The notes below the pieces were generated by a model. The model made no database searches, had not been told where the DNA came from, and saw only the letters and a program-made list of their open reading frames with translations. From an uncultured Phycisphaerales bacterium (lineage in GTDB: Bacteria > Planctomycetota > Phycisphaerae > Sedimentisphaerales > Anaerobacaceae): 64,000 nucleotides of DNA. How positions within the stretch are numbered: the stretch's first letter is position 1; the number at the start of each line of letters is the position of its first letter. The stretch covers positions 1,056,001-1,120,000 of the forward strand of contig OY970359.1 of the NCBI GenBank assembly GCA_963718665.1, read 5' to 3'. The position numbers and the translations under genes were made by a program. This document shows positions 1-64,000 of this stretch, piece after piece.

Positions 1-549
1 GTCAAGCCCGGAATGACACTGGCGACGCTGTTTTATGTAATACCTGATAGCTTTTTTGCCCGAGTCGAACGCTAACCTGTTCACAGGAATCTGCCCCGGC
101 TCAAAAAACTCAATGCCGGCGATTTCCTTCTTGTTTGGCTTTATCTTCTCCGGATTATCAATCCTGCACGTAAAGAACAAATCCGTAGTCGTATAAGTTA
201 CGCCTTTATATATGTAAATATTCGGCGCCGATATTAGATATCGCGGGTTTTTGATTGTTATCCCAAGCTCTTCGCGAACTTCCCGTGTAAGCGTTTCTTC
301 AATCGATTCCCCATAATCCGCAAACCCTCCCGGTAAATCAAACATCCCCGCCTTCGGCTCATTGGCGCGAGTTATCACAAGCACCTTTGAACCGTACTCG
401 ATGATTGCCCCCGCCGCTGATGCCACGTTGTGATAATACTCAAACCCGCATTTGCCGCACGTTATGTGCTTGCTCTTCGAATGCGCCTTCGGCCCTTTGG
501 CCCCGCAGCCCGGACAATACCTGAATATCTTCGACAAATCTATCTTCAT
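1..549 (-). CDS. NUDIX hydrolase with N-terminal zinc ribbon (3' end runs off the window)
   Basis: Manual translation from ATG 549: MKIDLSKIFRYCPGCG...TCGKCGFEYYHN...LPGGFADYGESIEETLTREVREELG (Nudix box). The frame is open to position 1, so it is missing from the ORF track. Confidence 0.9.
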   Translation of the reverse strand, partial: MKIDLSKIFRYCPGCGAKGPKAHSKSKHITCGKCGFEYYHNVASAAGAIIEYGSKVLVITRANEPKAGMFDLPGGFADYGESIEETLTREVREELGITIKNPRYLISAPNIYIYKGVTYTTTDLFFTCRIDNPEKIKPNKKEIAGIEFFEPGQIPVNRLAFDSGKKAIRYYIKQRRQCHSGLD

Positions 550-583
550 TAATCCGCAATCTAAAATCCGAAATCCGCAATCC
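550..583. repeat. Short ~7-mer tandem repeat (AATCCGC/AATCTAA/AATCCGA)
   Basis: aatccgc aatctaa aatccga aatccgc aatcc, intergenic. Confidence 0.7.
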
Positions 584-916
584 CTATAGTCCTGACTGCT
601 GAATCTGCTTCAAAAGATTCGCGTAAAGTCCGACAGACCCCACGCACAGCACAAGCGTAAACACGATAATAATAATCGTCCAGAACACCTTGCTCACCAT
701 GCTGTAATTAGGATTGAACCATATCAATGGCAAAGCAAACGGCCCGATGCACAGCACCGAGATAATCACCGCCGGCGTCTTGTGATACCACTTTGTGTCC
801 CCGTATTTTTTCAATCCCTTCAATTCCGCGTCAATCAGAAACTCGCCGCAGTGCTTGCACTTCACCGCTTCATCCTGAATTTCTTCCGCGCAAAACGGGC
901 ATTTCTTCATATGCAT
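584..916 (-). CDS. Zinc-ribbon domain membrane protein
   Basis: CPFCAEEI...KCKHCGE ribbon followed by two hydrophobic helices. Confidence 0.8.
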   Translation of the reverse strand: MHMKKCPFCAEEIQDEAVKCKHCGEFLIDAELKGLKKYGDTKWYHKTPAVIISVLCIGPFALPLIWFNPNYSMVSKVFWTIIIIVFTLVLCVGSVGLYANLLKQIQQSGL

Positions 917-1187
917 ATCTCACTATCAGGCGTTAAATAATCGTTGTTATATGTTCTATAATCTCATTTATCGGCGGTTTTTCGGGCTTTCGGTTAATTA
1001 AATCGAACGTCCCAAAGAACACCACCGTTTGGCCCGAATATACCCTTTCGTGGTTAAGTTGCATCCCAAAAACGCCGAAAACAGTAATGTGCCGTCTCAA
1101 CACAACAGAACAGATGACACGTGCCGCAGCCGCCCGGCACAGAAGAGGGACTTGAAACAAAATGATTACCTGGTGAGCAGGGTATTT

Positions 1188-1628
1188 ATGGCCGACATTT
1201 CCAGGAGAAAGTTCATTATAATCACCTTCGCGGCAGGTATGTTTATAGGCCTGCTCTTCGCTTCCCTGTCATTTATCGACTCACAGCGCAAAGACAGCAA
1301 AGACAACCTTATGTATTTCACCTCCACACAGGCAAAGCTAATTTCCGCAAACGTCGAATGCGCATTGTCTTTCAGTGACGCCAAAGACGCAAACGCCGTT
1401 CTCGATACCCTCAAAACCCAGAATTGTATCGCCTTCGCGGGCATCTACGATTGCAACGGCAAACTCTTCTCCTCCTACCATCGCGATGATGTCAAAAACA
1501 AGGAGTTCAAACTGGTGCCCCCTTCAAAGGCAAAATTCACCTCTCGCGACGGCTACATAGTGGTCTCCGAACCCGTCATCCACCAGCAACAGTTCCTCGG
1601 AACCGTCTGCCTCTGGACACAGCCATAA
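1188..1628 (+). CDS. Stand-alone CHASE-like periplasmic sensor domain protein
   Basis: N-terminal TM, then A..I..N...AL.F.D...A..VL..L...I..A.IYD..G.LF..Y pattern of histidine-kinase input domains. It stops without a second TM or kinase. Likely start is ATG 1188. Confidence 0.65.
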   Translation: MADISRRKFIIITFAAGMFIGLLFASLSFIDSQRKDSKDNLMYFTSTQAKLISANVECALSFSDAKDANAVLDTLKTQNCIAFAGIYDCNGKLFSSYHRDDVKNKEFKLVPPSKAKFTSRDGYIVVSEPVIHQQQFLGTVCLWTQP

Positions 1629-1699
1629 ACCATCTAAAAGTCCGTGTCACCTGTCCTGAGCCAAGTCGAAGGAGTCCGTGTCTAACCTGCTATGCTGGT

Positions 1700-2494
1700 T
1701 TATTTCGCCGGCGTCTGGTTAGCATCTCGGCCGGTAACAGAGGCCGAAAACGACCTGTTCGTCAGCCCTTGCCCATCCTGTATTATCTCAAAGCCGGCCT
1801 CCATACTGTCTAAGTACCACGAGCTTTCCAGATAGCCCCGCGATACCGCATCATTGATAAAATCCTTGAGGTCGAAACTTGCCACAACGCTGGGCTTTGC
1901 CCTTTCGTAAGCGATGTATCTCCATCTGCGTTGTTGGGAATCAAAATAGACATTCCACTGGGTGCCGGCTACAGTTATCGTCGCTTTCTTTTCCCCGCCT
2001 GCCGGCATTATTATGCTTCCCTTTTTGTTAAGCCAGACCATCAGCTCCGCGCCGCCTTCAGGAATAGTGCCTCCCTTTGTGCTGAACCACGCCTCAAAAG
2101 CGGTATTCCAGACGCCCTTGGCGTGGTTTACGTCAACGCTCCACGTAACTGGAGCCGTCGCGATATTGCTTATCTGTATCGGCAAGCCGCTGTTTTTGGT
2201 ATTCTCACCCCCGAAGTGACGCCCGCGCACAATGGATGGATACGCGGCCACCATATTCGAATCGTGCGTGGTATGGATAACGCTGAAGAACGTGGAATTC
2301 GTATCTACGCTCAAACACTGCTCAGACGTACCTCTCCAGACATTGTTTGTAATTCGATACTCGCCGCCTATCACGTCGATGATTGTTTTATTGGCGTCGT
2401 TTACGTCTCCGCAAAGCTTCTCCGCCCTCGCGTCGCAAAGTAATATACAAGTGCAAAAAAGCATAAACGCAAAAACCTTACTCAAGCTGCTCAT
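1700..2494 (-). CDS. Glycoside hydrolase family 12 (endoglucanase-like), secreted
   Basis: NNVW, AYPSI, ELMVWL and AGFEI motifs; signal peptide; GGAG RBS before ATG 2494. Confidence 0.9.
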   Translation of the reverse strand: MSSLSKVFAFMLFCTCILLCDARAEKLCGDVNDANKTIIDVIGGEYRITNNVWRGTSEQCLSVDTNSTFFSVIHTTHDSNMVAAYPSIVRGRHFGGENTKNSGLPIQISNIATAPVTWSVDVNHAKGVWNTAFEAWFSTKGGTIPEGGAELMVWLNKKGSIIMPAGGEKKATITVAGTQWNVYFDSQQRRWRYIAYERAKPSVVASFDLKDFINDAVSRGYLESSWYLDSMEAGFEIIQDGQGLTNRSFSASVTGRDANQTPAK

Positions 2495-3342
2495 CGTTCT
2501 AATCTCCAAAAACAACACTGCCTCGTTAATAAATACCGGAGAACTAACTATAAACAATATCTCTACAATTGTCAAGATAGTTAGCCCCCAGGCCCGCCTG
2601 GGGGTCTTTTTTGTCACATAAAAAACAGCGTCGATGGGGACATTTAAAAACGATGCAAACCCATTATTATTAAGCAGTTACAAATCTGTGTCATCTGTGA
2701 AATCTGTGGCTAAACCCCCGTTTTTTCACGCATTTTTGTGGCCATTTTTAACGTGTTTTTCAGATGCGATTTTTGCCGTAACCTCTTTCCTTATAACGGC
2801 TTAAATTCTGGACACAAACAGTCCTATAAAACAAATGTATCAAACAGTTGTATGATACAACTGTTATCCATTTTGCGCAGGTCGAAAACCCTTAGATGCG
2901 AAAATTCTAAAATTTTTTTACTCCTTGCACCATAAGGACTTACCGTTTTTAGGCATATCAGGAAATTCCTCGTTTTCGTCAAAAGGCGCAAGTTTGCGCC
3001 ATAGGATAGAGGAACTATGTTCCTCGGTTAGCCCGCAGGCCCGCCTGCGGGTGGTTTTGAACATTGACATTTTGATCATTGAGATTTGTTTCGGCCAGTT
3101 CCGGCAGAATTGCCGGGGGATAACGAAGTTAGCTCTGCGGGCAAGACGCGGGCCTTGCGCACAAATCGTATTTGGAGCAAAGGCCGCGTTGAGTACGCAC
3201 CTCTGGCCGAAACTTTCCGGCGTAAGCCGTCCCCAAGTGGAGTGGTTCTTCGTGCTCTTCCGCCGGAAGGCGTCCCTTACGGGAGTGGTGAAAAATCTGT
3301 GTTAATCCGTGTAATCTGTGGTTAAGAAAAGGAGGAGATAAA

Positions 3343-3930
3343 ATGTCAACCATCCAAATCAACGTTCCAAACTGCTTCTCTCGGCTGCCCCTCTGGATTG
3401 TTCTCACTTTTTACCGTCTTCGTTATGGCCATTCCGCCTGCTTTATCCACATCCAGAAATTCCGCTTCGCCATCGTTGACCCCGCCGATTACGACCTCCT
3501 TCGCAAATACAACTGGCGGCTGAACCGCTCCAACCGCACATACTATGCCTTCCGCACCGTCTCTCGCGGCCCGCTTCTCAAGCCCCGCGTAATCTGGATG
3601 CACCGTTGGCTTATGAATCCGCCCGACGACCTTCTCGTTGACCACCATAACCACAATGGCCTCGACAACCGCCGTTCCAATCTCCGCCTCGCCACCGATT
3701 CCACTAACCAGCAAAACGCCCGCAAAAGAAACAGCAAAACCACCTCACGTTTCAAAGGCGTTGACTTCGTCAAACCCACCGGCAAATGGCGTGCTCGAAT
3801 CTCCGTCGCTGGCAAACGACTCTTCCTCGGCTCATTTACTGACGAACTCGACGCCGCTATGGCCTATGACAACGCTGCTCGCAAGTTCTTCGGTGAATTC
3901 GCGTGCCTGAACTTCGATGGAAAATTTTAA
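3343..3930 (+). CDS. HNH endonuclease with C-terminal AP2 DNA-binding domain
   Basis: MHR...VDHHNHNGLDNRRSNLR (HNH); SRFKGV..KWRARI...LGSF..E.DAA.AYD.AA (AP2); AGGAGG RBS. Confidence 0.9.
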   Translation: MSTIQINVPNCFSRLPLWIVLTFYRLRYGHSACFIHIQKFRFAIVDPADYDLLRKYNWRLNRSNRTYYAFRTVSRGPLLKPRVIWMHRWLMNPPDDLLVDHHNHNGLDNRRSNLRLATDSTNQQNARKRNSKTTSRFKGVDFVKPTGKWRARISVAGKRLFLGSFTDELDAAMAYDNAARKFFGEFACLNFDGKF

Positions 3931-4004
3931 TATACGCTAACAATACCGGTATTTACGGTTTTATTATAAACCGACGCCCTTGATTCTCCGATTATATTTA
4001 ATAT

Positions 4005-4078
4005 TAATGCGTAGCTCAATTGGACAGAGCGTCCGATTGCTAATCGGAAGGTTGCGGGTTCGATTCCCGCCGCACAAG
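4005..4078 (+). tRNA. tRNA-like element or pseudo-tRNA, anticodon GCT, short variable loop, imperfect acceptor stem
   Basis: D arm GCTC-AATTGGACA-GAGC; anticodon arm TCCGA-TTGCTAA-TCGGA; variable loop AGGTT; T arm GCGGG-TTCGATT-CCCGC; acceptor TAATGCG/CGCACAA with 2 mismatches; no encoded CCA. Confidence 0.75.
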
Positions 4079-4178
4079 CGACTTTAAAACTAAGAAGGTC
4101 TACTGTGTGGCTGGAATTGAGAGTGTGCTTTGTTTGATATTTTTCTCGGTTTTGTTGTGGATTCAATGCTGCCGAAAT

Positions 4179-4607
4179 TTATGAGTTGGTCCTTTGCTTG
4201 TAGGAATTGATACCATCGATAATAGCTTTTCGTCCATCTGCGTTTCTTGTTGCTCTCCCAAAAGCTTGCATAGCAAACTTTGCTTTCAGGTACATTAAAC
4301 TTGCATGATTTCCTTCAAATCTATCTAATTCCAAGTCGTAATCGGCGGCATTTCGCTCAATTCGAAGATCGCGTAAATCACTCGCAACATCCTCGACAGC
4401 TTCGATGCCACAATTGTGCAAGTATTTATGAACCGTATCATGGTCTTTGGCCTCACCCGAAAAATTGCGAGGGAAATGGGGTTTTACGAACTGTGCAGTT
4501 ATGTTTAGAAGTGCATAATAACTCCGGCTGACGGACGTTCGCCATGATGCTTCGTTTTTACCATCCTTTAAATTTGCCGCCAAGTCCAAAAATGCCTGGG
4601 GTTCCAT
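4179..4607 (-). CDS. HEPN domain protein (putative RNase toxin)
   Basis: RTSVSRSYYA and LRDLRIERNAADY (Rx4Y) motifs of HEPN proteins. Confidence 0.85.
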   Translation of the reverse strand: MEPQAFLDLAANLKDGKNEASWRTSVSRSYYALLNITAQFVKPHFPRNFSGEAKDHDTVHKYLHNCGIEAVEDVASDLRDLRIERNAADYDLELDRFEGNHASLMYLKAKFAMQAFGRATRNADGRKAIIDGINSYKQRTNS

Positions 4608-4614
4608 CCTGATT

Positions 4615-5271
4615 TTATTTCCAATAGTAAGTTACCGTAATGTTCTCACGAGTGTGTTGTCTTATTTTACTTCTAATATGCTTCTTGAACTTACTTTCCT
4701 CTTCCAATATTTGCTCTGGATTGCCCGACACGGTTAGAATAAACCGTATGGTTTCCCTGTCTGAGATTTCAGGGTCTTTTTCTAATAGCAGTTCTATCTT
4801 CTTAAGAGATGTATAAGTTGTTTTTGCGAGTTCGATGGCCGATTTCAACTCATCCCACCATCCATTAAGTTTACTTATTTTGATAACATCAGGAGAAACT
4901 CTAACAATAATTCTTTCTTGTATTTTGGGTATAGTTGTCCACACCACCCCAGAAACTTCGCGTATAAATATCCTATAATTATAGTTTCTGTTATATGGTG
5001 CGCAGGGTATTTGACCCAAATTAAGGTATTCTTCTTCCGAATATATTATAGGTTGCGGTGCAAAGTACAATTCATATTCAAAAGAATCGACATCCTTGAT
5101 TTGAGGGAGCCATGAAGCACACCATTCCCTTAGAACTCGCTGTTGCGAAATCCTTTTGGGGGTACTCTCTAAATCTCCCAGTGTATCTCCGCTTGTTATA
5201 TCGGAGATATCTAAAGACGGCTCAAATCTAAACGCATTTGGCCAGGTAGTATTTATTATTTCTGCTGCCAT
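4615..5271 (-). CDS. Hypothetical protein (middle gene of the TIGR04255-X-HEPN operon)
   Basis: 218-aa ORF overlapping the upstream stop by 16 nt and ending 7 nt before the HEPN start. Confidence 0.7.
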   Translation of the reverse strand: MAAEIINTTWPNAFRFEPSLDISDITSGDTLGDLESTPKRISQQRVLREWCASWLPQIKDVDSFEYELYFAPQPIIYSEEEYLNLGQIPCAPYNRNYNYRIFIREVSGVVWTTIPKIQERIIVRVSPDVIKISKLNGWWDELKSAIELAKTTYTSLKKIELLLEKDPEISDRETIRFILTVSGNPEQILEEESKFKKHIRSKIRQHTRENITVTYYWK

Positions 5272-6062
5272 AATTCTTTCTGAATACTATCAGTAGTTAA
5301 ATCCGCAAACCCTCTAACGATCCATTCATGGGCTAAATCAAACCATTCATCCATCGGTCCCTTTGAAAAACCTCTGACTGTTAATTCAAACACCATTACT
5401 TTTTTTGCTTCTTTGGTCAAAGCTGTTTTCAATGAGACATAAAATCTTCCCATTTCATTGTCTAATCTATAGATTCTACGCCAATCGACAGATTCCGGTT
5501 CCGGCAGAAATCGTCCGTCTATTTTGCATTGGAAATCCTTAAAAATATTTCCAATATCTGCTAAACATGTCCATTCTTGGCCCTGCGATAATTGGTTCAC
5601 ATACGTTAGTTCATATTGATCTGGTGACGGAATTCCCAAACTCGATTCGCCTATAAATGATTTGAATAGCTCCCAAGATTTCTTAAATTCGGGATATAAG
5701 TTTTGGTATCGAGGATAAGTATCCTTTTCTTTTAATTTTCTCCAATTCCGGTGGAATCTATCGTCCTGTACTTGAATGAGTTGGTCTTCTTTTGAATTTA
5801 TGAAAAATAGCCGCGGAAGGGGTGGCCGTTCAAAGGCTTCTATTTGGGGAGAAATTCCTTTTGTGCCTTCTGGCGCCTCTATAATATGAGGTATTGGATG
5901 CATTATTTTATATTGGGAGAAATTTTTCCTTCCTAACTTTTCCCACAGGAAACCAATATGGGGTGTCTCAAACTTGTCAATTTTCTGAAATTGAATCCCA
6001 AAAACCACTTCGTTTACAGGGGGATTATTGTATTCTGGTAGCGCAGAAACTTTATCTGCCAT
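5256..6062 (-). CDS. TIGR04255 family protein
   Basis: LPEYNNPPVNEVVFGIQF N-terminus, LIQVQDDRF..NW, YP.Y, ELTYVN motifs; GAAGGAAGG RBS before ATG 6062. Confidence 0.85.
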   Translation of the reverse strand: MADKVSALPEYNNPPVNEVVFGIQFQKIDKFETPHIGFLWEKLGRKNFSQYKIMHPIPHIIEAPEGTKGISPQIEAFERPPLPRLFFINSKEDQLIQVQDDRFHRNWRKLKEKDTYPRYQNLYPEFKKSWELFKSFIGESSLGIPSPDQYELTYVNQLSQGQEWTCLADIGNIFKDFQCKIDGRFLPEPESVDWRRIYRLDNEMGRFYVSLKTALTKEAKKVMVFELTVRGFSKGPMDEWFDLAHEWIVRGFADLTTDSIQKELWQQK

Positions 6063-6124
6063 TAGATACCTTCCTTCTCTTGGGATTACCAATCTTATTC
6101 GAACCCATGATATTTGCAACCTTC

Positions 6125-6153
6125 ATAATACTACTATCGTTGTATTATGTCAA
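6125..6153 (-). promoter_or_regulatory. Sigma70-type promoter for the TIGR04255-X-HEPN operon
   Basis: TTGACA-17 nt-TATTAT on the minus strand, about 60 nt upstream of ATG 6062. Confidence 0.75.
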
Positions 6154-6251
6154 TACTTAACGAATTTACAAGATGTATTTTTTATGGGACCTTTGGTAGT
6201 TATTCAGTTATCCCGATAGCACCATTATCCCGGTTCTCTGTTATTTCAACT

Positions 6252-7294
6252 TGCTTTGTAGAAACCTTTAATTAAAAGTTCTTTATGAAAAGTAAATAGA
6301 GAAGCATCAGGTTGTAGGTCAGAACTCTCATGACGCACTCGGTACTGCGAGATTCATTCGTTCGGCTACGAAGGGCGTAGCCAAGACGACGTTTCATGCG
6401 AGACATAACACTCTCAACTTGCCATCGCTGACCAAACTTACGTTTCGGGAAGTTATTCTTCATTTGATTTCGGTAATGGCCTGTAAGCTCGCCTTTTTTA
6501 CCTCGTCGGTTGTTGATAGCGATAATCGTCGAGCGGATGCCGAGATACTGACGACAGAATTTATGGTTGGCTTCTGCGTCATATCCTGCATCACCCAAAA
6601 GCCGGTCTATAGGCAGATTAGTTACCGCCTGGGAAACTGCCGGCATAAGGTAGGAACAATCATTGCTGGGACCAGTGCTGACCAAGCCGGCAGCAATCAG
6701 ATGGCTGGCATTGTGGCAGACAACCGTAAGTTTTGTCCATCGGCGATATTGCTGGGTATGTTTGCCTTGACGCATTAGAAAATGTCGGCTGACAAACCGG
6801 CTTTCCAGCCCCGTCGAATCAATGGATGCCTCGGGGCGTTCCTCGATTAAGCCATCGCGGCTGGCAATACTGAAAATGGCGGCTAACAGCTTGTCCCAAG
6901 CCCTTTTTTTAGCAGACGTTGCTGTGCTTTTTGAAGGGTAGTGTAGTGAGGAATTTTTGACAACCCAATCGCAGCTCTCAAGTCCGTGAAGTCCGCCAGC
7001 AACTGTACAATCCCACGATAGTCGGTTTGAAAAAACTGTCGCAGAGTCAAAATGGCGAACAACTGTGCCTGTGTAAAATCGTGGCGTGAGCGATTGGCTG
7101 AATATGGCGAGAGTGCCGTTGTGGCTGTCTGAAGTGCCTGCTTTGCCAGCATAACAGGTGATTTGGTCATAACTCCGTGTTTGGCCATCGTGGAATCCTT
7201 TCCAACGCGGTTTATGGCTGAAACCTAAGTTATTGTTATTATTAACACTTATCGCCATGACTAAACCTTATGCTTCAATCTTTTCTACAGAGCA
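6252..7294 (-). mobile_element. IS5-family insertion sequence, apparently intact
   Basis: Terminal inverted repeats TGCTTTGTAGAAA / TTTCTACAGAGCA; 9-bp direct repeat ATTTCAACT at 6243-6251 and 7295-7303; DDE transposase inside. Confidence 0.9.
6272..7188 (-). CDS. IS5-family DDE transposase in two frames joined by a -1 frameshift
   Basis: orfA 7188-6883 (DYR...IPHYTTL); orfB with IDSTG, GDAGYD and RWQVESVMS; the frames overlap at CTA AAA AAA GGG (A7 run, 6904-6910). Confidence 0.85.
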
Positions 7295-7417
7295 ATTTCA
7301 ACTTTAATAACACTATTCTTTTTCTGGTTCTTACCTTCTATGTAAACAATAAAATATCGTTCACAATGCCGTCTGACAAGATAACAACACTAAAAGATGC
7401 TAGAGCTCCTACCTGTA

Positions 7418-7576
7418 TCAACTTACAAAATGAGCCGCTCTAATAATCAATATTGGTATCAAAATGGCTGCTAATCCCAGGATGATAGATACTAATACCA
7501 ATATAAGAAAACGTATAGGATTCTGTTTTATGGCTTTTAAAGGAGCTTTTAAATCATCTAAAATCTCTATTTGCAT
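7418..7576 (-). CDS. Small hypothetical membrane protein
   Basis: 52-aa ORF MQIEILDD... with one long hydrophobic helix; GGGAGAG upstream. Confidence 0.4.
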   Translation of the reverse strand: MQIEILDDLKAPLKAIKQNPIRFLILVLVSIILGLAAILIPILIIRAAHFVS

Positions 7577-7645
7577 AAAGATACTCTCCCGTAAATTAAA
7601 TAAATATTCGATATAGTTAGCTATTATCCAAAACGACAGCACTAG

Positions 7646-9108
7646 TCAAGGATATAGTTTTGAATTTGCCGCTTCCCCGGTCGCTCCCTCTTCCGTCGCT
7701 TCCGTAATCCTCACCTTCACAATTTGATTTTTCTTAAATCCGTAATCATTTTTTACTTTTTCATTTTTACTTTTTACTTTGACTATGAAGTATCTTTCAC
7801 AATGTCCGAACGCTTGTTTATCTTTTGAACCTTCGATTAGTACTTCGCAGGTTTGATTTATAAATTGTTCTCTGAATTTGAAGGCCAACTCATCGCTGAC
7901 TTTCCGCAGAATCTGTGCCCGTTTTTTAATCACGTCCGCAGGCAATCTGCCTTTCAGTTTCGCAGCAGGGGTCCCCATTCTCGAAGAGAATGGGAATACG
8001 TGTATCTTCGAAAACCCCGCCCACTTCGCCAATTCAACCGTCTGCTCAAAATCCTCATCTGTCTCGCCCGGAAACCCAACGATAATATCCGCCGTAATCG
8101 CTGGCCTGTCCAATCGCCGTTTTATCAGCTCAATTTTCCCCCGCAGTTCTTCTGCCGTATATTGCCGACACATTCTTTTCAACGTCGCACTCGCCCCCGA
8201 CTGCACCGACAAATGAATATGAGGCATAATATTCAAATGCGCACAGAAAACGTCTAACAATTCCTCGCTAATGTCCCCCGGCTCCAAACTACTCACCCGA
8301 ATCCTCGCCAACCCCTCCACCCTCGCCAGCTCTTCCAACAAATCCGCAATCGACGCGCAGCGTCGTCCCCGAGTGTTGCTTCTTTGGCCAGGAACAGGGG
8401 ACCCAAATTCTTCTTCCGTTCTCTGCCCTCCGTCTTCTGTCTTCTGCCTTCTAACTTCTCCCTTTCTCGTCGTGCTTCTTCCGTACGCTCCCAGATTGAC
8501 TCCCGTAACCACAATTTCCTTATGCCCCGCCGCCACAAGGGCTTTTGCCTCACTAATCGCCTCATCCATCGGCCTACTTTGAACATCAGGCCTTACTTTT
8601 GGTACAATACAATAGCTGCAAAGGCCGTCGCAGCCATCTTGGACCTTGAGAAACGCCCTCGTATGCCCCTTGAAACTGGACAATTTTGGCAATTTGGGAT
8701 ATTTAGCGAATTTAGCCATTCCATCCTTGATTTTTAGCCCATTTTTTGCTTTAATAAGGGGATTGTAGTCGATGATAATTTGGGCGATTCTTTGCACAAA
8801 TCATCCCGGTTGCTGATGATATGAATGTTATCGCCGTCGCAAGGGGGATTTTCCCGGCTTTTCATCGCCGGCAGACACCCGCAAACAATCCTTACGCCGG
8901 CAGGGCTGATTTTTAACGCTCTTTGTATATATTGCCTGCTCTTGGCTGACGCGGTTGCTGTTACGCAGCAGGTATTGATTACCGCTAAATCGGGTTTCTC
9001 ACGCGAGTCGGCTGCCGAAAGACCCAGCTCTTCGAGAAGCTGGGCTATCTGCTGCGATTCGTACTGATTTACCTTACAGCCAAGCGTATATATGGAAAAA
9101 GTTCTCAT
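7646..9108 (-). CDS. mtaB: tRNA methylthiotransferase MtaB (MiaB family radical SAM), split by a frameshift near 8797
   Basis: TLGCKVNQYES and INTCCVT in ORF 8734-9108; KVQDGCDGLCSYC, RVSSLEP and DIIVGFPGET in ORF 7646-8797. Confidence 0.85.
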
Positions 9109-9204
9109 AGTTCCTATAATAATATAATTCTTTGTGTTATACTATTGCGCTGGCTCTGAAAAACAGGTCCCGCCCGTTTCCGGCCGGGACAGGAGGCACA
9201 GTTT

Positions 9205-11490
9205 ATGGCGGAAAAAATAGGGTCGGTCTGGGCAATCGACATAGGCAACACCTCGCTTAAGGCCCTCCGACTTAGCAACGAATCCGGCACACTCGAAGTT
9301 ACCGGCTTCGAACATATCCAGCACGGCAAAGTCCTTTCCGGCTCAGGCATCAAGGACCAGGAAAAGCAGGAGCTTATCGCCATTTCCCTTCGCCAGTTTG
9401 TCCAGCAAAACGACCTCGGAAAAGATGAAATCATCATTGCTGTCCCCAGCGCAAACAGTTTCGCCCGTTTTGTCAATCTCCCGCCCGTCGAGAAAAAACG
9501 CATCCCCGAAATCGTCAAGTTCGAAGCCAGCCAGCAGATTCCCTTTGATATCAACGAGGTTGCATGGGATTGGCAGATGATGACGGAAGAGGGGGCGGCG
9601 GAAGCGAAGGTGGGGATATTCGCGATAAAAAACGACGTTGTGACGGCTGAGCTTGAGCACTTCAGCAGAGAAGATTTGGAGGTAACATACGTTCAGATAG
9701 TGCCGATGGCGTTATATAACTATGTTTTTTATGACAGGCCCGACCTGATGAAATCCGATACTCAGGCGACGGTGGTTCTGAATATTGGCGCCGAAACAAC
9801 GGACCTTGTGGTCTGCACGAAATCGGACGTGTGGCAGCGTGCGATTGCGATGGGGGGCAACGCGTTTACCAAGGCGATAGCGGATACGTTCAAGCTGAAT
9901 TTTGAGAAGGCGGAGAAGCTAAAACGGACGGCGCCGATGAGCAAATATGCCAGGCAGATATTGCAGGCGATGAAGCCGGTGTTTACGGATTTGGCGTCGG
10001 AAATTCAGCGTTCACTTGGATTTTATATCAGCTCTCATTCGAATGTGAAGCTAACGAGAGTTATCGCGATGGGCGGCGGCACAAAGATGCGAGGATTGCT
10101 GCAATACCTTCAGCAAAGTTTGCAGATGCCTATAGAGCGTCCAGACGCGTTCAAGCAGGTTGCAATTAACTCGTCGATTTCGGCTGCGAAGTTCCACGAG
10201 AGCGTATGCGATTTTGGCGTAGTTTACGGGCTTGGGGTGCAGGCACTTGGTCTTGGACAGATAGAAAGTAACCTGCTGCCGAAGAGTATAGCCAAATCAA
10301 TGATTTGGGCGAGCAAGACGAAATATTTTGTGCTGGCGGCATGTCTGATATTAGTGGCATCGATTTTGGCGTTCGCCAAGACGCTTGTAGACCGCGCCAG
10401 CTACGCCGGCAAGGTATCGCAGAGGGAGAAAATCAAGGCAGTGCTGAATATGGCGCAGAAAGCGGAGAGCGATTTAAAGGCCGAAGAGGCCAAGTCCAGC
10501 GAGTCAGAGGCGATAATAAAGAAGGAATTCGAGCAGTTCAAATATAGAGATATGGTTCCTTTGCTTTATCAGAAGCTGATAGCGACACTGCCTAACGCCA
10601 AGAGCAATCCAGAGCAGGCGGAGTTATACCGAGCTTTTGCCGGCGGTGACGCCGAGACGATAAAGGAGAAATATCCTGACCGCAGTGAGCGTAAGCAGAT
10701 TTTCGTAACCGGGATGACTATTTATTACACGCTGGATATCGCGAGCGGTCAGTTCGGGGTGATGGGTTTCGAGAAAGGTCTTGATGCAAGAGAGCCAGGT
10801 GCGGGAGGCATGATGGGCGGCAGGAATGCAATGCCCGACAGGAGTGGGATGACGAGGGGCGGTGCTGCCGGTCGTCGCGGCGGCGGCAGAGGGACGCTGG
10901 AGGCGCGAGGCAGAGGGGCAGGGGTACCGACACCCGGCGGCGCAACACCGCGAGGTTTTGTCGTAACGATAACCGGGTACAGTCCTTATAAGAATATAAG
11001 CGAGCTGCTGGACCCTGTCGGCGTCAAGAACGACCAGAATCAGTGGGGATTAGTTACCCGGCTGATGCATTTGAACAGTATGTTTGACGGCAACAGTCCT
11101 TTTGAGCTTTACAAGAAGACGGACAAACAGCATTTTGACTTTCAGACGGGGGAAGTAGATTTGGCGGCGGAGATGCCTCCCGGTATAGGGGTCAAGAAGA
11201 AAATAGAGGGCAAGGACGATGTGTTAATTGACCCGATGACCAATGAGATAATAAGCAAAATTACGAATGCTGATAAAACCGCGCAGGTAAACGACTCCTG
11301 GTTTGTGCTGAACTTTAAACTTAAGTGGAAGGATACAAACGAGCCACCGAGTGAAGCGGTCGCGCCCCCAGGCGTGCTCCTAGGCAAGCCACCAGGCGGC
11401 CAGCCAGCGCCACCTCCAAATAGCGGTCGCAAGTCACAATCTCCTAAACCTAAAGGCGGCGGTGGTGGCGGCGGCGGGGAAATGGAATAA
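9205..11490 (+). CDS. pilM: Type IV pilus assembly protein PilM with a fused PilN-like C-terminal extension
   Basis: WAIDIG..SLKA, FEASQQIPF, LNIGAETT and GGG motifs, then NLLP + TM + long periplasmic part. Confidence 0.85.
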   Translation: MAEKIGSVWAIDIGNTSLKALRLSNESGTLEVTGFEHIQHGKVLSGSGIKDQEKQELIAISLRQFVQQNDLGKDEIIIAVPSANSFARFVNLPPVEKKRIPEIVKFEASQQIPFDINEVAWDWQMMTEEGAAEAKVGIFAIKNDVVTAELEHFSREDLEVTYVQIVPMALYNYVFYDRPDLMKSDTQATVVLNIGAETTDLVVCTKSDVWQRAIAMGGNAFTKAIADTFKLNFEKAEKLKRTAPMSKYARQILQAMKPVFTDLASEIQRSLGFYISSHSNVKLTRVIAMGGGTKMRGLLQYLQQSLQMPIERPDAFKQVAINSSISAAKFHESVCDFGVVYGLGVQALGLGQIESNLLPKSIAKSMIWASKTKYFVLAACLILVASILAFAKTLVDRASYAGKVSQREKIKAVLNMAQKAESDLKAEEAKSSESEAIIKKEFEQFKYRDMVPLLYQKLIATLPNAKSNPEQAELYRAFAGGDAETIKEKYPDRSERKQIFVTGMTIYYTLDIASGQFGVMGFEKGLDAREPGAGGMMGGRNAMPDRSGMTRGGAAGRRGGGRGTLEARGRGAGVPTPGGATPRGFVVTITGYSPYKNISELLDPVGVKNDQNQWGLVTRLMHLNSMFDGNSPFELYKKTDKQHFDFQTGEVDLAAEMPPGIGVKKKIEGKDDVLIDPMTNEIISKITNADKTAQVNDSWFVLNFKLKWKDTNEPPSEAVAPPGVLLGKPPGGQPAPPPNSGRKSQSPKPKGGGGGGGGEME

Positions 11491-11545
11491 CTCGCGGTGA
11501 AGAAATTCTGTTTTTAGCATAATGTTTTACTGATGGTGATGGTGA

Positions 11546-12796
11546 ATGGCCAAGATTAACATTGACATATCAAAATTGAAAGATTTGCTGAAGGTGTTTG
11601 GTGGATTTCGGGCATATTCTGTATTGATTTGGCCCGCGATAATAGTTTTGGCCTGCGGGGCCGTTCTTACGGCGACAGTATTGCTTGGCAGGGGCCTAAA
11701 GCAAAAGGTTAGCAATGAAAGTGTGCCGATAGGCAATAAGGTGCTTAGTCAGTTGAAGAGTTCGCCGGCGGCGAAGCAAGCCGAGGTGGAAAAGCGGTAT
11801 CAGGAGGCATACCAGCAGGACGCCAATTTCATACAACAATTGTCAGTGCAGGGTTCTGAGCGTGAGCTTCTGAGTTACGACATATTTCCTCAACCCAAGG
11901 ATACATCGACCTTGCTATTCACCCGGTTCGGGGAGAATTATCGTCATGGAATCGAGGCAATGATAAAGAAGGTCAACGGTCACGATTGTCCCAGTGCAGA
12001 TGAGATAAGGGCTGCAACGGAGACGGGTAAAAGCTCCGGGTCTTCAAGGTTGAGCGGGGACAGTGACGCAACGGCAAGGATTATCGATGAGATTTGTCGG
12101 GCCAGGGCGAAGTCGTCGTCGGTATATGCGAGTCCTGACATCGTGAGCGGATATGATTTTTGGAAGACGTACAAGTATTCCAATGCAGATGATAGCATCA
12201 AGGACTGCTGGTTCTGGCAGATTGGTTACTGGATAATAGAGGATGTGTTTACCACGGTGGAGAAAATGAACGCCGGTTCGAGCAGCATATCCAGTTCTCC
12301 TGTGAAGCGAGTGGAGCGGGTCGGTTTTTTGACGCCAGACGCTCTTTTTATGGCCGGAAGCACCGGTGCCAGCGGGGGTTTGAAAGTGGCGCAGGACAGG
12401 CCTAAGTACGTGACCAGGCCGGAGGAGCAGTTGACAGAGTCGTTTACCGGTCGCATAAGCAACGAAAGTATGGATGTGGTGCATTTTAGTATGGTTGTAG
12501 TGTTGAGCACCAAAGCGATAGTGCCTTTTATGCGGGAGTTGTGCAGCGCCAAGGAGCACAGTTTCAGCGGATTCACGGGCCAGGAACCGGCGAAAGTTTT
12601 CAAGCACAACCAGATAACGATTTTGGAGTGCCGTGTTAAGCCGGTGGTTCCGCTATACAGCGACCAATATTACAGATATGGGACTGAATCAGTGGCCGAA
12701 GTTGAAATGGTTTGCGAATATATATTCAACAAGCAGGGTTATGACGCGATAAAACCGGAGTCGATAAAGAGTCCCGTGGCCAAAACGGGCAATTAG
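11546..12796 (+). CDS. PilO-like membrane-anchored protein of the pilM operon
   Basis: N-terminal TM, coiled region, CWFWQIGYWIIED; position directly after pilM. Confidence 0.55.
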   Translation: MAKINIDISKLKDLLKVFGGFRAYSVLIWPAIIVLACGAVLTATVLLGRGLKQKVSNESVPIGNKVLSQLKSSPAAKQAEVEKRYQEAYQQDANFIQQLSVQGSERELLSYDIFPQPKDTSTLLFTRFGENYRHGIEAMIKKVNGHDCPSADEIRAATETGKSSGSSRLSGDSDATARIIDEICRARAKSSSVYASPDIVSGYDFWKTYKYSNADDSIKDCWFWQIGYWIIEDVFTTVEKMNAGSSSISSSPVKRVERVGFLTPDALFMAGSTGASGGLKVAQDRPKYVTRPEEQLTESFTGRISNESMDVVHFSMVVVLSTKAIVPFMRELCSAKEHSFSGFTGQEPAKVFKHNQITILECRVKPVVPLYSDQYYRYGTESVAEVEMVCEYIFNKQGYDAIKPESIKSPVAKTGN

Positions 12797-12873
12797 AAAC
12801 GGCGTCTGATTGAGTTTGCCGGAGCAGAGTTGCGACGAATCGGGACTTCGGAGAACGTAAGGATTTTGGAATT

Positions 12874-14912
12874 ATGATAAAAAAACAAGGCAATTTCATA
12901 GAATCGCATATAGAAAAGGCAGTGTTGTTAATAGGCGTTCTTGCGCGCTGTACATTGTGTATGCGTTTGTTCTGAGTAACGTGGAAAAGGTCCCATTCAA
13001 CGGCCAGAGTTTTAGTCCCGGGCAGATTGATACATACATAGCGGAGCAATCAGACAAGCTTCAATCTCAGCTGGAGAGGGAGCCGAGTCTCAAGCCGGCA
13101 TATATACCTCAAAGCAAAGTTTTTCTGGAAAAAATGAATTCGGTGCTGGACAAAAATTTGAATGTGTTCTGGCCTGTGCCGAGTTCCATAGAGATGACGG
13201 TGGACAAGAGATATCGCATCCCGACGGTCGGTGAAGTAAATGATGTATTAGTGGGGCACATAAGAGCTGCGGCGTACCTTCCGAAGGTTGCGATTACCCA
13301 GGAGAATGTCGGGTCCGAAGATTCATATGAGCCGAACGACCTTGATTTAGTTACGGTCCAGGGGAATTTTGACCTTGGTTCGCTGATAGACAGTTTTCAG
13401 GAATGTTTTGCTGGCAAAGGAGTTCCTGAGGGCTGGCGTGATAAAGGTCTGGCCAGGCCGGTGTTTGCGGGTGTTGGGCTTCAAAGGCAGCGTCTTGATG
13501 AAAATGGGGAATGGAGCCAGTGGGAAGACATTCCACGTTTGCGGATAGACCCCAAGCGAAACACATACAAGATAATAGATGATGTTAATGATCTTCCGAT
13601 GGGCGGAGTTATGGTTCAGATTGCGCAGTTGGGCGACCAGCGGACGCAGGTGAGTATGCTTCAGCCGGAGCCGTACAGGATAGCGTCTGCGGAGGATAAC
13701 TGGCTGCCACCTGTATTGCACGAGAAGTTTTTAACGGTTCGTCGAGAGAAAGAGGCACAGGAGCGTCGTGAGGCGGCAACGGAGCGTGAAACCAAAACGG
13801 CAGAAGAACGTGAAAAGACGACAACGACGCGTTCGTCCCGTGAGGAACGTGGAACCGGAGTATCCGGCGGTGGTCGCGGCACAACAACAGGGCAAACGAT
13901 GGGCGGCGCAGGCAGAGGCGCGGCGGGTGGAGGCGGTGCCGCCAGAGGTCCGGTCGGCGGTGGAGTCGCCAGAGGTCCAGTCGGCGGTGCAGGAGGCCGT
14001 CCGACGGCAGCAGAAAGCGGTGTTTCTCGCAACACTCAGAGAACTACGAGCCGGACAGACACGCGTACTGAAGCGACGACGGCCGAGCAGAAGAAGATTG
14101 CCAAGACGACAGTAACAGAGGCGACAATAAACGAAGAACTGAGAAAGATGCTGCTGAGGAACAAGGATTTAAGCAGTTTGCATGAGACGATAACATTCTG
14201 GGCATATGATGATACAGTGGAGCCGGGGGCGAGCTATCGTTATCGAATTCGCATCGGGGTATTCAATCCTGTGGCCGGGACCGGCCAAGTGCTGGCGGAA
14301 GACGCGGCGAGTAACAGCAAAGTAATATTATGGAGCGATTTTTCGGAAGAGACGGACATAGTTGATATTCCCAAACGGCTGTATTTCTTCCCGACAAACG
14401 TTCAGGAAGCTGCAAAGGCCGTAGAGGTTCAGGTTTGCAAATACGTGATGGGTTATTGGTACAGCGAGCAGTTTATGGTCAAACGCGGAGATATCATAGG
14501 CAAGATAGCAAAGGTTGAGATTAGCGAGAAAGACAAAGACAAGACCGCAGACGTGAAGCTGCCTGAGGCGATAGATTACACAACTGGAGCGATTGTGGTG
14601 GACGTGGTGGCAATGAATGACTGGTTCGGAGACAAAACTCTGCAGTCGCAGCAGTATTTTGACGTATTGTTCAGTTTTGACGGAATGAGGGTGGACAGGT
14701 TGCCTGCGAAACTGATGAACTGGCCCGAGGATTTACGTTTGAAGTATAGCGAATTAAAGTCGCTGGAGAAAAAGACCAAAGCGCCATTGCGTGACTGGAA
14801 CAGCGCCAGCGTGCTGGAGGGAAGCCAGCGTGCTGCGCCCGGCGGCAGAGGGCCAATGGACAGGGGCGGCAATATGCAGGACACAATGCCAAACAGGGGG
14901 CCTATGCGGTAA
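12874..14912 (+). CDS. Third pilM-operon protein (TM, Gly/Arg-rich linker, YRYRIRI beta domain), frameshifted near 12945
   Basis: ATG 12874 gives MIKKQGNFIESHIEKAVLLIGVLA, continuing in another frame as ALYIVYAFVL into ORF 12957-14912. Confidence 0.65.
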
Positions 14913-14923
14913 AATCAAGGGTG

Positions 14924-15988
14924 TTAGTCCTTTGGGCAATTAGCTGTAAGGACAACGCAGCCGTCTTTTGTGACTAAACAATCGTCTTCGATTCTGACTC
15001 CGAGGCGTCCGGGGATATAAACGCCCGGTTCAATTGTAATCACATCGCCTGCCTGTAATTTTCCTTTTGCTTTGCCTGATATGGCGGGCAGCTCGTGTAC
15101 CTCCAGGCCAAGTCCGTGCCCGGTTCCGTGGCCATAAACAGGCAGGTCTGCTTTTTTTATAATTTCCCGCGCAGTTGTATCGAGCTGGCTGATTTCGACT
15201 CCAGCTTTGACCATTCTTATGGCGGCGGCCTGTGCCTGTTTTACGACGGCGTAAACTTCGTTATAAAGCCCGCTGGGTGTGCCGACAGAAAAGCACCTGG
15301 TCAAATCACAGCAGTAGCCGTCGAGGCGCACACCGAAGTCGATGAGGATGGTATCATTTTTTCTTAATTTGCGCGAGGTAGGCTGGTGATGAGGTCTTGA
15401 GGCATTGGGGCCAAAGGCGACAATTGTTTCAAAGCTGTTTGCACCCCCGGCTTTTCTGATTTCAAAATCGACAATTCCCGCCAGAACGTTTTCCGTAAGC
15501 CCAGGTTTAACCTGTCGGAGGACGCGTTCGAATGCCCGTGCGGCGATTTTGGCGGCGGCGCGAACGGCGGCAACCTCGACCCGGTCTTTTTCCCGGCGTG
15601 CTGATTCGACGATACCTTCGGCGGCCTTCAGTCGGCAGGACAGGTTTTTCTTCAGCAACTGGAAATTGGCGAGCGATATTGATTTTTCGACGGCGGCGGT
15701 TTTGATTCCGCGTTGCTTTCGCAGCAGTTCGGCGACAGTGTTACCCATCGCTGCGGTGCGTTCGACGATTTTGCAGAATGGGCACTGGGTAACGGCCTGT
15801 TCGGTGTATCTGCTGTCGGTTACAAGCACGACTGCGCGAGGCAGAACAATCGCCCAACTATCTTCGCCGCTAAAGCCGGTGAGATAGGTAACGTTGGGGG
15901 GGGGTGCGGCGATGAGACAATCCGCGCCGGCCCGGGTAATCGCGGCCCGGATGCCCTTAAGGCGGGTTTTATATGCGTGCTTATCCAT
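14924..15988 (-). CDS. Xaa-Pro aminopeptidase (M24B family)
   Basis: YLTGF, DSRY, PHH, DLTR, HGTGHGLGLEVHE, IEPGVY and GVRIEDD motifs. Confidence 0.95.
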   Translation of the reverse strand: MDKHAYKTRLKGIRAAITRAGADCLIAAPPPNVTYLTGFSGEDSWAIVLPRAVVLVTDSRYTEQAVTQCPFCKIVERTAAMGNTVAELLRKQRGIKTAAVEKSISLANFQLLKKNLSCRLKAAEGIVESARREKDRVEVAAVRAAAKIAARAFERVLRQVKPGLTENVLAGIVDFEIRKAGGANSFETIVAFGPNASRPHHQPTSRKLRKNDTILIDFGVRLDGYCCDLTRCFSVGTPSGLYNEVYAVVKQAQAAAIRMVKAGVEISQLDTTAREIIKKADLPVYGHGTGHGLGLEVHELPAISGKAKGKLQAGDVITIEPGVYIPGRLGVRIEDDCLVTKDGCVVLTANCPKD

Positions 15989-16200
15989 TCGTAAAAATTC
16001 TCCAGTCAAAAACCTGATGCCATTATTAACAGCAAGGGCGGCAAAAATAAAGATTTTTCCCGCGTTGATTTGGAGGCGGGGAATTCTTTTACTATAATTT
16101 GGTTAATTGGATTGATCCGGATGGATGAGGAAAGCCGGTCAAAAATAGAGCATATCGCCTCGCAATAATAACTTTAACGAGTAAAGTAGGAGGAAACACA

Positions 16201-16320
16201 ATGAAACGTATAGCATTAGTTGCTGTTATGCTGCTAATAGCAGCGTTATCCTGGACCATATCCACGTATGATACAGGCAGAAGCCAGATTGTGGTAGTGA
16301 GCTATTGCTGGAGATTTTAG
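16201..16320 (+). CDS. Putative 39-aa small exported or membrane peptide
   Basis: AGGAGG RBS; MKRIALVAVMLLIAALSWTISTYDTGRSQIVVVSYCWRF*; terminator downstream. Confidence 0.5.
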   Translation: MKRIALVAVMLLIAALSWTISTYDTGRSQIVVVSYCWRF

Positions 16321-16400
16321 GATAGCTTACGACGATGGATAAGCTGATTGATATCCCGTTTTAGTTATTACACGCAGGAAAACTTACCATAGTTCACCTG

Positions 16401-16432
16401 AAACAGGACGGCTGAAGTCGTCCTGTTTTTTT
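16401..16432 (+). terminator. Intrinsic terminator
   Basis: AAACAGGACGGC-TGAA-GTCGTCCTGTTT followed by a T run. Confidence 0.8.
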
Positions 16433-16514
16433 ATGTCTTGCCCGCCCGGCGGAAAGCCCTTACAATGCTGCCCTTTGAATTGTCCTGCTTTTTCAAAGGT
16501 AAACGGAATCCATT

Positions 16515-17675
16515 ATGCTGCTGCCTATACGAACAAATGTCAGGTGCTACAGAACACCATACGCCAATTACGCCATCATAGCCGTAAATGTGATTGTGTT
16601 TCTGCTGAGCTACTGGCCCGATGGGCAGGCAAGAGAAATTCTGCGTCCCTGGGCGGAACGGTTTGTTTTCATGCCTGCTCACCCGTTTTTGTGGCAGTTT
16701 ATCACTTACGCTTTTCTGCACGCCAACATGCTGCACATTTTCGGCAACATGTTCTTTTTGTACATCTTCGGCAATAACGTAAACGACAAGCTCGGTCATT
16801 TCGGCTACACGTGCTTTTACTTAGCGGGCGCGGTATTCAGCGCGGTGGGCCATACGCTGATAAACAGCAACCCGGTTATGGGCGCCAGCGGCGCGGTGGC
16901 CGCGGTTACGGGGGCGTATCTTGTGCTGTTCCCGCAGACCCTTATAACTATCGTTTACTGGTTTATCTTCATCGGCACGGTTGATGTTCCAGCCCTTTAC
17001 TTTATCGCATTCAAGATGATTATTTTCGATAACGTCATCGGGCGATACACGTCTAACGTCGCCTATGATGCGCATATTGCGGGTTATTCGTTCGGCATCG
17101 TTTCATCGCTGTTTCTGCTGGCGACAGGGTTGTTGAGCAGCTCGCAATTTGACCTTTGGGCGATGTTCAAGCAGTGGAACCGCAGGCGCGCATATCGCGA
17201 CGCGATTGCCACCGGCTATAACCCATACACAGGACAGGGCGGCACAAAACGGATTATGGCCAAAGAGATAACAAAGCCGGGGCCTGATGAGCCGCAGATC
17301 AGGCAGCTGCGCGAAGACATCGCCAACAGTATTTATCAGCACGACCTGCAAACAGCCGCTCAACAGTATCTTAATCTTATGTCACTCGACAGCGAACAGA
17401 TTCTGCCCCGCCAGCATTTGCTCGATATCGCCAACCAGCTTGCCAGCGAGGGTGAATATAAGCCGGCCGCGTCGGTTTACGAAAAATTTCTCACTCACTA
17501 CGCAAATTATGAGCATATTGAGCAGGTTGAGCTGATGCTGGGGATAATATACTCGCGGTATCTTGAGAAACCCGACCTTGCGTTAAATCATTTGCGTGCC
17601 GCAGAGAAAAAAATTGCCGACGCCGCCCAGTTATTAATGTGCCGGTCGGAAATCGAAAAACTGCAAAGCCGCTAA
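16515..17675 (+). CDS. Rhomboid intramembrane serine protease with TPR-like C-terminus
   Basis: FLHA..LHIFGNM, GASG and AYDAHIAG motifs. Confidence 0.92.
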   Translation: MLLPIRTNVRCYRTPYANYAIIAVNVIVFLLSYWPDGQAREILRPWAERFVFMPAHPFLWQFITYAFLHANMLHIFGNMFFLYIFGNNVNDKLGHFGYTCFYLAGAVFSAVGHTLINSNPVMGASGAVAAVTGAYLVLFPQTLITIVYWFIFIGTVDVPALYFIAFKMIIFDNVIGRYTSNVAYDAHIAGYSFGIVSSLFLLATGLLSSSQFDLWAMFKQWNRRRAYRDAIATGYNPYTGQGGTKRIMAKEITKPGPDEPQIRQLREDIANSIYQHDLQTAAQQYLNLMSLDSEQILPRQHLLDIANQLASEGEYKPAASVYEKFLTHYANYEHIEQVELMLGIIYSRYLEKPDLALNHLRAAEKKIADAAQLLMCRSEIEKLQSR

Positions 17676-17692
17676 CCTATCTGGTTACGATT

Positions 17693-18244
17693 CTATTTTT
17701 GCACCAGCATGTGCATCCAGTAAGCGAAGAAACCCGTCCAAGCCCAAATGGCCGAGGCGGCGAATAATACAAGTGAGCCAATGATACGCAGGCCCTTTTT
17801 GTCGTTCTGCCAAACCACGAGCGGCGAGAAAATGCCGCATATTCCGCTCAATATAAATCCGACGCCCGACAGAATCGGATGCGTTGTCAGGTTGAGGTCG
17901 ATTATCCGCACGCCAAGAAGCGCCGCTGCCGCACCTGCGAAAACGGCGTAAATCGATAAAGGCAAAAGTTTCCATCTTTTGGCTAATGTCAAAGCCAGGC
18001 CGAGCAAAAGCACGCCAAATAACACCGACATTTCGCCATAAGCCGAACTATATGGTTTGGGCAGCGGCCAGGTGAACGTAATCGCGAATCCGCCTATCGC
18101 GGCAACAAGGCCGGAGATTGTGAACGCGGGGACCCATCGGCCGGTATCTTCCGGGGTATCCAAATCACGCCAGACGAAACAGCCGAGCAGGAACAACCCC
18201 GCAGCCATATTTATCAGCATCAGCGTCAGATAATCAACCATCAT
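17693..18244 (-). CDS. DUF981 family membrane protein
   Basis: MMVDYLTLMLINM, TWPLP..Y...YGE, multiple TM helices. Confidence 0.8.
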   Translation of the reverse strand: MMVDYLTLMLINMAAGLFLLGCFVWRDLDTPEDTGRWVPAFTISGLVAAIGGFAITFTWPLPKPYSSAYGEMSVLFGVLLLGLALTLAKRWKLLPLSIYAVFAGAAAALLGVRIIDLNLTTHPILSGVGFILSGICGIFSPLVVWQNDKKGLRIIGSLVLFAASAIWAWTGFFAYWMHMLVQK

Positions 18245-18296
18245 AATTTTGTCTCCCAATCTCTTTACCTGTGCTCTTGATAAAAGTGCGTTCAGG

Positions 18297-18569
18297 TTAC
18301 CCGAAATTGTAGTGCTTTTTGACGGCCTTTTTGACCTGCCATTTACATTCGAGGTCAACGGGGAAGACGACGAAATCGCCGGGGCCGAAGCTGACAGACC
18401 CTTTGCCGTCGGTTACGGTGACGTCGCCCTCAAGTATGAGGCAGGTTTCCTTTTCGGTATATGCCCAGTCGAATTCGCTCGGCTTGCAAGTCCAGATAGG
18501 CCAGGTCTTGCAGGTTTTCTCTTCCTCTTTGGTGGGCTTTCGCACCACAACGTCTTTTATCGTCGGCAT
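18297..18569 (-). CDS. Cupin domain protein (DUF861-like)
   Basis: WPIW.C.PSEFDW.Y...ETCLILEG.V...FGPGD.V.FP...C.W.V...V.KHY. Confidence 0.9.
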   Translation of the reverse strand: MPTIKDVVVRKPTKEEEKTCKTWPIWTCKPSEFDWAYTEKETCLILEGDVTVTDGKGSVSFGPGDFVVFPVDLECKWQVKKAVKKHYNFG

Positions 18570-18717
18570 ATTTCGCTCCTTTATCATTTATCTCGGTTTC
18601 GCTGGGGATATTATATCCCTTCTGTTGTCTTTTGCAAACCCGCCGGCGAATTTTGTTTAATCGTTATGGTAAAATGGGCTGGTTTGCTTTACATTATTCG
18701 CTTTCTTTACTGTGTTT

Positions 18718-18821
18718 TGTCATTCCGAGCGACCCCGAGTTTGTCGAGGGGGAGTCGAGGAATCTATTTACTTTAACAGATTCCTCCGCTGCGCCCCTAT
18801 GGGGTTTCGGTCGGAATGACA
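18718..18821. repeat. REP-like composite palindrome (TGTCATTCCGA...TCGGAATGACA)
   Basis: Terminal inverted repeats plus inner GAGGAATCT/AGATTCCTC. Confidence 0.8.
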
Positions 18822-18837
18822 TGTAAGGTTTAGGAAT

Positions 18838-19623
18838 ATGAACAAAGAACAATTAAACGGATTCAAGGCGTGGTTTGATAAATTCGTCGCGGGGTTCTAT
18901 GGTAATGACGAATATATCAACGCCAATATAAAACTAAAGGAAGAGCACAGCGGGCGGGTATGCACTGAGATGCTTTATCTTGCGGACGAATTACACCCTG
19001 AAGGCAATCAGCGATTATTGGCGGAGACGATTGCGCTGTTTCACGACGTCGGGCGGTTTCCACAATTCGCCAAATACCAGACATATAGCGACCCGAAGAG
19101 CACTAACCACTGTCTTCTCGGCTTAGAGGTACTGCAAAAGGAAAATATCCTGGCGCAGTTGCCGGATGATGAAAGGGAAACAATCGAGACGGCGATTCGC
19201 TATCACGGCGAAAAGGAGCTGCCGAATAATCTTACGGGCGATACGCTGCTGTTTTCCAAGATGATACGCGACGCGGACAAGTTAGATATTTTTAACGTGG
19301 TGATAAAGGCGTATATCCAGCAAAGAGACGACCCGGATAATTTCAAGCTGGAGATTGAGATGCCCGATGAGCCGGGATTCACGCCTGAGGTGCTTGAGGC
19401 GATTCTGACGGGCAGGCGGATTGATTATAAGATGCTGCGAACATGGAACGATATGAAGCTGTGCATACTCGGCTGGGTTTACGATGTTAATTTTGTTCCC
19501 ACGCTACGCCGATTGAAAGAGAGGCGATACCTCGAAACTATTTTTGAATTCCTCCCCCGTACCCCCGATATCCGCAAAGTCCGCGATAAAATCTTCGAGT
19601 ACGTTGATTCACGGGTTAAATGA
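18838..19623 (+). CDS. HD-domain phosphohydrolase
   Basis: KEEHS, FHDVGRF.QF, IRYH and IRDADKLD motifs. Confidence 0.9.
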   Translation: MNKEQLNGFKAWFDKFVAGFYGNDEYINANIKLKEEHSGRVCTEMLYLADELHPEGNQRLLAETIALFHDVGRFPQFAKYQTYSDPKSTNHCLLGLEVLQKENILAQLPDDERETIETAIRYHGEKELPNNLTGDTLLFSKMIRDADKLDIFNVVIKAYIQQRDDPDNFKLEIEMPDEPGFTPEVLEAILTGRRIDYKMLRTWNDMKLCILGWVYDVNFVPTLRRLKERRYLETIFEFLPRTPDIRKVRDKIFEYVDSRVK

Positions 19624-19747
19624 CCAAATCTCGCCAACTTCTTATATAACAAGCACTTATGGGTAATTTGGTTGTGCTTGTATCTTTGGTCCGGCACCTG
19701 CGGTTTTCACCGTCATCAAGATAGACAACGCTCCTTTTATTTTCCCA

Positions 19748-19853
19748 AGCACAGAATTCCGGCTGGACACGTATAAAAATATGAGACGAGTGGTGCTCGT
19801 CCGAGCTGTCGGCGCACATTTTCTTCAGCGTAGGCTGGCAGCTCTGTTTTTTT
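19748..19853 (+). ncRNA. Candidate small RNA, copy A (promoter-like motif + two hairpins + U tail)
   Basis: AGCACAGAATT-N9-CACGTATA, then GACGAG/CTCGTC and GAGCTGTCGGC/GCTGGCAGCTC + T run; homologous to copies B and C. Confidence 0.6.
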
Positions 19854-19909
19854 CAGGTTTCACCGCCTGGCTGTCACCTGCAAAAGCAAATCTACTTTTA
19901 GTTTTTTGA

Positions 19910-20007
19910 AGCGCGTAATTCCGTTAGGCCTCGTATATAACAATGAGGACGAGCAATGACTTGTCCGGGCTGATTGGCCATGCGTTTGAGCCAACAGCCC
20001 TTTTTTT
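19910..20007 (+). ncRNA. Candidate small RNA, copy B
   Basis: AGCGCGTAATT-N9-CTCGTATA, then GGACGAG/CTTGTCC and GGGCTG.TTGGC/GCCAACAGCCC + T7. Confidence 0.6.
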
Positions 20008-20107
20008 ATCTCCCCGGAAGCTTGCCCGCCGTTAGTGTGGCGGATTTTGTCGTTGTTAAAAAACAGGGGATGGGTAGAATTGAGGGATAAGTTAGGGCGA
20101 CCTGTTT

Positions 20108-20494
20108 ATGGTCAAACTCCAAATGAAAACAAAGTTGGGCGGACCGCCGGAAACATTTAGAGCAAGTCTCAGGGCTGCCACACGATATTGGGAGCCTCGC
20201 CGCATTATCTACAATCTTGTTCTTGCCGCTGTCGCAGTTACCTGGCTCGTATTGACATGGCCCCACTTCCACTCGGCATTGACTCTGCAATCGTTGCTGC
20301 TGCTTCTGGTTCTCGCAGCCATAGCTAATGTTTGTTATTCCGCTGCATACCTCGCAGACATCCTGTTGCAATTTTCACCTCTTCGCGACCTGTGGCAGCG
20401 TCAAAAGTGGTGTCTATGGCTTGCAGGCACAATTTTAGCGGTCGTGCTTGAGTGCTACTGGATTGCAGACGAAATTTATCCATATATCAGATGA
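20108..20494 (+). CDS. Hypothetical membrane protein
   Basis: YWE.RRI.YN.VL and ANVCY motifs, three hydrophobic segments. Confidence 0.75.
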   Translation: MVKLQMKTKLGGPPETFRASLRAATRYWEPRRIIYNLVLAAVAVTWLVLTWPHFHSALTLQSLLLLLVLAAIANVCYSAAYLADILLQFSPLRDLWQRQKWCLWLAGTILAVVLECYWIADEIYPYIR

Positions 20495-20621
20495 GCGCGA
20501 GGCCTCGTGTTCTTTTAGCCAGCTCCTGATGAGGTCGATTGAGGTTTGTTTAATCAGAATAGGTTGTCAATTACGCTGGTTGATAGTATGCTGTATTAAC
20601 CCGAAGAAAGGCGGGTGAAAA

Positions 20622-21779
20622 ATGATACGGCAAGAACGACTCGATGAACTGAAGCGATGCGACACCTCTCATAAATTTTTCGATGAGTTTTCTTATGAAG
20701 TGAATAGTATTGTTAAGCAACATCGAAAGGGTTTTGAGGATAAAGCACATAGCTTCATTGAAAAATACTTAAGATTTTTGGCAGTTATTGAAAATTGGTT
20801 AAAAGAGCAGAAAAGCACCCTCCAGCCCTCTATTTTTGAGCAATATTTGAAGCAGCTTTCGGGCACGAATAACTTTGCATCCCCTATGCGATTTAGTATT
20901 CTTGAGCAATGTCAAAGGCAACTGTCGAACATCCTTGAGCAGGGAGTGAACAAAAACAATCATCTCGTCTTATCCCTTGAGTGTCGTGTTCTTAAACAGT
21001 GTCAAGAGCAGTTATATGACACCCTTAGACAGGTAGGGGACTCAAATTTTGTCTTAATGCCTGAATTGGGCATTATCGAACAGTGTATAAGGGATATTAG
21101 ACAGCAATATCAAAGGGCGGATTGGAAAGAAATTAAAATTTTACATTCAGAACAAATACGGAAAGGTGAATATAGCGACTCTCGACTTACTCTATTTGTT
21201 CCACCGGACTTTCCCGATGACCCCGCTTCGTGGTTAAACATATACCATCCGTATTGGTATGACCCCAAAGCTTCTACTGTACACAATGAATTTACCTGTT
21301 CCCCAGAGGATGAACTGCTACGGAGTTATATAGCCCTAGTGATTTTGTTTAACAAGCAAGCGGTAGAACGCGGAGAATCGCTGATATCGCCGGACATTCA
21401 GCACTATATCGATATTCCATCTTGGACGTTTCTCAATGATGATTATAACAAGCACTGGCTAAAAATTAGAAACGTACTCATCGGAGACCTAGAAGCAGTC
21501 GACAAAGACCTTGCCAGCACAAAGCCGGCGGAAACAGAGCGGAAAGATACTCCTACGACAATAATCAATATAAATAAATTGGGGGTATTGGGGGACATTC
21601 AAAAAGTCGAAACATTACAGACCGGCGATAATGCCTCTGCTCATAAGCAGGTCGTGGGTGAGGAGAAAAAGAAAAGGATTCTCAGGCGAATACCATATTG
21701 GATTTATCTTCTTGTTTCCTTTTTAGCTGCACTGTTTGCTATCCTTCATTACATGGGATGGCTTGCCCCAAATAAATAA
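20622..21779 (+). CDS. Hypothetical protein, AT-rich, with internal helical repeats and C-terminal TM
   Basis: 385-aa ORF with repeated (I/V)LEQC..QL segments. Confidence 0.7.
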   Translation: MIRQERLDELKRCDTSHKFFDEFSYEVNSIVKQHRKGFEDKAHSFIEKYLRFLAVIENWLKEQKSTLQPSIFEQYLKQLSGTNNFASPMRFSILEQCQRQLSNILEQGVNKNNHLVLSLECRVLKQCQEQLYDTLRQVGDSNFVLMPELGIIEQCIRDIRQQYQRADWKEIKILHSEQIRKGEYSDSRLTLFVPPDFPDDPASWLNIYHPYWYDPKASTVHNEFTCSPEDELLRSYIALVILFNKQAVERGESLISPDIQHYIDIPSWTFLNDDYNKHWLKIRNVLIGDLEAVDKDLASTKPAETERKDTPTTIININKLGVLGDIQKVETLQTGDNASAHKQVVGEEKKKRILRRIPYWIYLLVSFLAALFAILHYMGWLAPNK

Positions 21780-22080
21780 GATTGCCACGGCCAAAGATAT
21801 TGGCCTCGCAATGACAAACACTGGATTCCCGCGTTCGCGGGAATGACCGATACAAATATGACCCCCACCGCAGGAGTGGGGGCTAACCATCGATTGCATC
21901 TGCGCTTGACGAAAAGGGGTTTGGGGATTAGCATACTGCACCGTCAAAAGAAGAGACGCGATTTCATAACTATGGATTCCCGCTTCCTTCGGCAAGCTCA
22001 GGACAGGTTCGCGGGAATGACAGTAGTAGATGTGCGGTAATGACCCTCCTTCGCCCACACGACGGGCTATGGAGGGTAGG
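21779..22080. repeat. Cluster of REP-like palindromes
   Basis: AGATTGCCACG...CTCGCAATGAC; GGATTCCCGCGTTCGCGGGAATGAC (21823-21847) and an interrupted copy (21974-22021); CCCTCC...GGAGGG. Confidence 0.8.
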
Positions 22081-22110
22081 CACCCCCTTGGGGGCTAAGC
22101 GAAAGGGAAA

Positions 22111-23004
22111 ATGATGGAAGCGGTATTGCAGACGAAAATCGGGAGCGTAGAGCCGAAAAGAGGCAAAGTGCGGGATGTTTATGATTTGGGCGATAAGCTG
22201 TTAATCGTCGCAACCGACCGCATAAGCGCGTTTGACGTTGTGATGGCCAACCCCATCCCGAAAAAGGGCATCGTGCTGACGCAGATATCGCTTTTCTGGT
22301 TCGAGTTTTTGTCATCTTCCATAAGTCATCACCTTATAGCAACCGACGTGAGCAAATTTCCGGCCCCGTTTAACAAGTTCGAGAAGCAATTAGCAGGCAG
22401 AAGTATGTTAGTCAAGAAGACGAAGGTCTTCCCAATCGAGTGCGTTGTTCGCGGCTATTTAGCAGGGTCGGGGTGGAAGGAATACAAGCAGTCGCAAACG
22501 GTTTGCGGCATAAAGCTGCCTGCGGGACTGAAGCAGTGCGAAAAACTGCCTGAGCCGATATTTACGCCCGCGACAAAAGAGGAATTCGGCAGGCACGACG
22601 AGAACGTTGATTTCAACAGGTGCGTTGAAATCATCGGCGATAAAAATGCTAAGTACCTGCGCGACAAGAGCATCGAGATTTTCAAGAAGGCATCCAAATA
22701 CGCGGAGTCGAAGGGAATAATATTAGCTGATACTAAATTCGAGTGGGGAGATGCAGGCGGGCAAACCATTCTTATCGATGAGGTTTTGACGCCCGATTCG
22801 TCGCGTTTCTGGCCCGCGGACAAATACCAGCCGGGCAGAGACCAGGAGAGCTTTGACAAGCAGTTCGTTCGCAATTATCTCGAAGAGATTAAATTCGATA
22901 AATCAGGCCCGGGCGTGAAACTGCCCGATGACGTCGTCAAAAAGACGGGCGAAAAATATATAGAGGCCTACGAACGCCTTACGGGCAAAAAATTCGGGTT
23001 CTGA
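22111..23004 (+). CDS. purC: Phosphoribosylaminoimidazolesuccinocarboxamide synthase
   Basis: GKVRDVY, TDRISAFD, ECVVRGY, DTKFE, DEVLTPDSSRFW and DKQFVR motifs. Confidence 0.98.
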   Translation: MMEAVLQTKIGSVEPKRGKVRDVYDLGDKLLIVATDRISAFDVVMANPIPKKGIVLTQISLFWFEFLSSSISHHLIATDVSKFPAPFNKFEKQLAGRSMLVKKTKVFPIECVVRGYLAGSGWKEYKQSQTVCGIKLPAGLKQCEKLPEPIFTPATKEEFGRHDENVDFNRCVEIIGDKNAKYLRDKSIEIFKKASKYAESKGIILADTKFEWGDAGGQTILIDEVLTPDSSRFWPADKYQPGRDQESFDKQFVRNYLEEIKFDKSGPGVKLPDDVVKKTGEKYIEAYERLTGKKFGF

Positions 23005-23035
23005 TTTGCAGGACGTTGGGCTTAAATCCGCAAAT

Positions 23036-25039
23036 ATGAATGAACGGCTATACAATCATCAGCGTTTGTTGATTTGCATATTGCTGGCGGCGGTAACTTT
23101 CGCTGTTTATTTGCCGGTCCGCAATTACAGCTTTCTTTTTTACGACGACAATGTTTATGTTTCAGACAACGCACAGGTCAAGCTGGGCTTGAACTGGCAG
23201 GGAATCAAATGGGCGTTCACGACGGGGTACGGTTCCAACTGGCATCCGCTGACGTGGCTGTCTCTTATGCTGGATTGCGAACTCTTCGGCGTCAAATCCG
23301 GTCCTATGCACATCGTAAACGTGCTGTTTCACATCGCGAACAGCATCTTGCTGTTTCTTGTCCTGGCCCGAATGACAAAGGGTGTCTGGCAAAGCGCATT
23401 TATAGCGGGGTTATTCGCATTGCATCCGCTACACGTTGAGTCAGTGGCGTGGGTGGCGGAACGCAAAGACGTTCTCAGCACGCTGTTCTGGCTTTCGACT
23501 ATGCTGGCTTACGCGCGGTATGTCGAGCGTCCCTCGGTGTGGCGATACATCGCTGTTCTGGTTTTGTTCGCTATGGGGCTTATGGCCAAGCCGATGCTGG
23601 TGACATTGCCGTTTGCTTTGCTTTTGCTCGATTACTGGCCCCTTGGTCGATTTACCGCTCCCAAATTCTCAATTATAAAAGCACTGCTGGAGAAAGTTCC
23701 CCTTATTGTTTTAGCCGCGGCATCCAGCGTTATTACTTTCGTTGTTCAGCGGGCGGGCGGGTCTATGCTTTCCATTTATGCTATTCATTTGAGTGAGCGT
23801 ATTAGTAACGCGATAGTATCGTATGTTTCGTATATCAGTAAAATGTTCTGGCCGGTTGGGCTGGCGATATTGTACCCGCACCCAGCCAACAGAATACCCG
23901 TTGCCAAAGCGTTAATTTGCGCGGCAATACTGATACTGATAACCATAATATGTTTATATTACGCCCGGCGCCGCAAATACCTGCTTGTCGGCTGGCTTTG
24001 GTATCTCGGCACGCTTGTGCCGGTAATCGGGATAGTGCAGGTTGGTTCGCAGGGGATGGCAGACAGATACACATACATTCCGTTAATCGGACTGTTTTTG
24101 ATAATCGCCTTTGCGGGGGCGGAGCTGTTGAAGAAAATATCGATGGGGACGGTCGCAATGGGCGTTATAGCCGGGGTCATCCTGTCGGCCTGCGGAATTA
24201 CCGCGGCGGCCCAGGTAAGGCATTGGAAAGACAGTATGGCGTTATTCGAACACGCTCTCGATGTGACAGAAAACAATTATCTTGTGGAGAATAATTACGC
24301 CAACGTGCTCAGCAATCTTGGAAGGAACGAGGAGGCGCTTACGCATCTTGTTGAGGCACTGCGGTTTCTCCCTGATTCGCCTGAAATGCACAGTAACTTC
24401 GGGAACATTTTGAAGAAAACGGGCAAATTTGACCAGGCGATAGAGCAATATGAAATCGCCCTCAAGCTCAATCCCGATTTTTCGCTGGCGAGATATCAAC
24501 TTGGGGTGACTCTTGCCGCCAAGGGTGATTACGAAGGCGCGATTAAGCAATACCGGCTTTACGCGTGCACCGCTGCGGATTTGGCAGATATCTGCAAGGG
24601 CCCGGGGACAGAATCAGCCAGGCAAGGCAAGGTCAATGATGCGGCAAATCAGTTCCATATTGTCAGGCCGGATTCGACGGAGGTTCGCAGTAACTTCGGC
24701 TATGCCCTTGCGCAAAGCGGAAAACCGAAGGAGGCAATAGAATATTACGACAGGGTGCTTGCGAAGGACCCCAATAATGTTATTACCCAAGGGCGACTTG
24801 CCCTTGCACTGGCGGCAATAGGCAGTATTGACGAGGCAATTGAGCATTGCCGGATTGTTATCGCAGCCAGGCCCGATGACGCCGAGATGCAAAACAACCT
24901 TGGTATGCTGCTTCAAAGGCAGGATAAAATCGACGAGGCGATTGAATGCTATAAAAAGGCCCTGCAAATCGACTCCAAATTACAAAATGCCCGCGAAAAC
25001 CTCGATTCCGCCCTCGCTCAAAAACAGGCAGGCAAATAG
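23036..25039 (+). CDS. TMTC-like GT-C membrane protein with TPR repeats
   Basis: YDD..YV, NWHPLTW, HPLHVESVAWVAERKD and MADRY motifs; C-terminal TPRs. Confidence 0.85.
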   Translation: MNERLYNHQRLLICILLAAVTFAVYLPVRNYSFLFYDDNVYVSDNAQVKLGLNWQGIKWAFTTGYGSNWHPLTWLSLMLDCELFGVKSGPMHIVNVLFHIANSILLFLVLARMTKGVWQSAFIAGLFALHPLHVESVAWVAERKDVLSTLFWLSTMLAYARYVERPSVWRYIAVLVLFAMGLMAKPMLVTLPFALLLLDYWPLGRFTAPKFSIIKALLEKVPLIVLAAASSVITFVVQRAGGSMLSIYAIHLSERISNAIVSYVSYISKMFWPVGLAILYPHPANRIPVAKALICAAILILITIICLYYARRRKYLLVGWLWYLGTLVPVIGIVQVGSQGMADRYTYIPLIGLFLIIAFAGAELLKKISMGTVAMGVIAGVILSACGITAAAQVRHWKDSMALFEHALDVTENNYLVENNYANVLSNLGRNEEALTHLVEALRFLPDSPEMHSNFGNILKKTGKFDQAIEQYEIALKLNPDFSLARYQLGVTLAAKGDYEGAIKQYRLYACTAADLADICKGPGTESARQGKVNDAANQFHIVRPDSTEVRSNFGYALAQSGKPKEAIEYYDRVLAKDPNNVITQGRLALALAAIGSIDEAIEHCRIVIAARPDDAEMQNNLGMLLQRQDKIDEAIECYKKALQIDSKLQNARENLDSALAQKQAGK

Positions 25040-25219
25040 CCGAGAAATCGGTCTGATAAGGGCTTGCAAGGAAGAGAAAATTTGTTACGATACCCTCTCA
25101 ACAGCTTTTTGTTGCCGCGGACGGTATGGCCGGTTATATGGAAGGTTATAATACGCGGTATAATGGCGGGGGTCGCCCGATATTATTTTGTTTTTGAGTT
25201 TGCGAAAGGATAGAGCGAT

Positions 25220-25849
25220 ATGAAAAGATTACTGGTGGTTTTGTTGGCGCTGGGACTGTCAGTTCCGGCAATGGCGCACTCGGGGGGCGTGCTTGTTTAC
25301 AACTTGAAGCAGAGCGGTGTGGAGTTCGAATATAACTCAGATGCAAACGCCTGGGCCCAGAGTCCGAAGTCAAACCACTCGCATTACCTTGTTATTGAGC
25401 TGGACAGTAACTATCCTGACTCCATCAATCTCTGGTCGGTTGAGACCTGGAAGGAAAAAGACGCCGGCGTAACGACCAATTATTACACAGCAGAGGGCCC
25501 GGCCGATATTAATTTCACAGAAACGTCGGCTGCGAGTAAGACGATATGGATTATCTCGGACATTTTTCCCTCAGGCGGCTCGCCCGTACACATTATGGTA
25601 TCGGGCCAGGCAAAGCCGACAAAGATTGGCACCGGCACGTATACTGTCGCTGCTGCCATGAGCGGCTATGTAATCTTTGGAGATATCATCCCGGATGGAG
25701 ACGTCGGCGCAGGCACGTTGTCAATGACACTGAACCCTAAAGCTACTACAGCACTGGCAGCATGGGTGCTAAGCGACAGCGGAGATGTAGATAGCGCAAT
25801 CAGTGACTATTTCGAGACCACACTTGGTTACGAACCCGGTTCCGATTAG
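25220..25849 (+). CDS. Secreted hypothetical protein (paralog of 42344-42958)
   Basis: Signal peptide MKRLLVVLLALGLSVPAMA; terminator downstream. Confidence 0.8.
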   Translation: MKRLLVVLLALGLSVPAMAHSGGVLVYNLKQSGVEFEYNSDANAWAQSPKSNHSHYLVIELDSNYPDSINLWSVETWKEKDAGVTTNYYTAEGPADINFTETSAASKTIWIISDIFPSGGSPVHIMVSGQAKPTKIGTGTYTVAAAMSGYVIFGDIIPDGDVGAGTLSMTLNPKATTALAAWVLSDSGDVDSAISDYFETTLGYEPGSD

Positions 25850-25877
25850 CCGCATCCAGTGATACAGTTTGTAATCC

Positions 25878-25909
25878 AGCCGGCGGCCCCACAAGCCGCC
25901 GGTTTTTTT
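25878..25909 (+). terminator. Intrinsic terminator
   Basis: GCCGGCGGC-cccacaa-GCCGCCGGT followed by a T run. Confidence 0.8.
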
Positions 25910-26013
25910 GTATCATTTTTTTTCATTTTCATATTACACAAACCCCGCCCTCAAAGGTTATTATTATGTAGAAGTAAAATATTGCGGTACTCAGCTAAAA
26001 AGGGCTTTTTTAA

Positions 26014-26523
26014 ATGAGATACTCAAAGCGATTGGAGCTCTTTGAAAAATTAAAGAATGAGTACATCGGCTATCTTACGACCACGCTTTGGAAACTCACC
26101 TGTGACACCGATATTTTTGATGAGGCGATTCAATACGCGCTTCTGGCTATCTGGATGAATCTCGAAAAGCTGACAGGCCCGCAGGCAGGGGCATATATCT
26201 ATCGAATAGCGTTGTCCGCCAACTCAAAGGCGTGGCGAAATCGCACCGGCAAAAATGGCCAGATAGCTAATGCGACCCTGACCGGCCGCCCTGCATACGA
26301 AGAAGTCGTTGATGCTGAAACGCTGAATCTGGTTAGAAAGGAAATCGCCAAGCTGCCCGAACAGCAGGCACAGGCAATTGTGATGCGGTATATCGAACAG
26401 ACCGATTACAAAGCAATCGCCGACAAATTGAACTGTGCCGAGGATACCGCCCGTTCGCATGTTTCAAAAGCGATTAATACATTGCGAAACAATCTCGCTG
26501 AAATGAATATATCGGAGTCCTGA
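26014..26523 (+). CDS. ECF RNA polymerase sigma factor
   Basis: Region 2 (AYIYRIA) and region 4 (LPEQQ..AIVMRY....Y..IA..L...E.T.RSHVSKA). Confidence 0.9.
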   Translation: MRYSKRLELFEKLKNEYIGYLTTTLWKLTCDTDIFDEAIQYALLAIWMNLEKLTGPQAGAYIYRIALSANSKAWRNRTGKNGQIANATLTGRPAYEEVVDAETLNLVRKEIAKLPEQQAQAIVMRYIEQTDYKAIADKLNCAEDTARSHVSKAINTLRNNLAEMNISES

Positions 26524-26524
26524 A

Positions 26525-26944
26525 ATGAATGAAGAAAAGCTAAAACAAGTCCTGAATAAAATCGGTCAGGCAGATGTCCCGCCGAACGTCGCTTTGATTG
26601 CCGAAAGGGCATCGCGGAATTTTGATTCTGCCCTCAAAATCGCCCAGCCGAAACAATGGTTTTTTACACCTGTCCGGCTAATCGCGGCTGCCGCGGTCGT
26701 TATTTTTGCGTTCGCCGCGGGCCGATGGTCACAACCGCCCCAGACACAACTATCATTGCTTAACCTCCCCGGCTATGCCTCGCCTATGCCGACACACCCG
26801 ACAAATCAGGAAAACGAAAACAGCTTCTGGCGACAAAAAGCCCTCGCCGCAATGCAGCCCAGACCTTATACACAAAACCAACTCTCCCAAACCGCATTAC
26901 TTAACGTCTATAAACAATACCTCAAGGAGAAATACAATGACTAA
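26525..26944 (+). CDS. Putative anti-sigma factor (single TM)
   Basis: Starts 1 nt after the ECF stop; one TM segment (LIAAAAVVIFAFAAG). Confidence 0.6.
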   Translation: MNEEKLKQVLNKIGQADVPPNVALIAERASRNFDSALKIAQPKQWFFTPVRLIAAAAVVIFAFAAGRWSQPPQTQLSLLNLPGYASPMPTHPTNQENENSFWRQKALAAMQPRPYTQNQLSQTALLNVYKQYLKEKYND

Positions 26945-28454
26945 GAAAAATATCATCAAATTATCGCTCGTCGCCTCTTACATTCTCGCCGCCTTTATCG
27001 CCGGCTGCTTCCCAAAGGATTCCCTCCAATGGTCCAAAGACGGCTCCACCGGCATCTACAGTAAAAACGGTGCCCTGTTTATCGTCGATGGCAATACCGG
27101 CTCTCTTACACAAGTCGCCCCCAAAGAAACCACCACGAACTGGCCCGCCATATCGCCCGATGGCGCTATGATTGCTTTTGGCAGCACCGTCAAAGTCGAC
27201 CAATTCAACAATGCCTTGAAGCAGCTCCCGCAGAACCAGGTCAAACTCATCGAGACACACGCTGAAATCCTCAAACAAAAAATCCTTGCCGAAGGAATCA
27301 AAGACGGCAACTTCCCCTTCATCGGAAACCCCGTCGCCACAGACAAAGGCCCAAAGGATTCCTTCAATGACCAGCACATCGCCTGGGTCCAAAGATACCT
27401 CGTCGAAAAAGCGGACAAACAGCTTACCGAAAAAATAGGTCCCGACCTTATCAATAAAACCAAATCCAAAGACCTGACTTATTGCCGGCTCGTTTGTGCC
27501 CCGACCTCTGACCCCAACAACCACAAAGTCCTCACAACAAATGAACAGACGCTTTGGCGCATCCGCTTCTCGCCCGACTCCCGCCTTATCGCTTTTGGCC
27601 AAGACCGTATCTATGGCTCCGCCTGGGACGTTGGCTTCGACCTCTACATTGTTTCATTAACCGAAAGCTTCACCCCGGCATTCATTGCACCAGCCGTGGC
27701 TTTTGGCTATGACTTCAAATCCGATTCCCGTGCAATCGCATATATCAAGCCCGAGAATGAATTCTTCGACGCCAGGAAAACTCTCGGCTCGCTCGTCGAG
27801 CGGACCGTCATCGACCCCAATGGAAAATTCCTCGTCTCACCTGCCCTGAGCGGGGTCGGGGGGTCTGAACGTCTCGACGGCAACAACTCCCCCGCACTAT
27901 ATGTCTGCACAGGCACCGCTATGGAACTCGCTGGCCTCTTGTATCACCCCTGGATGTGTGCCTCTTATGCCGCTGATAACCGTATCTTCTTCGCATCCGT
28001 AAAAATGTCACTGCCATCCAGTAAGCTCTACGAAGAAGAGCAAAGCGTATTCTGCTGCGATTTACTCATCTACGCAATCAGCGAACTTTCACCTCGCGTC
28101 CCCGATGAGTGGCAGGGAAATTTGTATCTTTTCGCGCTTTCCGGCGATTCCCGTAAAATCCTCATACCGGGGAAGAAAAACATCCTTGGCCTTTATGCCC
28201 TCGGCCCAGACCTCGATAAAACGAAAGTCATCGTTGACACAAACGAGTCCTTCGGGGATGACTCGCCGCCAAAACTCGTCTCGCAATGGAAAGGCCCCGA
28301 CCAGCTTTCCTGCCTTGTCTCTGAAAAGTCCCGTTATCTGACTACCGACCCGAATACTCCTCACCGCAGAAAGGAAATCGTCATTCTTGACGCAGAGGGC
28401 AAACTCGTAAAAATTCTGAGCAAGGACTGGCCGGACGAGCTTCTCGATTATTGA
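26937..28454 (+). CDS. Lipoprotein with TolB/PD40-like beta-propeller repeats
   Basis: AGGAG RBS, lipobox FIAGC, and WSKDG, ISPDG, FSPDS, FKSDS repeats. Confidence 0.75.
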   Translation: MTKKNIIKLSLVASYILAAFIAGCFPKDSLQWSKDGSTGIYSKNGALFIVDGNTGSLTQVAPKETTTNWPAISPDGAMIAFGSTVKVDQFNNALKQLPQNQVKLIETHAEILKQKILAEGIKDGNFPFIGNPVATDKGPKDSFNDQHIAWVQRYLVEKADKQLTEKIGPDLINKTKSKDLTYCRLVCAPTSDPNNHKVLTTNEQTLWRIRFSPDSRLIAFGQDRIYGSAWDVGFDLYIVSLTESFTPAFIAPAVAFGYDFKSDSRAIAYIKPENEFFDARKTLGSLVERTVIDPNGKFLVSPALSGVGGSERLDGNNSPALYVCTGTAMELAGLLYHPWMCASYAADNRIFFASVKMSLPSSKLYEEEQSVFCCDLLIYAISELSPRVPDEWQGNLYLFALSGDSRKILIPGKKNILGLYALGPDLDKTKVIVDTNESFGDDSPPKLVSQWKGPDQLSCLVSEKSRYLTTDPNTPHRRKEIVILDAEGKLVKILSKDWPDELLDY

Positions 28455-28469
28455 TTTTTAGTGACCACA

Positions 28470-28502
28470 AAAAGGCCGGACGCCTCAACCGCCCGGCCTT
28501 TT
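28470..28502. terminator. Bidirectional terminator between convergent genes
   Basis: AAAAGGCCGG...CCGGCCTTTT. Confidence 0.75.
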
Positions 28503-28508
28503 ATATTT

Positions 28509-28703
28509 CTACAGTTTCCACGCCTTTGCAAACGCTTTGAAGCTTCTGTCGTATGTTCTTTCGACTTCTGGCGGGAAGCAGCAGCCGGGAAGTTGTCTTG
28601 CGGACAAGTGATAGGCGATACATTCGCAGCACATACCTGTTTTATCGCAGCCCGCATACGTGCAGGTGCAATTCTTCAAATTTTCCTTTTTCCGGCATTC
28701 CAT
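28509..28703 (-). CDS. Small Cys-rich protein (DUF6485-like)
   Basis: MEC....N...C.CTY..C...G.CCECI.YH....QLPGCCF. Confidence 0.8.
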   Translation of the reverse strand: MECRKKENLKNCTCTYAGCDKTGMCCECIAYHLSARQLPGCCFPPEVERTYDRSFKAFAKAWKL

Positions 28704-28718
28704 CGTTCACCTTTTAGC

Positions 28719-31700
28719 TTATTCTATTGTAAATTCGTAAATACTGATGCTAAGCGCGGGCGATTTAAGTTTATTCGATAATCCTTCGACGGTTTTCCCC
28801 TCGATTGTTACCATCGGCTTTTTGCCCGGCACATTACACGCAAGGGGGTCGGTGCCTGTGATAACCCAGAGTTTTCCCTTGTCGGCGACCTTAATGCCTT
28901 TCAACACCAATGGCAAATCACGCTGTTTATCCGTCGGGTTGACAACCGCGATGGTTATCGCCTTGCGGTCGCTCTTTAATGCCGCCGCGACATCGAGAGG
29001 CCATATATTACTGGCTTTAACCTCAACAGGTATTTCGCCGAAGTGCTGCCTGTAAAGTTTCAGCGTAACTCCCGTGGTATCGAGAATTGACGTGGTGCGG
29101 GATGTTTTGATTGCGCCGATGACGTTGACCGTCTGGGCGTAGTTGGCCATAAAGTAAATATCACTGTTTCTGAAATACTCGTGCAGGCCGGTCGCGACGC
29201 CGAGCGCGTCTTTGAGATGATACTGCACCCCCAGCTCGCCGTAGATGTAATTGCCATACCAGTAGTTCCATTCATCCATCGCTATGCGGATATCTTTGCC
29301 CGCAAGCTCATTAACATCCCTGCGATATTTTCTGTGCGCATCCGCCACCCGTTTTATTTCGTTGGCAAGCTGTTTAGTATGTTTGATGACATCTTTATTT
29401 TCTTTGCAGTAGATGTGTTCACTGATAAGGTTCATATACCCCGAGCAAACCTTCAGCATCGTTTCGCTCCATTTGCCGACGCTGCCTACGCCGACGAGTT
29501 TGGCGCTGGGGTCAACCTTCCAGATTGCCTCGGCCACAAGGTTGTGTTTTTTTACGTATTCCGCCAAAGGTATATGCCCCAGTTGCCAGTCGCCAAACAT
29601 TTCGTTGCCCACTGCCCACCATTTGACGCCCCACGGCTCAGGATGACCATTCTGCGCCCGCAGTTTACCCATCGGCGTGTCTGCCGAGCCGTTGAAATAC
29701 TCAACTTCTGCCGCTGCTTCCTCAATAGTTCCGCGACCTGTATTAATCGCGACATAGGGTTGGGCCCCGATGAGTCCCATCAAGTCCATAAATTCGTGTA
29801 TGCCTACGTCGTTGTGCTCGATGCCTTTCCACGCGGGGTTTTTGCGGGGCGGCCTTTTATCCTGCTCGCCAATGCCGTCGCGCCAGTTGTAGCCGCTGAC
29901 GAAATTGCCGCCCGGCCAGCGGTATATCGGCGAATCAAGCTCCCTGAGCAACGCGACGACGTCGCTTCGCCAGCCCTTGATGTTATCCGCGGGCATAAGC
30001 GATAGTGTCCCTATTCTGACTGTCCCTTTGCCTTTGCCGACAATTTCCAGCCGAACGTTGTCACTCGATTCCGGCGCGGTGAAAGCGAAAAGGTATGGCT
30101 TGAATTCCGGGCTTATTTTACCGACGTCGATATTAATCGCATCACCAGTATCGGGCACGATACGCACAATGACAGGCCCGGCGGATTTGTCTCCGGCGAG
30201 TATAATCCTGCCCATGTACCCTTTATCCTTCACAATCGCCAAACCATCCTGCGAAATGCCGGCCTCGTTGCCGTCGTCGGTAAGGTGAATGGCCGGCGTA
30301 TGGCTGCCGACGTACGGGTTATTCGTATCCATCGTTACTGTGCCCGCAGGCCCGATTACCTTCCACGGCGAGGTCTTGAGATATTTATACAGCCCGGTGT
30401 TCCATTGCGGGTCCTTATCTGTCCCCCACGGATTGTATTTATCCGTGATTGGGTAGAAAAATTTGCGGTCCTCCAGCATCTCCGCCCATAGCCCGCCGTA
30501 AATGCACCGGCCGAGGTGCTCGATGAACTGCCCGTATATGTATTTCGATATCGGCTCCCTGGTTTTGGCCGCATCGATTTCGACCTTCGTCAGCATTTCT
30601 TCAGACGGTTTTGTCAGCCACACCGCCATCGGTCCCTGGACGCGGTTCGCCCAGGCGTAATACGGAATCATCGTTAAATCGTTCCGTGAGCCATCGGGCG
30701 AAATTGCCCTTGCGTGTACTATCATGATGCCGCCTAACAAGTCCTTAATCAAGTCGCACCATAACGGCACTTCGTCAATAAGAGATAAGTTGAGAACATT
30801 CGCGTCGCTGCCGGGCCACTCCGCGCAATAAACTATCGGCCCCTTTTCAACCGCCATCCTGCCCGCGTCCGCGGCGACATTGAGATTCGCGACGACGTAT
30901 CTGGCGGGCATAGGCATCTCCATCTCGATAACGTCACGCTTTTGCCACTGCCGGTCGATGAACGCGAATCCGTTTTTAATATCGGGCCTAATAACCTGAC
31001 CATCGAGCTTGAATTCAATCGGCGAGACATTGCTGTCGATATAACTATACAAATCGCTGGGCACGGGTCTGCCCTGCGTCCAGCCGGGAATTCTAACAGC
31101 CACTGCAAATTTCCCTGTCCCCGCCGGCTCAACGGTTATCTTCACCGCGCCGTCCCATGGGTACCATGTCTCCTGTTTGATTCGCACGGTGTTACTTTGC
31201 AGCTTGATTGTCGTTTCGGAGGCGACGAACAAATTCACATATATCGTATCGTCTGCTTTTGCGAAAATATATCCCGGCAGTGAAGCGATGAACCTCGCTA
31301 TATTAGGCGGGCAGCAGGCACAGCCAAACCATGATTCGCGTTTATGCTGCCCGTTTGATTCAAGAGGGTTAACATAAAAGAATTTATCTCCGCTCAGCGA
31401 CACTCCTGAAATAAGGCCGTTGTAAATCGTTTTCTCGAACACGTCGAGATACTTCGCCTCGCCCGTCAGCCGGAACATTTTGTAATTCCACATCGCGCCG
31501 CCTATTGCCGCACACGTTTCGCAGTAGGCAGTCGCATTCGGCAGCTCATAATTCTTTCCGAATGCCTCGCCATCGCCTTTTGCCCCAAGTCCTCCCGTGA
31601 TATACATTTTTTTGCCGACGACGTTATCCCATAGCCGCTTGACCGCGTCGGCGTATCTTTCGTCGCCAGTCAGCGCGGCGATATCCGTCATCCCCCCGTA

Positions 31701-32552
31701 CATATACATCGCCCGCACCGCGTGCCCGACCGCCTCATTTTGGTCAACGGGTTTTTTGTTCGCCTGGTTATATTCGCCGCCGCCAGGCCCGCGAACATCC
31801 AAAAAGAACTTAGCCAGATTCAAATACTTCTCGTTGCCCGTCACCCGGTAGAGCTTGACCAATCCCATTTCAACTTCCTCGTGTCCCGGCCATTTGCGCA
31901 ACTTGTTCGGCCCGAACGTTTTATCCAGCAAATCCGCGTTCTTTATCGCGATATCGAGCAGGTTGTGTTTACCTGTTGCGAGATAATGTGCTGCCGCCGC
32001 CTCATACAGATGCCCGACGTTATAAAGCTCGTGGCTTCCGTCTAATTTTGACCAACGTTCGTTGCCGAACCAGTTCTCTAACCTTTTGGTCTTTGTAGTT
32101 CTCGCCGTGTATAAATAGCCGTCCTTCTCCTGTGCCGCGGCGATTTTAGCAATCACTTCATCGAGATATTTCTCCAGGTTCGGGTCCGGATACGCGCTTA
32201 GCGAATAAGATGCCGCCTCGATGCTCTTATAAACATCCGAATCATCGAACGGGTATTGTCCGCAGAATTGTCCTTCTTTCAGCCCGCCTGCTACGGCGAA
32301 ATTATCAATCCGCCCTGTCTTCTCGCACGCATTGAGGATATGCGGTATCGTTACCTTGCGGTTCGTTTCAATCCTCGGCTTCCAGAACTTGTCCGTCAAA
32401 CTCACATCCGTCAGCGGCACCGCCTCAATCGGGTAATCTTTCTTCAGCTTGACTAATTTGCCGCGAGATGCTCCTGTTTCACATCCGCCTGCTGTCAGCC
32501 CAAGAGCAATTGCGAGAATTGTCAAAATCGCGGTTATGCGTATGCCGTTCAT
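28719..32552 (-). CDS. Lipoprotein fusion of GH127 beta-L-arabinofuranosidase and GH51 alpha-L-arabinofuranosidase
   Basis: Lipobox AGGC; GH127 motifs GHAVRAMY, YCETCA, CACCPPN, IPYYAWANR; GH51 motifs YGQFIEHLGRCIYGG, RWPGGNF, VGNE, DEWN, AQTVNVI. Confidence 0.9.
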   Translation of the reverse strand: MNGIRITAILTILAIALGLTAGGCETGASRGKLVKLKKDYPIEAVPLTDVSLTDKFWKPRIETNRKVTIPHILNACEKTGRIDNFAVAGGLKEGQFCGQYPFDDSDVYKSIEAASYSLSAYPDPNLEKYLDEVIAKIAAAQEKDGYLYTARTTKTKRLENWFGNERWSKLDGSHELYNVGHLYEAAAAHYLATGKHNLLDIAIKNADLLDKTFGPNKLRKWPGHEEVEMGLVKLYRVTGNEKYLNLAKFFLDVRGPGGGEYNQANKKPVDQNEAVGHAVRAMYMYGGMTDIAALTGDERYADAVKRLWDNVVGKKMYITGGLGAKGDGEAFGKNYELPNATAYCETCAAIGGAMWNYKMFRLTGEAKYLDVFEKTIYNGLISGVSLSGDKFFYVNPLESNGQHKRESWFGCACCPPNIARFIASLPGYIFAKADDTIYVNLFVASETTIKLQSNTVRIKQETWYPWDGAVKITVEPAGTGKFAVAVRIPGWTQGRPVPSDLYSYIDSNVSPIEFKLDGQVIRPDIKNGFAFIDRQWQKRDVIEMEMPMPARYVVANLNVAADAGRMAVEKGPIVYCAEWPGSDANVLNLSLIDEVPLWCDLIKDLLGGIMIVHARAISPDGSRNDLTMIPYYAWANRVQGPMAVWLTKPSEEMLTKVEIDAAKTREPISKYIYGQFIEHLGRCIYGGLWAEMLEDRKFFYPITDKYNPWGTDKDPQWNTGLYKYLKTSPWKVIGPAGTVTMDTNNPYVGSHTPAIHLTDDGNEAGISQDGLAIVKDKGYMGRIILAGDKSAGPVIVRIVPDTGDAINIDVGKISPEFKPYLFAFTAPESSDNVRLEIVGKGKGTVRIGTLSLMPADNIKGWRSDVVALLRELDSPIYRWPGGNFVSGYNWRDGIGEQDKRPPRKNPAWKGIEHNDVGIHEFMDLMGLIGAQPYVAINTGRGTIEEAAAEVEYFNGSADTPMGKLRAQNGHPEPWGVKWWAVGNEMFGDWQLGHIPLAEYVKKHNLVAEAIWKVDPSAKLVGVGSVGKWSETMLKVCSGYMNLISEHIYCKENKDVIKHTKQLANEIKRVADAHRKYRRDVNELAGKDIRIAMDEWNYWYGNYIYGELGVQYHLKDALGVATGLHEYFRNSDIYFMANYAQTVNVIGAIKTSRTTSILDTTGVTLKLYRQHFGEIPVEVKASNIWPLDVAAALKSDRKAITIAVVNPTDKQRDLPLVLKGIKVADKGKLWVITGTDPLACNVPGKKPMVTIEGKTVEGLSNKLKSPALSISIYEFTIE

Positions 32553-32623
32553 AATGCCTCCTTTGCATTTTTTATTTATTGGAACAAAATTCCGCAACAT
32601 TTAAGGCAGATTATAAGGTGTGC

Positions 32624-33565
32624 TTACCCAAAGTGCAATTCGACAATATCCTTGTCGTTGAGGACGTGATTACGCTGGACGCTCTGACCTTCGTAAACGC
32701 CTGTCCCCCAGATTCTGGCGTGCTTGAGTTTTTCCGCAAGCTCTCTGTGAATCACCCTGGCTAAATCCAGCACTGTTGACCCTTCAGGTATTGTAAACGG
32801 CTCATTCATATCGGGTTTTTTCCCGGGCGGCTTGGCATATACCCTGATAATTCCCAGCAGCTTAAACAGCATTGCCGGCAGCTCACCCATTCCTTCGCCG
32901 GTATCAACCGAAACAGCGATTATCTCAAAGCGGTTATCGCAAAATTGTTTAACCTTATCAATTGAGCCATTGCCCGCAATATCACTTTTGGTGCAAATGC
33001 ACACGGTTTTTTTGGCCGGCAGCAAATTTCTCGTCTCAAGAAAATCAAGGCAAACCTTCCATTGCTCTTCAACGTCAGCCGACAAATCAATCACAATCGC
33101 GATTAAATCGCAGTTTCGATATGTCCCAATCTGTCCGGGCATAACAATTTCAGCGGTGATGGGCGGCATATCCACAAGCTCAATCGGAACATCCTCGAAT
33201 TTCATCACCCCGGGTACAGGCACATTTGTCGCAAACGGAAAATCCGCAATGTGGACCTTCGCGTCGGTCAGCAATCCAACAATCGAGCTTTTGCCTGAGT
33301 TCGGCATACCGAGCAGGACAACCTGGCCCGCACCTGTGCGGGGGATGTGAAAGATATCCACGCCGCCGCTTTTGTGTCGTTTTTCCTCGCCCTCCTTCAA
33401 TGCGCTGAGCTTTTGTCGAAGGTCCGCCTTGAGCTTGTCGGTTCCCTTGTGCTTGGGCATCACCGCCAGCATCTGCTCAAGCGCAAGGATCTTCTCCTGG
33501 GTCGTAGTTGCCGACCGATACCACTGCTCCGCCTTAAAATAGTCAGGCGTCAAATTTGCCGGCAT
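32624..33565 (-). CDS. DRG-like OBG-family GTPase with TGS domain
   Basis: MPANL, PKHKGT, GMPNSGKSS, TKSD, IRVY.K.P and C-terminal TGS (HVL.D.DIVELH). Confidence 0.9.
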   Translation of the reverse strand: MPANLTPDYFKAEQWYRSATTTQEKILALEQMLAVMPKHKGTDKLKADLRQKLSALKEGEEKRHKSGGVDIFHIPRTGAGQVVLLGMPNSGKSSIVGLLTDAKVHIADFPFATNVPVPGVMKFEDVPIELVDMPPITAEIVMPGQIGTYRNCDLIAIVIDLSADVEEQWKVCLDFLETRNLLPAKKTVCICTKSDIAGNGSIDKVKQFCDNRFEIIAVSVDTGEGMGELPAMLFKLLGIIRVYAKPPGKKPDMNEPFTIPEGSTVLDLARVIHRELAEKLKHARIWGTGVYEGQSVQRNHVLNDKDIVELHFG

Positions 33566-33596
33566 TTTCTAAAATCCGAAACAGGTTTTTAGCTGA

Positions 33597-34691
33597 TTAC
33601 TTTATATTTTCCGCAACAAGGTCGCCGACCTGGTTGGTCGAATAGCCCATCTTTCCTGCGGCTAATGATTTCAGCTTATTGGCCGTGACGAATTTTACTG
33701 AGTCCTCGATAGCATTCGCTGCTTTTTGCTCGCCGAGGGTCTCAAGCATCATCCCGCCCGCGCAAATCGCCGCCAACGGATTGATGACGGCTTTACCAGT
33801 GTATTTCGGTGCGCTGCCGCCTATCGGCTCGAACATGCTGACGCCTTCGGGATTGATATTGCCGCCAGCGGCGATTCCCATACCGCCCTGAATCATCGCG
33901 CCGAGGTCGGTGATGATGTCGCCGAACAGGTTGCCCGTAACAATCACGTCAAACCATTCGGGGTTTTTCACGAACCACATACAGGTTGCATCAACGTGAT
34001 AGTACTCGCGCTTGATATTCGGGTATTCCTTTTGACCCATTTCGTGGAATGCTCTTTCCCACAAATCATAAATGAAGGTCAGGACGTTCGTCTTGCCGCA
34101 AAGCGCAAGCGTGTTGTTTTCGCCTTTGCCTCTTGCCTTTTTGCCGTTTTTCTTTGCGTATTCGAATGCGTATTTCAGGCATCTATCGACCTGGAAGCGA
34201 GAGTAAACCGATGACTGTACCGCGACCTCGTGGGGCGTTCCTTTCATCGTAATGCCGCCCGTGCCTGTATATGCGTCGCCGGAGTTTTCACGCACGACGA
34301 CAAAATCAATCTGCTCAGGCCCTTTACCCTTTATAGGCGTCTCAACGCCGGGATATAATCTTACCGGGCGCAGGTTGATATACTGGTCAAGTTCGAACCG
34401 TAATTTTAATAAGATGCCTTTTTCCAAAATCCCCGGCTTAACGTCCGGATGACCGATTGCGCCCAGCAGTATCGAATCGAATTTGCACAGTTCAGCAATT
34501 GCGCTATCGGGCAGCGTTTCACCTGTTCTTTTGTATCTTTCGCCGCCGAAATCGAAAGGCGTCAAATCCAGCTTAAAGCCGAATTTTGCCGCAGCCGTAT
34601 TGATGACCTTTACCGCTTCCGCCGTAACTTCCGGCCCGGTGCCATCACCGCCTATCACGGCTATCTTGTAACTCTTAACACTTTTTGCCAC
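33597..34691 (-). CDS. leuB: 3-isopropylmalate dehydrogenase
   Basis: [25 protein letters not shown] and FEPIGGSAP motifs; leu operon context. Confidence 0.95.
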
Positions 34692-34724
34692 GTCTTTTTC
34701 TCCTTTATTTCAATTTGTGGTTTG

Positions 34725-35207
34725 TTATTTACTTTTCTTTATATATTCGAGCAGTCCGCCATCTCTGATTATCTCTAAGGCAAATTGAGGCAAAGGCCGA
34801 AACTCGATTCGTTGGCCATTGGTCTTGTCCTCGATTATACCTTTATCGTAATCGATTTGCACCTCGTCACCGTCGCTGATTCGCTCGACCGCGTCTTTGC
34901 TCTCGATTGTGTAAAATCCGCAGTCAATCGCATTGCGGTAGAATATCCGCGCAAATGTCCTGGCGATTACCGTTTGCACACCCGCTCCGCGAATTGCCCA
35001 TACGGCATGCTCTCTCGACGAGCCGCAGCCGAAGTCATCGCCAGCGACAATTACGTCACCCTTGCTTAGCTTCTTTACAAACCCGGCGTCCAAATCTTCC
35101 ATACAATGCTTCGCAAGTTCCTGCTCGTTGTCGGTATTCAAATACCTGGCCGGTATTATCTCATCCGTGTTTATATGGTCTCTTTTATATACATTCGCCT
35201 TACTCAT
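34725..35207 (-). CDS. leuD: 3-isopropylmalate dehydratase small subunit
   Basis: INTDEIIPARYL, FGCGSSREHA, FARIFYRN. Confidence 0.95.
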   Translation of the reverse strand: MSKANVYKRDHINTDEIIPARYLNTDNEQELAKHCMEDLDAGFVKKLSKGDVIVAGDDFGCGSSREHAVWAIRGAGVQTVIARTFARIFYRNAIDCGFYTIESKDAVERISDGDEVQIDYDKGIIEDKTNGQRIEFRPLPQFALEIIRDGGLLEYIKKSK

Positions 35208-35230
35208 TTTTCTCCTCACTTCGACATTCA

Positions 35231-36493
35231 TTAAATATATTTTCTGCAATCTGTTAATTTTCCTTCGATAGCGCTTGCTGCCGCTGTGGCAGGACTTGCG
35301 AGATATACTTCACTCTTGGGACTTCCCATTCTGCCGACGAAGTTGCGATTGGTCGTGCTGACGCACTTCTCACCAGCGGCGAGAATTCCCATAAATCCGC
35401 CCAGACACGCGCCGCAGGTCGGCGCGGAGATTACGCAGCCGGCCTTATAGAAGACGCCGAATAGTCCTTCGTCATCCGCCTGTTTCCAGATTGTAGGCGT
35501 CGCGGGCACAATTATCGTGCGAATCTTCACCTCTTTGCCCTTCATAATCTTCGCGGCAATCCTGAGGTCTTCAATTCGTCCGTTAGTGCAGCTTCCGATA
35601 TACGCCTGGTCCATAGCCATACCTTTGCATTCGCTAATCGGCTTGGCGTTGCTCGGCAGATGCGGCATAGCGACCATCGGCTCTAACTTCGAGCAGTCAA
35701 ACTCCTCAACCGATGAATATTCCGCGTCGGCATCTGATTCGAATACCTTATAGGTCTTCTTGTCTTTTAGATGCGTGGCAAGATATTTCTTCGTCACGCT
35801 GTCAAAACCGATGATGCCGTTTTTCGCGCCTGCCTCGATTGCCATATTGGTGATGGTCATCCTTGCCTCCATCGACATATTCTTCAACGCAGGTCCGACG
35901 AATTCCATCGCTTTATAAAGCGCACCATCCACACCAATCCTCGTTATCACCGCGAGGATTACGTCCTTGCTGTAAACGCCGTGAGACAGTTTGCCGTTCA
36001 AAACAAACTTTATTGATTCCGGCACCCTGAACCAAAGTTCGCCCGTGGCGATTGACGCGGCTAAATCCGTCGAGCCGATACCTGTGCTGAACGCCGCGAA
36101 CGCGCCATAAGTGCAGGTATGCGAATCGCCGCCCACGATTACCTCGCCGGGCCTGATATGCCCTTGCTCTGGAAGTAACGCGTGGCATACGCCCACCCTG
36201 CCGAGCTTATAGTAGTATCTGATTTTATGGCGCCTCGCCCATTCATCAAGGCGCTTATGCAGCTCCGCGCTTTTGATGTCCTTTGCCGGCTGAAAATGGT
36301 CGGGCGTTACGACAATCTTGTTCTTGTCGAATACCTTATCGATTCCCTTTTCAATCAGCATCGATATCGCCGCCGGCGTCGTTACGTCGTGGCACATCAC
36401 CACATCAATCTTCGCGTTGATAAGCTCGCCTGCTTTTACAGTTTTGTTTCCACTCGCCCTTGCGAGGATTTTCTCTGTTATTGTCATTCCCAT
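35231..36493 (-). CDS. leuC: 3-isopropylmalate dehydratase large subunit
   Basis: [37 protein letters not shown]. Confidence 0.95.
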
Positions 36494-36517
36494 CGTTCCG
36501 TTTCCTTTGTCTTTAAT

Positions 36518-36543
36518 GTCATTCCTGCGAAAGCAGGAATCCA
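36518..36543. repeat. REP-like palindrome GTCATTCCTGCGAAAGCAGGAATCCA
   Basis: Same family as 21823-21847, located between leuA and leuC. Confidence 0.8.
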
Positions 36544-36568
36544 TTCTGCCTTTTTCCTTTTTACCTTC

Positions 36569-38131
36569 TTAAAGTTCCGCTTTAGCTCCCGGCTCTTCAG
36601 CGCCGGGGCTGCCGACCATTCTGTTAATAGCGTCAATATACGCCTTTGCGCTTGCCTCGATGATGTCCGTCGAGACGCCTCTGCCGACAAACGTGCGACC
36701 ATCGGTTTTTATTTTCACCGTCGCTTCGCCGAGGGCTTCTTTGCCGCTTGTAACGGCACGTATCGAGTAGCTCTCTAATTTCGGCGAGAAACCAGTCGCC
36801 TCGCGTATCGCGTTATAGGCGGCGTCAACAGGCCCATCGCCGTCGGCTTGTGCCTCTTTAACTTCGCCTTTGGTTTTTATCTTCACGGCAGCAGTCGGTG
36901 CGTTGCCCGTCTCGATGAGCACGCGTAAATACTCAAGCGTAAAGGTATGCTCGACCGCACGCACCTCATCATCGATAATCGCGACAAGGTCCTCATCGAA
37001 CACCTCTTTTTTCTTGTCCGCCACCTGCAAAAACTTCTGATACGCCTGCTCAACTTCATCCTTGCTGAGCTTATAGCCGAGTTTCTTGCAATGGTCCGTG
37101 AACCCATGCCTGCCCGTATGCCTGCCAAGCACCATTCTTGAACCGGCAAGCCCAATCGTCTCAGGCGTCATTATCTCGTATGTCTTGCGTTCCTTTAGGA
37201 CGCCATCCACGTGCACACCCGATTCGTGGGCAAAGGCATTGGCACCGACAATCGCCTTATTCGGCTGAATGACAAATCCCGTCAGGCGAGACACAAGCTG
37301 GCTCGTCCGGAAAATCTCGGTTGTTTTGATGCCGGTCGTGAGTGGTTTTCCACCCGATGCTTTTGTGAAAAAGTCGGGCCTGGTATGTATCGCCATCACG
37401 ACTTCTTCGAGCGCGGCATTTCCAGCCCGTTCGCCAAGTCCGTTTATCGAGCATTCCACCTGTCTTGCGCCGTTTCTCACGCCTGCCAGCGAATTCGCAA
37501 CCGCCTGGCCCAGGTCGTTATGACAATGCGTGCTGATTACCGTCTTGTCGACGCCGGGGACACCGGCGACAAGCTGGGCGATAATCTGGCCGTATTCGTA
37601 AGGCAATACATAACCCACTGTATCCGGGATGTTCAGCGTCGTTGCGCCGGCTTCAATCACGGCGGTCAAAATCTCAATCAAAAACGGCATTTCGCTGCGA
37701 CAGGCATCCTCAGGCGAAAACTCAACGTCATCGGTAAAGCTCTTCGCTAACTTCACCGCCGCGACAGCCATCTTCAGCACCTCAGCGGGGGTCTTGTTGA
37801 GCTTGTGCTTCATATGTATCGGGCTTGTCGCGATAAACGTATGTATGCGTCGTTTCTTCGCGGGCGCAAGGGCCTTGCCAGCCGAGGTGATATCGGCTTC
37901 GTGAGCGCGGGCGAGGCCGCAAATCGTCGAGTTCTTTACCTGTTCGGCTATAAGTTTTGTCGCGTCAAACTGTGCGGGCGATGAGACCGGGAAACCCGCC
38001 TCGATGACGTCCACGCCCAAAAGCGCCAATTGCTGGGCGATTTCGAGCTTTTCAGCCACCGAAAGCGATGCGCCGGGCGCCTGTTCGCCGTCACGTAAGG
38101 TCGTGTCGAATATTATCACTTTGTCCTGCAT
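36569..38131 (-). CDS. leuA: 2-isopropylmalate synthase
   Basis: [30 protein letters not shown] and GDGPVDA motifs. Confidence 0.97.
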
Positions 38132-38255
38132 TGTTTTATCTCCAAGTTCTTATACTGTCGGAAGTTAGGCAACCATTATGCCCTAAAACGGGCAGAAAAG
38201 CTACCGCTTTGTTTAAAGATTGAAAATAGGAAATCGAATTGTAGTACTATCGTTT

Positions 38256-38336
38256 TTATGCGCCTTGACGGCGCAGAATAAGAGCGAGGGCGATTAGCCC
38301 GGCAGGAACTACAAAATTTGTAAAGCTCTTAGTCAT
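38256..38336 (-). promoter_or_regulatory. Putative leucine-responsive leader peptide ORF of the leu operon
   Basis: MTKSFTNFVVPAGLIALALILRRQGA* with Leu codons CTA/CTC/CTT/CTG clustered, followed by hairpin TGCGCC-GTCAA-GGCGCA. Confidence 0.65.
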
Positions 38337-38345
38337 ATCAATTAT

Positions 38346-38373
38346 ATTATACGGCATATCGTCAGCTTTGCAA
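38346..38373 (-). promoter_or_regulatory. Sigma70-type promoter of the leu leader
   Basis: TTGCAA-16 nt-TATAAT, 9 nt before the leader ATG. Confidence 0.55.
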
Positions 38374-38398
38374 CAGTAATTATTAAAAAAAATGTTGG

Positions 38399-39331
38399 CT
38401 AAAGCAGCTTGTCAACTTTGGCGACGAGGTCTTTGACGTGGCTGACCGAGGTGTCGAATTCCTTATGTTCATCGGCGTTGAGGTTTAATTCGACGACTTT
38501 TTCGACGCCTGCTTTGCCGAGCACCGCGGGGACGCCGACGAAATAACCGCCTACGTTGTATTCCTTTTGGCAATAGACGCAGCAGGTTATCACGCTGCGG
38601 CTATTGCTCGTAATCGCCTCCGCCATTTTAACGACTCCCGCGGCTGGTGCGTAATGTGCGCTTGAGCCGAGCAGGTCAACGATTTCGATGCCGCCTTTTC
38701 TTGCGCGTTCAATCAGCCGGGCGATTGTTTCTTTGGGCAATAGCTCGGTGATTGATATTCCCGCGACGGTTGTGAACCGAGGCAGCGGGACCATATCATC
38801 GCCGTGGCCTCCCATCAGTATGCCGCGAATGTCCTCGCTGCTGATGTTTAATTCGGTCGCGACAAAATGGCAGAATCTTGCGACGTCGAGAGCCCCTGCC
38901 ATTCCCATTACCCTGTTCTTCGCAAAGCCCGTAACCTTCGACGCGACATATACCATCGCGTCGAGGGGGTTCGATACCACGATGACGATTGCCTGGGGAC
39001 AATATTTGGCGACTTTTTCGCTTACGTTTTTGACAATCTGGACGTTCTTTGCGAGCAAATCATCCCTGCTCATCCCCGGCTTTCGCGCAAGGCCGCTTGT
39101 GATTACGACGATTGAGCTGTCCTGTGCGGCTGCCCAGTCGGTCGTGCCCGTTATTTTGCAGCTATAACCCTGCACCGGGCCTGCTTCTGCCATATCGAGG
39201 GCCTTACCCTCTGCCAATCCTTTTACGATATCGATAAGAACGATGTCACCCAGTTTGCGCGAGGCCGCGATATGTGCCGTTGTCGCACCGACGTTGCCCG
39301 CACCTACGACTGTTAGTTTGTTGACGCTCAC
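38399..39331 (-). CDS. mdh: Malate dehydrogenase (LDH-like)
   Basis: VVGAGNVG, ARKPGMSRDDL, NPLDAM and GGHGD motifs. Confidence 0.95.
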   Translation of the reverse strand: MSVNKLTVVGAGNVGATTAHIAASRKLGDIVLIDIVKGLAEGKALDMAEAGPVQGYSCKITGTTDWAAAQDSSIVVITSGLARKPGMSRDDLLAKNVQIVKNVSEKVAKYCPQAIVIVVSNPLDAMVYVASKVTGFAKNRVMGMAGALDVARFCHFVATELNISSEDIRGILMGGHGDDMVPLPRFTTVAGISITELLPKETIARLIERARKGGIEIVDLLGSSAHYAPAAGVVKMAEAITSNSRSVITCCVYCQKEYNVGGYFVGVPAVLGKAGVEKVVELNLNADEHKEFDTSVSHVKDLVAKVDKLL

Positions 39332-39348
39332 GATATTCTCCTTTTTAT

Positions 39349-40308
39349 TTACCGACACCTTATAAGCTGGTTTTCGTTGAAACTCAAGTTAGGGATATGC
39401 GTTTTGATGTCTTCGATGAAACGCAGACCGTCCTGCCAGTAGCCCGCGGTCGGCTTTATCGCGGGATTAAAGCCGAGGAAATAATTATTGATGTTCTCGA
39501 CGAGGACCTCTCGCAGGTATTTGCACGCCATCGACGCAAGTGATACAGGCATAAATTTACCATCCGCTCCCACTACGAAATGAACGCGTATTTTCCGATT
39601 GTTTGTTCGCATTTCGTAGCTGCTTCTGTCCTGGTCTTCGTGAATAATACGCAGTTGCGATTCGCCGAACATCAGCTGCAATTGGCGCTGATAGTGACTT
39701 CGTCCGCCCTGCCGGTCGATAACGATATCGAGGTCGTCGCCTGCGAAATCGCGCATAGCCGACTGCATTAATTCCGCGACCGCGGTAAAAAGCACCTTCG
39801 CCTTGTTATCAACCGCACTTACCATACGATTGTAATGCGCGACTTCCAGGCATCGGCTCTTTAATCCCAATAATTCGATATGCTGATTGGCAAGGTCGGC
39901 TCGCAGCATTGAAACCGCGATACCAATGTCTCCATCGTCTCCGCCAAGCTGATAGTCGCCTGCTTTTTTATACCACGGGTACTCCGCGATATGCTCAAGG
40001 CAATCAGGGCAAAGCGAGGATATGAGTTCGGTGAGGTTCTTCGGTTCGCTGCCGAGGTGTTTCAGCATCGCCAATACGGTTCGCCTGAGATGTTTTATGC
40101 CGATGGTCCTTGTGAACGCCTTTTTGCTGTCAACAATGAGCAGTCGGCCTTTAAGCGAGGCGCGTTTATCGGATACGCTTGCCCGCAAAATTTCCCAGTG
40201 ATTCGCCCATATTATATTATCCGGTACGCGGAATGCGCTCGACGAGACCACCAGAGGCCCCAGAATCGGCCCGAAACCCGCCTCGTCTATCCCCACCAGT
40301 ATCGCCAT
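39349..40308 (-). CDS. Ribonuclease HII-like protein
   Basis: GIDEAGFGP.LGPLVV, DSKK, DRQGGR and VSLASM..KY.RE motifs. Confidence 0.8.
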   Translation of the reverse strand: MAILVGIDEAGFGPILGPLVVSSSAFRVPDNIIWANHWEILRASVSDKRASLKGRLLIVDSKKAFTRTIGIKHLRRTVLAMLKHLGSEPKNLTELISSLCPDCLEHIAEYPWYKKAGDYQLGGDDGDIGIAVSMLRADLANQHIELLGLKSRCLEVAHYNRMVSAVDNKAKVLFTAVAELMQSAMRDFAGDDLDIVIDRQGGRSHYQRQLQLMFGESQLRIIHEDQDRSSYEMRTNNRKIRVHFVVGADGKFMPVSLASMACKYLREVLVENINNYFLGFNPAIKPTAGYWQDGLRFIEDIKTHIPNLSFNENQLIRCR

Positions 40309-40329
40309 CCGTGACTCCCCCCTGCTCCG

Positions 40330-41067
40330 CTAAAGCGTTTCGTGCCTTATGATTGCACGGTAAATGCCGTTGACTCGTTTGCCATCAACCATCGCGGGTG
40401 GATACTTTTCATTCCTCGGCTGCAATCTTACCGTGTCGCTGGTCTCGAAGAATACCCGCTTAAAAGTCGTTTCGTGAGGTGTTGAGAACCGCACGAAGCA
40501 ATCGTCGCCGTTTCGCACCTCAGCGGCGGGCGAAAATACTATGATGTCACCCTCTTTGAATTTCGGCTCCATCGAATCGCCCACAACCCGCACCGCGAAC
40601 GCGTTGGGGTCGTGAACGTCCGGGCAGCGAATGTAATCGTCCGCGACGCCGACCGGGTAATCGAGGTCGTTAAAATCGGTCGGATATCCCGCGGCGACCT
40701 TGTTGATAATAGGGACAAGCCGACCGGGCGAAAGCGATGGTTTGCTGGCAATCGCTTCCTGTGAGCCGTCCTTTTTCTTGTCTTTGTTGAGATGACGCCA
40801 TTTTTCGTTTTCCGCCTCGACGGTCTCGACCCTCTCCCGAACGTCAGCGGGCATCCGTTCTATGTGCGCAAGATACAAAAGCGTTCCCGGCTCGAATCTC
40901 AGGACTTTCTCTAATTTTTGCAGAAGCTCATCGCTCGGCGGGTTGCTCACCTTGCCCGTCTCTATCGTCGAAAGATACGGCTTCGAAAATCCTATCCGGC
41001 TGCCCACCTCATCGAGCGTCAACCCCAGTTCTTCGCGTTTGCTTCTGATTATTTCGCCGAGTGACAT
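40330..41067 (-). CDS. XRE-family HTH regulator with S24 (LexA-like) peptidase domain
   Basis: HTH (YLSTIETG), VAAG cleavage site, GDSMEP and TFKR motifs. Confidence 0.92.
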   Translation of the reverse strand: MSLGEIIRSKREELGLTLDEVGSRIGFSKPYLSTIETGKVSNPPSDELLQKLEKVLRFEPGTLLYLAHIERMPADVRERVETVEAENEKWRHLNKDKKKDGSQEAIASKPSLSPGRLVPIINKVAAGYPTDFNDLDYPVGVADDYIRCPDVHDPNAFAVRVVGDSMEPKFKEGDIIVFSPAAEVRNGDDCFVRFSTPHETTFKRVFFETSDTVRLQPRNEKYPPAMVDGKRVNGIYRAIIRHETL

Positions 41068-41299
41068 CGCGTTTCTCCTGTATATTTGTTTGCGCCTGTC
41101 GGAACCAAACCACTTTGCCATCTAAATACCAATGCGTATTATATGTCTGGCAAACAAATCCACAAGTTCATTTAAGCAAATAAACGACACAGAGGTTAGA
41201 AAGAAAAAAGGAGGTAGGCGTTATTTCGCAAATATCCTCAATATCTGTTCAAAAACAGCGATTTTACGAAAAATGGGGCGACTCAGGGCAGGCAAGTGT

Positions 41300-42007
41300 T
41301 CAGATCGTCTTGCCGGCATAGTCCTGTGCGCAGAACAACCTGCCGGTTGTCCCGTCGTCAATCAGGACGGGCACCAGCGCCCCGGGCAACACTGACTCGA
41401 CGGCATTCGGGGCTTGCGGGCCGCCCAAATCCGTGCGCAGCCAGCCGGGATCCATCAGGTTCATCAGCACGCCGGTATCTTTGAGATGGCCTGCGGTGTC
41501 GGCCACGAACTTGTCCACGGCCGCCTTGGAGATGGCGTAGGCAATCAACTCCGGCTGGTCCTTTATCCCAGAGGTGACGTTGATAATCCGTCCCCAGTGA
41601 CGCTGCACCATGCCTGGAATCAGGCAGTGGCAGATACGGATGAGCGAAATGACGTTCACCTCGAAACTTTTGCGGAAATCGGCGGCGGGGACGTTCTGCC
41701 AGTCGTTGTGGTATGGCGTCATTACTGCGGCGTTGTTATAAACGATGTCGATGCCCGGGCCGGTACCCAGGACGCTTGTCAACATCGCGTCCACCTGGTT
41801 CTGGTCAGACAACTCGCCCGCGACCTGGCGTACCTGCACGCCCCTGGCGGTCAGCTCAGCGGCCAGAGATTTCGTATGGGCAGCGTCACGGCTGTGGAGC
41901 ACCAGGTTACAGCCATATTGGGACAACCCCAGGCAGACCTGCCTGCCTATGCCCCGACTTGCACCGGTTACCAAAGCCCACTTTCCGCAGATATCAGCTT
42001 TCTTCAT
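41300..42007 (-). CDS. SDR family oxidoreductase
   Basis: TGASRGIG, NNAA, YAISK and DPGWLRTDLG motifs. Confidence 0.93.
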   Translation of the reverse strand: MKKADICGKWALVTGASRGIGRQVCLGLSQYGCNLVLHSRDAAHTKSLAAELTARGVQVRQVAGELSDQNQVDAMLTSVLGTGPGIDIVYNNAAVMTPYHNDWQNVPAADFRKSFEVNVISLIRICHCLIPGMVQRHWGRIINVTSGIKDQPELIAYAISKAAVDKFVADTAGHLKDTGVLMNLMDPGWLRTDLGGPQAPNAVESVLPGALVPVLIDDGTTGRLFCAQDYAGKTI

Positions 42008-42343
42008 CGATTGACCCCTTTCTATGAATCCAATACTTACCAGGCCGCCACCAGCCAAGCGACCCCTTCGACAAGCTCAGGGCAGATAAACTCACCAGAA
42101 CCCAAAGGCGATCATCGTAACTTTTTGCAGGTAGTAGTCAAGGCATTCCAGACGCCCCCCGCCGTTTTTCAAAGCAAAACGAAACGCGGGGGCAAGCAGG
42201 CGATTGAATCTCCGAGCATCTTGCGGCAGAGAGAGCTTATATGTTATATTGTCATTTATGGAAAAGCATATCCATAGCAGCCGAACAATATGGGCCGCGT
42301 GAGATATTATTGTCCGATTGTTTTTGAAAGGACATGTTGAAAA

Positions 42344-42958
42344 ATGAAACAATTGTTACTGGTCCTGTTGGTGCTTGGGGTGTCTATGCCGGCCAGCGCC
42401 GACGTGCATGTCTATAACATGAAGGCGAGCAACGCGGAATACAAATATAATTCAGATTCATCAGATTCAAATGCCTGGGGGCAGATTAAAGATACCAATA
42501 CCGCGTTTGTTATCTTCGAGCTGCCAGGCGGCGGTTCAACCAACGTCTGGGCCGTTTATACCTATAAAGCTAAGGACCCAAACGGCAAAATGCAAAATTA
42601 TTGCAAGGGTGAAAACCGGGGCATATTAGGTTTTGAGCATGCGTCGTTAAGCCCAACAAAGGCAAAGTGGGTCATATCAGAGGCAGCCAATGGACGCCGT
42701 ATTATTCTGACCGGCGATGTAAACACGGCAAACATCCGCAGCTACAAAAGTTCCTGCAATTCCTGTCATGACCCGTCAAAAGGCACCCCTACATTTGACA
42801 TTACATCCTCCTTCGCCGGTTATTCGATAAAGAACAGAACCGACGCCAACCACACTGCGTTGTCCCTGAATGTGTACGTCGTCAGCCCAAATGAGACAGT
42901 AAAGATGCCTGTTTTGGTTGACGTTTCCGGCATCCGGTTTCTGATGCCTTTGAATTAA
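42344..42958 (+). CDS. Secreted hypothetical protein with one CxxCH motif (paralog of 25220-25849)
   Basis: Signal peptide; VYN.K.S..E..YNSD...AW.Q shared with the paralog; SCNSCHD. Confidence 0.7.
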   Translation: MKQLLLVLLVLGVSMPASADVHVYNMKASNAEYKYNSDSSDSNAWGQIKDTNTAFVIFELPGGGSTNVWAVYTYKAKDPNGKMQNYCKGENRGILGFEHASLSPTKAKWVISEAANGRRIILTGDVNTANIRSYKSSCNSCHDPSKGTPTFDITSSFAGYSIKNRTDANHTALSLNVYVVSPNETVKMPVLVDVSGIRFLMPLN

Positions 42959-43041
42959 ACTCTTTTCTGTTTTTAATAATTTTCGCTTTTAGATTTGCTT
43001 TGCGTTTTATTGTTTCATCCGCCTTTTTCTCACAATCGCCT

Positions 43042-43683
43042 TCAGCGCCTGGTGTCGCCGGCGCGGTCGTCGAAGGCGATGTCATCAATGAAGAAACTTC
43101 CGTCCGTCCCTTCCCCGGCCATAAAACCCATTTGCGGCTCGCACATTATCCTCGGGTTGAAGCCCTTCGCGGGTTTGAGGGCCGCCAGCGGAATCACCAC
43201 TTCGTGCCACTCGCCGTCGAGCATCTGGGGACAGTACCTGAGGACCTGCACTTTTGCGGTGTGTTCTTCGGGAGTGTCAAGAACCTCGCCGTTGCACAGC
43301 AGGTTGATTTGGAGTGGGCCGCCCTTGCCTTTGGTCTTTATCCGGAAGGTCAGGTTCTTCATGGCGCTGGCGTCCGTGCCGACGTTGCCTGTTTTGAAGG
43401 CGAGCCAGTTCCAGCCCGCGCCAAGCCATTCCTTGCTGCCTTTAAACTTGAACTCCAGCGCGGTATTACCGCTGTGGGCCTCAACGGTCTGCGGCTTAAT
43501 CGTCGCAGTGGTGGAATTTGTCCAGCCGGCACCCTTGCTCGCTTGTTCCCCATCCCACACCACAACCCGCTTCACAGCCGGCGCGGCTTCGACCTTACCC
43601 CGTGATATATTCGCAGAACCGGTTGACCGACAACCCGCACCAAGTATAGCTATCCCAAATCCGATAATCAAAAATCTCATCAT
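43042..43683 (-). CDS. Lipoprotein with a carbohydrate-binding (jelly-roll-like) domain
   Basis: Lipobox GAGC; AHSG..AL, W.G.GW, W.EVVIPL and FFIDDI.F motifs. Confidence 0.7.
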   Translation of the reverse strand: MMRFLIIGFGIAILGAGCRSTGSANISRGKVEAAPAVKRVVVWDGEQASKGAGWTNSTTATIKPQTVEAHSGNTALEFKFKGSKEWLGAGWNWLAFKTGNVGTDASAMKNLTFRIKTKGKGGPLQINLLCNGEVLDTPEEHTAKVQVLRYCPQMLDGEWHEVVIPLAALKPAKGFNPRIMCEPQMGFMAGEGTDGSFFIDDIAFDDRAGDTRR

Positions 43684-43777
43684 AAAAATCTCTAGGCGAA
43701 AAGATTTAGCTAAAACAACTATAAATCCTCACGTTCCAAACGTAAAACTTATTAAGGAACGTCCTCTTCGGCGGAAA

Positions 43778-43873
43778 TAAAAAGGGGCTGCCAGCCCACA
43801 CCCAAAGCCGACAGCCCGGACGAGTATCACCCGTCCTCCACTTATATATACGTGTACCCCTAAATTACGTGCT
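43778..43873 (-). ncRNA. Candidate small RNA, copy C
   Basis: AGCACGTAATT-N8-CACGTATA, then GGACGGG/CTCGTCC and GGGCTGTCGGC/GCTGGCAGCCC + T run. Confidence 0.6.
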
Positions 43874-44017
43874 AATGAAAATAAAAAGGCAGTTTTGCCT
43901 GTCTCGATGACAGTAAAGACCCCAGACGCAAGACCAAAGACAGGAGACCCCGCTTCGCTAAAGCTCCGCCGCACTGTGTGCTATGTAGGGCAGGAGCTAC
44001 GCAGGGCAGGCGAAATA

Positions 44018-45094
44018 CTAACTGATTTCAATAAGCTCGTATTTCCTGCTTCCGAGGCCGATTTTTTCGGCGTGCTCAATTTGCCATTTGCCGTTGAGGT
44101 TGGGGTATTTGGATATTTTGTCTAACGGTTTGCCTGCGGATTTTTCCATCAAATCAATCGCCGCGGCGTCAACAGCGACAGGGTCGGTCGAGCCGAGTAT
44201 GCCGATATCCTTGACGATATTGTGGTCGGGGTTGCCCATACAATCGCAGTCGCTTGTAATCGAAATCGCGAAGTTTATAAACGCCGCTCGTCCGTCTTTG
44301 CCCGCGAGCACTCCCTTTGCGTGTTCAGCAATGTTGCATTCGAGAACTTTAATATCCTTGTCCCAGTCGTGCTGAACCGCTCCGAATCTGCATACGGCCA
44401 AACACTCCGCGCAGCCGACGCATTTGTCCTTGTTGATGTGCGCCTTGAGGTCTTCCATATTAATAGCGACCTCCGGGCAGTGGCGGTAACATTCGCCGCA
44501 GCCGGTGCATTTGCTCATATCGACGCTGGGCTTGAACGCCGCGTGCTGGCGCATCTTGCCTTTCCTGCTTGCGCATCCCATTCCGAGCGTCTTTAACGTT
44601 GCCGCGAAGCATGTCCCTATGTGTCCCGTAACGTGCGACACCGCCAGAATCGACTGCACTCTCGCGATATCATAAGCAATTGAAACCTCCTTATTGAGTT
44701 CGCCATCGATTTTGACGACTGTCTCGCTCGTCCCGAAGATGCCGTCGGGCGGGATAAACGGTATGCCGAGTCCGCTCATATCGAACCCGTGCTCGTGCGC
44801 CACTACCACGTGGTCGATTGCGTTGTGTCGTTTGCCAAGATACAGCGTGCTTGTGTCAGTCAGGAATGGTTTGGTCTTGATTTTAATCAGTTCGTCAACA
44901 AGCCCTTTGAGGCAGGGAGCTTTGATGTAGGTTTTGTTTCCTTTTTCTCCGACGTGAATTTTTACCGCGGTAAAATCGGTTGGCTTGAAGCATTTTGCGA
45001 AGCCCGCTTCTTTGAAGAGGCGAGCTGCCTTAGCGGAGATAATTTTTTCGCCGTCTTCAATAGCCGACTTGATAAAATATACCTTTGGAATCAT
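44018..45094 (-). CDS. DUF362 domain Fe-S protein with two 4Fe-4S ferredoxin motifs
   Basis: KIHVGE, LGMGCASRKGK..QH, two CxxCxxCxxxC motifs, CDC, DPVAVD. Confidence 0.92.
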   Translation of the reverse strand: MIPKVYFIKSAIEDGEKIISAKAARLFKEAGFAKCFKPTDFTAVKIHVGEKGNKTYIKAPCLKGLVDELIKIKTKPFLTDTSTLYLGKRHNAIDHVVVAHEHGFDMSGLGIPFIPPDGIFGTSETVVKIDGELNKEVSIAYDIARVQSILAVSHVTGHIGTCFAATLKTLGMGCASRKGKMRQHAAFKPSVDMSKCTGCGECYRHCPEVAINMEDLKAHINKDKCVGCAECLAVCRFGAVQHDWDKDIKVLECNIAEHAKGVLAGKDGRAAFINFAISITSDCDCMGNPDHNIVKDIGILGSTDPVAVDAAAIDLMEKSAGKPLDKISKYPNLNGKWQIEHAEKIGLGSRKYELIEIS

Positions 45095-45106
45095 TAGATA
45101 GCCCCC

Positions 45107-45868
45107 TTATTTACCTGTGAAGATGATGATGCCTACGAGCAGCAGTATTACGATTACGCAGACGCCTATCGCCGTGTAGAACACCCACATAAACTGCCTG
45201 GTCTGCCGGGCCACGATGTATTTGAGATACCTGTCGCTTGCCGCGAATGTTCTGCTCATTTGTGCTATGCCGCTGGTGTGGTCTTTGGTGCTCTGGTTGA
45301 GCTTTGCGAGCGTTTCGTTGAACTTGCCGAACGTTTCGGTCATCTGTATATCAACATCCGCCGCCGCCGCCAGTTGCCTGTCGATTGCCAGCAGAGCATC
45401 GGTTTGCTTTGCGCTTTCCACGGGAATCTTTTCTATCGCCGAAAGAAGCTGCTGGTCTTTGAGGATATTCGCCTTGAGCTGTAAAACGAGCTGCTCGGTG
45501 AGCGCCTTCTGGTTTTCAACGACAGCCGGGAAGTTTTCGAGCAGTTTTGGGAACTGTTCGATGCGTGCGATGAGGTTTTCGTGCTGTGAGACCTGTTTGT
45601 TGAGGTGGTCGTTTATGTCCTTAATCTGGTCGATGAGCGTTTCGAAGCCGGCCTGGAATTTTTCCATTTCGGGTTTGCCCCGCACGGCCACTGTTTGTAA
45701 CGGACTCCCATTCGCGGACGGGGTCTGGTTGTGAATTATCAGCCCGTCGTCGCTTAACGTCGGCTGGTCAAAGTCGTCGTGCGAGGAGGGAAACTGTTTT
45801 CGCAGCCAATTCTGAAATCGCGTTAGTAACGCCCGAAGTTCCATCCGTCTATAATCCTTTTCAGCCAC
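45107..45868 (-). CDS. Coiled-coil protein with C-terminal membrane anchor
   Basis: Heptad-rich body and terminal hydrophobic helix; no recognisable family. Confidence 0.75.
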   Translation of the reverse strand: MAEKDYRRMELRALLTRFQNWLRKQFPSSHDDFDQPTLSDDGLIIHNQTPSANGSPLQTVAVRGKPEMEKFQAGFETLIDQIKDINDHLNKQVSQHENLIARIEQFPKLLENFPAVVENQKALTEQLVLQLKANILKDQQLLSAIEKIPVESAKQTDALLAIDRQLAAAADVDIQMTETFGKFNETLAKLNQSTKDHTSGIAQMSRTFAASDRYLKYIVARQTRQFMWVFYTAIGVCVIVILLLVGIIIFTGK

Positions 45869-46143
45869 AAAGAAAATCAGAATATCAGGAAATCATGGCA
45901 TCAGGCCTAACGGCATTATAGTATAGCCAGATATCCCGGCAACCTGGTATCCTGTTCTGTGCTTTCTTGCGGTTTGATTATCGCACATCTCGCCGGTTTT
46001 GCCAAGAGCAAAACGCTGTCTGCTTTCAGGCGATTGGTTTGTAGAAATCGGCCGGTTTTTGGGAAAGCGTATTTTTCAAAACGCCGAGAGCTTCCACGCC
46101 GTTGTCCTTATACACCGCCAATTTCATTTAGCGAATTCCGTGG

Positions 46144-47448
46144 CTACTTATCGATGGGCAGTTTGACGCCGCCCTGCGGTGTTCGCTCGACGTTGCTTTT
46201 CATTCCTTCCGGCTCACCTGCGGGAAGCGATTTTGTTCTGCAAATCAGTCCCCGTGCAAGCTGCGACGCATCGCCCGATACCACTGAGCAATAAGACAGA
46301 ACAGGCGCGACCTTGTCGATGCGAATAGTCGCGACGAGTATTTCCGTTGAGCCGATTATCTCATTGGTGTCGGCGTCGGCAATCTGCTTATCAGCTTTGA
46401 ATACGTCGAGTAATGTCCCCGTAACGAGCCGGTCACCTCCCTGGTCGATGATAATTTTGCCATCGGCTTCGATTGACGCGATACGAGGCGGGTATAGCTG
46501 GTTGCTCATTTTATTAACGACCTCGGCTGCTGCTTTGGCGACGAGATTATCAACAAGCTCTCTGTAATCGAGGTCTGGCGGCTCCCATTTTGTAACAAGC
46601 TGCTTGACCTCGTCGGTTTCGAGCCGCAGCCGGACTGAATCCGAGAACTTAACCTGCCTCGACGACGCAACAATAACGCTGTAATCGAAAGCGAAATCCG
46701 CGCGGTATTCCTTAAAGTTGACACCGGGGGCGGCTTCGTTGCTCGTGTGCCTGATCCACAGCTTCGCTTCGGTAATTGTCCCCACGAGCATATAATCGGC
46801 ACCGAGGGCCTGCCCGATTCTTGCCTGCTCTTCGATTGGCGCGGTAAGGAAAAGAACACCCTGTTCATTCAGATATTCCTGGATATGCTGCCTGTCCAGG
46901 ACGGCGAATTTATTTGTCTGCGTCAGCAGTGTGGTGATTCTCTGTGCGAGCTTGTCGGCAAGCTGCTCGCCGGGCACAGTTAATTCGATAAAGGAATAAA
47001 ACCGTTCTTCGGGCCTTAGCGGCATAACCGCAAATCGAGTCCTCGATGTTTTATCGGCAACACGGTTATATACCCATACCGTGAGCGTAACCTGGTATGT
47101 GCCGTCGTCAAGCTTCTTCTCGCCGATTATCTCGTATGTCTTCACTAATCCCGCGATATCGGTTGTCTGCAAAGTGCCGCTCGTCTGAACCGACACCGCG
47201 TCGAAGCCGACTGTTTTCCCGGTGTTCGTGCGGTTGATGTCTGCCGATGCCGAGCGGTAGCCGAATGAGTAATCGCCCGAACCGACTTTGATGCCTTTGA
47301 CCTGTGCGACCGCCTGGAAAAGTCCGTTCCTTATAGCGTCATCTTTCGACGGCCCTTGTCCCTGAACCTCCTTGACTATCGTGTCCTCAGCAAAGGCGAG
47401 TGAGCAGAAGACAACCGTTATTGCGATAAAAGCGCAAATCGTTTTCAT
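46144..47448 (-). CDS. CsgG/HfaB family protein
   Basis: Signal peptide; LTQTNKFAVLDR...E, GADY...GTI; FlgT-like C-terminal beta domain. Confidence 0.75.
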   Translation of the reverse strand: MKTICAFIAITVVFCSLAFAEDTIVKEVQGQGPSKDDAIRNGLFQAVAQVKGIKVGSGDYSFGYRSASADINRTNTGKTVGFDAVSVQTSGTLQTTDIAGLVKTYEIIGEKKLDDGTYQVTLTVWVYNRVADKTSRTRFAVMPLRPEERFYSFIELTVPGEQLADKLAQRITTLLTQTNKFAVLDRQHIQEYLNEQGVLFLTAPIEEQARIGQALGADYMLVGTITEAKLWIRHTSNEAAPGVNFKEYRADFAFDYSVIVASSRQVKFSDSVRLRLETDEVKQLVTKWEPPDLDYRELVDNLVAKAAAEVVNKMSNQLYPPRIASIEADGKIIIDQGGDRLVTGTLLDVFKADKQIADADTNEIIGSTEILVATIRIDKVAPVLSYCSVVSGDASQLARGLICRTKSLPAGEPEGMKSNVERTPQGGVKLPIDK

Positions 47449-47568
47449 TTTTGAACTCCCTAAAAAAATCAACAACCTCACAATGACAGTTGAGCAGTTG
47501 ACCGCAGTTTCGCATTTTCACCTGCTCTACTGTTCAAATACTCAACTGCTCTGTCGGCCAAAAGCCGA

Positions 47569-48195
47569 CTACCACGGGACTTTTTTGCTGTCGCCGCGTT
47601 TCCCGAGAACGATTTCGTTTTGCCAGAAAACCAGACCATTGGTCAGATTGTTCATCTGGAGCTGGAAATAATACTCGACCTGCTGTTTATCGTTGTCATA
47701 GCGACCGTTTCTCTGGATGATTTTGCCGGAGATGCTTAGTTCCGGCGCGATAAGCTGGCCTTTTGCCTGCACAGTATCCTTGTTGAACTCATCGGCCTTG
47801 TCCGAGTCGCGAGTCAGTTCCCTGCTGCTATAGACCAGGCTGTCTTTTGGCGCGTTGCCTGCACCGACGGCTGCGGTCATAACAATCAGTCCGGACCTTG
47901 TCATCTCCTGCTCAACTTTGGCCATAAGCTGGTCGGTATCGATGTGCTGCATAGTGTCGTTGACGATTCGGCCTTTGGCGACGACGTATCTTCCGCCGCC
48001 TTCTTTTTTGAATGTGCCCGACTCGACCATTGACTGCACCATTTCACTTGCTGCCCTGTCGAAGTCGCGGTAATCGAGCTGCATAACCGCTTTGCCCTGG
48101 TCGTTGATTGTGTCAACGTTTTCGGTCTGGGGTGAGCAACCGACAAATGTTACGGATGAAGCGAGTACCGCAAAAGCCAATATTTTTTTAATCAT
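47569..48195 (-). CDS. lpoB: LpoB-family lipoprotein
   Basis: Lipobox FVGC; D.RDF..AA..MV.SM, NDT.QHIDT, LSISGKI and Y.FQL motifs. Confidence 0.75.
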   Translation of the reverse strand: MIKKILAFAVLASSVTFVGCSPQTENVDTINDQGKAVMQLDYRDFDRAASEMVQSMVESGTFKKEGGGRYVVAKGRIVNDTMQHIDTDQLMAKVEQEMTRSGLIVMTAAVGAGNAPKDSLVYSSRELTRDSDKADEFNKDTVQAKGQLIAPELSISGKIIQRNGRYDNDKQQVEYYFQLQMNNLTNGLVFWQNEIVLGKRGDSKKVPW

Positions 48196-48209
48196 AGTCC
48201 TGTCTCCGG

Positions 48210-48644
48210 TTAATTAGGGATTTTTCGAGTGTTCATACGAAAATCAACAGCGGTTGTTCTCGGCGCAACGGCCTTAATAGCGAACGGCACTTTTGCCGCC
48301 GCGGAAGTTTGCAGCCACTTGCTGGTCGTGGTATCGATTACCATGCCGGTCTTGTCGAGCCACTCGACCTTGTATTCGAACACTATCGGGTTAAACGCCC
48401 GGTTGTGCCCCGCTATCTCGAGCTGCAGGAAGCCGTCTTTGTTGACGTAGGTAACGGCGCGGTCGATTTCAACGCCCTCGCCGATAATCCAGCTAAAGGC
48501 GTGAATCACCGGCTTGGTTACGATGTTGGTCACCACGTTGTCGCTTTTGACGTCTTCAGCCATCGTAACTCTTTTGTCTTCCTGCTGACAACCCCACAGG
48601 GTTACCGCGACGACAAGCAGCAACGTATTAAGCATCAATCTCAT
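48210..48644 (-). CDS. YcfL (DUF1425) family lipoprotein
   Basis: Lipobox LWGC; YKVEWLD..G and VAP...AVDFR motifs; adjacent to lpoB. Confidence 0.8.
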   Translation of the reverse strand: MRLMLNTLLLVVAVTLWGCQQEDKRVTMAEDVKSDNVVTNIVTKPVIHAFSWIIGEGVEIDRAVTYVNKDGFLQLEIAGHNRAFNPIVFEYKVEWLDKTGMVIDTTTSKWLQTSAAAKVPFAIKAVAPRTTAVDFRMNTRKIPN

Positions 48645-48667
48645 ATTTCACCTCCGAAAAAGAATTC

Positions 48668-50053
48668 CTAAAATGCCAGGACCTCGCACACAGGCGAAGC
48701 GCCGGCGTTGATTATTTTAATATATACGATTGCGTTCCTGCAAGGGGGAATATGCACGTCAAACGCGGTATAGCCACCAGCAAAAACCTGGAGTAAGCGG
48801 TTTTCCGGTATGGCACATCGGGCAACCTGGAAATCCTTGGGCAAAGCAGACCATATTCGCACGTCCGCCGCGGTAGTCGCTAAGCTGTAAACCGCTATGG
48901 CCGCCGTCATAATCCCGTAGTTGTCGTTGTTCCTGGCCGCGGCCTGTGCCGCCGCCTTGACCGCAGCGGATGCGATTGCCCTTATCAGGATGCCCTTGAA
49001 ATCCTTTTTGAATTCGGTCTCGATTACGCGTTCCATATCCACGACCTGTCTGGTCTGGTATTCGCCAGCATCGGTCTTGATATTCAGATAAGGATACGCA
49101 ACTCTTCTCGGAGTCAGCTTGGGCAGTGCGATTCCCGCGTAATAAATCCTGGAGCTGACCAGCACAAGCGGCAAGTCAACTCGGAACTCTCCTTTGACCG
49201 GCCCCAGCCCGTTTTCAAATATCACCCAGCACTGGTTTTCCAGTTTCGCTTTTCCGGATGCCACATCATCCGCGAAAACGAGGTCGTTTTTGATGTAGTC
49301 ATTGTCGGGGACCATTCCCGCGGTCTCTTTCAGCAGGTCGGCCGCCCTGTCGTTTTCGCCGATGAGCAGGAAATAAATCCCCGCCAGATACGTTGTGAAG
49401 GGATTCACAAAATCAGGATACGGCTTGAACTCGCTCAGGTCCGGGTAATTGGCATTGATGATTGCTGTTGTCTTGGGGTCGTCTGCCATTGCCTTGGCGT
49501 CGGTATTGGTTTTTTCCTTCTGCTTGTCGAGCTTGGCTTCGAGCTTTCTGATTTCCTCGTTAAAATGTTCCTTTGCCCGCGTTTGCCTGTCCAGGGCGCG
49601 GTTGAATTCCACCCTTGCCATGTCAGGTTTTTTCTCCGCCAGAAATTCGAGCGCCTTGTAAGTATTGACCATTATGCCGTCGTATTCCTGGCCCTTATAG
49701 GGGATAGCGTTGTCGTTGACGAGAGTAGAGCCGACAGTATCGAGAACTTCCGAGTTCGGAGCGAAGTAATTCATCATTTCTTCGGCTTTGTCGAATTTCG
49801 CGACGCTGTCGGCGTGGTCAAGCTGGGCTTTTTCTGATGCGGCAAGCTGAAGCGTCCAGAGAAGGTCATCGCCCGATGGTTTTTTATCCTTCTTGATTTT
49901 GCTTTCAGCGAATTTCCCCGCCTGGTTGAAATCTCCGGCCTCGAACTGCCTGTTGAAGGTGCCGAGGTCACTCATCGCCGGGTTGCACCCAGTCAGACAC
50001 AAGCTGGACACTAACGCTAAAATTGCTATCGTAATTTTTATTCGCATTTTCAT
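48668..50053 (-). CDS. COG3014-type TPR lipoprotein
   Basis: Lipobox LTGC; PY.G..YD.IMVN.YKAL, ARVEFNRA, ENGL.P.K and ADVR.W..LP motifs. Confidence 0.8.
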   Translation of the reverse strand: MKMRIKITIAILALVSSLCLTGCNPAMSDLGTFNRQFEAGDFNQAGKFAESKIKKDKKPSGDDLLWTLQLAASEKAQLDHADSVAKFDKAEEMMNYFAPNSEVLDTVGSTLVNDNAIPYKGQEYDGIMVNTYKALEFLAEKKPDMARVEFNRALDRQTRAKEHFNEEIRKLEAKLDKQKEKTNTDAKAMADDPKTTAIINANYPDLSEFKPYPDFVNPFTTYLAGIYFLLIGENDRAADLLKETAGMVPDNDYIKNDLVFADDVASGKAKLENQCWVIFENGLGPVKGEFRVDLPLVLVSSRIYYAGIALPKLTPRRVAYPYLNIKTDAGEYQTRQVVDMERVIETEFKKDFKGILIRAIASAAVKAAAQAAARNNDNYGIMTAAIAVYSLATTAADVRIWSALPKDFQVARCAIPENRLLQVFAGGYTAFDVHIPPCRNAIVYIKIINAGASPVCEVLAF

Positions 50054-50264
50054 TGTTTATCCTCTACACCAAAAATTGTCAGAGATATAGGATAGCAGTC
50101 CACCGGCTATTGTCAAGAAAACTTCGGATTTTATCGATTTCGCAGATTATCGCCGCTGCCCGGCGGGAAAAGTAAAAAACTGGAAAATTTTCCATTTTTT
50201 TGTTGCAGGTTTTGTAATTGGGCGGTAGAAGAGAGTTGCAGCAGTTCTTTGGAAAAGAAATATG

Positions 50265-50572
50265 GTAATCACAGGTTCAGCATAACAGATTCACCGCCGA
50301 GAACGCGGAGACCGCAGAGAAAAAATAAATTCAAATGAATCTCTGCGTGCTCAGCGGCCTTTGCGGTAAAAAATTTTGCTGGATAATCAAATGGGAACTC
50401 GGTTGAAAGCCGAGACCGACCCGCGGCTGTAAGCGTCTGTTCCGATGATGAATCGGAAGTCCTAAAGGCAGATATCCACTGTTTCGCGCTAATCTTAAGC
50501 AAAAAGAGAGATTGGTGCGGGGTGGGAAGGAGCTTTTAGGTAAGACGCGAGTCAGAAAACCTGCCTGTGGTG
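50265..50572 (+). promoter_or_regulatory. Cobalamin (B12) riboswitch aptamer
   Basis: CACAGGT...AATGGGAA-CTCGGTTGAAAGCCGAG-ACCGACCCGCGGCTGTAA...CCACTG...GGGAAGG...GAGTCAGAAAACCTGCCTGTG (B12 box closing P1). Confidence 0.92.
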
Positions 50573-50722
50573 AATTAAGTGGTTTACCCCGTGAGATAAA
50601 GCGTAGCGGAAAATATTTATATCGCTGATTAGTTATCTCACGGGGTTAATGGAGTTCTCGCGGAATGGAACTCGGCGCCGATGTGCTATAGCGCAGTTTT
50701 TGCGCTTTGTTTTTAGTTTATC

Positions 50723-50762
50723 AAGCCGTCGTTCCTTTCGCGGGACGACGGCTTTTTATTTT
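50723..50762 (+). terminator. Riboswitch-associated intrinsic terminator
   Basis: AAGCCGTCGTTCC-tttcgc-GGGACGACGGCTT followed by Ts; 50655-50676 is complementary and could act as antiterminator. Confidence 0.85.
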
Positions 50763-50883
50763 GCGCAGTTTTGGAGTTGACGCGTGAAAGGAGGTTCAAG
50801 GGCAATAGGTATTACCGGATTCATATGTGACGGAGAGGGGTAACAGTGATAAGAGAGTTTATTAGAGTTTTGGAGAAGAGAAA

Positions 50884-51447
50884 ATGGTTTCGAAGAAGGT
50901 GATGAGAGATTTAATGGTCGTTTTGCTAACAGGATTTTGCGGGACGGTTAGCTCAGTAGCAAATGCCGCGATTAATTACAATTTCGACGGCCTACCAGTA
51001 GCCATTGATTACTGGGCCGGCTCCGGAAGCAATGAGGCCGTTGTTGTCGTCGATTTTGGCGCAACCGGCGGCGACAGCTATGCTTTTGGTTTCGAGTGGA
51101 ACGGTATCGCAACCGGATATGATGCCCTTGTTGCAATTGCCGCGGCTGGCCCCCTAGAATTTGAGGCAACCGACTATGGTAGCATGGGCTACTATATTGA
51201 CAATTTCCAGTATAACGGCGAAAGCGGCAATCAAAGTTATTATTGGCAGTATTTCACCAGCAGCGACGGCAGCGTATGGGACTCATCTATGGTAGGCCCT
51301 TCCGACCGCATACTAACCAACGGCGATTTCGACGGCTGGTACAACAGCTTTAACCCCGGCGTGTCACCGACGACGCCGATTCCTGAGCCATTGACGATTG
51401 TTCTGTTGGGCGTTGGCGGTTTGTTTCTAAGGAAACGCAGAGCGTAA
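50884..51447 (+). CDS. PEP-CTERM surface protein with a DUF4430/transcobalamin-like domain
   Basis: Signal peptide; G.YID...YWQYF...S.VG.S.R.L..GD.DGW pattern; IPEP-TM-RKRR tail. Confidence 0.8.
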   Translation: MVSKKVMRDLMVVLLTGFCGTVSSVANAAINYNFDGLPVAIDYWAGSGSNEAVVVVDFGATGGDSYAFGFEWNGIATGYDALVAIAAAGPLEFEATDYGSMGYYIDNFQYNGESGNQSYYWQYFTSSDGSVWDSSMVGPSDRILTNGDFDGWYNSFNPGVSPTTPIPEPLTIVLLGVGGLFLRKRRA

Positions 51448-51520
51448 GCAGTTCACTTCAGCTTAACAGGCGGGTGGGGCTTATAACCATAGCCCCACCC
51501 GAAATCTGGAAAGGAAAATA

Positions 51521-52507
51521 ATGTTCGGCGCAAAAGCATATATAGGTTTTCTTGCGGTTTGTCTTTTCATTGCAACAGCCGCAAAGGCCTCCTATGTTTA
51601 TGACCCAAATGACTTTGCAGCAGAAGTTATCGATTACGTTCAGGGCACTGGTGTACCCAAAGATTTCCTGACAGGTCAACCGTTTAACGACCCCAATATG
51701 GCCTTAGGCAGACCAACGCTGGAAACTACCGGCGATGGCTGGTTCATATCGCCCAATGAGCAGGTGCCTGTTGTTCCGGTTTATCCTCCTTTTCGTTCTT
51801 TCGAATTGGTTGCCATCGGCACTGGCGGACGATTGACCGTCAAATTCAATCTTCGCGTCGTACATGACAAAAATAATCCCTATGGGATAGATTTCATCAT
51901 TTACGGTAATGCTTTTCTGACAATCAGCGGAGGTCAAAACTGGACAAACGGTAATCCGGAGCTAACCACTGTCGGTGGCTCGTGCTCAGCCAAGCCGGGT
52001 ATAGTCGCTGTCAGCCAGGATGGCAATAACTGGTATTATTTCTCGAACGGCCCATACGCGGATAGTTTTGCTCCTACCGCAAGCTATGAGTGGGACGACG
52101 TCAATAACGTATGGGGTGACGAGCTTGACCCCACTCGACCGATAGACCCCAATCTGACGGCCGCTTCCCTGAACGGTCTGACAGTCGCCGAGGTAATCAA
52201 TGCCTACAATGGCTCAGCTGGCGGAACCGGTTTTGACATAGGCACGCTCGGACTGGGCTGGATTCAATATGTCCGGATAGAAAATGGCCCAACCAGCGGC
52301 GTAATACCAGATATAGACGCCATCGCCGGTGTAAGCTGTTGCGGTGATTATAAACATCCCTACCCCGTGGGTGACTTGAATCAGGATTGCAGGGTCAATT
52401 TCGTTGACTTCGCGATACTGGCACAGCAATGGCATGCGGGAACTGGTTGGGATGATTTGTCAGATTTGGCTGACAACTGGCTAAAGTGTAGTTGTGAATA
52501 CCCATAA
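51521..52507 (+). CDS. Secreted cell-surface protein (possibly BtuH-like) with dockerin-like C-terminus
   Basis: FA.EV.DY..G, DP..ALG.P, G.GG.L...F, DF.IYGNAF, VSQDG, GGTGFDI; tail GDLNQDCRVNFVDFAILAQQW. Confidence 0.7.
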   Translation: MFGAKAYIGFLAVCLFIATAAKASYVYDPNDFAAEVIDYVQGTGVPKDFLTGQPFNDPNMALGRPTLETTGDGWFISPNEQVPVVPVYPPFRSFELVAIGTGGRLTVKFNLRVVHDKNNPYGIDFIIYGNAFLTISGGQNWTNGNPELTTVGGSCSAKPGIVAVSQDGNNWYYFSNGPYADSFAPTASYEWDDVNNVWGDELDPTRPIDPNLTAASLNGLTVAEVINAYNGSAGGTGFDIGTLGLGWIQYVRIENGPTSGVIPDIDAIAGVSCCGDYKHPYPVGDLNQDCRVNFVDFAILAQQWHAGTGWDDLSDLADNWLKCSCEYP

Positions 52508-52540
52508 ATCCGTGAGATTAATCCGCCGAAAGTTGATAAA

Positions 52541-53287
52541 ATGCGAAGCAGGGCTTTTACACTGGTAGAGTTGCTGGTTGTAATCTCCGTGGTAGCTGTC
52601 TTAATGGCATTTCTGATGCCGGCGCTGGCCAGAGCCAGGCAGCAGAGTAAAACCATAGTATGCCTGAGCAACCTCCGGCAAATGGCAATAGCTTCACAGG
52701 TGTATATAAGTAACAACGATGGCTCCTATCCCATCGCCTACACATCTCAATACGTATCTCCCCTGTCTGTCTCTTATGCCTGGGATTTTACAACGACGAC
52801 AAACTGGAACACGGGTGAGCAAAAAGTAATTCCGGGCTTATTATGGGAAGGCGAGACAATCGAGAAAATACAACAGTGCCCGTCTTTTAACGGCAGTGCT
52901 AACTGGCTTGAGGACCCTTACACAGGTTACAACTACAACACCAGCTACATAGGACACGGTCAGCTCGAAAGCATTCCTGCCCCTGCAAGGGTAGAAATGA
53001 TTAGAAGACCGAGTCGATGCGCCCTCTTCGGTGATGGCCAGTGGGCCGCTGGGGCAGATAAGTTTATGCGGGCGCCCTGGCCAAATCCAGGCGATGCGTC
53101 CTTTTCCGGCAGATACGCCGGAACACAAGGTTATCGGCATCAAGGCAAAACCAACGTTGCCTATTGTGACAACCACGCGGCGACCGTCAGCGAATGCTAT
53201 ACAAACACCGATAAAGCTGATGCAGCCAACATCGCCCCGGGCACGGGTTTTTTGTCGCCGGATAACAGCGCATACGACCCGGAGTAA
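52541..53287 (+). CDS. Prepilin-type N-methylation protein (DUF1559 / H-X9-DG type)
   Basis: RA|FTLVELLVVI...L.PAL.RAR...C.SNLRQ; C-terminal RHQGKTNVAYCDNH. Confidence 0.92.
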   Translation: MRSRAFTLVELLVVISVVAVLMAFLMPALARARQQSKTIVCLSNLRQMAIASQVYISNNDGSYPIAYTSQYVSPLSVSYAWDFTTTTNWNTGEQKVIPGLLWEGETIEKIQQCPSFNGSANWLEDPYTGYNYNTSYIGHGQLESIPAPARVEMIRRPSRCALFGDGQWAAGADKFMRAPWPNPGDASFSGRYAGTQGYRHQGKTNVAYCDNHAATVSECYTNTDKADAANIAPGTGFLSPDNSAYDPE

Positions 53288-53353
53288 AAAAGCCACAAAA
53301 ACACCAAGGCACAAATCTTTATATTTTCACGTCTTTATGGTAATCTGCCGCGA

Positions 53354-54070
53354 ATGCGGCTGCAATTTATCGTATGCAAGGTGATGCAAAAAGAGGCGTA
53401 TTATTGCGCTGCCCGCTCGCCAAACACAGTTGACGTGGTGGTGATGAAACAGGGGCTGCACAATGAGCCGGAAAAATTGCGCCGGGAGGTTCAAAAGGCG
53501 CTCGATACGACAACTGATACCCAGAACAGACCCTACGATGCTTCGCTTCTGGGATATGGGCTTTGCAGTAACGGGATAATCGGCTTGTCGGCCAAAATTC
53601 CGATTATTGTGCCGAGAGGACATGACTGCGTAACACTCCTTTTGGGCTCGAAAGACGTATATAAGGAGTATTTTGACAGCCACCGCGGGGTTTACTGGTT
53701 CAGTCCGGGATGGATTGAGACGGATATGCAGCCCGGCAAGGAACGCTTCGAGAGGACGCTCAAGGAATATATTGAAAAATTCGGTGAGGACAACGCCAAG
53801 TATCTTATGGAAACCGAGCAGAGCTGGATGAAGGAATACAACTGGGCGACGTATATCGACTGGGGATTTGCCAACAATGAGCGAGAAAAGCAGTTCACTA
53901 AAAAGGCGGCGGAATATCTCAACTGGAAGTATGATGAAGTCAAGGGTGATTCGGGCCTGATGCAGCGGCTTGTGGACGGCCGATGGAATGAGAAGGATTT
54001 TCTGGTTGTTAAGCCGGGACAGAAAATAACAGAGGATTTAACGAACGACGGCCTGATAAAAGCTGAGTAA
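53354..54070 (+). CDS. DUF1638 domain protein
   Basis: I.C.V, GLH..P..LR, LGYGLC.NG, PR.HDC..LLLGS motifs. Confidence 0.88.
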   Translation: MRLQFIVCKVMQKEAYYCAARSPNTVDVVVMKQGLHNEPEKLRREVQKALDTTTDTQNRPYDASLLGYGLCSNGIIGLSAKIPIIVPRGHDCVTLLLGSKDVYKEYFDSHRGVYWFSPGWIETDMQPGKERFERTLKEYIEKFGEDNAKYLMETEQSWMKEYNWATYIDWGFANNEREKQFTKKAAEYLNWKYDEVKGDSGLMQRLVDGRWNEKDFLVVKPGQKITEDLTNDGLIKAE

Positions 54071-54078
54071 GGTGTTGA

Positions 54079-55059
54079 ATGATAAGTGAAATTGTATCAG
54101 CGATTGATTTTGGGAGGCATAAACTTACGCCATGGGGAGTTATATCCGTTCTGATTTTTGTCGGCGTCACATTCGCAGTTTACGCGGCTGAGGCATACCT
54201 GATAATTGGCATTGTAAAAAGCAAGCGAAGGGGACAAGTAATTCCGAAGCGATTCCGATCCGCGGGCGCGATAATTATTCATTTGCTGGCGATAGTGGGA
54301 ACGGCCTGTTTATTATACGGCCATCTTATCGAGCCATACTGGGTAGAGGTTAAAAAAGTCGAAATCCCTACGAGCAAATTGCATCAAACCACGGTGCGGA
54401 TAGTGCAAATATCGGATACGCATTGCACCATAAGACCGCTCAATGAGAAAAAAATGGTGGAAATAATTAATCGTCTAAAGCCGGACATTATCGTATTTAC
54501 AGGCGATTCAGCAAACAACTCAAGGGGATTAAAGCGGTTTAAAGAAACAATGGGGAAGCTGGAGGCCCGGCTCGGAAAATTTGCTGTGCGCGGAAATATC
54601 GATGATTACTTCTGGCTAAGGACGGACATCTTCAGCGGGACAGGTTTCGTTGACCTTGACGAAAACAGCATCGAAATTGATAAAAATGGGGAGAAGGTTT
54701 GGATTACAGGAGTTTCCTGCGAAAAGGAAGGCAAGGCAGGTGATGTGCTGAAGAAAGTGCCTGACGATTGCTTCAGTGTTTTTCTTTATCACTACCCTGA
54801 TTTGGTGGAAGATTTGAACGGTATGCACGTTGATTTATATCTTGCGGGACATACTCACGGCGGGCAGATTGCCCTGCCGTTTTACGGCGCGATTATTACG
54901 CTCTCTAAATTCGGTAAAAAATACGAATCCGGCGAGTACAAGGTCGGCAACACTATTCTTTATGTAAATCGCGGTCTTGGACTGGCCGCCGGCTTTAACC
55001 CGAAGATGAGATTTTTTGCGAGACCTGAAATAACAGTTTTTGATTTGAAGCCGAAATAG
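54079..55059 (+). CDS. Membrane-anchored metallophosphoesterase (YkuE-like)
   Basis: SDTH, TGD, GN.D, H.PD, GHTHGGQ and RPEI motifs. Confidence 0.9.
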   Translation: MISEIVSAIDFGRHKLTPWGVISVLIFVGVTFAVYAAEAYLIIGIVKSKRRGQVIPKRFRSAGAIIIHLLAIVGTACLLYGHLIEPYWVEVKKVEIPTSKLHQTTVRIVQISDTHCTIRPLNEKKMVEIINRLKPDIIVFTGDSANNSRGLKRFKETMGKLEARLGKFAVRGNIDDYFWLRTDIFSGTGFVDLDENSIEIDKNGEKVWITGVSCEKEGKAGDVLKKVPDDCFSVFLYHYPDLVEDLNGMHVDLYLAGHTHGGQIALPFYGAIITLSKFGKKYESGEYKVGNTILYVNRGLGLAAGFNPKMRFFARPEITVFDLKPK

Positions 55060-55061
55060 GT

Positions 55062-57014
55062 ATGCCAGACAGTGATATACAGGTAAAACAAACGGAAATA
55101 TCCAGGACGGTGTTAATATGCGTTGTCCTGGCGGCGGCGACGTTTGCAGCTTTTGAAGGGGTAAGGTCGAACTATTTTGTTTTTTATGACGACGACAAAT
55201 ATATTACCGGCAACGATGCGGTGTTAAGGGGGTTTAGTATTGAGTCGCTCAGATGGGCGTTTACGACCGGGTATCAGGGGAACTGGCATCCGCTGACGTG
55301 GGTAAGTCATCTTATTGATGTTTCCGTTTTTGGTCTTAACCCGGCAGGACACCATTTGGTCAGTGTCGGTTTTCACATCGCAAACGTAATCCTGCTTTTT
55401 TTGATATTGAAAAAAATGACGTCCGCGGTCTGGCTAAGTGCATTTGTCGCGGCAGTGTTCGGTTTGCATCCTATTGGCGTGGAATCCGTCGCCTGGGCCG
55501 CCGAGCGTAAAAATGTTTTGAGCAGCTTTTTTGCGTTTTTGACGATATGGGCATATTTGCGGTACGCGCGAAAGCCGGGGTTGTGGCGATACTCGGCGAT
55601 GACAATTCTTTTCACGGCGGGATTGCTTTCCAAGTCAATGCTGGTAACGCTGCCTTTTGTTTTGATTTTGCTGGACTATTGGCCGATTGCCAGGTTCGGG
55701 GAGCTGAAGGGGCGGCGGTGGCTTTGGCGGGCGATTATCGATAAAACCCCGCTTATAGCGATTTCGGCGGCGTTTTGCGCTGTAACGTATCTGGTGCAGG
55801 CCAAAGCGGGAGCAGTGCCGGATATGGTTTCGTTGCCAATAAGCTTACGGGCCAGCAACGCGCTGGTGTCGTATATCAGATATATCGGCAAGATTTTTTA
55901 CCCGACCCCGCTGGCGGCTTTGTATCCGCTTGATGCTAACGGATATCCGTCGTGGAAGGTGATTTTGTGCCTTGTGCTGCTGCTGGCATTGACGACGGCA
56001 GTAATTATTGAGAGATACAGGCACAGATTCTTGCTGACGGGGTGGTTTTGGTATTTGGGGACATTGGTGCCCGTTATCGGTCTGGTCCAGGTGGGCGTGC
56101 AGGCGATGGCGGACCGATATATGTACCTGCCCGGCATAGGTATTTATATCGTAGTCGCCTGGCTTGCCAGCGAAATATCGGCGAAATCGCGTCTGCCAAA
56201 AATTGTTCCGGCTGTAACGGGCACGGCAGTCCTGCTCGCGTTGCTGCTGATGACCAGAGCGCAGGTCAGATACTGGAAGAACAGCGAATCGCTGTTTAAG
56301 CACACCCTGGATGTAACGACAAATAATTACGTGATGCACAATAATTACGGCGAGGTTTTCAAAGAATCAGGGCGTTTGGATGAAGCTATAGAAAATTTCA
56401 GGCAGGCGCTGGCGGTGTATCCGATGGGGATAGAAGCGCATGAAAAGCTTGCACAAGCGTTGCAGGACAAGGGGCAGGACGCCGAAGCGGCCGCTGAGTT
56501 CGAGCTGGCGCTGCGGGCAAAGCCGGACGGAACCGAGACACGAAATCGCTATGGGGTCTCGCTTGTAAAAATTAAGCAGTATAACAAAGCGTTTGAACAA
56601 TTCGACAAGGTGCTGACGGAGAATCCGCACGAGTTGAGCGCATTGAATAATCTTTATAAAGCCGGCGTCGAGAGCGGACAGATTGATAAGGCGCTGGGTA
56701 TGATTCTGAATTTACAGGCGAAAGACCCGAATAATTTCGAGTTCTACCAGAAAGGCGGGTTGCTTTACGGCATAAAGGGCGACATAAATACCGCGACAGA
56801 GCAGCTCGAAAAGGCGTGCAGATTGTCCAATTATCAGGTTTCGGAGCCGATGGCGTTTCTTTCGCAGGCGTACGCCGCCAAAAAGGATATGAAAAGCGCC
56901 ATCGATATGGCACAAAAGGCGCTTTCGGCGGCCCAGAAAGAAGGCAGAGACGATGTTGTTACACAGCTAAGGGCCAGTTTGGAATCGTATCAGCGGGCAA
57001 TGAAAGGAAATTGA
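55062..57014 (+). CDS. TMTC-like GT-C membrane protein with TPR repeats (paralog of 23036-25039)
   Basis: YDDDKYI, NWHPLTW, HP..VESVAW.AERK and MADRY motifs; TPRs. Confidence 0.85.
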   Translation: MPDSDIQVKQTEISRTVLICVVLAAATFAAFEGVRSNYFVFYDDDKYITGNDAVLRGFSIESLRWAFTTGYQGNWHPLTWVSHLIDVSVFGLNPAGHHLVSVGFHIANVILLFLILKKMTSAVWLSAFVAAVFGLHPIGVESVAWAAERKNVLSSFFAFLTIWAYLRYARKPGLWRYSAMTILFTAGLLSKSMLVTLPFVLILLDYWPIARFGELKGRRWLWRAIIDKTPLIAISAAFCAVTYLVQAKAGAVPDMVSLPISLRASNALVSYIRYIGKIFYPTPLAALYPLDANGYPSWKVILCLVLLLALTTAVIIERYRHRFLLTGWFWYLGTLVPVIGLVQVGVQAMADRYMYLPGIGIYIVVAWLASEISAKSRLPKIVPAVTGTAVLLALLLMTRAQVRYWKNSESLFKHTLDVTTNNYVMHNNYGEVFKESGRLDEAIENFRQALAVYPMGIEAHEKLAQALQDKGQDAEAAAEFELALRAKPDGTETRNRYGVSLVKIKQYNKAFEQFDKVLTENPHELSALNNLYKAGVESGQIDKALGMILNLQAKDPNNFEFYQKGGLLYGIKGDINTATEQLEKACRLSNYQVSEPMAFLSQAYAAKKDMKSAIDMAQKALSAAQKEGRDDVVTQLRASLESYQRAMKGN

Positions 57015-57018
57015 GGAA

Positions 57019-57576
57019 GTGGAATTGCTTTCGGTTATTACGATAGCAGTTGGTCTGGCGATGGATACCTTCGCGGTGTCAATCGTTACCGGTGCCGCGT
57101 ATAAACAGTTGCACATCCGTCATACGCTGCGAATGGCGGGATTCTTCGGCGGGTTTCAGGCGCTTATGCCCGTTGTCGGTTATCTGGCGGGGCTGACGGT
57201 GAGACAATACGTGTCGAATTATGACCACTGGATTGCCTTCGGAATACTTGCCGCAGTTGGGCTCAAGATGATTTACGAGTCGTTCAAAATCAAAGAGGAA
57301 AGACAAACCCCGAATCCGGCGAATCTTCTGGTGGTGCTTGCCCTTGCGGTGGCGACGAGCATCGACGCCCTGGCGGTCGGCATTACGATTTCACTTATTA
57401 CACATGCGATTGCGCTGACGGTTATCATTATCGGTGCGGTAACTTTCGGCTTGTCGTTTGCCGGCGTCTATATCGGCAAAAAATTCGGGCATTTCTTCGA
57501 GGGCGGTATCGAAATAATCGGCGGCCTTGTCCTCATCGCCCTCGGCCTTAAAATCGTCCTCCAGCACGTCGCTTAA
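57019..57576 (+). CDS. mntP: Manganese efflux pump MntP family
   Basis: GLAMD.FAVS, FQ..MP, DHWIAF and ATSIDALAVG motifs. Confidence 0.92.
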   Translation: MELLSVITIAVGLAMDTFAVSIVTGAAYKQLHIRHTLRMAGFFGGFQALMPVVGYLAGLTVRQYVSNYDHWIAFGILAAVGLKMIYESFKIKEERQTPNPANLLVVLALAVATSIDALAVGITISLITHAIALTVIIIGAVTFGLSFAGVYIGKKFGHFFEGGIEIIGGLVLIALGLKIVLQHVA

Positions 57577-58343
57577 ATTAAACCAGCGGCGGGGGAATCA
57601 ATCAGCCAGAGGACTTTATCCAGAACAGGCCAGAGGACGTGAATCGGATAGCGAATCTCATCGGGCGGGCCGGCGAGAACTTGTTTTAAGGTTTCGGCTT
57701 TTTCGGAACCGCTGACAAGAACGACTACCTGTGAAGCAGCGCAGATAACGGGATGAGTAAGCGTGATTCTGTTAACGGTCTTGTCGGGCAATTTCTGGTC
57801 CAAAAGATAAACCACGCAGGCGAGGTCTTTTGTATCAAAGCAGGCGTTGGAGTTCGGGAAAAGTGAGCCAGTATGGCCATCAGACCCCATACCGAGAATG
57901 ATAAGGTCGAATTTCGGCAGTTGACCCGATTTTATGTGAAAGACGCTGCGAAGTGTTTTCTCGTATTGCCTGGCAGCGGAATCGAAGTCCTCGAAGTCGG
58001 TCGAAATCGGGTGGATGTTTTCTTTGGGTATTGGGACTTTCGTCAGAAATGTATCCGCGGCGAGTTTGTAGTTGCTGTGTGGTGAATCGTGGGGGACATA
58101 TCTTTCATCGACCCAGAATAAATTAATTTTATCCCACGGCAGCGACAACGCCTTTTTTTCTGAGCCGATAATTTCAAAGAATCGCTGCGGGCTTCTGCCT
58201 CCGGATATCGCCAGATAAAAAGCGTCTTTTTGTTTGATGGTTTCTTCGACTGAGGCGACAAACAAGTCGAGGCATTTGTATGCGAGCGCATCGACGTCTG
58301 TGACGATTTGCGTGTTCGGCTTTTTTTGTTTTGTCAGGGACAT
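57573..58343 (-). CDS. pgl: 6-phosphogluconolactonase
   Basis: SGG.SP, DERYVP...SNY, LGMG.DGHT.SLFP and RITLT motifs. Confidence 0.95.
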   Translation of the reverse strand: MSLTKQKKPNTQIVTDVDALAYKCLDLFVASVEETIKQKDAFYLAISGGRSPQRFFEIIGSEKKALSLPWDKINLFWVDERYVPHDSPHSNYKLAADTFLTKVPIPKENIHPISTDFEDFDSAARQYEKTLRSVFHIKSGQLPKFDLIILGMGSDGHTGSLFPNSNACFDTKDLACVVYLLDQKLPDKTVNRITLTHPVICAASQVVVLVSGSEKAETLKQVLAGPPDEIRYPIHVLWPVLDKVLWLIDSPAAGLI

Positions 58344-58484
58344 CGCCGGAGAGTCCTTTCATAAAACGATAATCAAATTAACAATATATTATACCGTCCG
58401 GCAGGATGATTTGTGCAGGTTTTTAGGGTTTTCATAACTCTTTGGCAAACAAAGAGTTATGAATAGTAAAATTGGAGGAAATCA

Positions 58485-60065
58485 TTAGTGCACGGACACA
58501 GTTTCCGCGTGAGGAGTTGTCTTTTTCATCAAAAACACCAGAGGAATCAGCAGCAGGAACATCCCCCCGAGAACCCAGAAAACGTCTAAATAGGCAAGCA
58601 TTGCGGCCTGCTGCTGGACAAAGCCGTAAATAAGCGTTTTTGCTTTTATTGCCGCAGTGGCAATATCAGTTCCCTGCTGAACGAGCATTGCCTGGATGTT
58701 TGCGAAATAATGCTGATAAGCCGGCGTGGTTTCGGTAACGTGCTCGACTAATCTGCTCTGGTGGAATTGCATTCGCCGGGCAAGCAGTGTTGTGGTAAGA
58801 GATATGCCGAAGCTGCCGCCCAGATTTCTTGCCAAGTTAATCAGTCCTGATGCGTTGTCAGTATCTGCTTTTGCAACATAGTAATAGGCGACGGTATTAA
58901 TTGGTATAAATAAAAACCCAAGTCCAGCGGACATAACGCTTCTTGCCCAGACGGCATTCGAAAAGCTGATTTGAAGATTGAATCCTGCGGACATAAAAAG
59001 ACCGATGGCGCCGAATACCGAACCTATGATAAGAAGCCATTTCGCCTGGATTTTTGTCACCAGTAATCCCACTATCGGCATCGAAATCATTGTGATTATG
59101 CCCCCGGGTGATATCACCAGGCCGCTGTCCAGCGCCGAATATCCCAGCAGATTCTGCAAAAACATCGGCAGTAACGCTGTGCTGCCATATAATATAAACC
59201 CGAGTGTGTACATCATGAAAACGCTGACGGCAAAATTGCTGTCTTTTAGTATGCGAAGTTTTATAACAGGGTCTCTCTGTCGAAGTTCCCAAAAAACGGC
59301 CGATATCAGGCATACCGCGGAGATTACAGAAAGCGTTACGATAAAGTGGGAATCGAACCAGTCCTCGCGTTCACCTTTGTCTAAGAGAATCTGGAGAGCG
59401 CCAAGTCCCACCGCGATAAAGCCTAAGCCGACATAATCTATTTTGAAGTCCTTACCGATTTTTTTACGAACAAGATAAGGCGGGTTATGAACCAGCAGCA
59501 TCCCAAGAAACACGGCCAGTATTCCGACCGGGACATTGATAAAGAACACCCATCGCCAGTTATAATTGTCTGTAATCCATCCGCCCAGTGTCGGCCCGAT
59601 GATTGGGGCGGTTATCACGCAGAACCCGAACATCGCCATTGCCATACCGCGTTTTTCCCTGGGGAAGCTTTCTATCAAAATAGATTGCGCTATTGGCTGA
59701 AGCGCCCCCCCGCCAGCCCCCTGCAAAATTCGGTAAAATACCAGAAGCTCAATATTCGGGGCCAGCCCGCACAAAAATGATGCCGTGGTAAACAGTATCA
59801 CGCAGGCCAGATAAAATTGCTTTCTGCCGAACAGCGACGAAAACCATCCGCCAAGCGGCAAAACAATCGCGTTCGAGACAAGATACGCGGTTAAAACCCA
59901 TGTGCTCTCATCGCTTGAAGTAGAAAGACTGCCCGCGATGTGAGGCAACGCCACGTTGGTTATGGTGGTGTCGAGCACCTCCATAAACGGCGCAATTATC
60001 ACCGCTCCCGCAAGTACCCACGGATGATGCGGCAGCTGCTCTTGATGATTGATATCATTAGACAT
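58485..60065 (-). CDS. DHA2 (EmrB/QacA) MFS permease
   Basis: FMEVLDTTI.NVALPH, GPTLGGWITDN.NWRW.F.IN.P and RNLGGS motifs. Confidence 0.95.
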   Translation of the reverse strand: MSNDINHQEQLPHHPWVLAGAVIIAPFMEVLDTTITNVALPHIAGSLSTSSDESTWVLTAYLVSNAIVLPLGGWFSSLFGRKQFYLACVILFTTASFLCGLAPNIELLVFYRILQGAGGGALQPIAQSILIESFPREKRGMAMAMFGFCVITAPIIGPTLGGWITDNYNWRWVFFINVPVGILAVFLGMLLVHNPPYLVRKKIGKDFKIDYVGLGFIAVGLGALQILLDKGEREDWFDSHFIVTLSVISAVCLISAVFWELRQRDPVIKLRILKDSNFAVSVFMMYTLGFILYGSTALLPMFLQNLLGYSALDSGLVISPGGIITMISMPIVGLLVTKIQAKWLLIIGSVFGAIGLFMSAGFNLQISFSNAVWARSVMSAGLGFLFIPINTVAYYYVAKADTDNASGLINLARNLGGSFGISLTTTLLARRMQFHQSRLVEHVTETTPAYQHYFANIQAMLVQQGTDIATAAIKAKTLIYGFVQQQAAMLAYLDVFWVLGGMFLLLIPLVFLMKKTTPHAETVSVH

Positions 60066-60244
60066 AATTTTTAATTCACATTTTAGATGGCAGTGATTGT
60101 ATCCCAAATAAATTTTCCGGCGTCATATACGGTAATGCGTTTTGTTTCCAATTCTAAAAACGAGCCGGAAATAAAGCCGGTTCCGAAACAACTATGCAAT
60201 CCACAAAATTTGTTGCCGTTTTTCTCATCAGGTTTGTCGCTCCT

Positions 60245-61833
60245 TCAATCCATTGGCACGACGGCCGGTTTTTTGCCATATTGGACGTGTTTGAACAAGA
60301 AAAGCAACGGAATACATCCGAGCGCAAGCCAACCGAGAAGTCTGAAATTGTCCACAAATGCCCACAAATGCGCCTGCCGGTCGAGTGTCTGGTAAATGAG
60401 GCCGTAGGCCTGATTAGCGGCAGTTACCAGATTGGTTCGTCTCGCCAGCGCGTGCTGGAGGACGGATAGGTGCTGCGTGAACACCGGATTGGCCGGCGTC
60501 AAATACCTAACCATCAGCGCCTGGTGCGCCTGCGCCGCGCGCTGATCATGGTGGTAACAAAAGCGATGCCGATGCTGCCGCCTAGGTTGCGCATTAAATT
60601 ATAAAGGCCGGTGGCATTACCCATCTGGGTCTGGGACAAACGTCCCATCGTGGCTACCGTCAGCGGCACAAAAATGAAACTGACGGCAATGCCGTTTATA
60701 ACGCTCGGCCAAATGACGGCGGCCTCGCTCACCTGCAGGTTGATATCGCTGAGCATGAAGGAAGCTATGGCCAACACGGGAAACCCCACGCACATCAGCC
60801 AGCGGTTTTGGATGCGTCCGACCAGTTGTCCGACTAATATCGTAGCGATGAACGCCCCGATGCCGCGCGGGCTTAAGGCGTAACCGCTTTGCAGCGCCGG
60901 ATAACCCATAAGTGTCTGCAGAAACAGCGGCAATTCCACCGTTGTGCCGTAAAGAATTGCAACGACCACTGTGGCCAGCACCAGCCCCACAGTAAAATTG
61001 CGATTTTTCAAAATTCGCAAATTCACCAAAGGATGTTCCACCGTGAATTCCCGTGCGATAAACCCAATCATGGCCGCGACCGAAATGCCCGTAAACCACC
61101 GGACCCAATTCGCGTCGAACCAGTCGGCCTCCTGCCCCTTGTCCAGGACGATTTGCAATGTCGCCAGCCAAAGCACCAGCAACCCGAACCCGATGAAATC
61201 AATGGCCGCCTTTTCATTGCGTTTGATGTAAGGCGGGTCTCTGACAAACCAATTCACCAGGCACATGGCCATGATGCCCATCGGCAGGTTGATGTAAAAA
61301 ACCCATCGCCAGGAATAATTGTCCGTTATCCAGCCGCCCAGTGTCGGACCGATAATGGGCGCTACCACCACACACTGTGTAAAGATGGCCATGGCAATGC
61401 CCCGTTTCTTCATCGGGAAACTTTCCAGCAGCACCGCCTGGGCAATGGGTACCATAACGCCGCCGCCCGCGCCTTGAAACACCCGCGCCAGAATTAGCAT
61501 AGGCAGATTCACCGCCGCGCCGCATACCGCCGACGCCAGCGTGAAAAGAGCCACGCACCAAAGCAACAACCGTTTGCGACCGAAATGATTTCCCAGCCAG
61601 CCGGTCATCGGCAGGATGATGGCATTAGATACCAGATAGCTTGTTAGCACCCAGGTTGCCTCGTCCGTTGTAACCGACAGGTTACCGGCAATGTGCGGCA
61701 ATGCGATATTGACGATGGACGTGTCGAGCACCTGCATAAATGGCGCAAGCATCACCGCACCCGCTAACACCCACGGATTATGCGGCAGCCACTCCTCGTG
61801 TGGATGCGGTATTTTTTCCGTGCTGCCTGTCAT
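60245..61833 (-). CDS. DHA2 (EmrB/QacA) MFS permease, frameshifted near 60540
   Basis: Same motifs; the C-terminal part (AAQAHQALMVRYLTP...QAHLWAFVDNF) continues in ORF 60245-60514. Confidence 0.88.
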
Positions 61834-62792
61834 TTTATCTTAACCACGGGAACAACCGACATTCCGGGTGAAAGCTTTTTCAGGTCATTGGCATTTTCAT
61901 CGAAAACAATTTTTACGGGCACCCTCTGAACAACCTTGATATAATTGCCGGTGGCGTTTTCCGGCGGCAGCAAACTGAATACTGCACCTGTTCCTGCCTG
62001 GATACTGTCAACGTGTCCTTTGAAAGTTTTTCCGGAATAAGCATCGACCTTAATAGTTACCTGCTGGCCCGGCTTCATATGCTTCAATTGTGTTTCCTTG
62101 AAGTTGGCGACCACCCAGATTTCCGGCGGGACAATCGCCAGCAACGGCTGCCCCGTGGTTATATGTTCGCCCTGCTCGACGGATTTTTGGGTAACCAAGC
62201 CCGCCTGAGGAGCAATTATCTTCGTGTATGAAAGATTCAATTCGGCCTGCTCGACCGCGGCTTTCGCTTCGGCGACTCTTGCCTGGGCGGCGACAATCTG
62301 GCTGTTGGCAGATTCGAGTTGTGCCTGTGCAGAACGCGCAGCTGCCGAGGCGTTGTCCAATTGCTGCTGAGTGATTCCGGCTTTGGCGTCAAATAACTGC
62401 TGGTATCTATTGTAATCCTTTTCAGTTCTGCTCGCCTCCACCGATGCCATACTCGCCTGGGCCTGGCTTTGTTTTACTGCCGCTTGTGCCGTCGAGAGAT
62501 TTGCGCTGGCCATATCAAGGTTGACCTGGAAATCATGCGGGTCAAGCTCGACAAGGACGTCCCCCTGCCCAACGGACTGGTTGTCGTTCACAAGTACTTT
62601 ATCAACGTAGCCGGAGACACGCGCGCTTATCGAAACGATGTGCCCGGTTATGAACGCGTCATCGGTTGATTCACGCGACATCGCCCGGACGATATAAATT
62701 CCCGCACATATCAATACAGCTATGCCCGCTATTATCCCGATTGAAGTTATTCGTTCCCAGCCGCCTCTGATTGCTCTTTTGATAATACTCAT
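61830..62792 (-). CDS. EmrA/HlyD family membrane fusion protein
   Basis: STDDAF, WVVANFKETQL and FSLLPPENATGN..KVVQRVPV motifs. Confidence 0.95.
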   Translation of the reverse strand: MSIIKRAIRGGWERITSIGIIAGIAVLICAGIYIVRAMSRESTDDAFITGHIVSISARVSGYVDKVLVNDNQSVGQGDVLVELDPHDFQVNLDMASANLSTAQAAVKQSQAQASMASVEASRTEKDYNRYQQLFDAKAGITQQQLDNASAAARSAQAQLESANSQIVAAQARVAEAKAAVEQAELNLSYTKIIAPQAGLVTQKSVEQGEHITTGQPLLAIVPPEIWVVANFKETQLKHMKPGQQVTIKVDAYSGKTFKGHVDSIQAGTGAVFSLLPPENATGNYIKVVQRVPVKIVFDENANDLKKLSPGMSVVPVVKIK

Positions 62793-64000
62793 TTTTCCTT
62801 TCGCTCCATTTGAACGTTATTTGTGTCCGACGCCGGTTGCGTCATCTTTGAGGGTTCTAAACGCGCAAGTGTGCCCATTGCCCTGTTCAGGTCGAGTTTG
62901 GCGACCAGGTGAGAATAAATCGCCTGGTAATAGTTCGCCTTGGCTGTTGTGAGAGCCGTCTGGGCGTCAACTACCTCAACCTGTGTATTTGTGCCTTCTC
63001 TGTAACCCGCCTCAACCAGCCGCAGCCCTTCTTCCGCGCGGGAAAGATTGAGCTTCTGCGAATCGACGAATTCGGCGGCGTCCTCGATGCTGAGGGTTGC
63101 CTTTGTCAGTTCAAACAACGCCGTTTCCTCGGTATCGACCAGGTCAATCTGCGATTGTTTGAGCCGGGCCTTTTGCGAAATGACGCCGCCCTCGCGCGAA
63201 ACCGTCAAAAAGCGGCAAAGACGCCATAAGCCCGTAATCCCACCCGTTATCCCATTCGTTCAACATCGGGTTATGGGTATTCGGTTTTGTCCAGTAATCC
63301 TTGTAATACGCGCTTACTATCGGGTAATAAGTGCTTTGCGCAATTGTAAGCAGCTCTTTCTGCTGTCTTATATCAAGCTCCCTGCTGAACAGGTCGGGCC
63401 TGTTTCGATACGCGGCCGCGACTGCCTGTTCCATCGTGATGCTAAAAGGAGAGTAAACAAGCTCGTTGCCGAGAACAAATACGCTGTCCTGCGAAACGCC
63501 CATTATTTTGACAAGGTTTGCTTTGGATATATTGATGGCGTTTCGCCGCTGAATAAACTGCGCTGTGAAATTCGACAGCTCAACTTCTGCACGCAAAACG
63601 TCATAACTGGAAGCGACACCAACGGCGTGTTTTTGGTTTACGTCATCCAGGTGCACCTTTGCGGATTTCACTGCATCCTCGCTTATTGCGTAAAGCTGCT
63701 GGTCCAAAAGAACGGTATAATAACCGAGTTGTGCCGCGTAAACCGTTTCCTGGACGGCAATCCTCACGGCCTGGTCGGCCATAAGCACCCCAAGACGCCC
63801 CGCGTTGATTCTGGCGGGAATCGCCCCGCCCGCGAATATCGGCTGAGTAACCGTTAACGCCGCCGAATAATTATCCAGCGTACCAACTGTTATGTTTTGG
63901 CCGCCGAAGGTAAAATATGGTTTCTCGTCAACACGCTCATAACCGCCCGAAATTGCCACCGTCGGCAGTATCGCAGAATACGAACCAAGCTCTCCACCCC
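62789..64000 (-). CDS. TolC family outer-membrane efflux protein (5' end off window; frameshift near 63195)
   Basis: QPIF.GG, G.AS..DVLRAEV and LPLFDG in one frame, then Y..G..T..EV.DAQ..L..A in the next. Confidence 0.88.

Follow-up and report, generated by a model that had tools for sequence, protein, structure and literature searches.

A 64,000-nucleotide stretch of the genome of an uncultured Phycisphaerales bacterium (hereafter the window; the 2.61-Mb genome is called G000) carries three related intergenic units that are very probably real stand-alone small RNA genes. The preliminary description of this DNA had proposed multicopy sRNA genes that stand alone and terminate themselves, which inference from the sequence bears out. 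The units belong to an apparently undescribed sRNA family of one Sedimentisphaerales subclade. The common feature of this family is not the promoter but a word in the loop of the terminal hairpin. We consider the best mechanism, at a probability of about 45%, to be that of Hfq-free sibling sRNAs that pair through this terminator-hairpin loop.

Each unit consists of a promoter, two adjacent hairpins and a terminator, and all three lie where they had been reported. Copy A, on the forward strand, has a predicted ECF-type promoter that follows a T-rich tract, AAGCAC-N17-CGTATA (19747–19775; AAGCAC at 19747–19752, 17 nt, CGTATA at 19770–19775). The predicted sRNA of ~73 nt (19781–19853, 5' end estimated) comprises hairpin 1 (19785–19802), hairpin 2, which is the terminator (19803–19844), and a T-run to 19853. 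Its pyrimidine-rich loop core UUUUCUUCA (19819–19827) is a candidate seed; A-type loops are conserved with the consensus UYUUCUUCR, lying in an inner stem. Copy B, on the same strand, has the predicted ECF-type promoter AAGCGC-N17-CGTATA (19909–19937; AAGCGC at 19909–19914, 17 nt, CGTATA at 19932–19937) and a predicted sRNA of ~65 nt (19943–20007, 5' end estimated) for which B-type homologues exist. Hairpin 1 (19947–19966) is followed by the terminator hairpin (19967–20000), with the loop CAUGCGUUUGA at 19979–19989, and by the T-run (20001–20007). A REP-like palindrome with dispersed look-alikes in the genome forms a hairpin 3' of copy B, outside the RNA (20018–20043, forward strand). Copy C lies on the reverse strand: its predicted ECF-type promoter TAGCAC-N16-CGTATA (43847–43874; TAGCAC at 43874–43869, 16 nt, CGTATA at 43852–43847) precedes a predicted sRNA of ~63 nt (43779–43841, 5' end estimated) with hairpin 1 (43836–43818), a terminator hairpin 2 (43817–43785) and a T-run (43783–43779). 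The loop of this terminator-like site carries the family-defining word GGGUGUGG (43796–43803), common to four further G000 hairpins. Five independent patterns, each aimed at the promoter, hairpin 1 or hairpin 2, found exactly three sites apiece in G000, those of A, B and C.

Each of the three copies folds into a pair of adjoining hairpins followed by a U-run; the z-scores against shuffled sequences are −3.05 (A), −6.24 (B) and −4.77 (C). Among 26 aligned scaffold homologues, 99.1% of cells pair, with changes on both sides in 3 of 17 pairs. The covariation check gave a divided answer in this alignment, whose rows are close kin: the covariation score lies above 500 of 500 shuffles, whereas the pair-count measure is reached by 71 of 500 and is not beyond chance. 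The preliminary description held that stems are kept while loops vary. The stems are indeed kept, but every subtype has a conserved loop of its own, and nothing in the wider family is better conserved than the C loop. It was also right that no reading frame is conserved. Frameshifting indels between homologues disrupt the ATG and GTG frames, and a small ORF reading was rejected for that reason.

The scaffold is present in 19 of the 24 genomes of the genus, G000 included, at one to three copies per genome. A hairpin pattern matched 13 of 23 other genus genomes, none of 37 genomes outside the genus and no controls; a second pattern added five more genus genomes. An identical promoter motif stands 5' of every scaffold copy, that of copy A being kept in all homologues. 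A metagenome scan returned 71 matches, 44 of them with hairpin 2 and a T-run (30 distinct), and the −35 word, which had been left out of the search pattern, is xxGCAC in 26 of these 30 distinct copies. Viral contigs gave 31 and 5 pattern matches; all are without the second hairpin or T-run and are chance matches. The scaffold loops fall into class C (UUUGGGUGUGG), class B (CAUGCGUUUGA and shortened forms), class A (UYUUCUUCR) and two UGUUCG types, so that a single scaffold hosts several separately conserved loops. The three copies first described are real, but the family exceeds them.

No known RNA family had been recognised, and Rfam 15 agrees: across the window and 18 member loci the best E-values at the elements are 0.8–6.7, below the gathering threshold. 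Resemblances to ANTAR hairpins, the 23S P-loop, RNase P, T-box and Y RNA found no Rfam support and were dropped. Elsewhere in the window Rfam identifies a cobalamin riboswitch (50330–50582) and a tRNA (4005–4078). The SRP RNA is located elsewhere in G000, and a candidate 6S RNA (contig C1, 684027–684212) falls just under the Rfam cut-off (37.6 against 46.4 bits). The literature searched, which leaves most subscription papers outside, holds no study describing the sRNA family. The alignments of PMC2864571 and the candidate lists of PMC10690425 could bear on its novelty; PMC2864571 lists 'Rhodopirellula-1' with no Rfam id. Logan contigs from RNA runs of relatives (X1–X5) held 7–8% of the words. 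These contigs do not show discrete transcripts and may be DNA, because they span promoters.

The promoter had been taken for an ECF type, and its geometry argues for this. The xxGCAC-N16/17-CGTA of the units, copy A included, has the layout of G[AC]AC-N16/17-CGTA, which precedes csrA in 22 of 29 loci, and judging by this likeness an ECF sigma factor is likely to read it. Intergenic GCAC-N16/17-CGTA occurs at 14 sites in G000, A and C among them, versus 4 at other spacers; the figures for GAAC-N16/17-CGTA are 27 sites versus 17 at spacers 15, 18 and 19 combined. The cognate sigma was not picked out from the 18 sigma region-2 matches in G000. Readings of the promoter as sigma54 or sigma28 were rejected as a poor fit, by eye, to the consensus sequences of those sigma factors. 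Separately, the window encodes an ECF sigma factor at 26014–26944, 6 kb from A and B, next to a small gene for an anti-sigma factor that is probably membrane-bound. The csrA promoter itself (TGAAC-N16/17-CGTA; G000 C1 2120190–2120256 and L333–L361) is conserved family-wide. Other ECF-type sites in G000 precede look-alikes, named by eye, of thioredoxin, MsrB, peroxiredoxin, Fur and Rrf2, which suggests a redox ECF regulon.

A regulon defined by the upstream motif did not emerge: in a position-weight-matrix scan of G000 the full promoter motif scores at copies A, B and C only. Nor is the family as a whole co-regulated, as had been suggested, because its other members have promoters of the sigma70, extended −10 or response-regulator kind. 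What they share instead is the terminal loop, which the preliminary description had overlooked. The copy C loop GGGUGUGG recurs at the tips of terminator hairpins on at least three further G000 scaffolds with differing promoter types. Hairpin D (contig C1, near 182027–182042, reverse strand) has the sigma70 promoter TTGACG-17-TATTAT; hairpins E (near 543852–543871) and F (near 1692168–1692189), both on the forward strand, have an extended −10 box; and hairpin G (near 1600300–1600301, reverse strand) is long and lies behind genes that Pfam identifies as a PAS kinase and a NarL/LuxR regulator. In G000 all five TWGGGTGTGGG sites are in terminator hairpins, versus 2 of 44 control words. From about 66 unseen TWGGGTGTGGG words in sister genomes we fetched 40 in list order, and 33 pass the terminator test, although one of these is probably spurious and the test overlooked one genuine case. 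Of 41 loop words in other genera, 11 pass, again one of them probably spuriously. Altogether there are 89 distinct hairpin contexts, of which 76 read GGGUGUGGG, 6 GGGUGUGGA and 3 GGGUGCGGG. The loop is GGGUGYGGR in 85 of the 89, counting all fetched loci, on wholly different stems. One word of 8–9 nt is reached on stems that are unrelated and via four or more promoter classes, and it appears to be under selection.

The range of the family is narrow: one subclade of one family, apparently represented by uncultured genomes only. A covariance model recovered copies in other genera that have the terminal hairpin with the C loop only, behind sigma70 promoters. Weak family-level matches of covariance model R1 were rejected as mostly generic terminators. 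Members occur in eight other genera of one Sedimentisphaerales family (g2, g11, g12, g53, g62, g67, g79 and g88). In a GTDB-wide scan, stem plus T-run was found only in records titled as Planctomycetota lineages (Sedimentisphaerales, Phycisphaerales/Phycisphaerae, Pirellulales or Planctomycetota), and the loop-hairpin model gave 26 other matches in 150 class genomes, none with the core word. Many ordinary terminators in this bacterial family (L069–L092, L097, L098, L101, L102) share GGGCUG(U/C)GRG...CAGCCC stems and often lie 3' of secreted repeat protein genes.

We infer that A, B and C are paralogous, likely independently transcribed RNAs of about 65–75 nt, which a predicted ECF sigma factor would switch on. 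Hairpin 1 is likely a 5' stability element, because its sequence is replaced, or in some copies lost, in other family members. The terminal loop would be the business end, base-pairing in trans. In copy C the word GGGUGUGG is held by weak U·G pairs that would open upon pairing, and four more G000 genes would offer this word on different stems, controlled by sigma70, an extended −10 promoter or a two-component system. With one loop word under several promoter controls, a variety of signals would converge on a single regulatory output. Copies A and B would be duplicates with re-specified loops, that of A being complementary to purine-rich ribosome-binding and start-codon regions.

We favour pairing because one scaffold bears several conserved loops, because the A loop is pyrimidine-rich and its word recurs in the sigma54-array units of G000, and because the positional counterpart in family f2 has a long C-rich loop. 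This counterpart came to light among 20 regulator orthologues fetched without regard to the presence of the RNA: 2 have a G-rich RNA, 4 (all f2) have, 3' of the response regulator, a hairpin whose C-rich loop is long and unpaired, and 14 have neither within 400 nt. The four f2 loci (L297, L303, L304 and L305) hold a candidate sRNA with a loop of the CCCCACAAUCCCC type and the same upstream boxes. The C-rich f2 loop was not found as a hairpin family in the genus searched.

Sibling RNAs of this kind are familiar. LhrC1-7 of Listeria, Rsa/RNAIII of Staphylococcus and cuckoo/CcsR pair via hairpin loops, terminator loops included; the terminator loops of LhrC and RNAIII serve as seeds, and the loops of all these RNAs are C-rich anti-Shine-Dalgarno words. 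By contrast, the dominant loop here is G-rich, and only copy A has a pyrimidine-rich one. Two features of sibling sRNAs, multiple copies, each with its own promoter and intrinsic terminator, and a conserved accessible seed, are found in the sequence. No Hfq was detected in G000, and multicopy sRNAs that pair without Hfq exist. FopS of Bacteroides thetaiotaomicron, as PMC11697453 describes it, consists of dispersed multicopy sRNAs from a lineage that lacks Hfq and has an RRM protein; these RNAs are short, end in an intrinsic terminator and have a common seed. In FopS, however, a single-stranded 5' stretch contains the seed and the copies are paralogous in sequence, whereas here a G-rich word sits in the terminator loop on unrelated stems behind different promoter classes.

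The target tests run for the loop word were all negative or weak. Words of the CCACACCC type are not enriched close to start codons. Their depletion in coding DNA (7 against 22 expected) proved an artefact that disappears under a Markov control. G000 coding DNA is strongly depleted of words with AGCCT/AGGCT and AGACT/AGTCT, which suggests that a restriction site of the AGNCT type is avoided. The leader of an ECF gene contains a perfect 11-nt site, but it is kept in just 1 of 11 orthologues, and prepilin leaders match in 1 of 18; both were rejected as targets. Stable RNAs offer no good site for the loop and the sigma54 array no good duplex, and an RNAduplex scan was uninformative, its output being dominated by stems. 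A conserved multi-branch hairpin lies between an upstream operon and the sigma54-type clpB promoter (G000 C1 2128856–2128945; L309, L502–L518). Of 17 loci, 11 keep its CCACACCC-like, complementary word, though partly within an internal stem, and 6 in genomes of the genus lack it. For the A loop, codon choice at MKK starts shows no selection for a match (17 of 47, against about 33% genome-wide). The spoVG terminator was rejected because it has a different loop and is itself not kept in G034; the spoVG 3' region (G000 C1 1219790–1219920; L310, L328–L331) consists of three hairpins followed by a terminator whose loop is G-rich, an arrangement that recurs in all 4 other genomes of the genus that were compared. 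It also counts against pairing that mRNAs offer a G-rich seed no generic target like the Shine-Dalgarno sequence.

The rival that survives best, which we hold possible but rather unlikely, is that the RNAs are decoys titrating one RNA-binding protein that recognises the GGGUG(U/C)GG loop in the Csr/Rsm manner; A and B would then be drifted or re-purposed copies. In favour of this, an identical word stands in an identical structural position on unrelated stems and behind several promoter classes. The protein could be CsrA, for which the case is circumstantial, with SpoVG or a single RRM protein as alternatives. CsrA is encoded in 144 of 150 family genomes. G000, which is 94.6% complete, has two csrA genes, and neither FliW, nor Hfq, nor an evident CsrB-like multi-GGA RNA was found in it. 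The csrA promoter shares its geometry with the units, and in G134 and G136 csrA lies about 1.4 kb from the regulator orthologue. The widest-spread subtype, G, stands directly 3' of a PAS histidine kinase and NarL/LuxR regulator pair in 19 of 22 loci, with a downstream gene that differs between genera, and 14 of 27 regulator-linked loci have an upstream palindrome resembling ATCAG-N7-CTGAT. The loop of one copy contains GGAUGU, and mobile-element-like DNA carries copies too (L084).

Other observations speak against a decoy. GGA occurs in 1 of 89 loops and is elsewhere paired in the stems; each RNA has a single site; and mRNA leaders show no enrichment of the loop motif. At what we take to be the contact residues, the CsrA sequences look canonical. 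The regulator scores 167 bits where the cut-off of the UvrY/GacA model is 280 bits, and it adjoins the G subtype only. Moreover, the RNAs are found in just 9 genera although CsrA is family-wide. SpoVG binding is reported (PMC11086051) not to depend strongly on sequence.

A more elaborate form of the decoy reading, and an improbable one, is a Gac/Rsm-like circuit that evolved independently in Planctomycetota. CsrA or another global RNA-binding protein would be titrated by sRNAs with a non-canonical GGGUG loop, driven respectively by a two-component system, an ECF sigma and sigma70, and mobile elements would bring copies of their own to hijack the circuit. If true, RNA antagonists of CsrA would be seen for the first time outside the gamma-Proteobacteria, with a new recognition code. 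The likeness to BarA-UvrY and GacS-GacA, as set out in PMC4682653, lies in several sRNAs with different promoters, one of them here following a two-component pair of the NarL family and a palindromic box, and in a host (G000) with CsrA and no FliW found. The differences are the missing GGA loops, the single site per RNA and a regulator below the UvrY/GacA cut-off, and in that source FliW rather than sRNAs is proposed for Planctomycetes. Rli31 of Listeria, which is linked to SpoVG, is likewise a two-hairpin sRNA with a functional apical loop, and the host here encodes SpoVG; but the Rli31 loop (PMC4959528) is C-rich, in the 5' hairpin and single-copy, and our analyses gave no link of the loop-word RNAs to SpoVG.

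The partner of the loop would reveal either a new kind of target for a G-rich seed or the way in which planctomycetes with CsrA but no FliW control a global RNA-binding protein. A G-rich terminator-loop word across unrelated scaffolds is unusual, as are swappable loops on one scaffold, and the family offers concrete, short, testable molecules in a lineage where CsrA is near-universal and, in G000, no Hfq was detected. The literature searched held no study of RNA regulation in Phycisphaerae.

A further reading makes the RNAs antitoxins or counter-transcripts derived from mobile elements and acting on an overlapping or nearby transcript. Close relatives do carry copies at different loci. Some copies lie in mobile-element-like DNA, such as L084 between an AlpA-like and a primase-like gene (Pfam), and L084, L095 and L068 are antisense within phage- or ICE-like operons. 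Yet the loop is invariant across unrelated loci, and the loops of cis-antisense RNAs usually diverge. The chromosomal subtypes D and G sit next to stable host neighbours, no partner ORF is common to the loci among the ORFs of at least 60 aa examined, and viral contigs lack true matches. We judge this reading quite improbable.

Less probable again is a non-functional mobile repeat, MITE or REP-like, with the hairpins as by-products, a reading that is largely refuted already. The units are set among REP-like palindromes, and filled and empty sites both exist between fliA and the tmRNA gene: the A/B pair follows a FliA/WhiG-type sigma gene in three relatives, directly before tmRNA in two, and the site is empty in G000. 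The MITE reading fails because these filled and empty sites show REP-like clutter, with neither terminal inverted repeats nor a target-site duplication. Copy number is merely one to three per genome, the bipartite promoter with its spacing is conserved, and unrelated stems retain the loop.

The weakest reading, the cis-acting attenuator or riboswitch of the downstream gene that the preliminary description gave as its alternative, fails because neighbours vary widely and the window genes have sigma70-like promoters of their own. Downstream genes in G000 are both on the strand of the unit, but elsewhere they bear no relation to one another and frequently run antisense. By crude ORF calls, 36 loci have a downstream ORF, which in 20 of them occupies the opposite strand, and the largest downstream family numbers 4. 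Predicted sigma70-like promoters serve the 128-aa gene at 20108 (TTGTTA-16-TAGAAT, 20053–20080, forward strand, a consensus match only) and the 213-aa gene at 43683 (TTTACG-17-TATAGT, 43718–43746, reverse strand, also a consensus match), and relatives have TTGAC variants at the latter place. The minimum-energy and centroid structures contain no alternative antiterminator fold, and no leader ORF is conserved, frameshifting indels being present. At all 10 loci of the sigma70-driven D subtype, the neighbour on either side is antisense. Genes for HNH-AP2 endonucleases converge on the D-subtype RNA at L213 (checked with Pfam), L226, L244 and L247.
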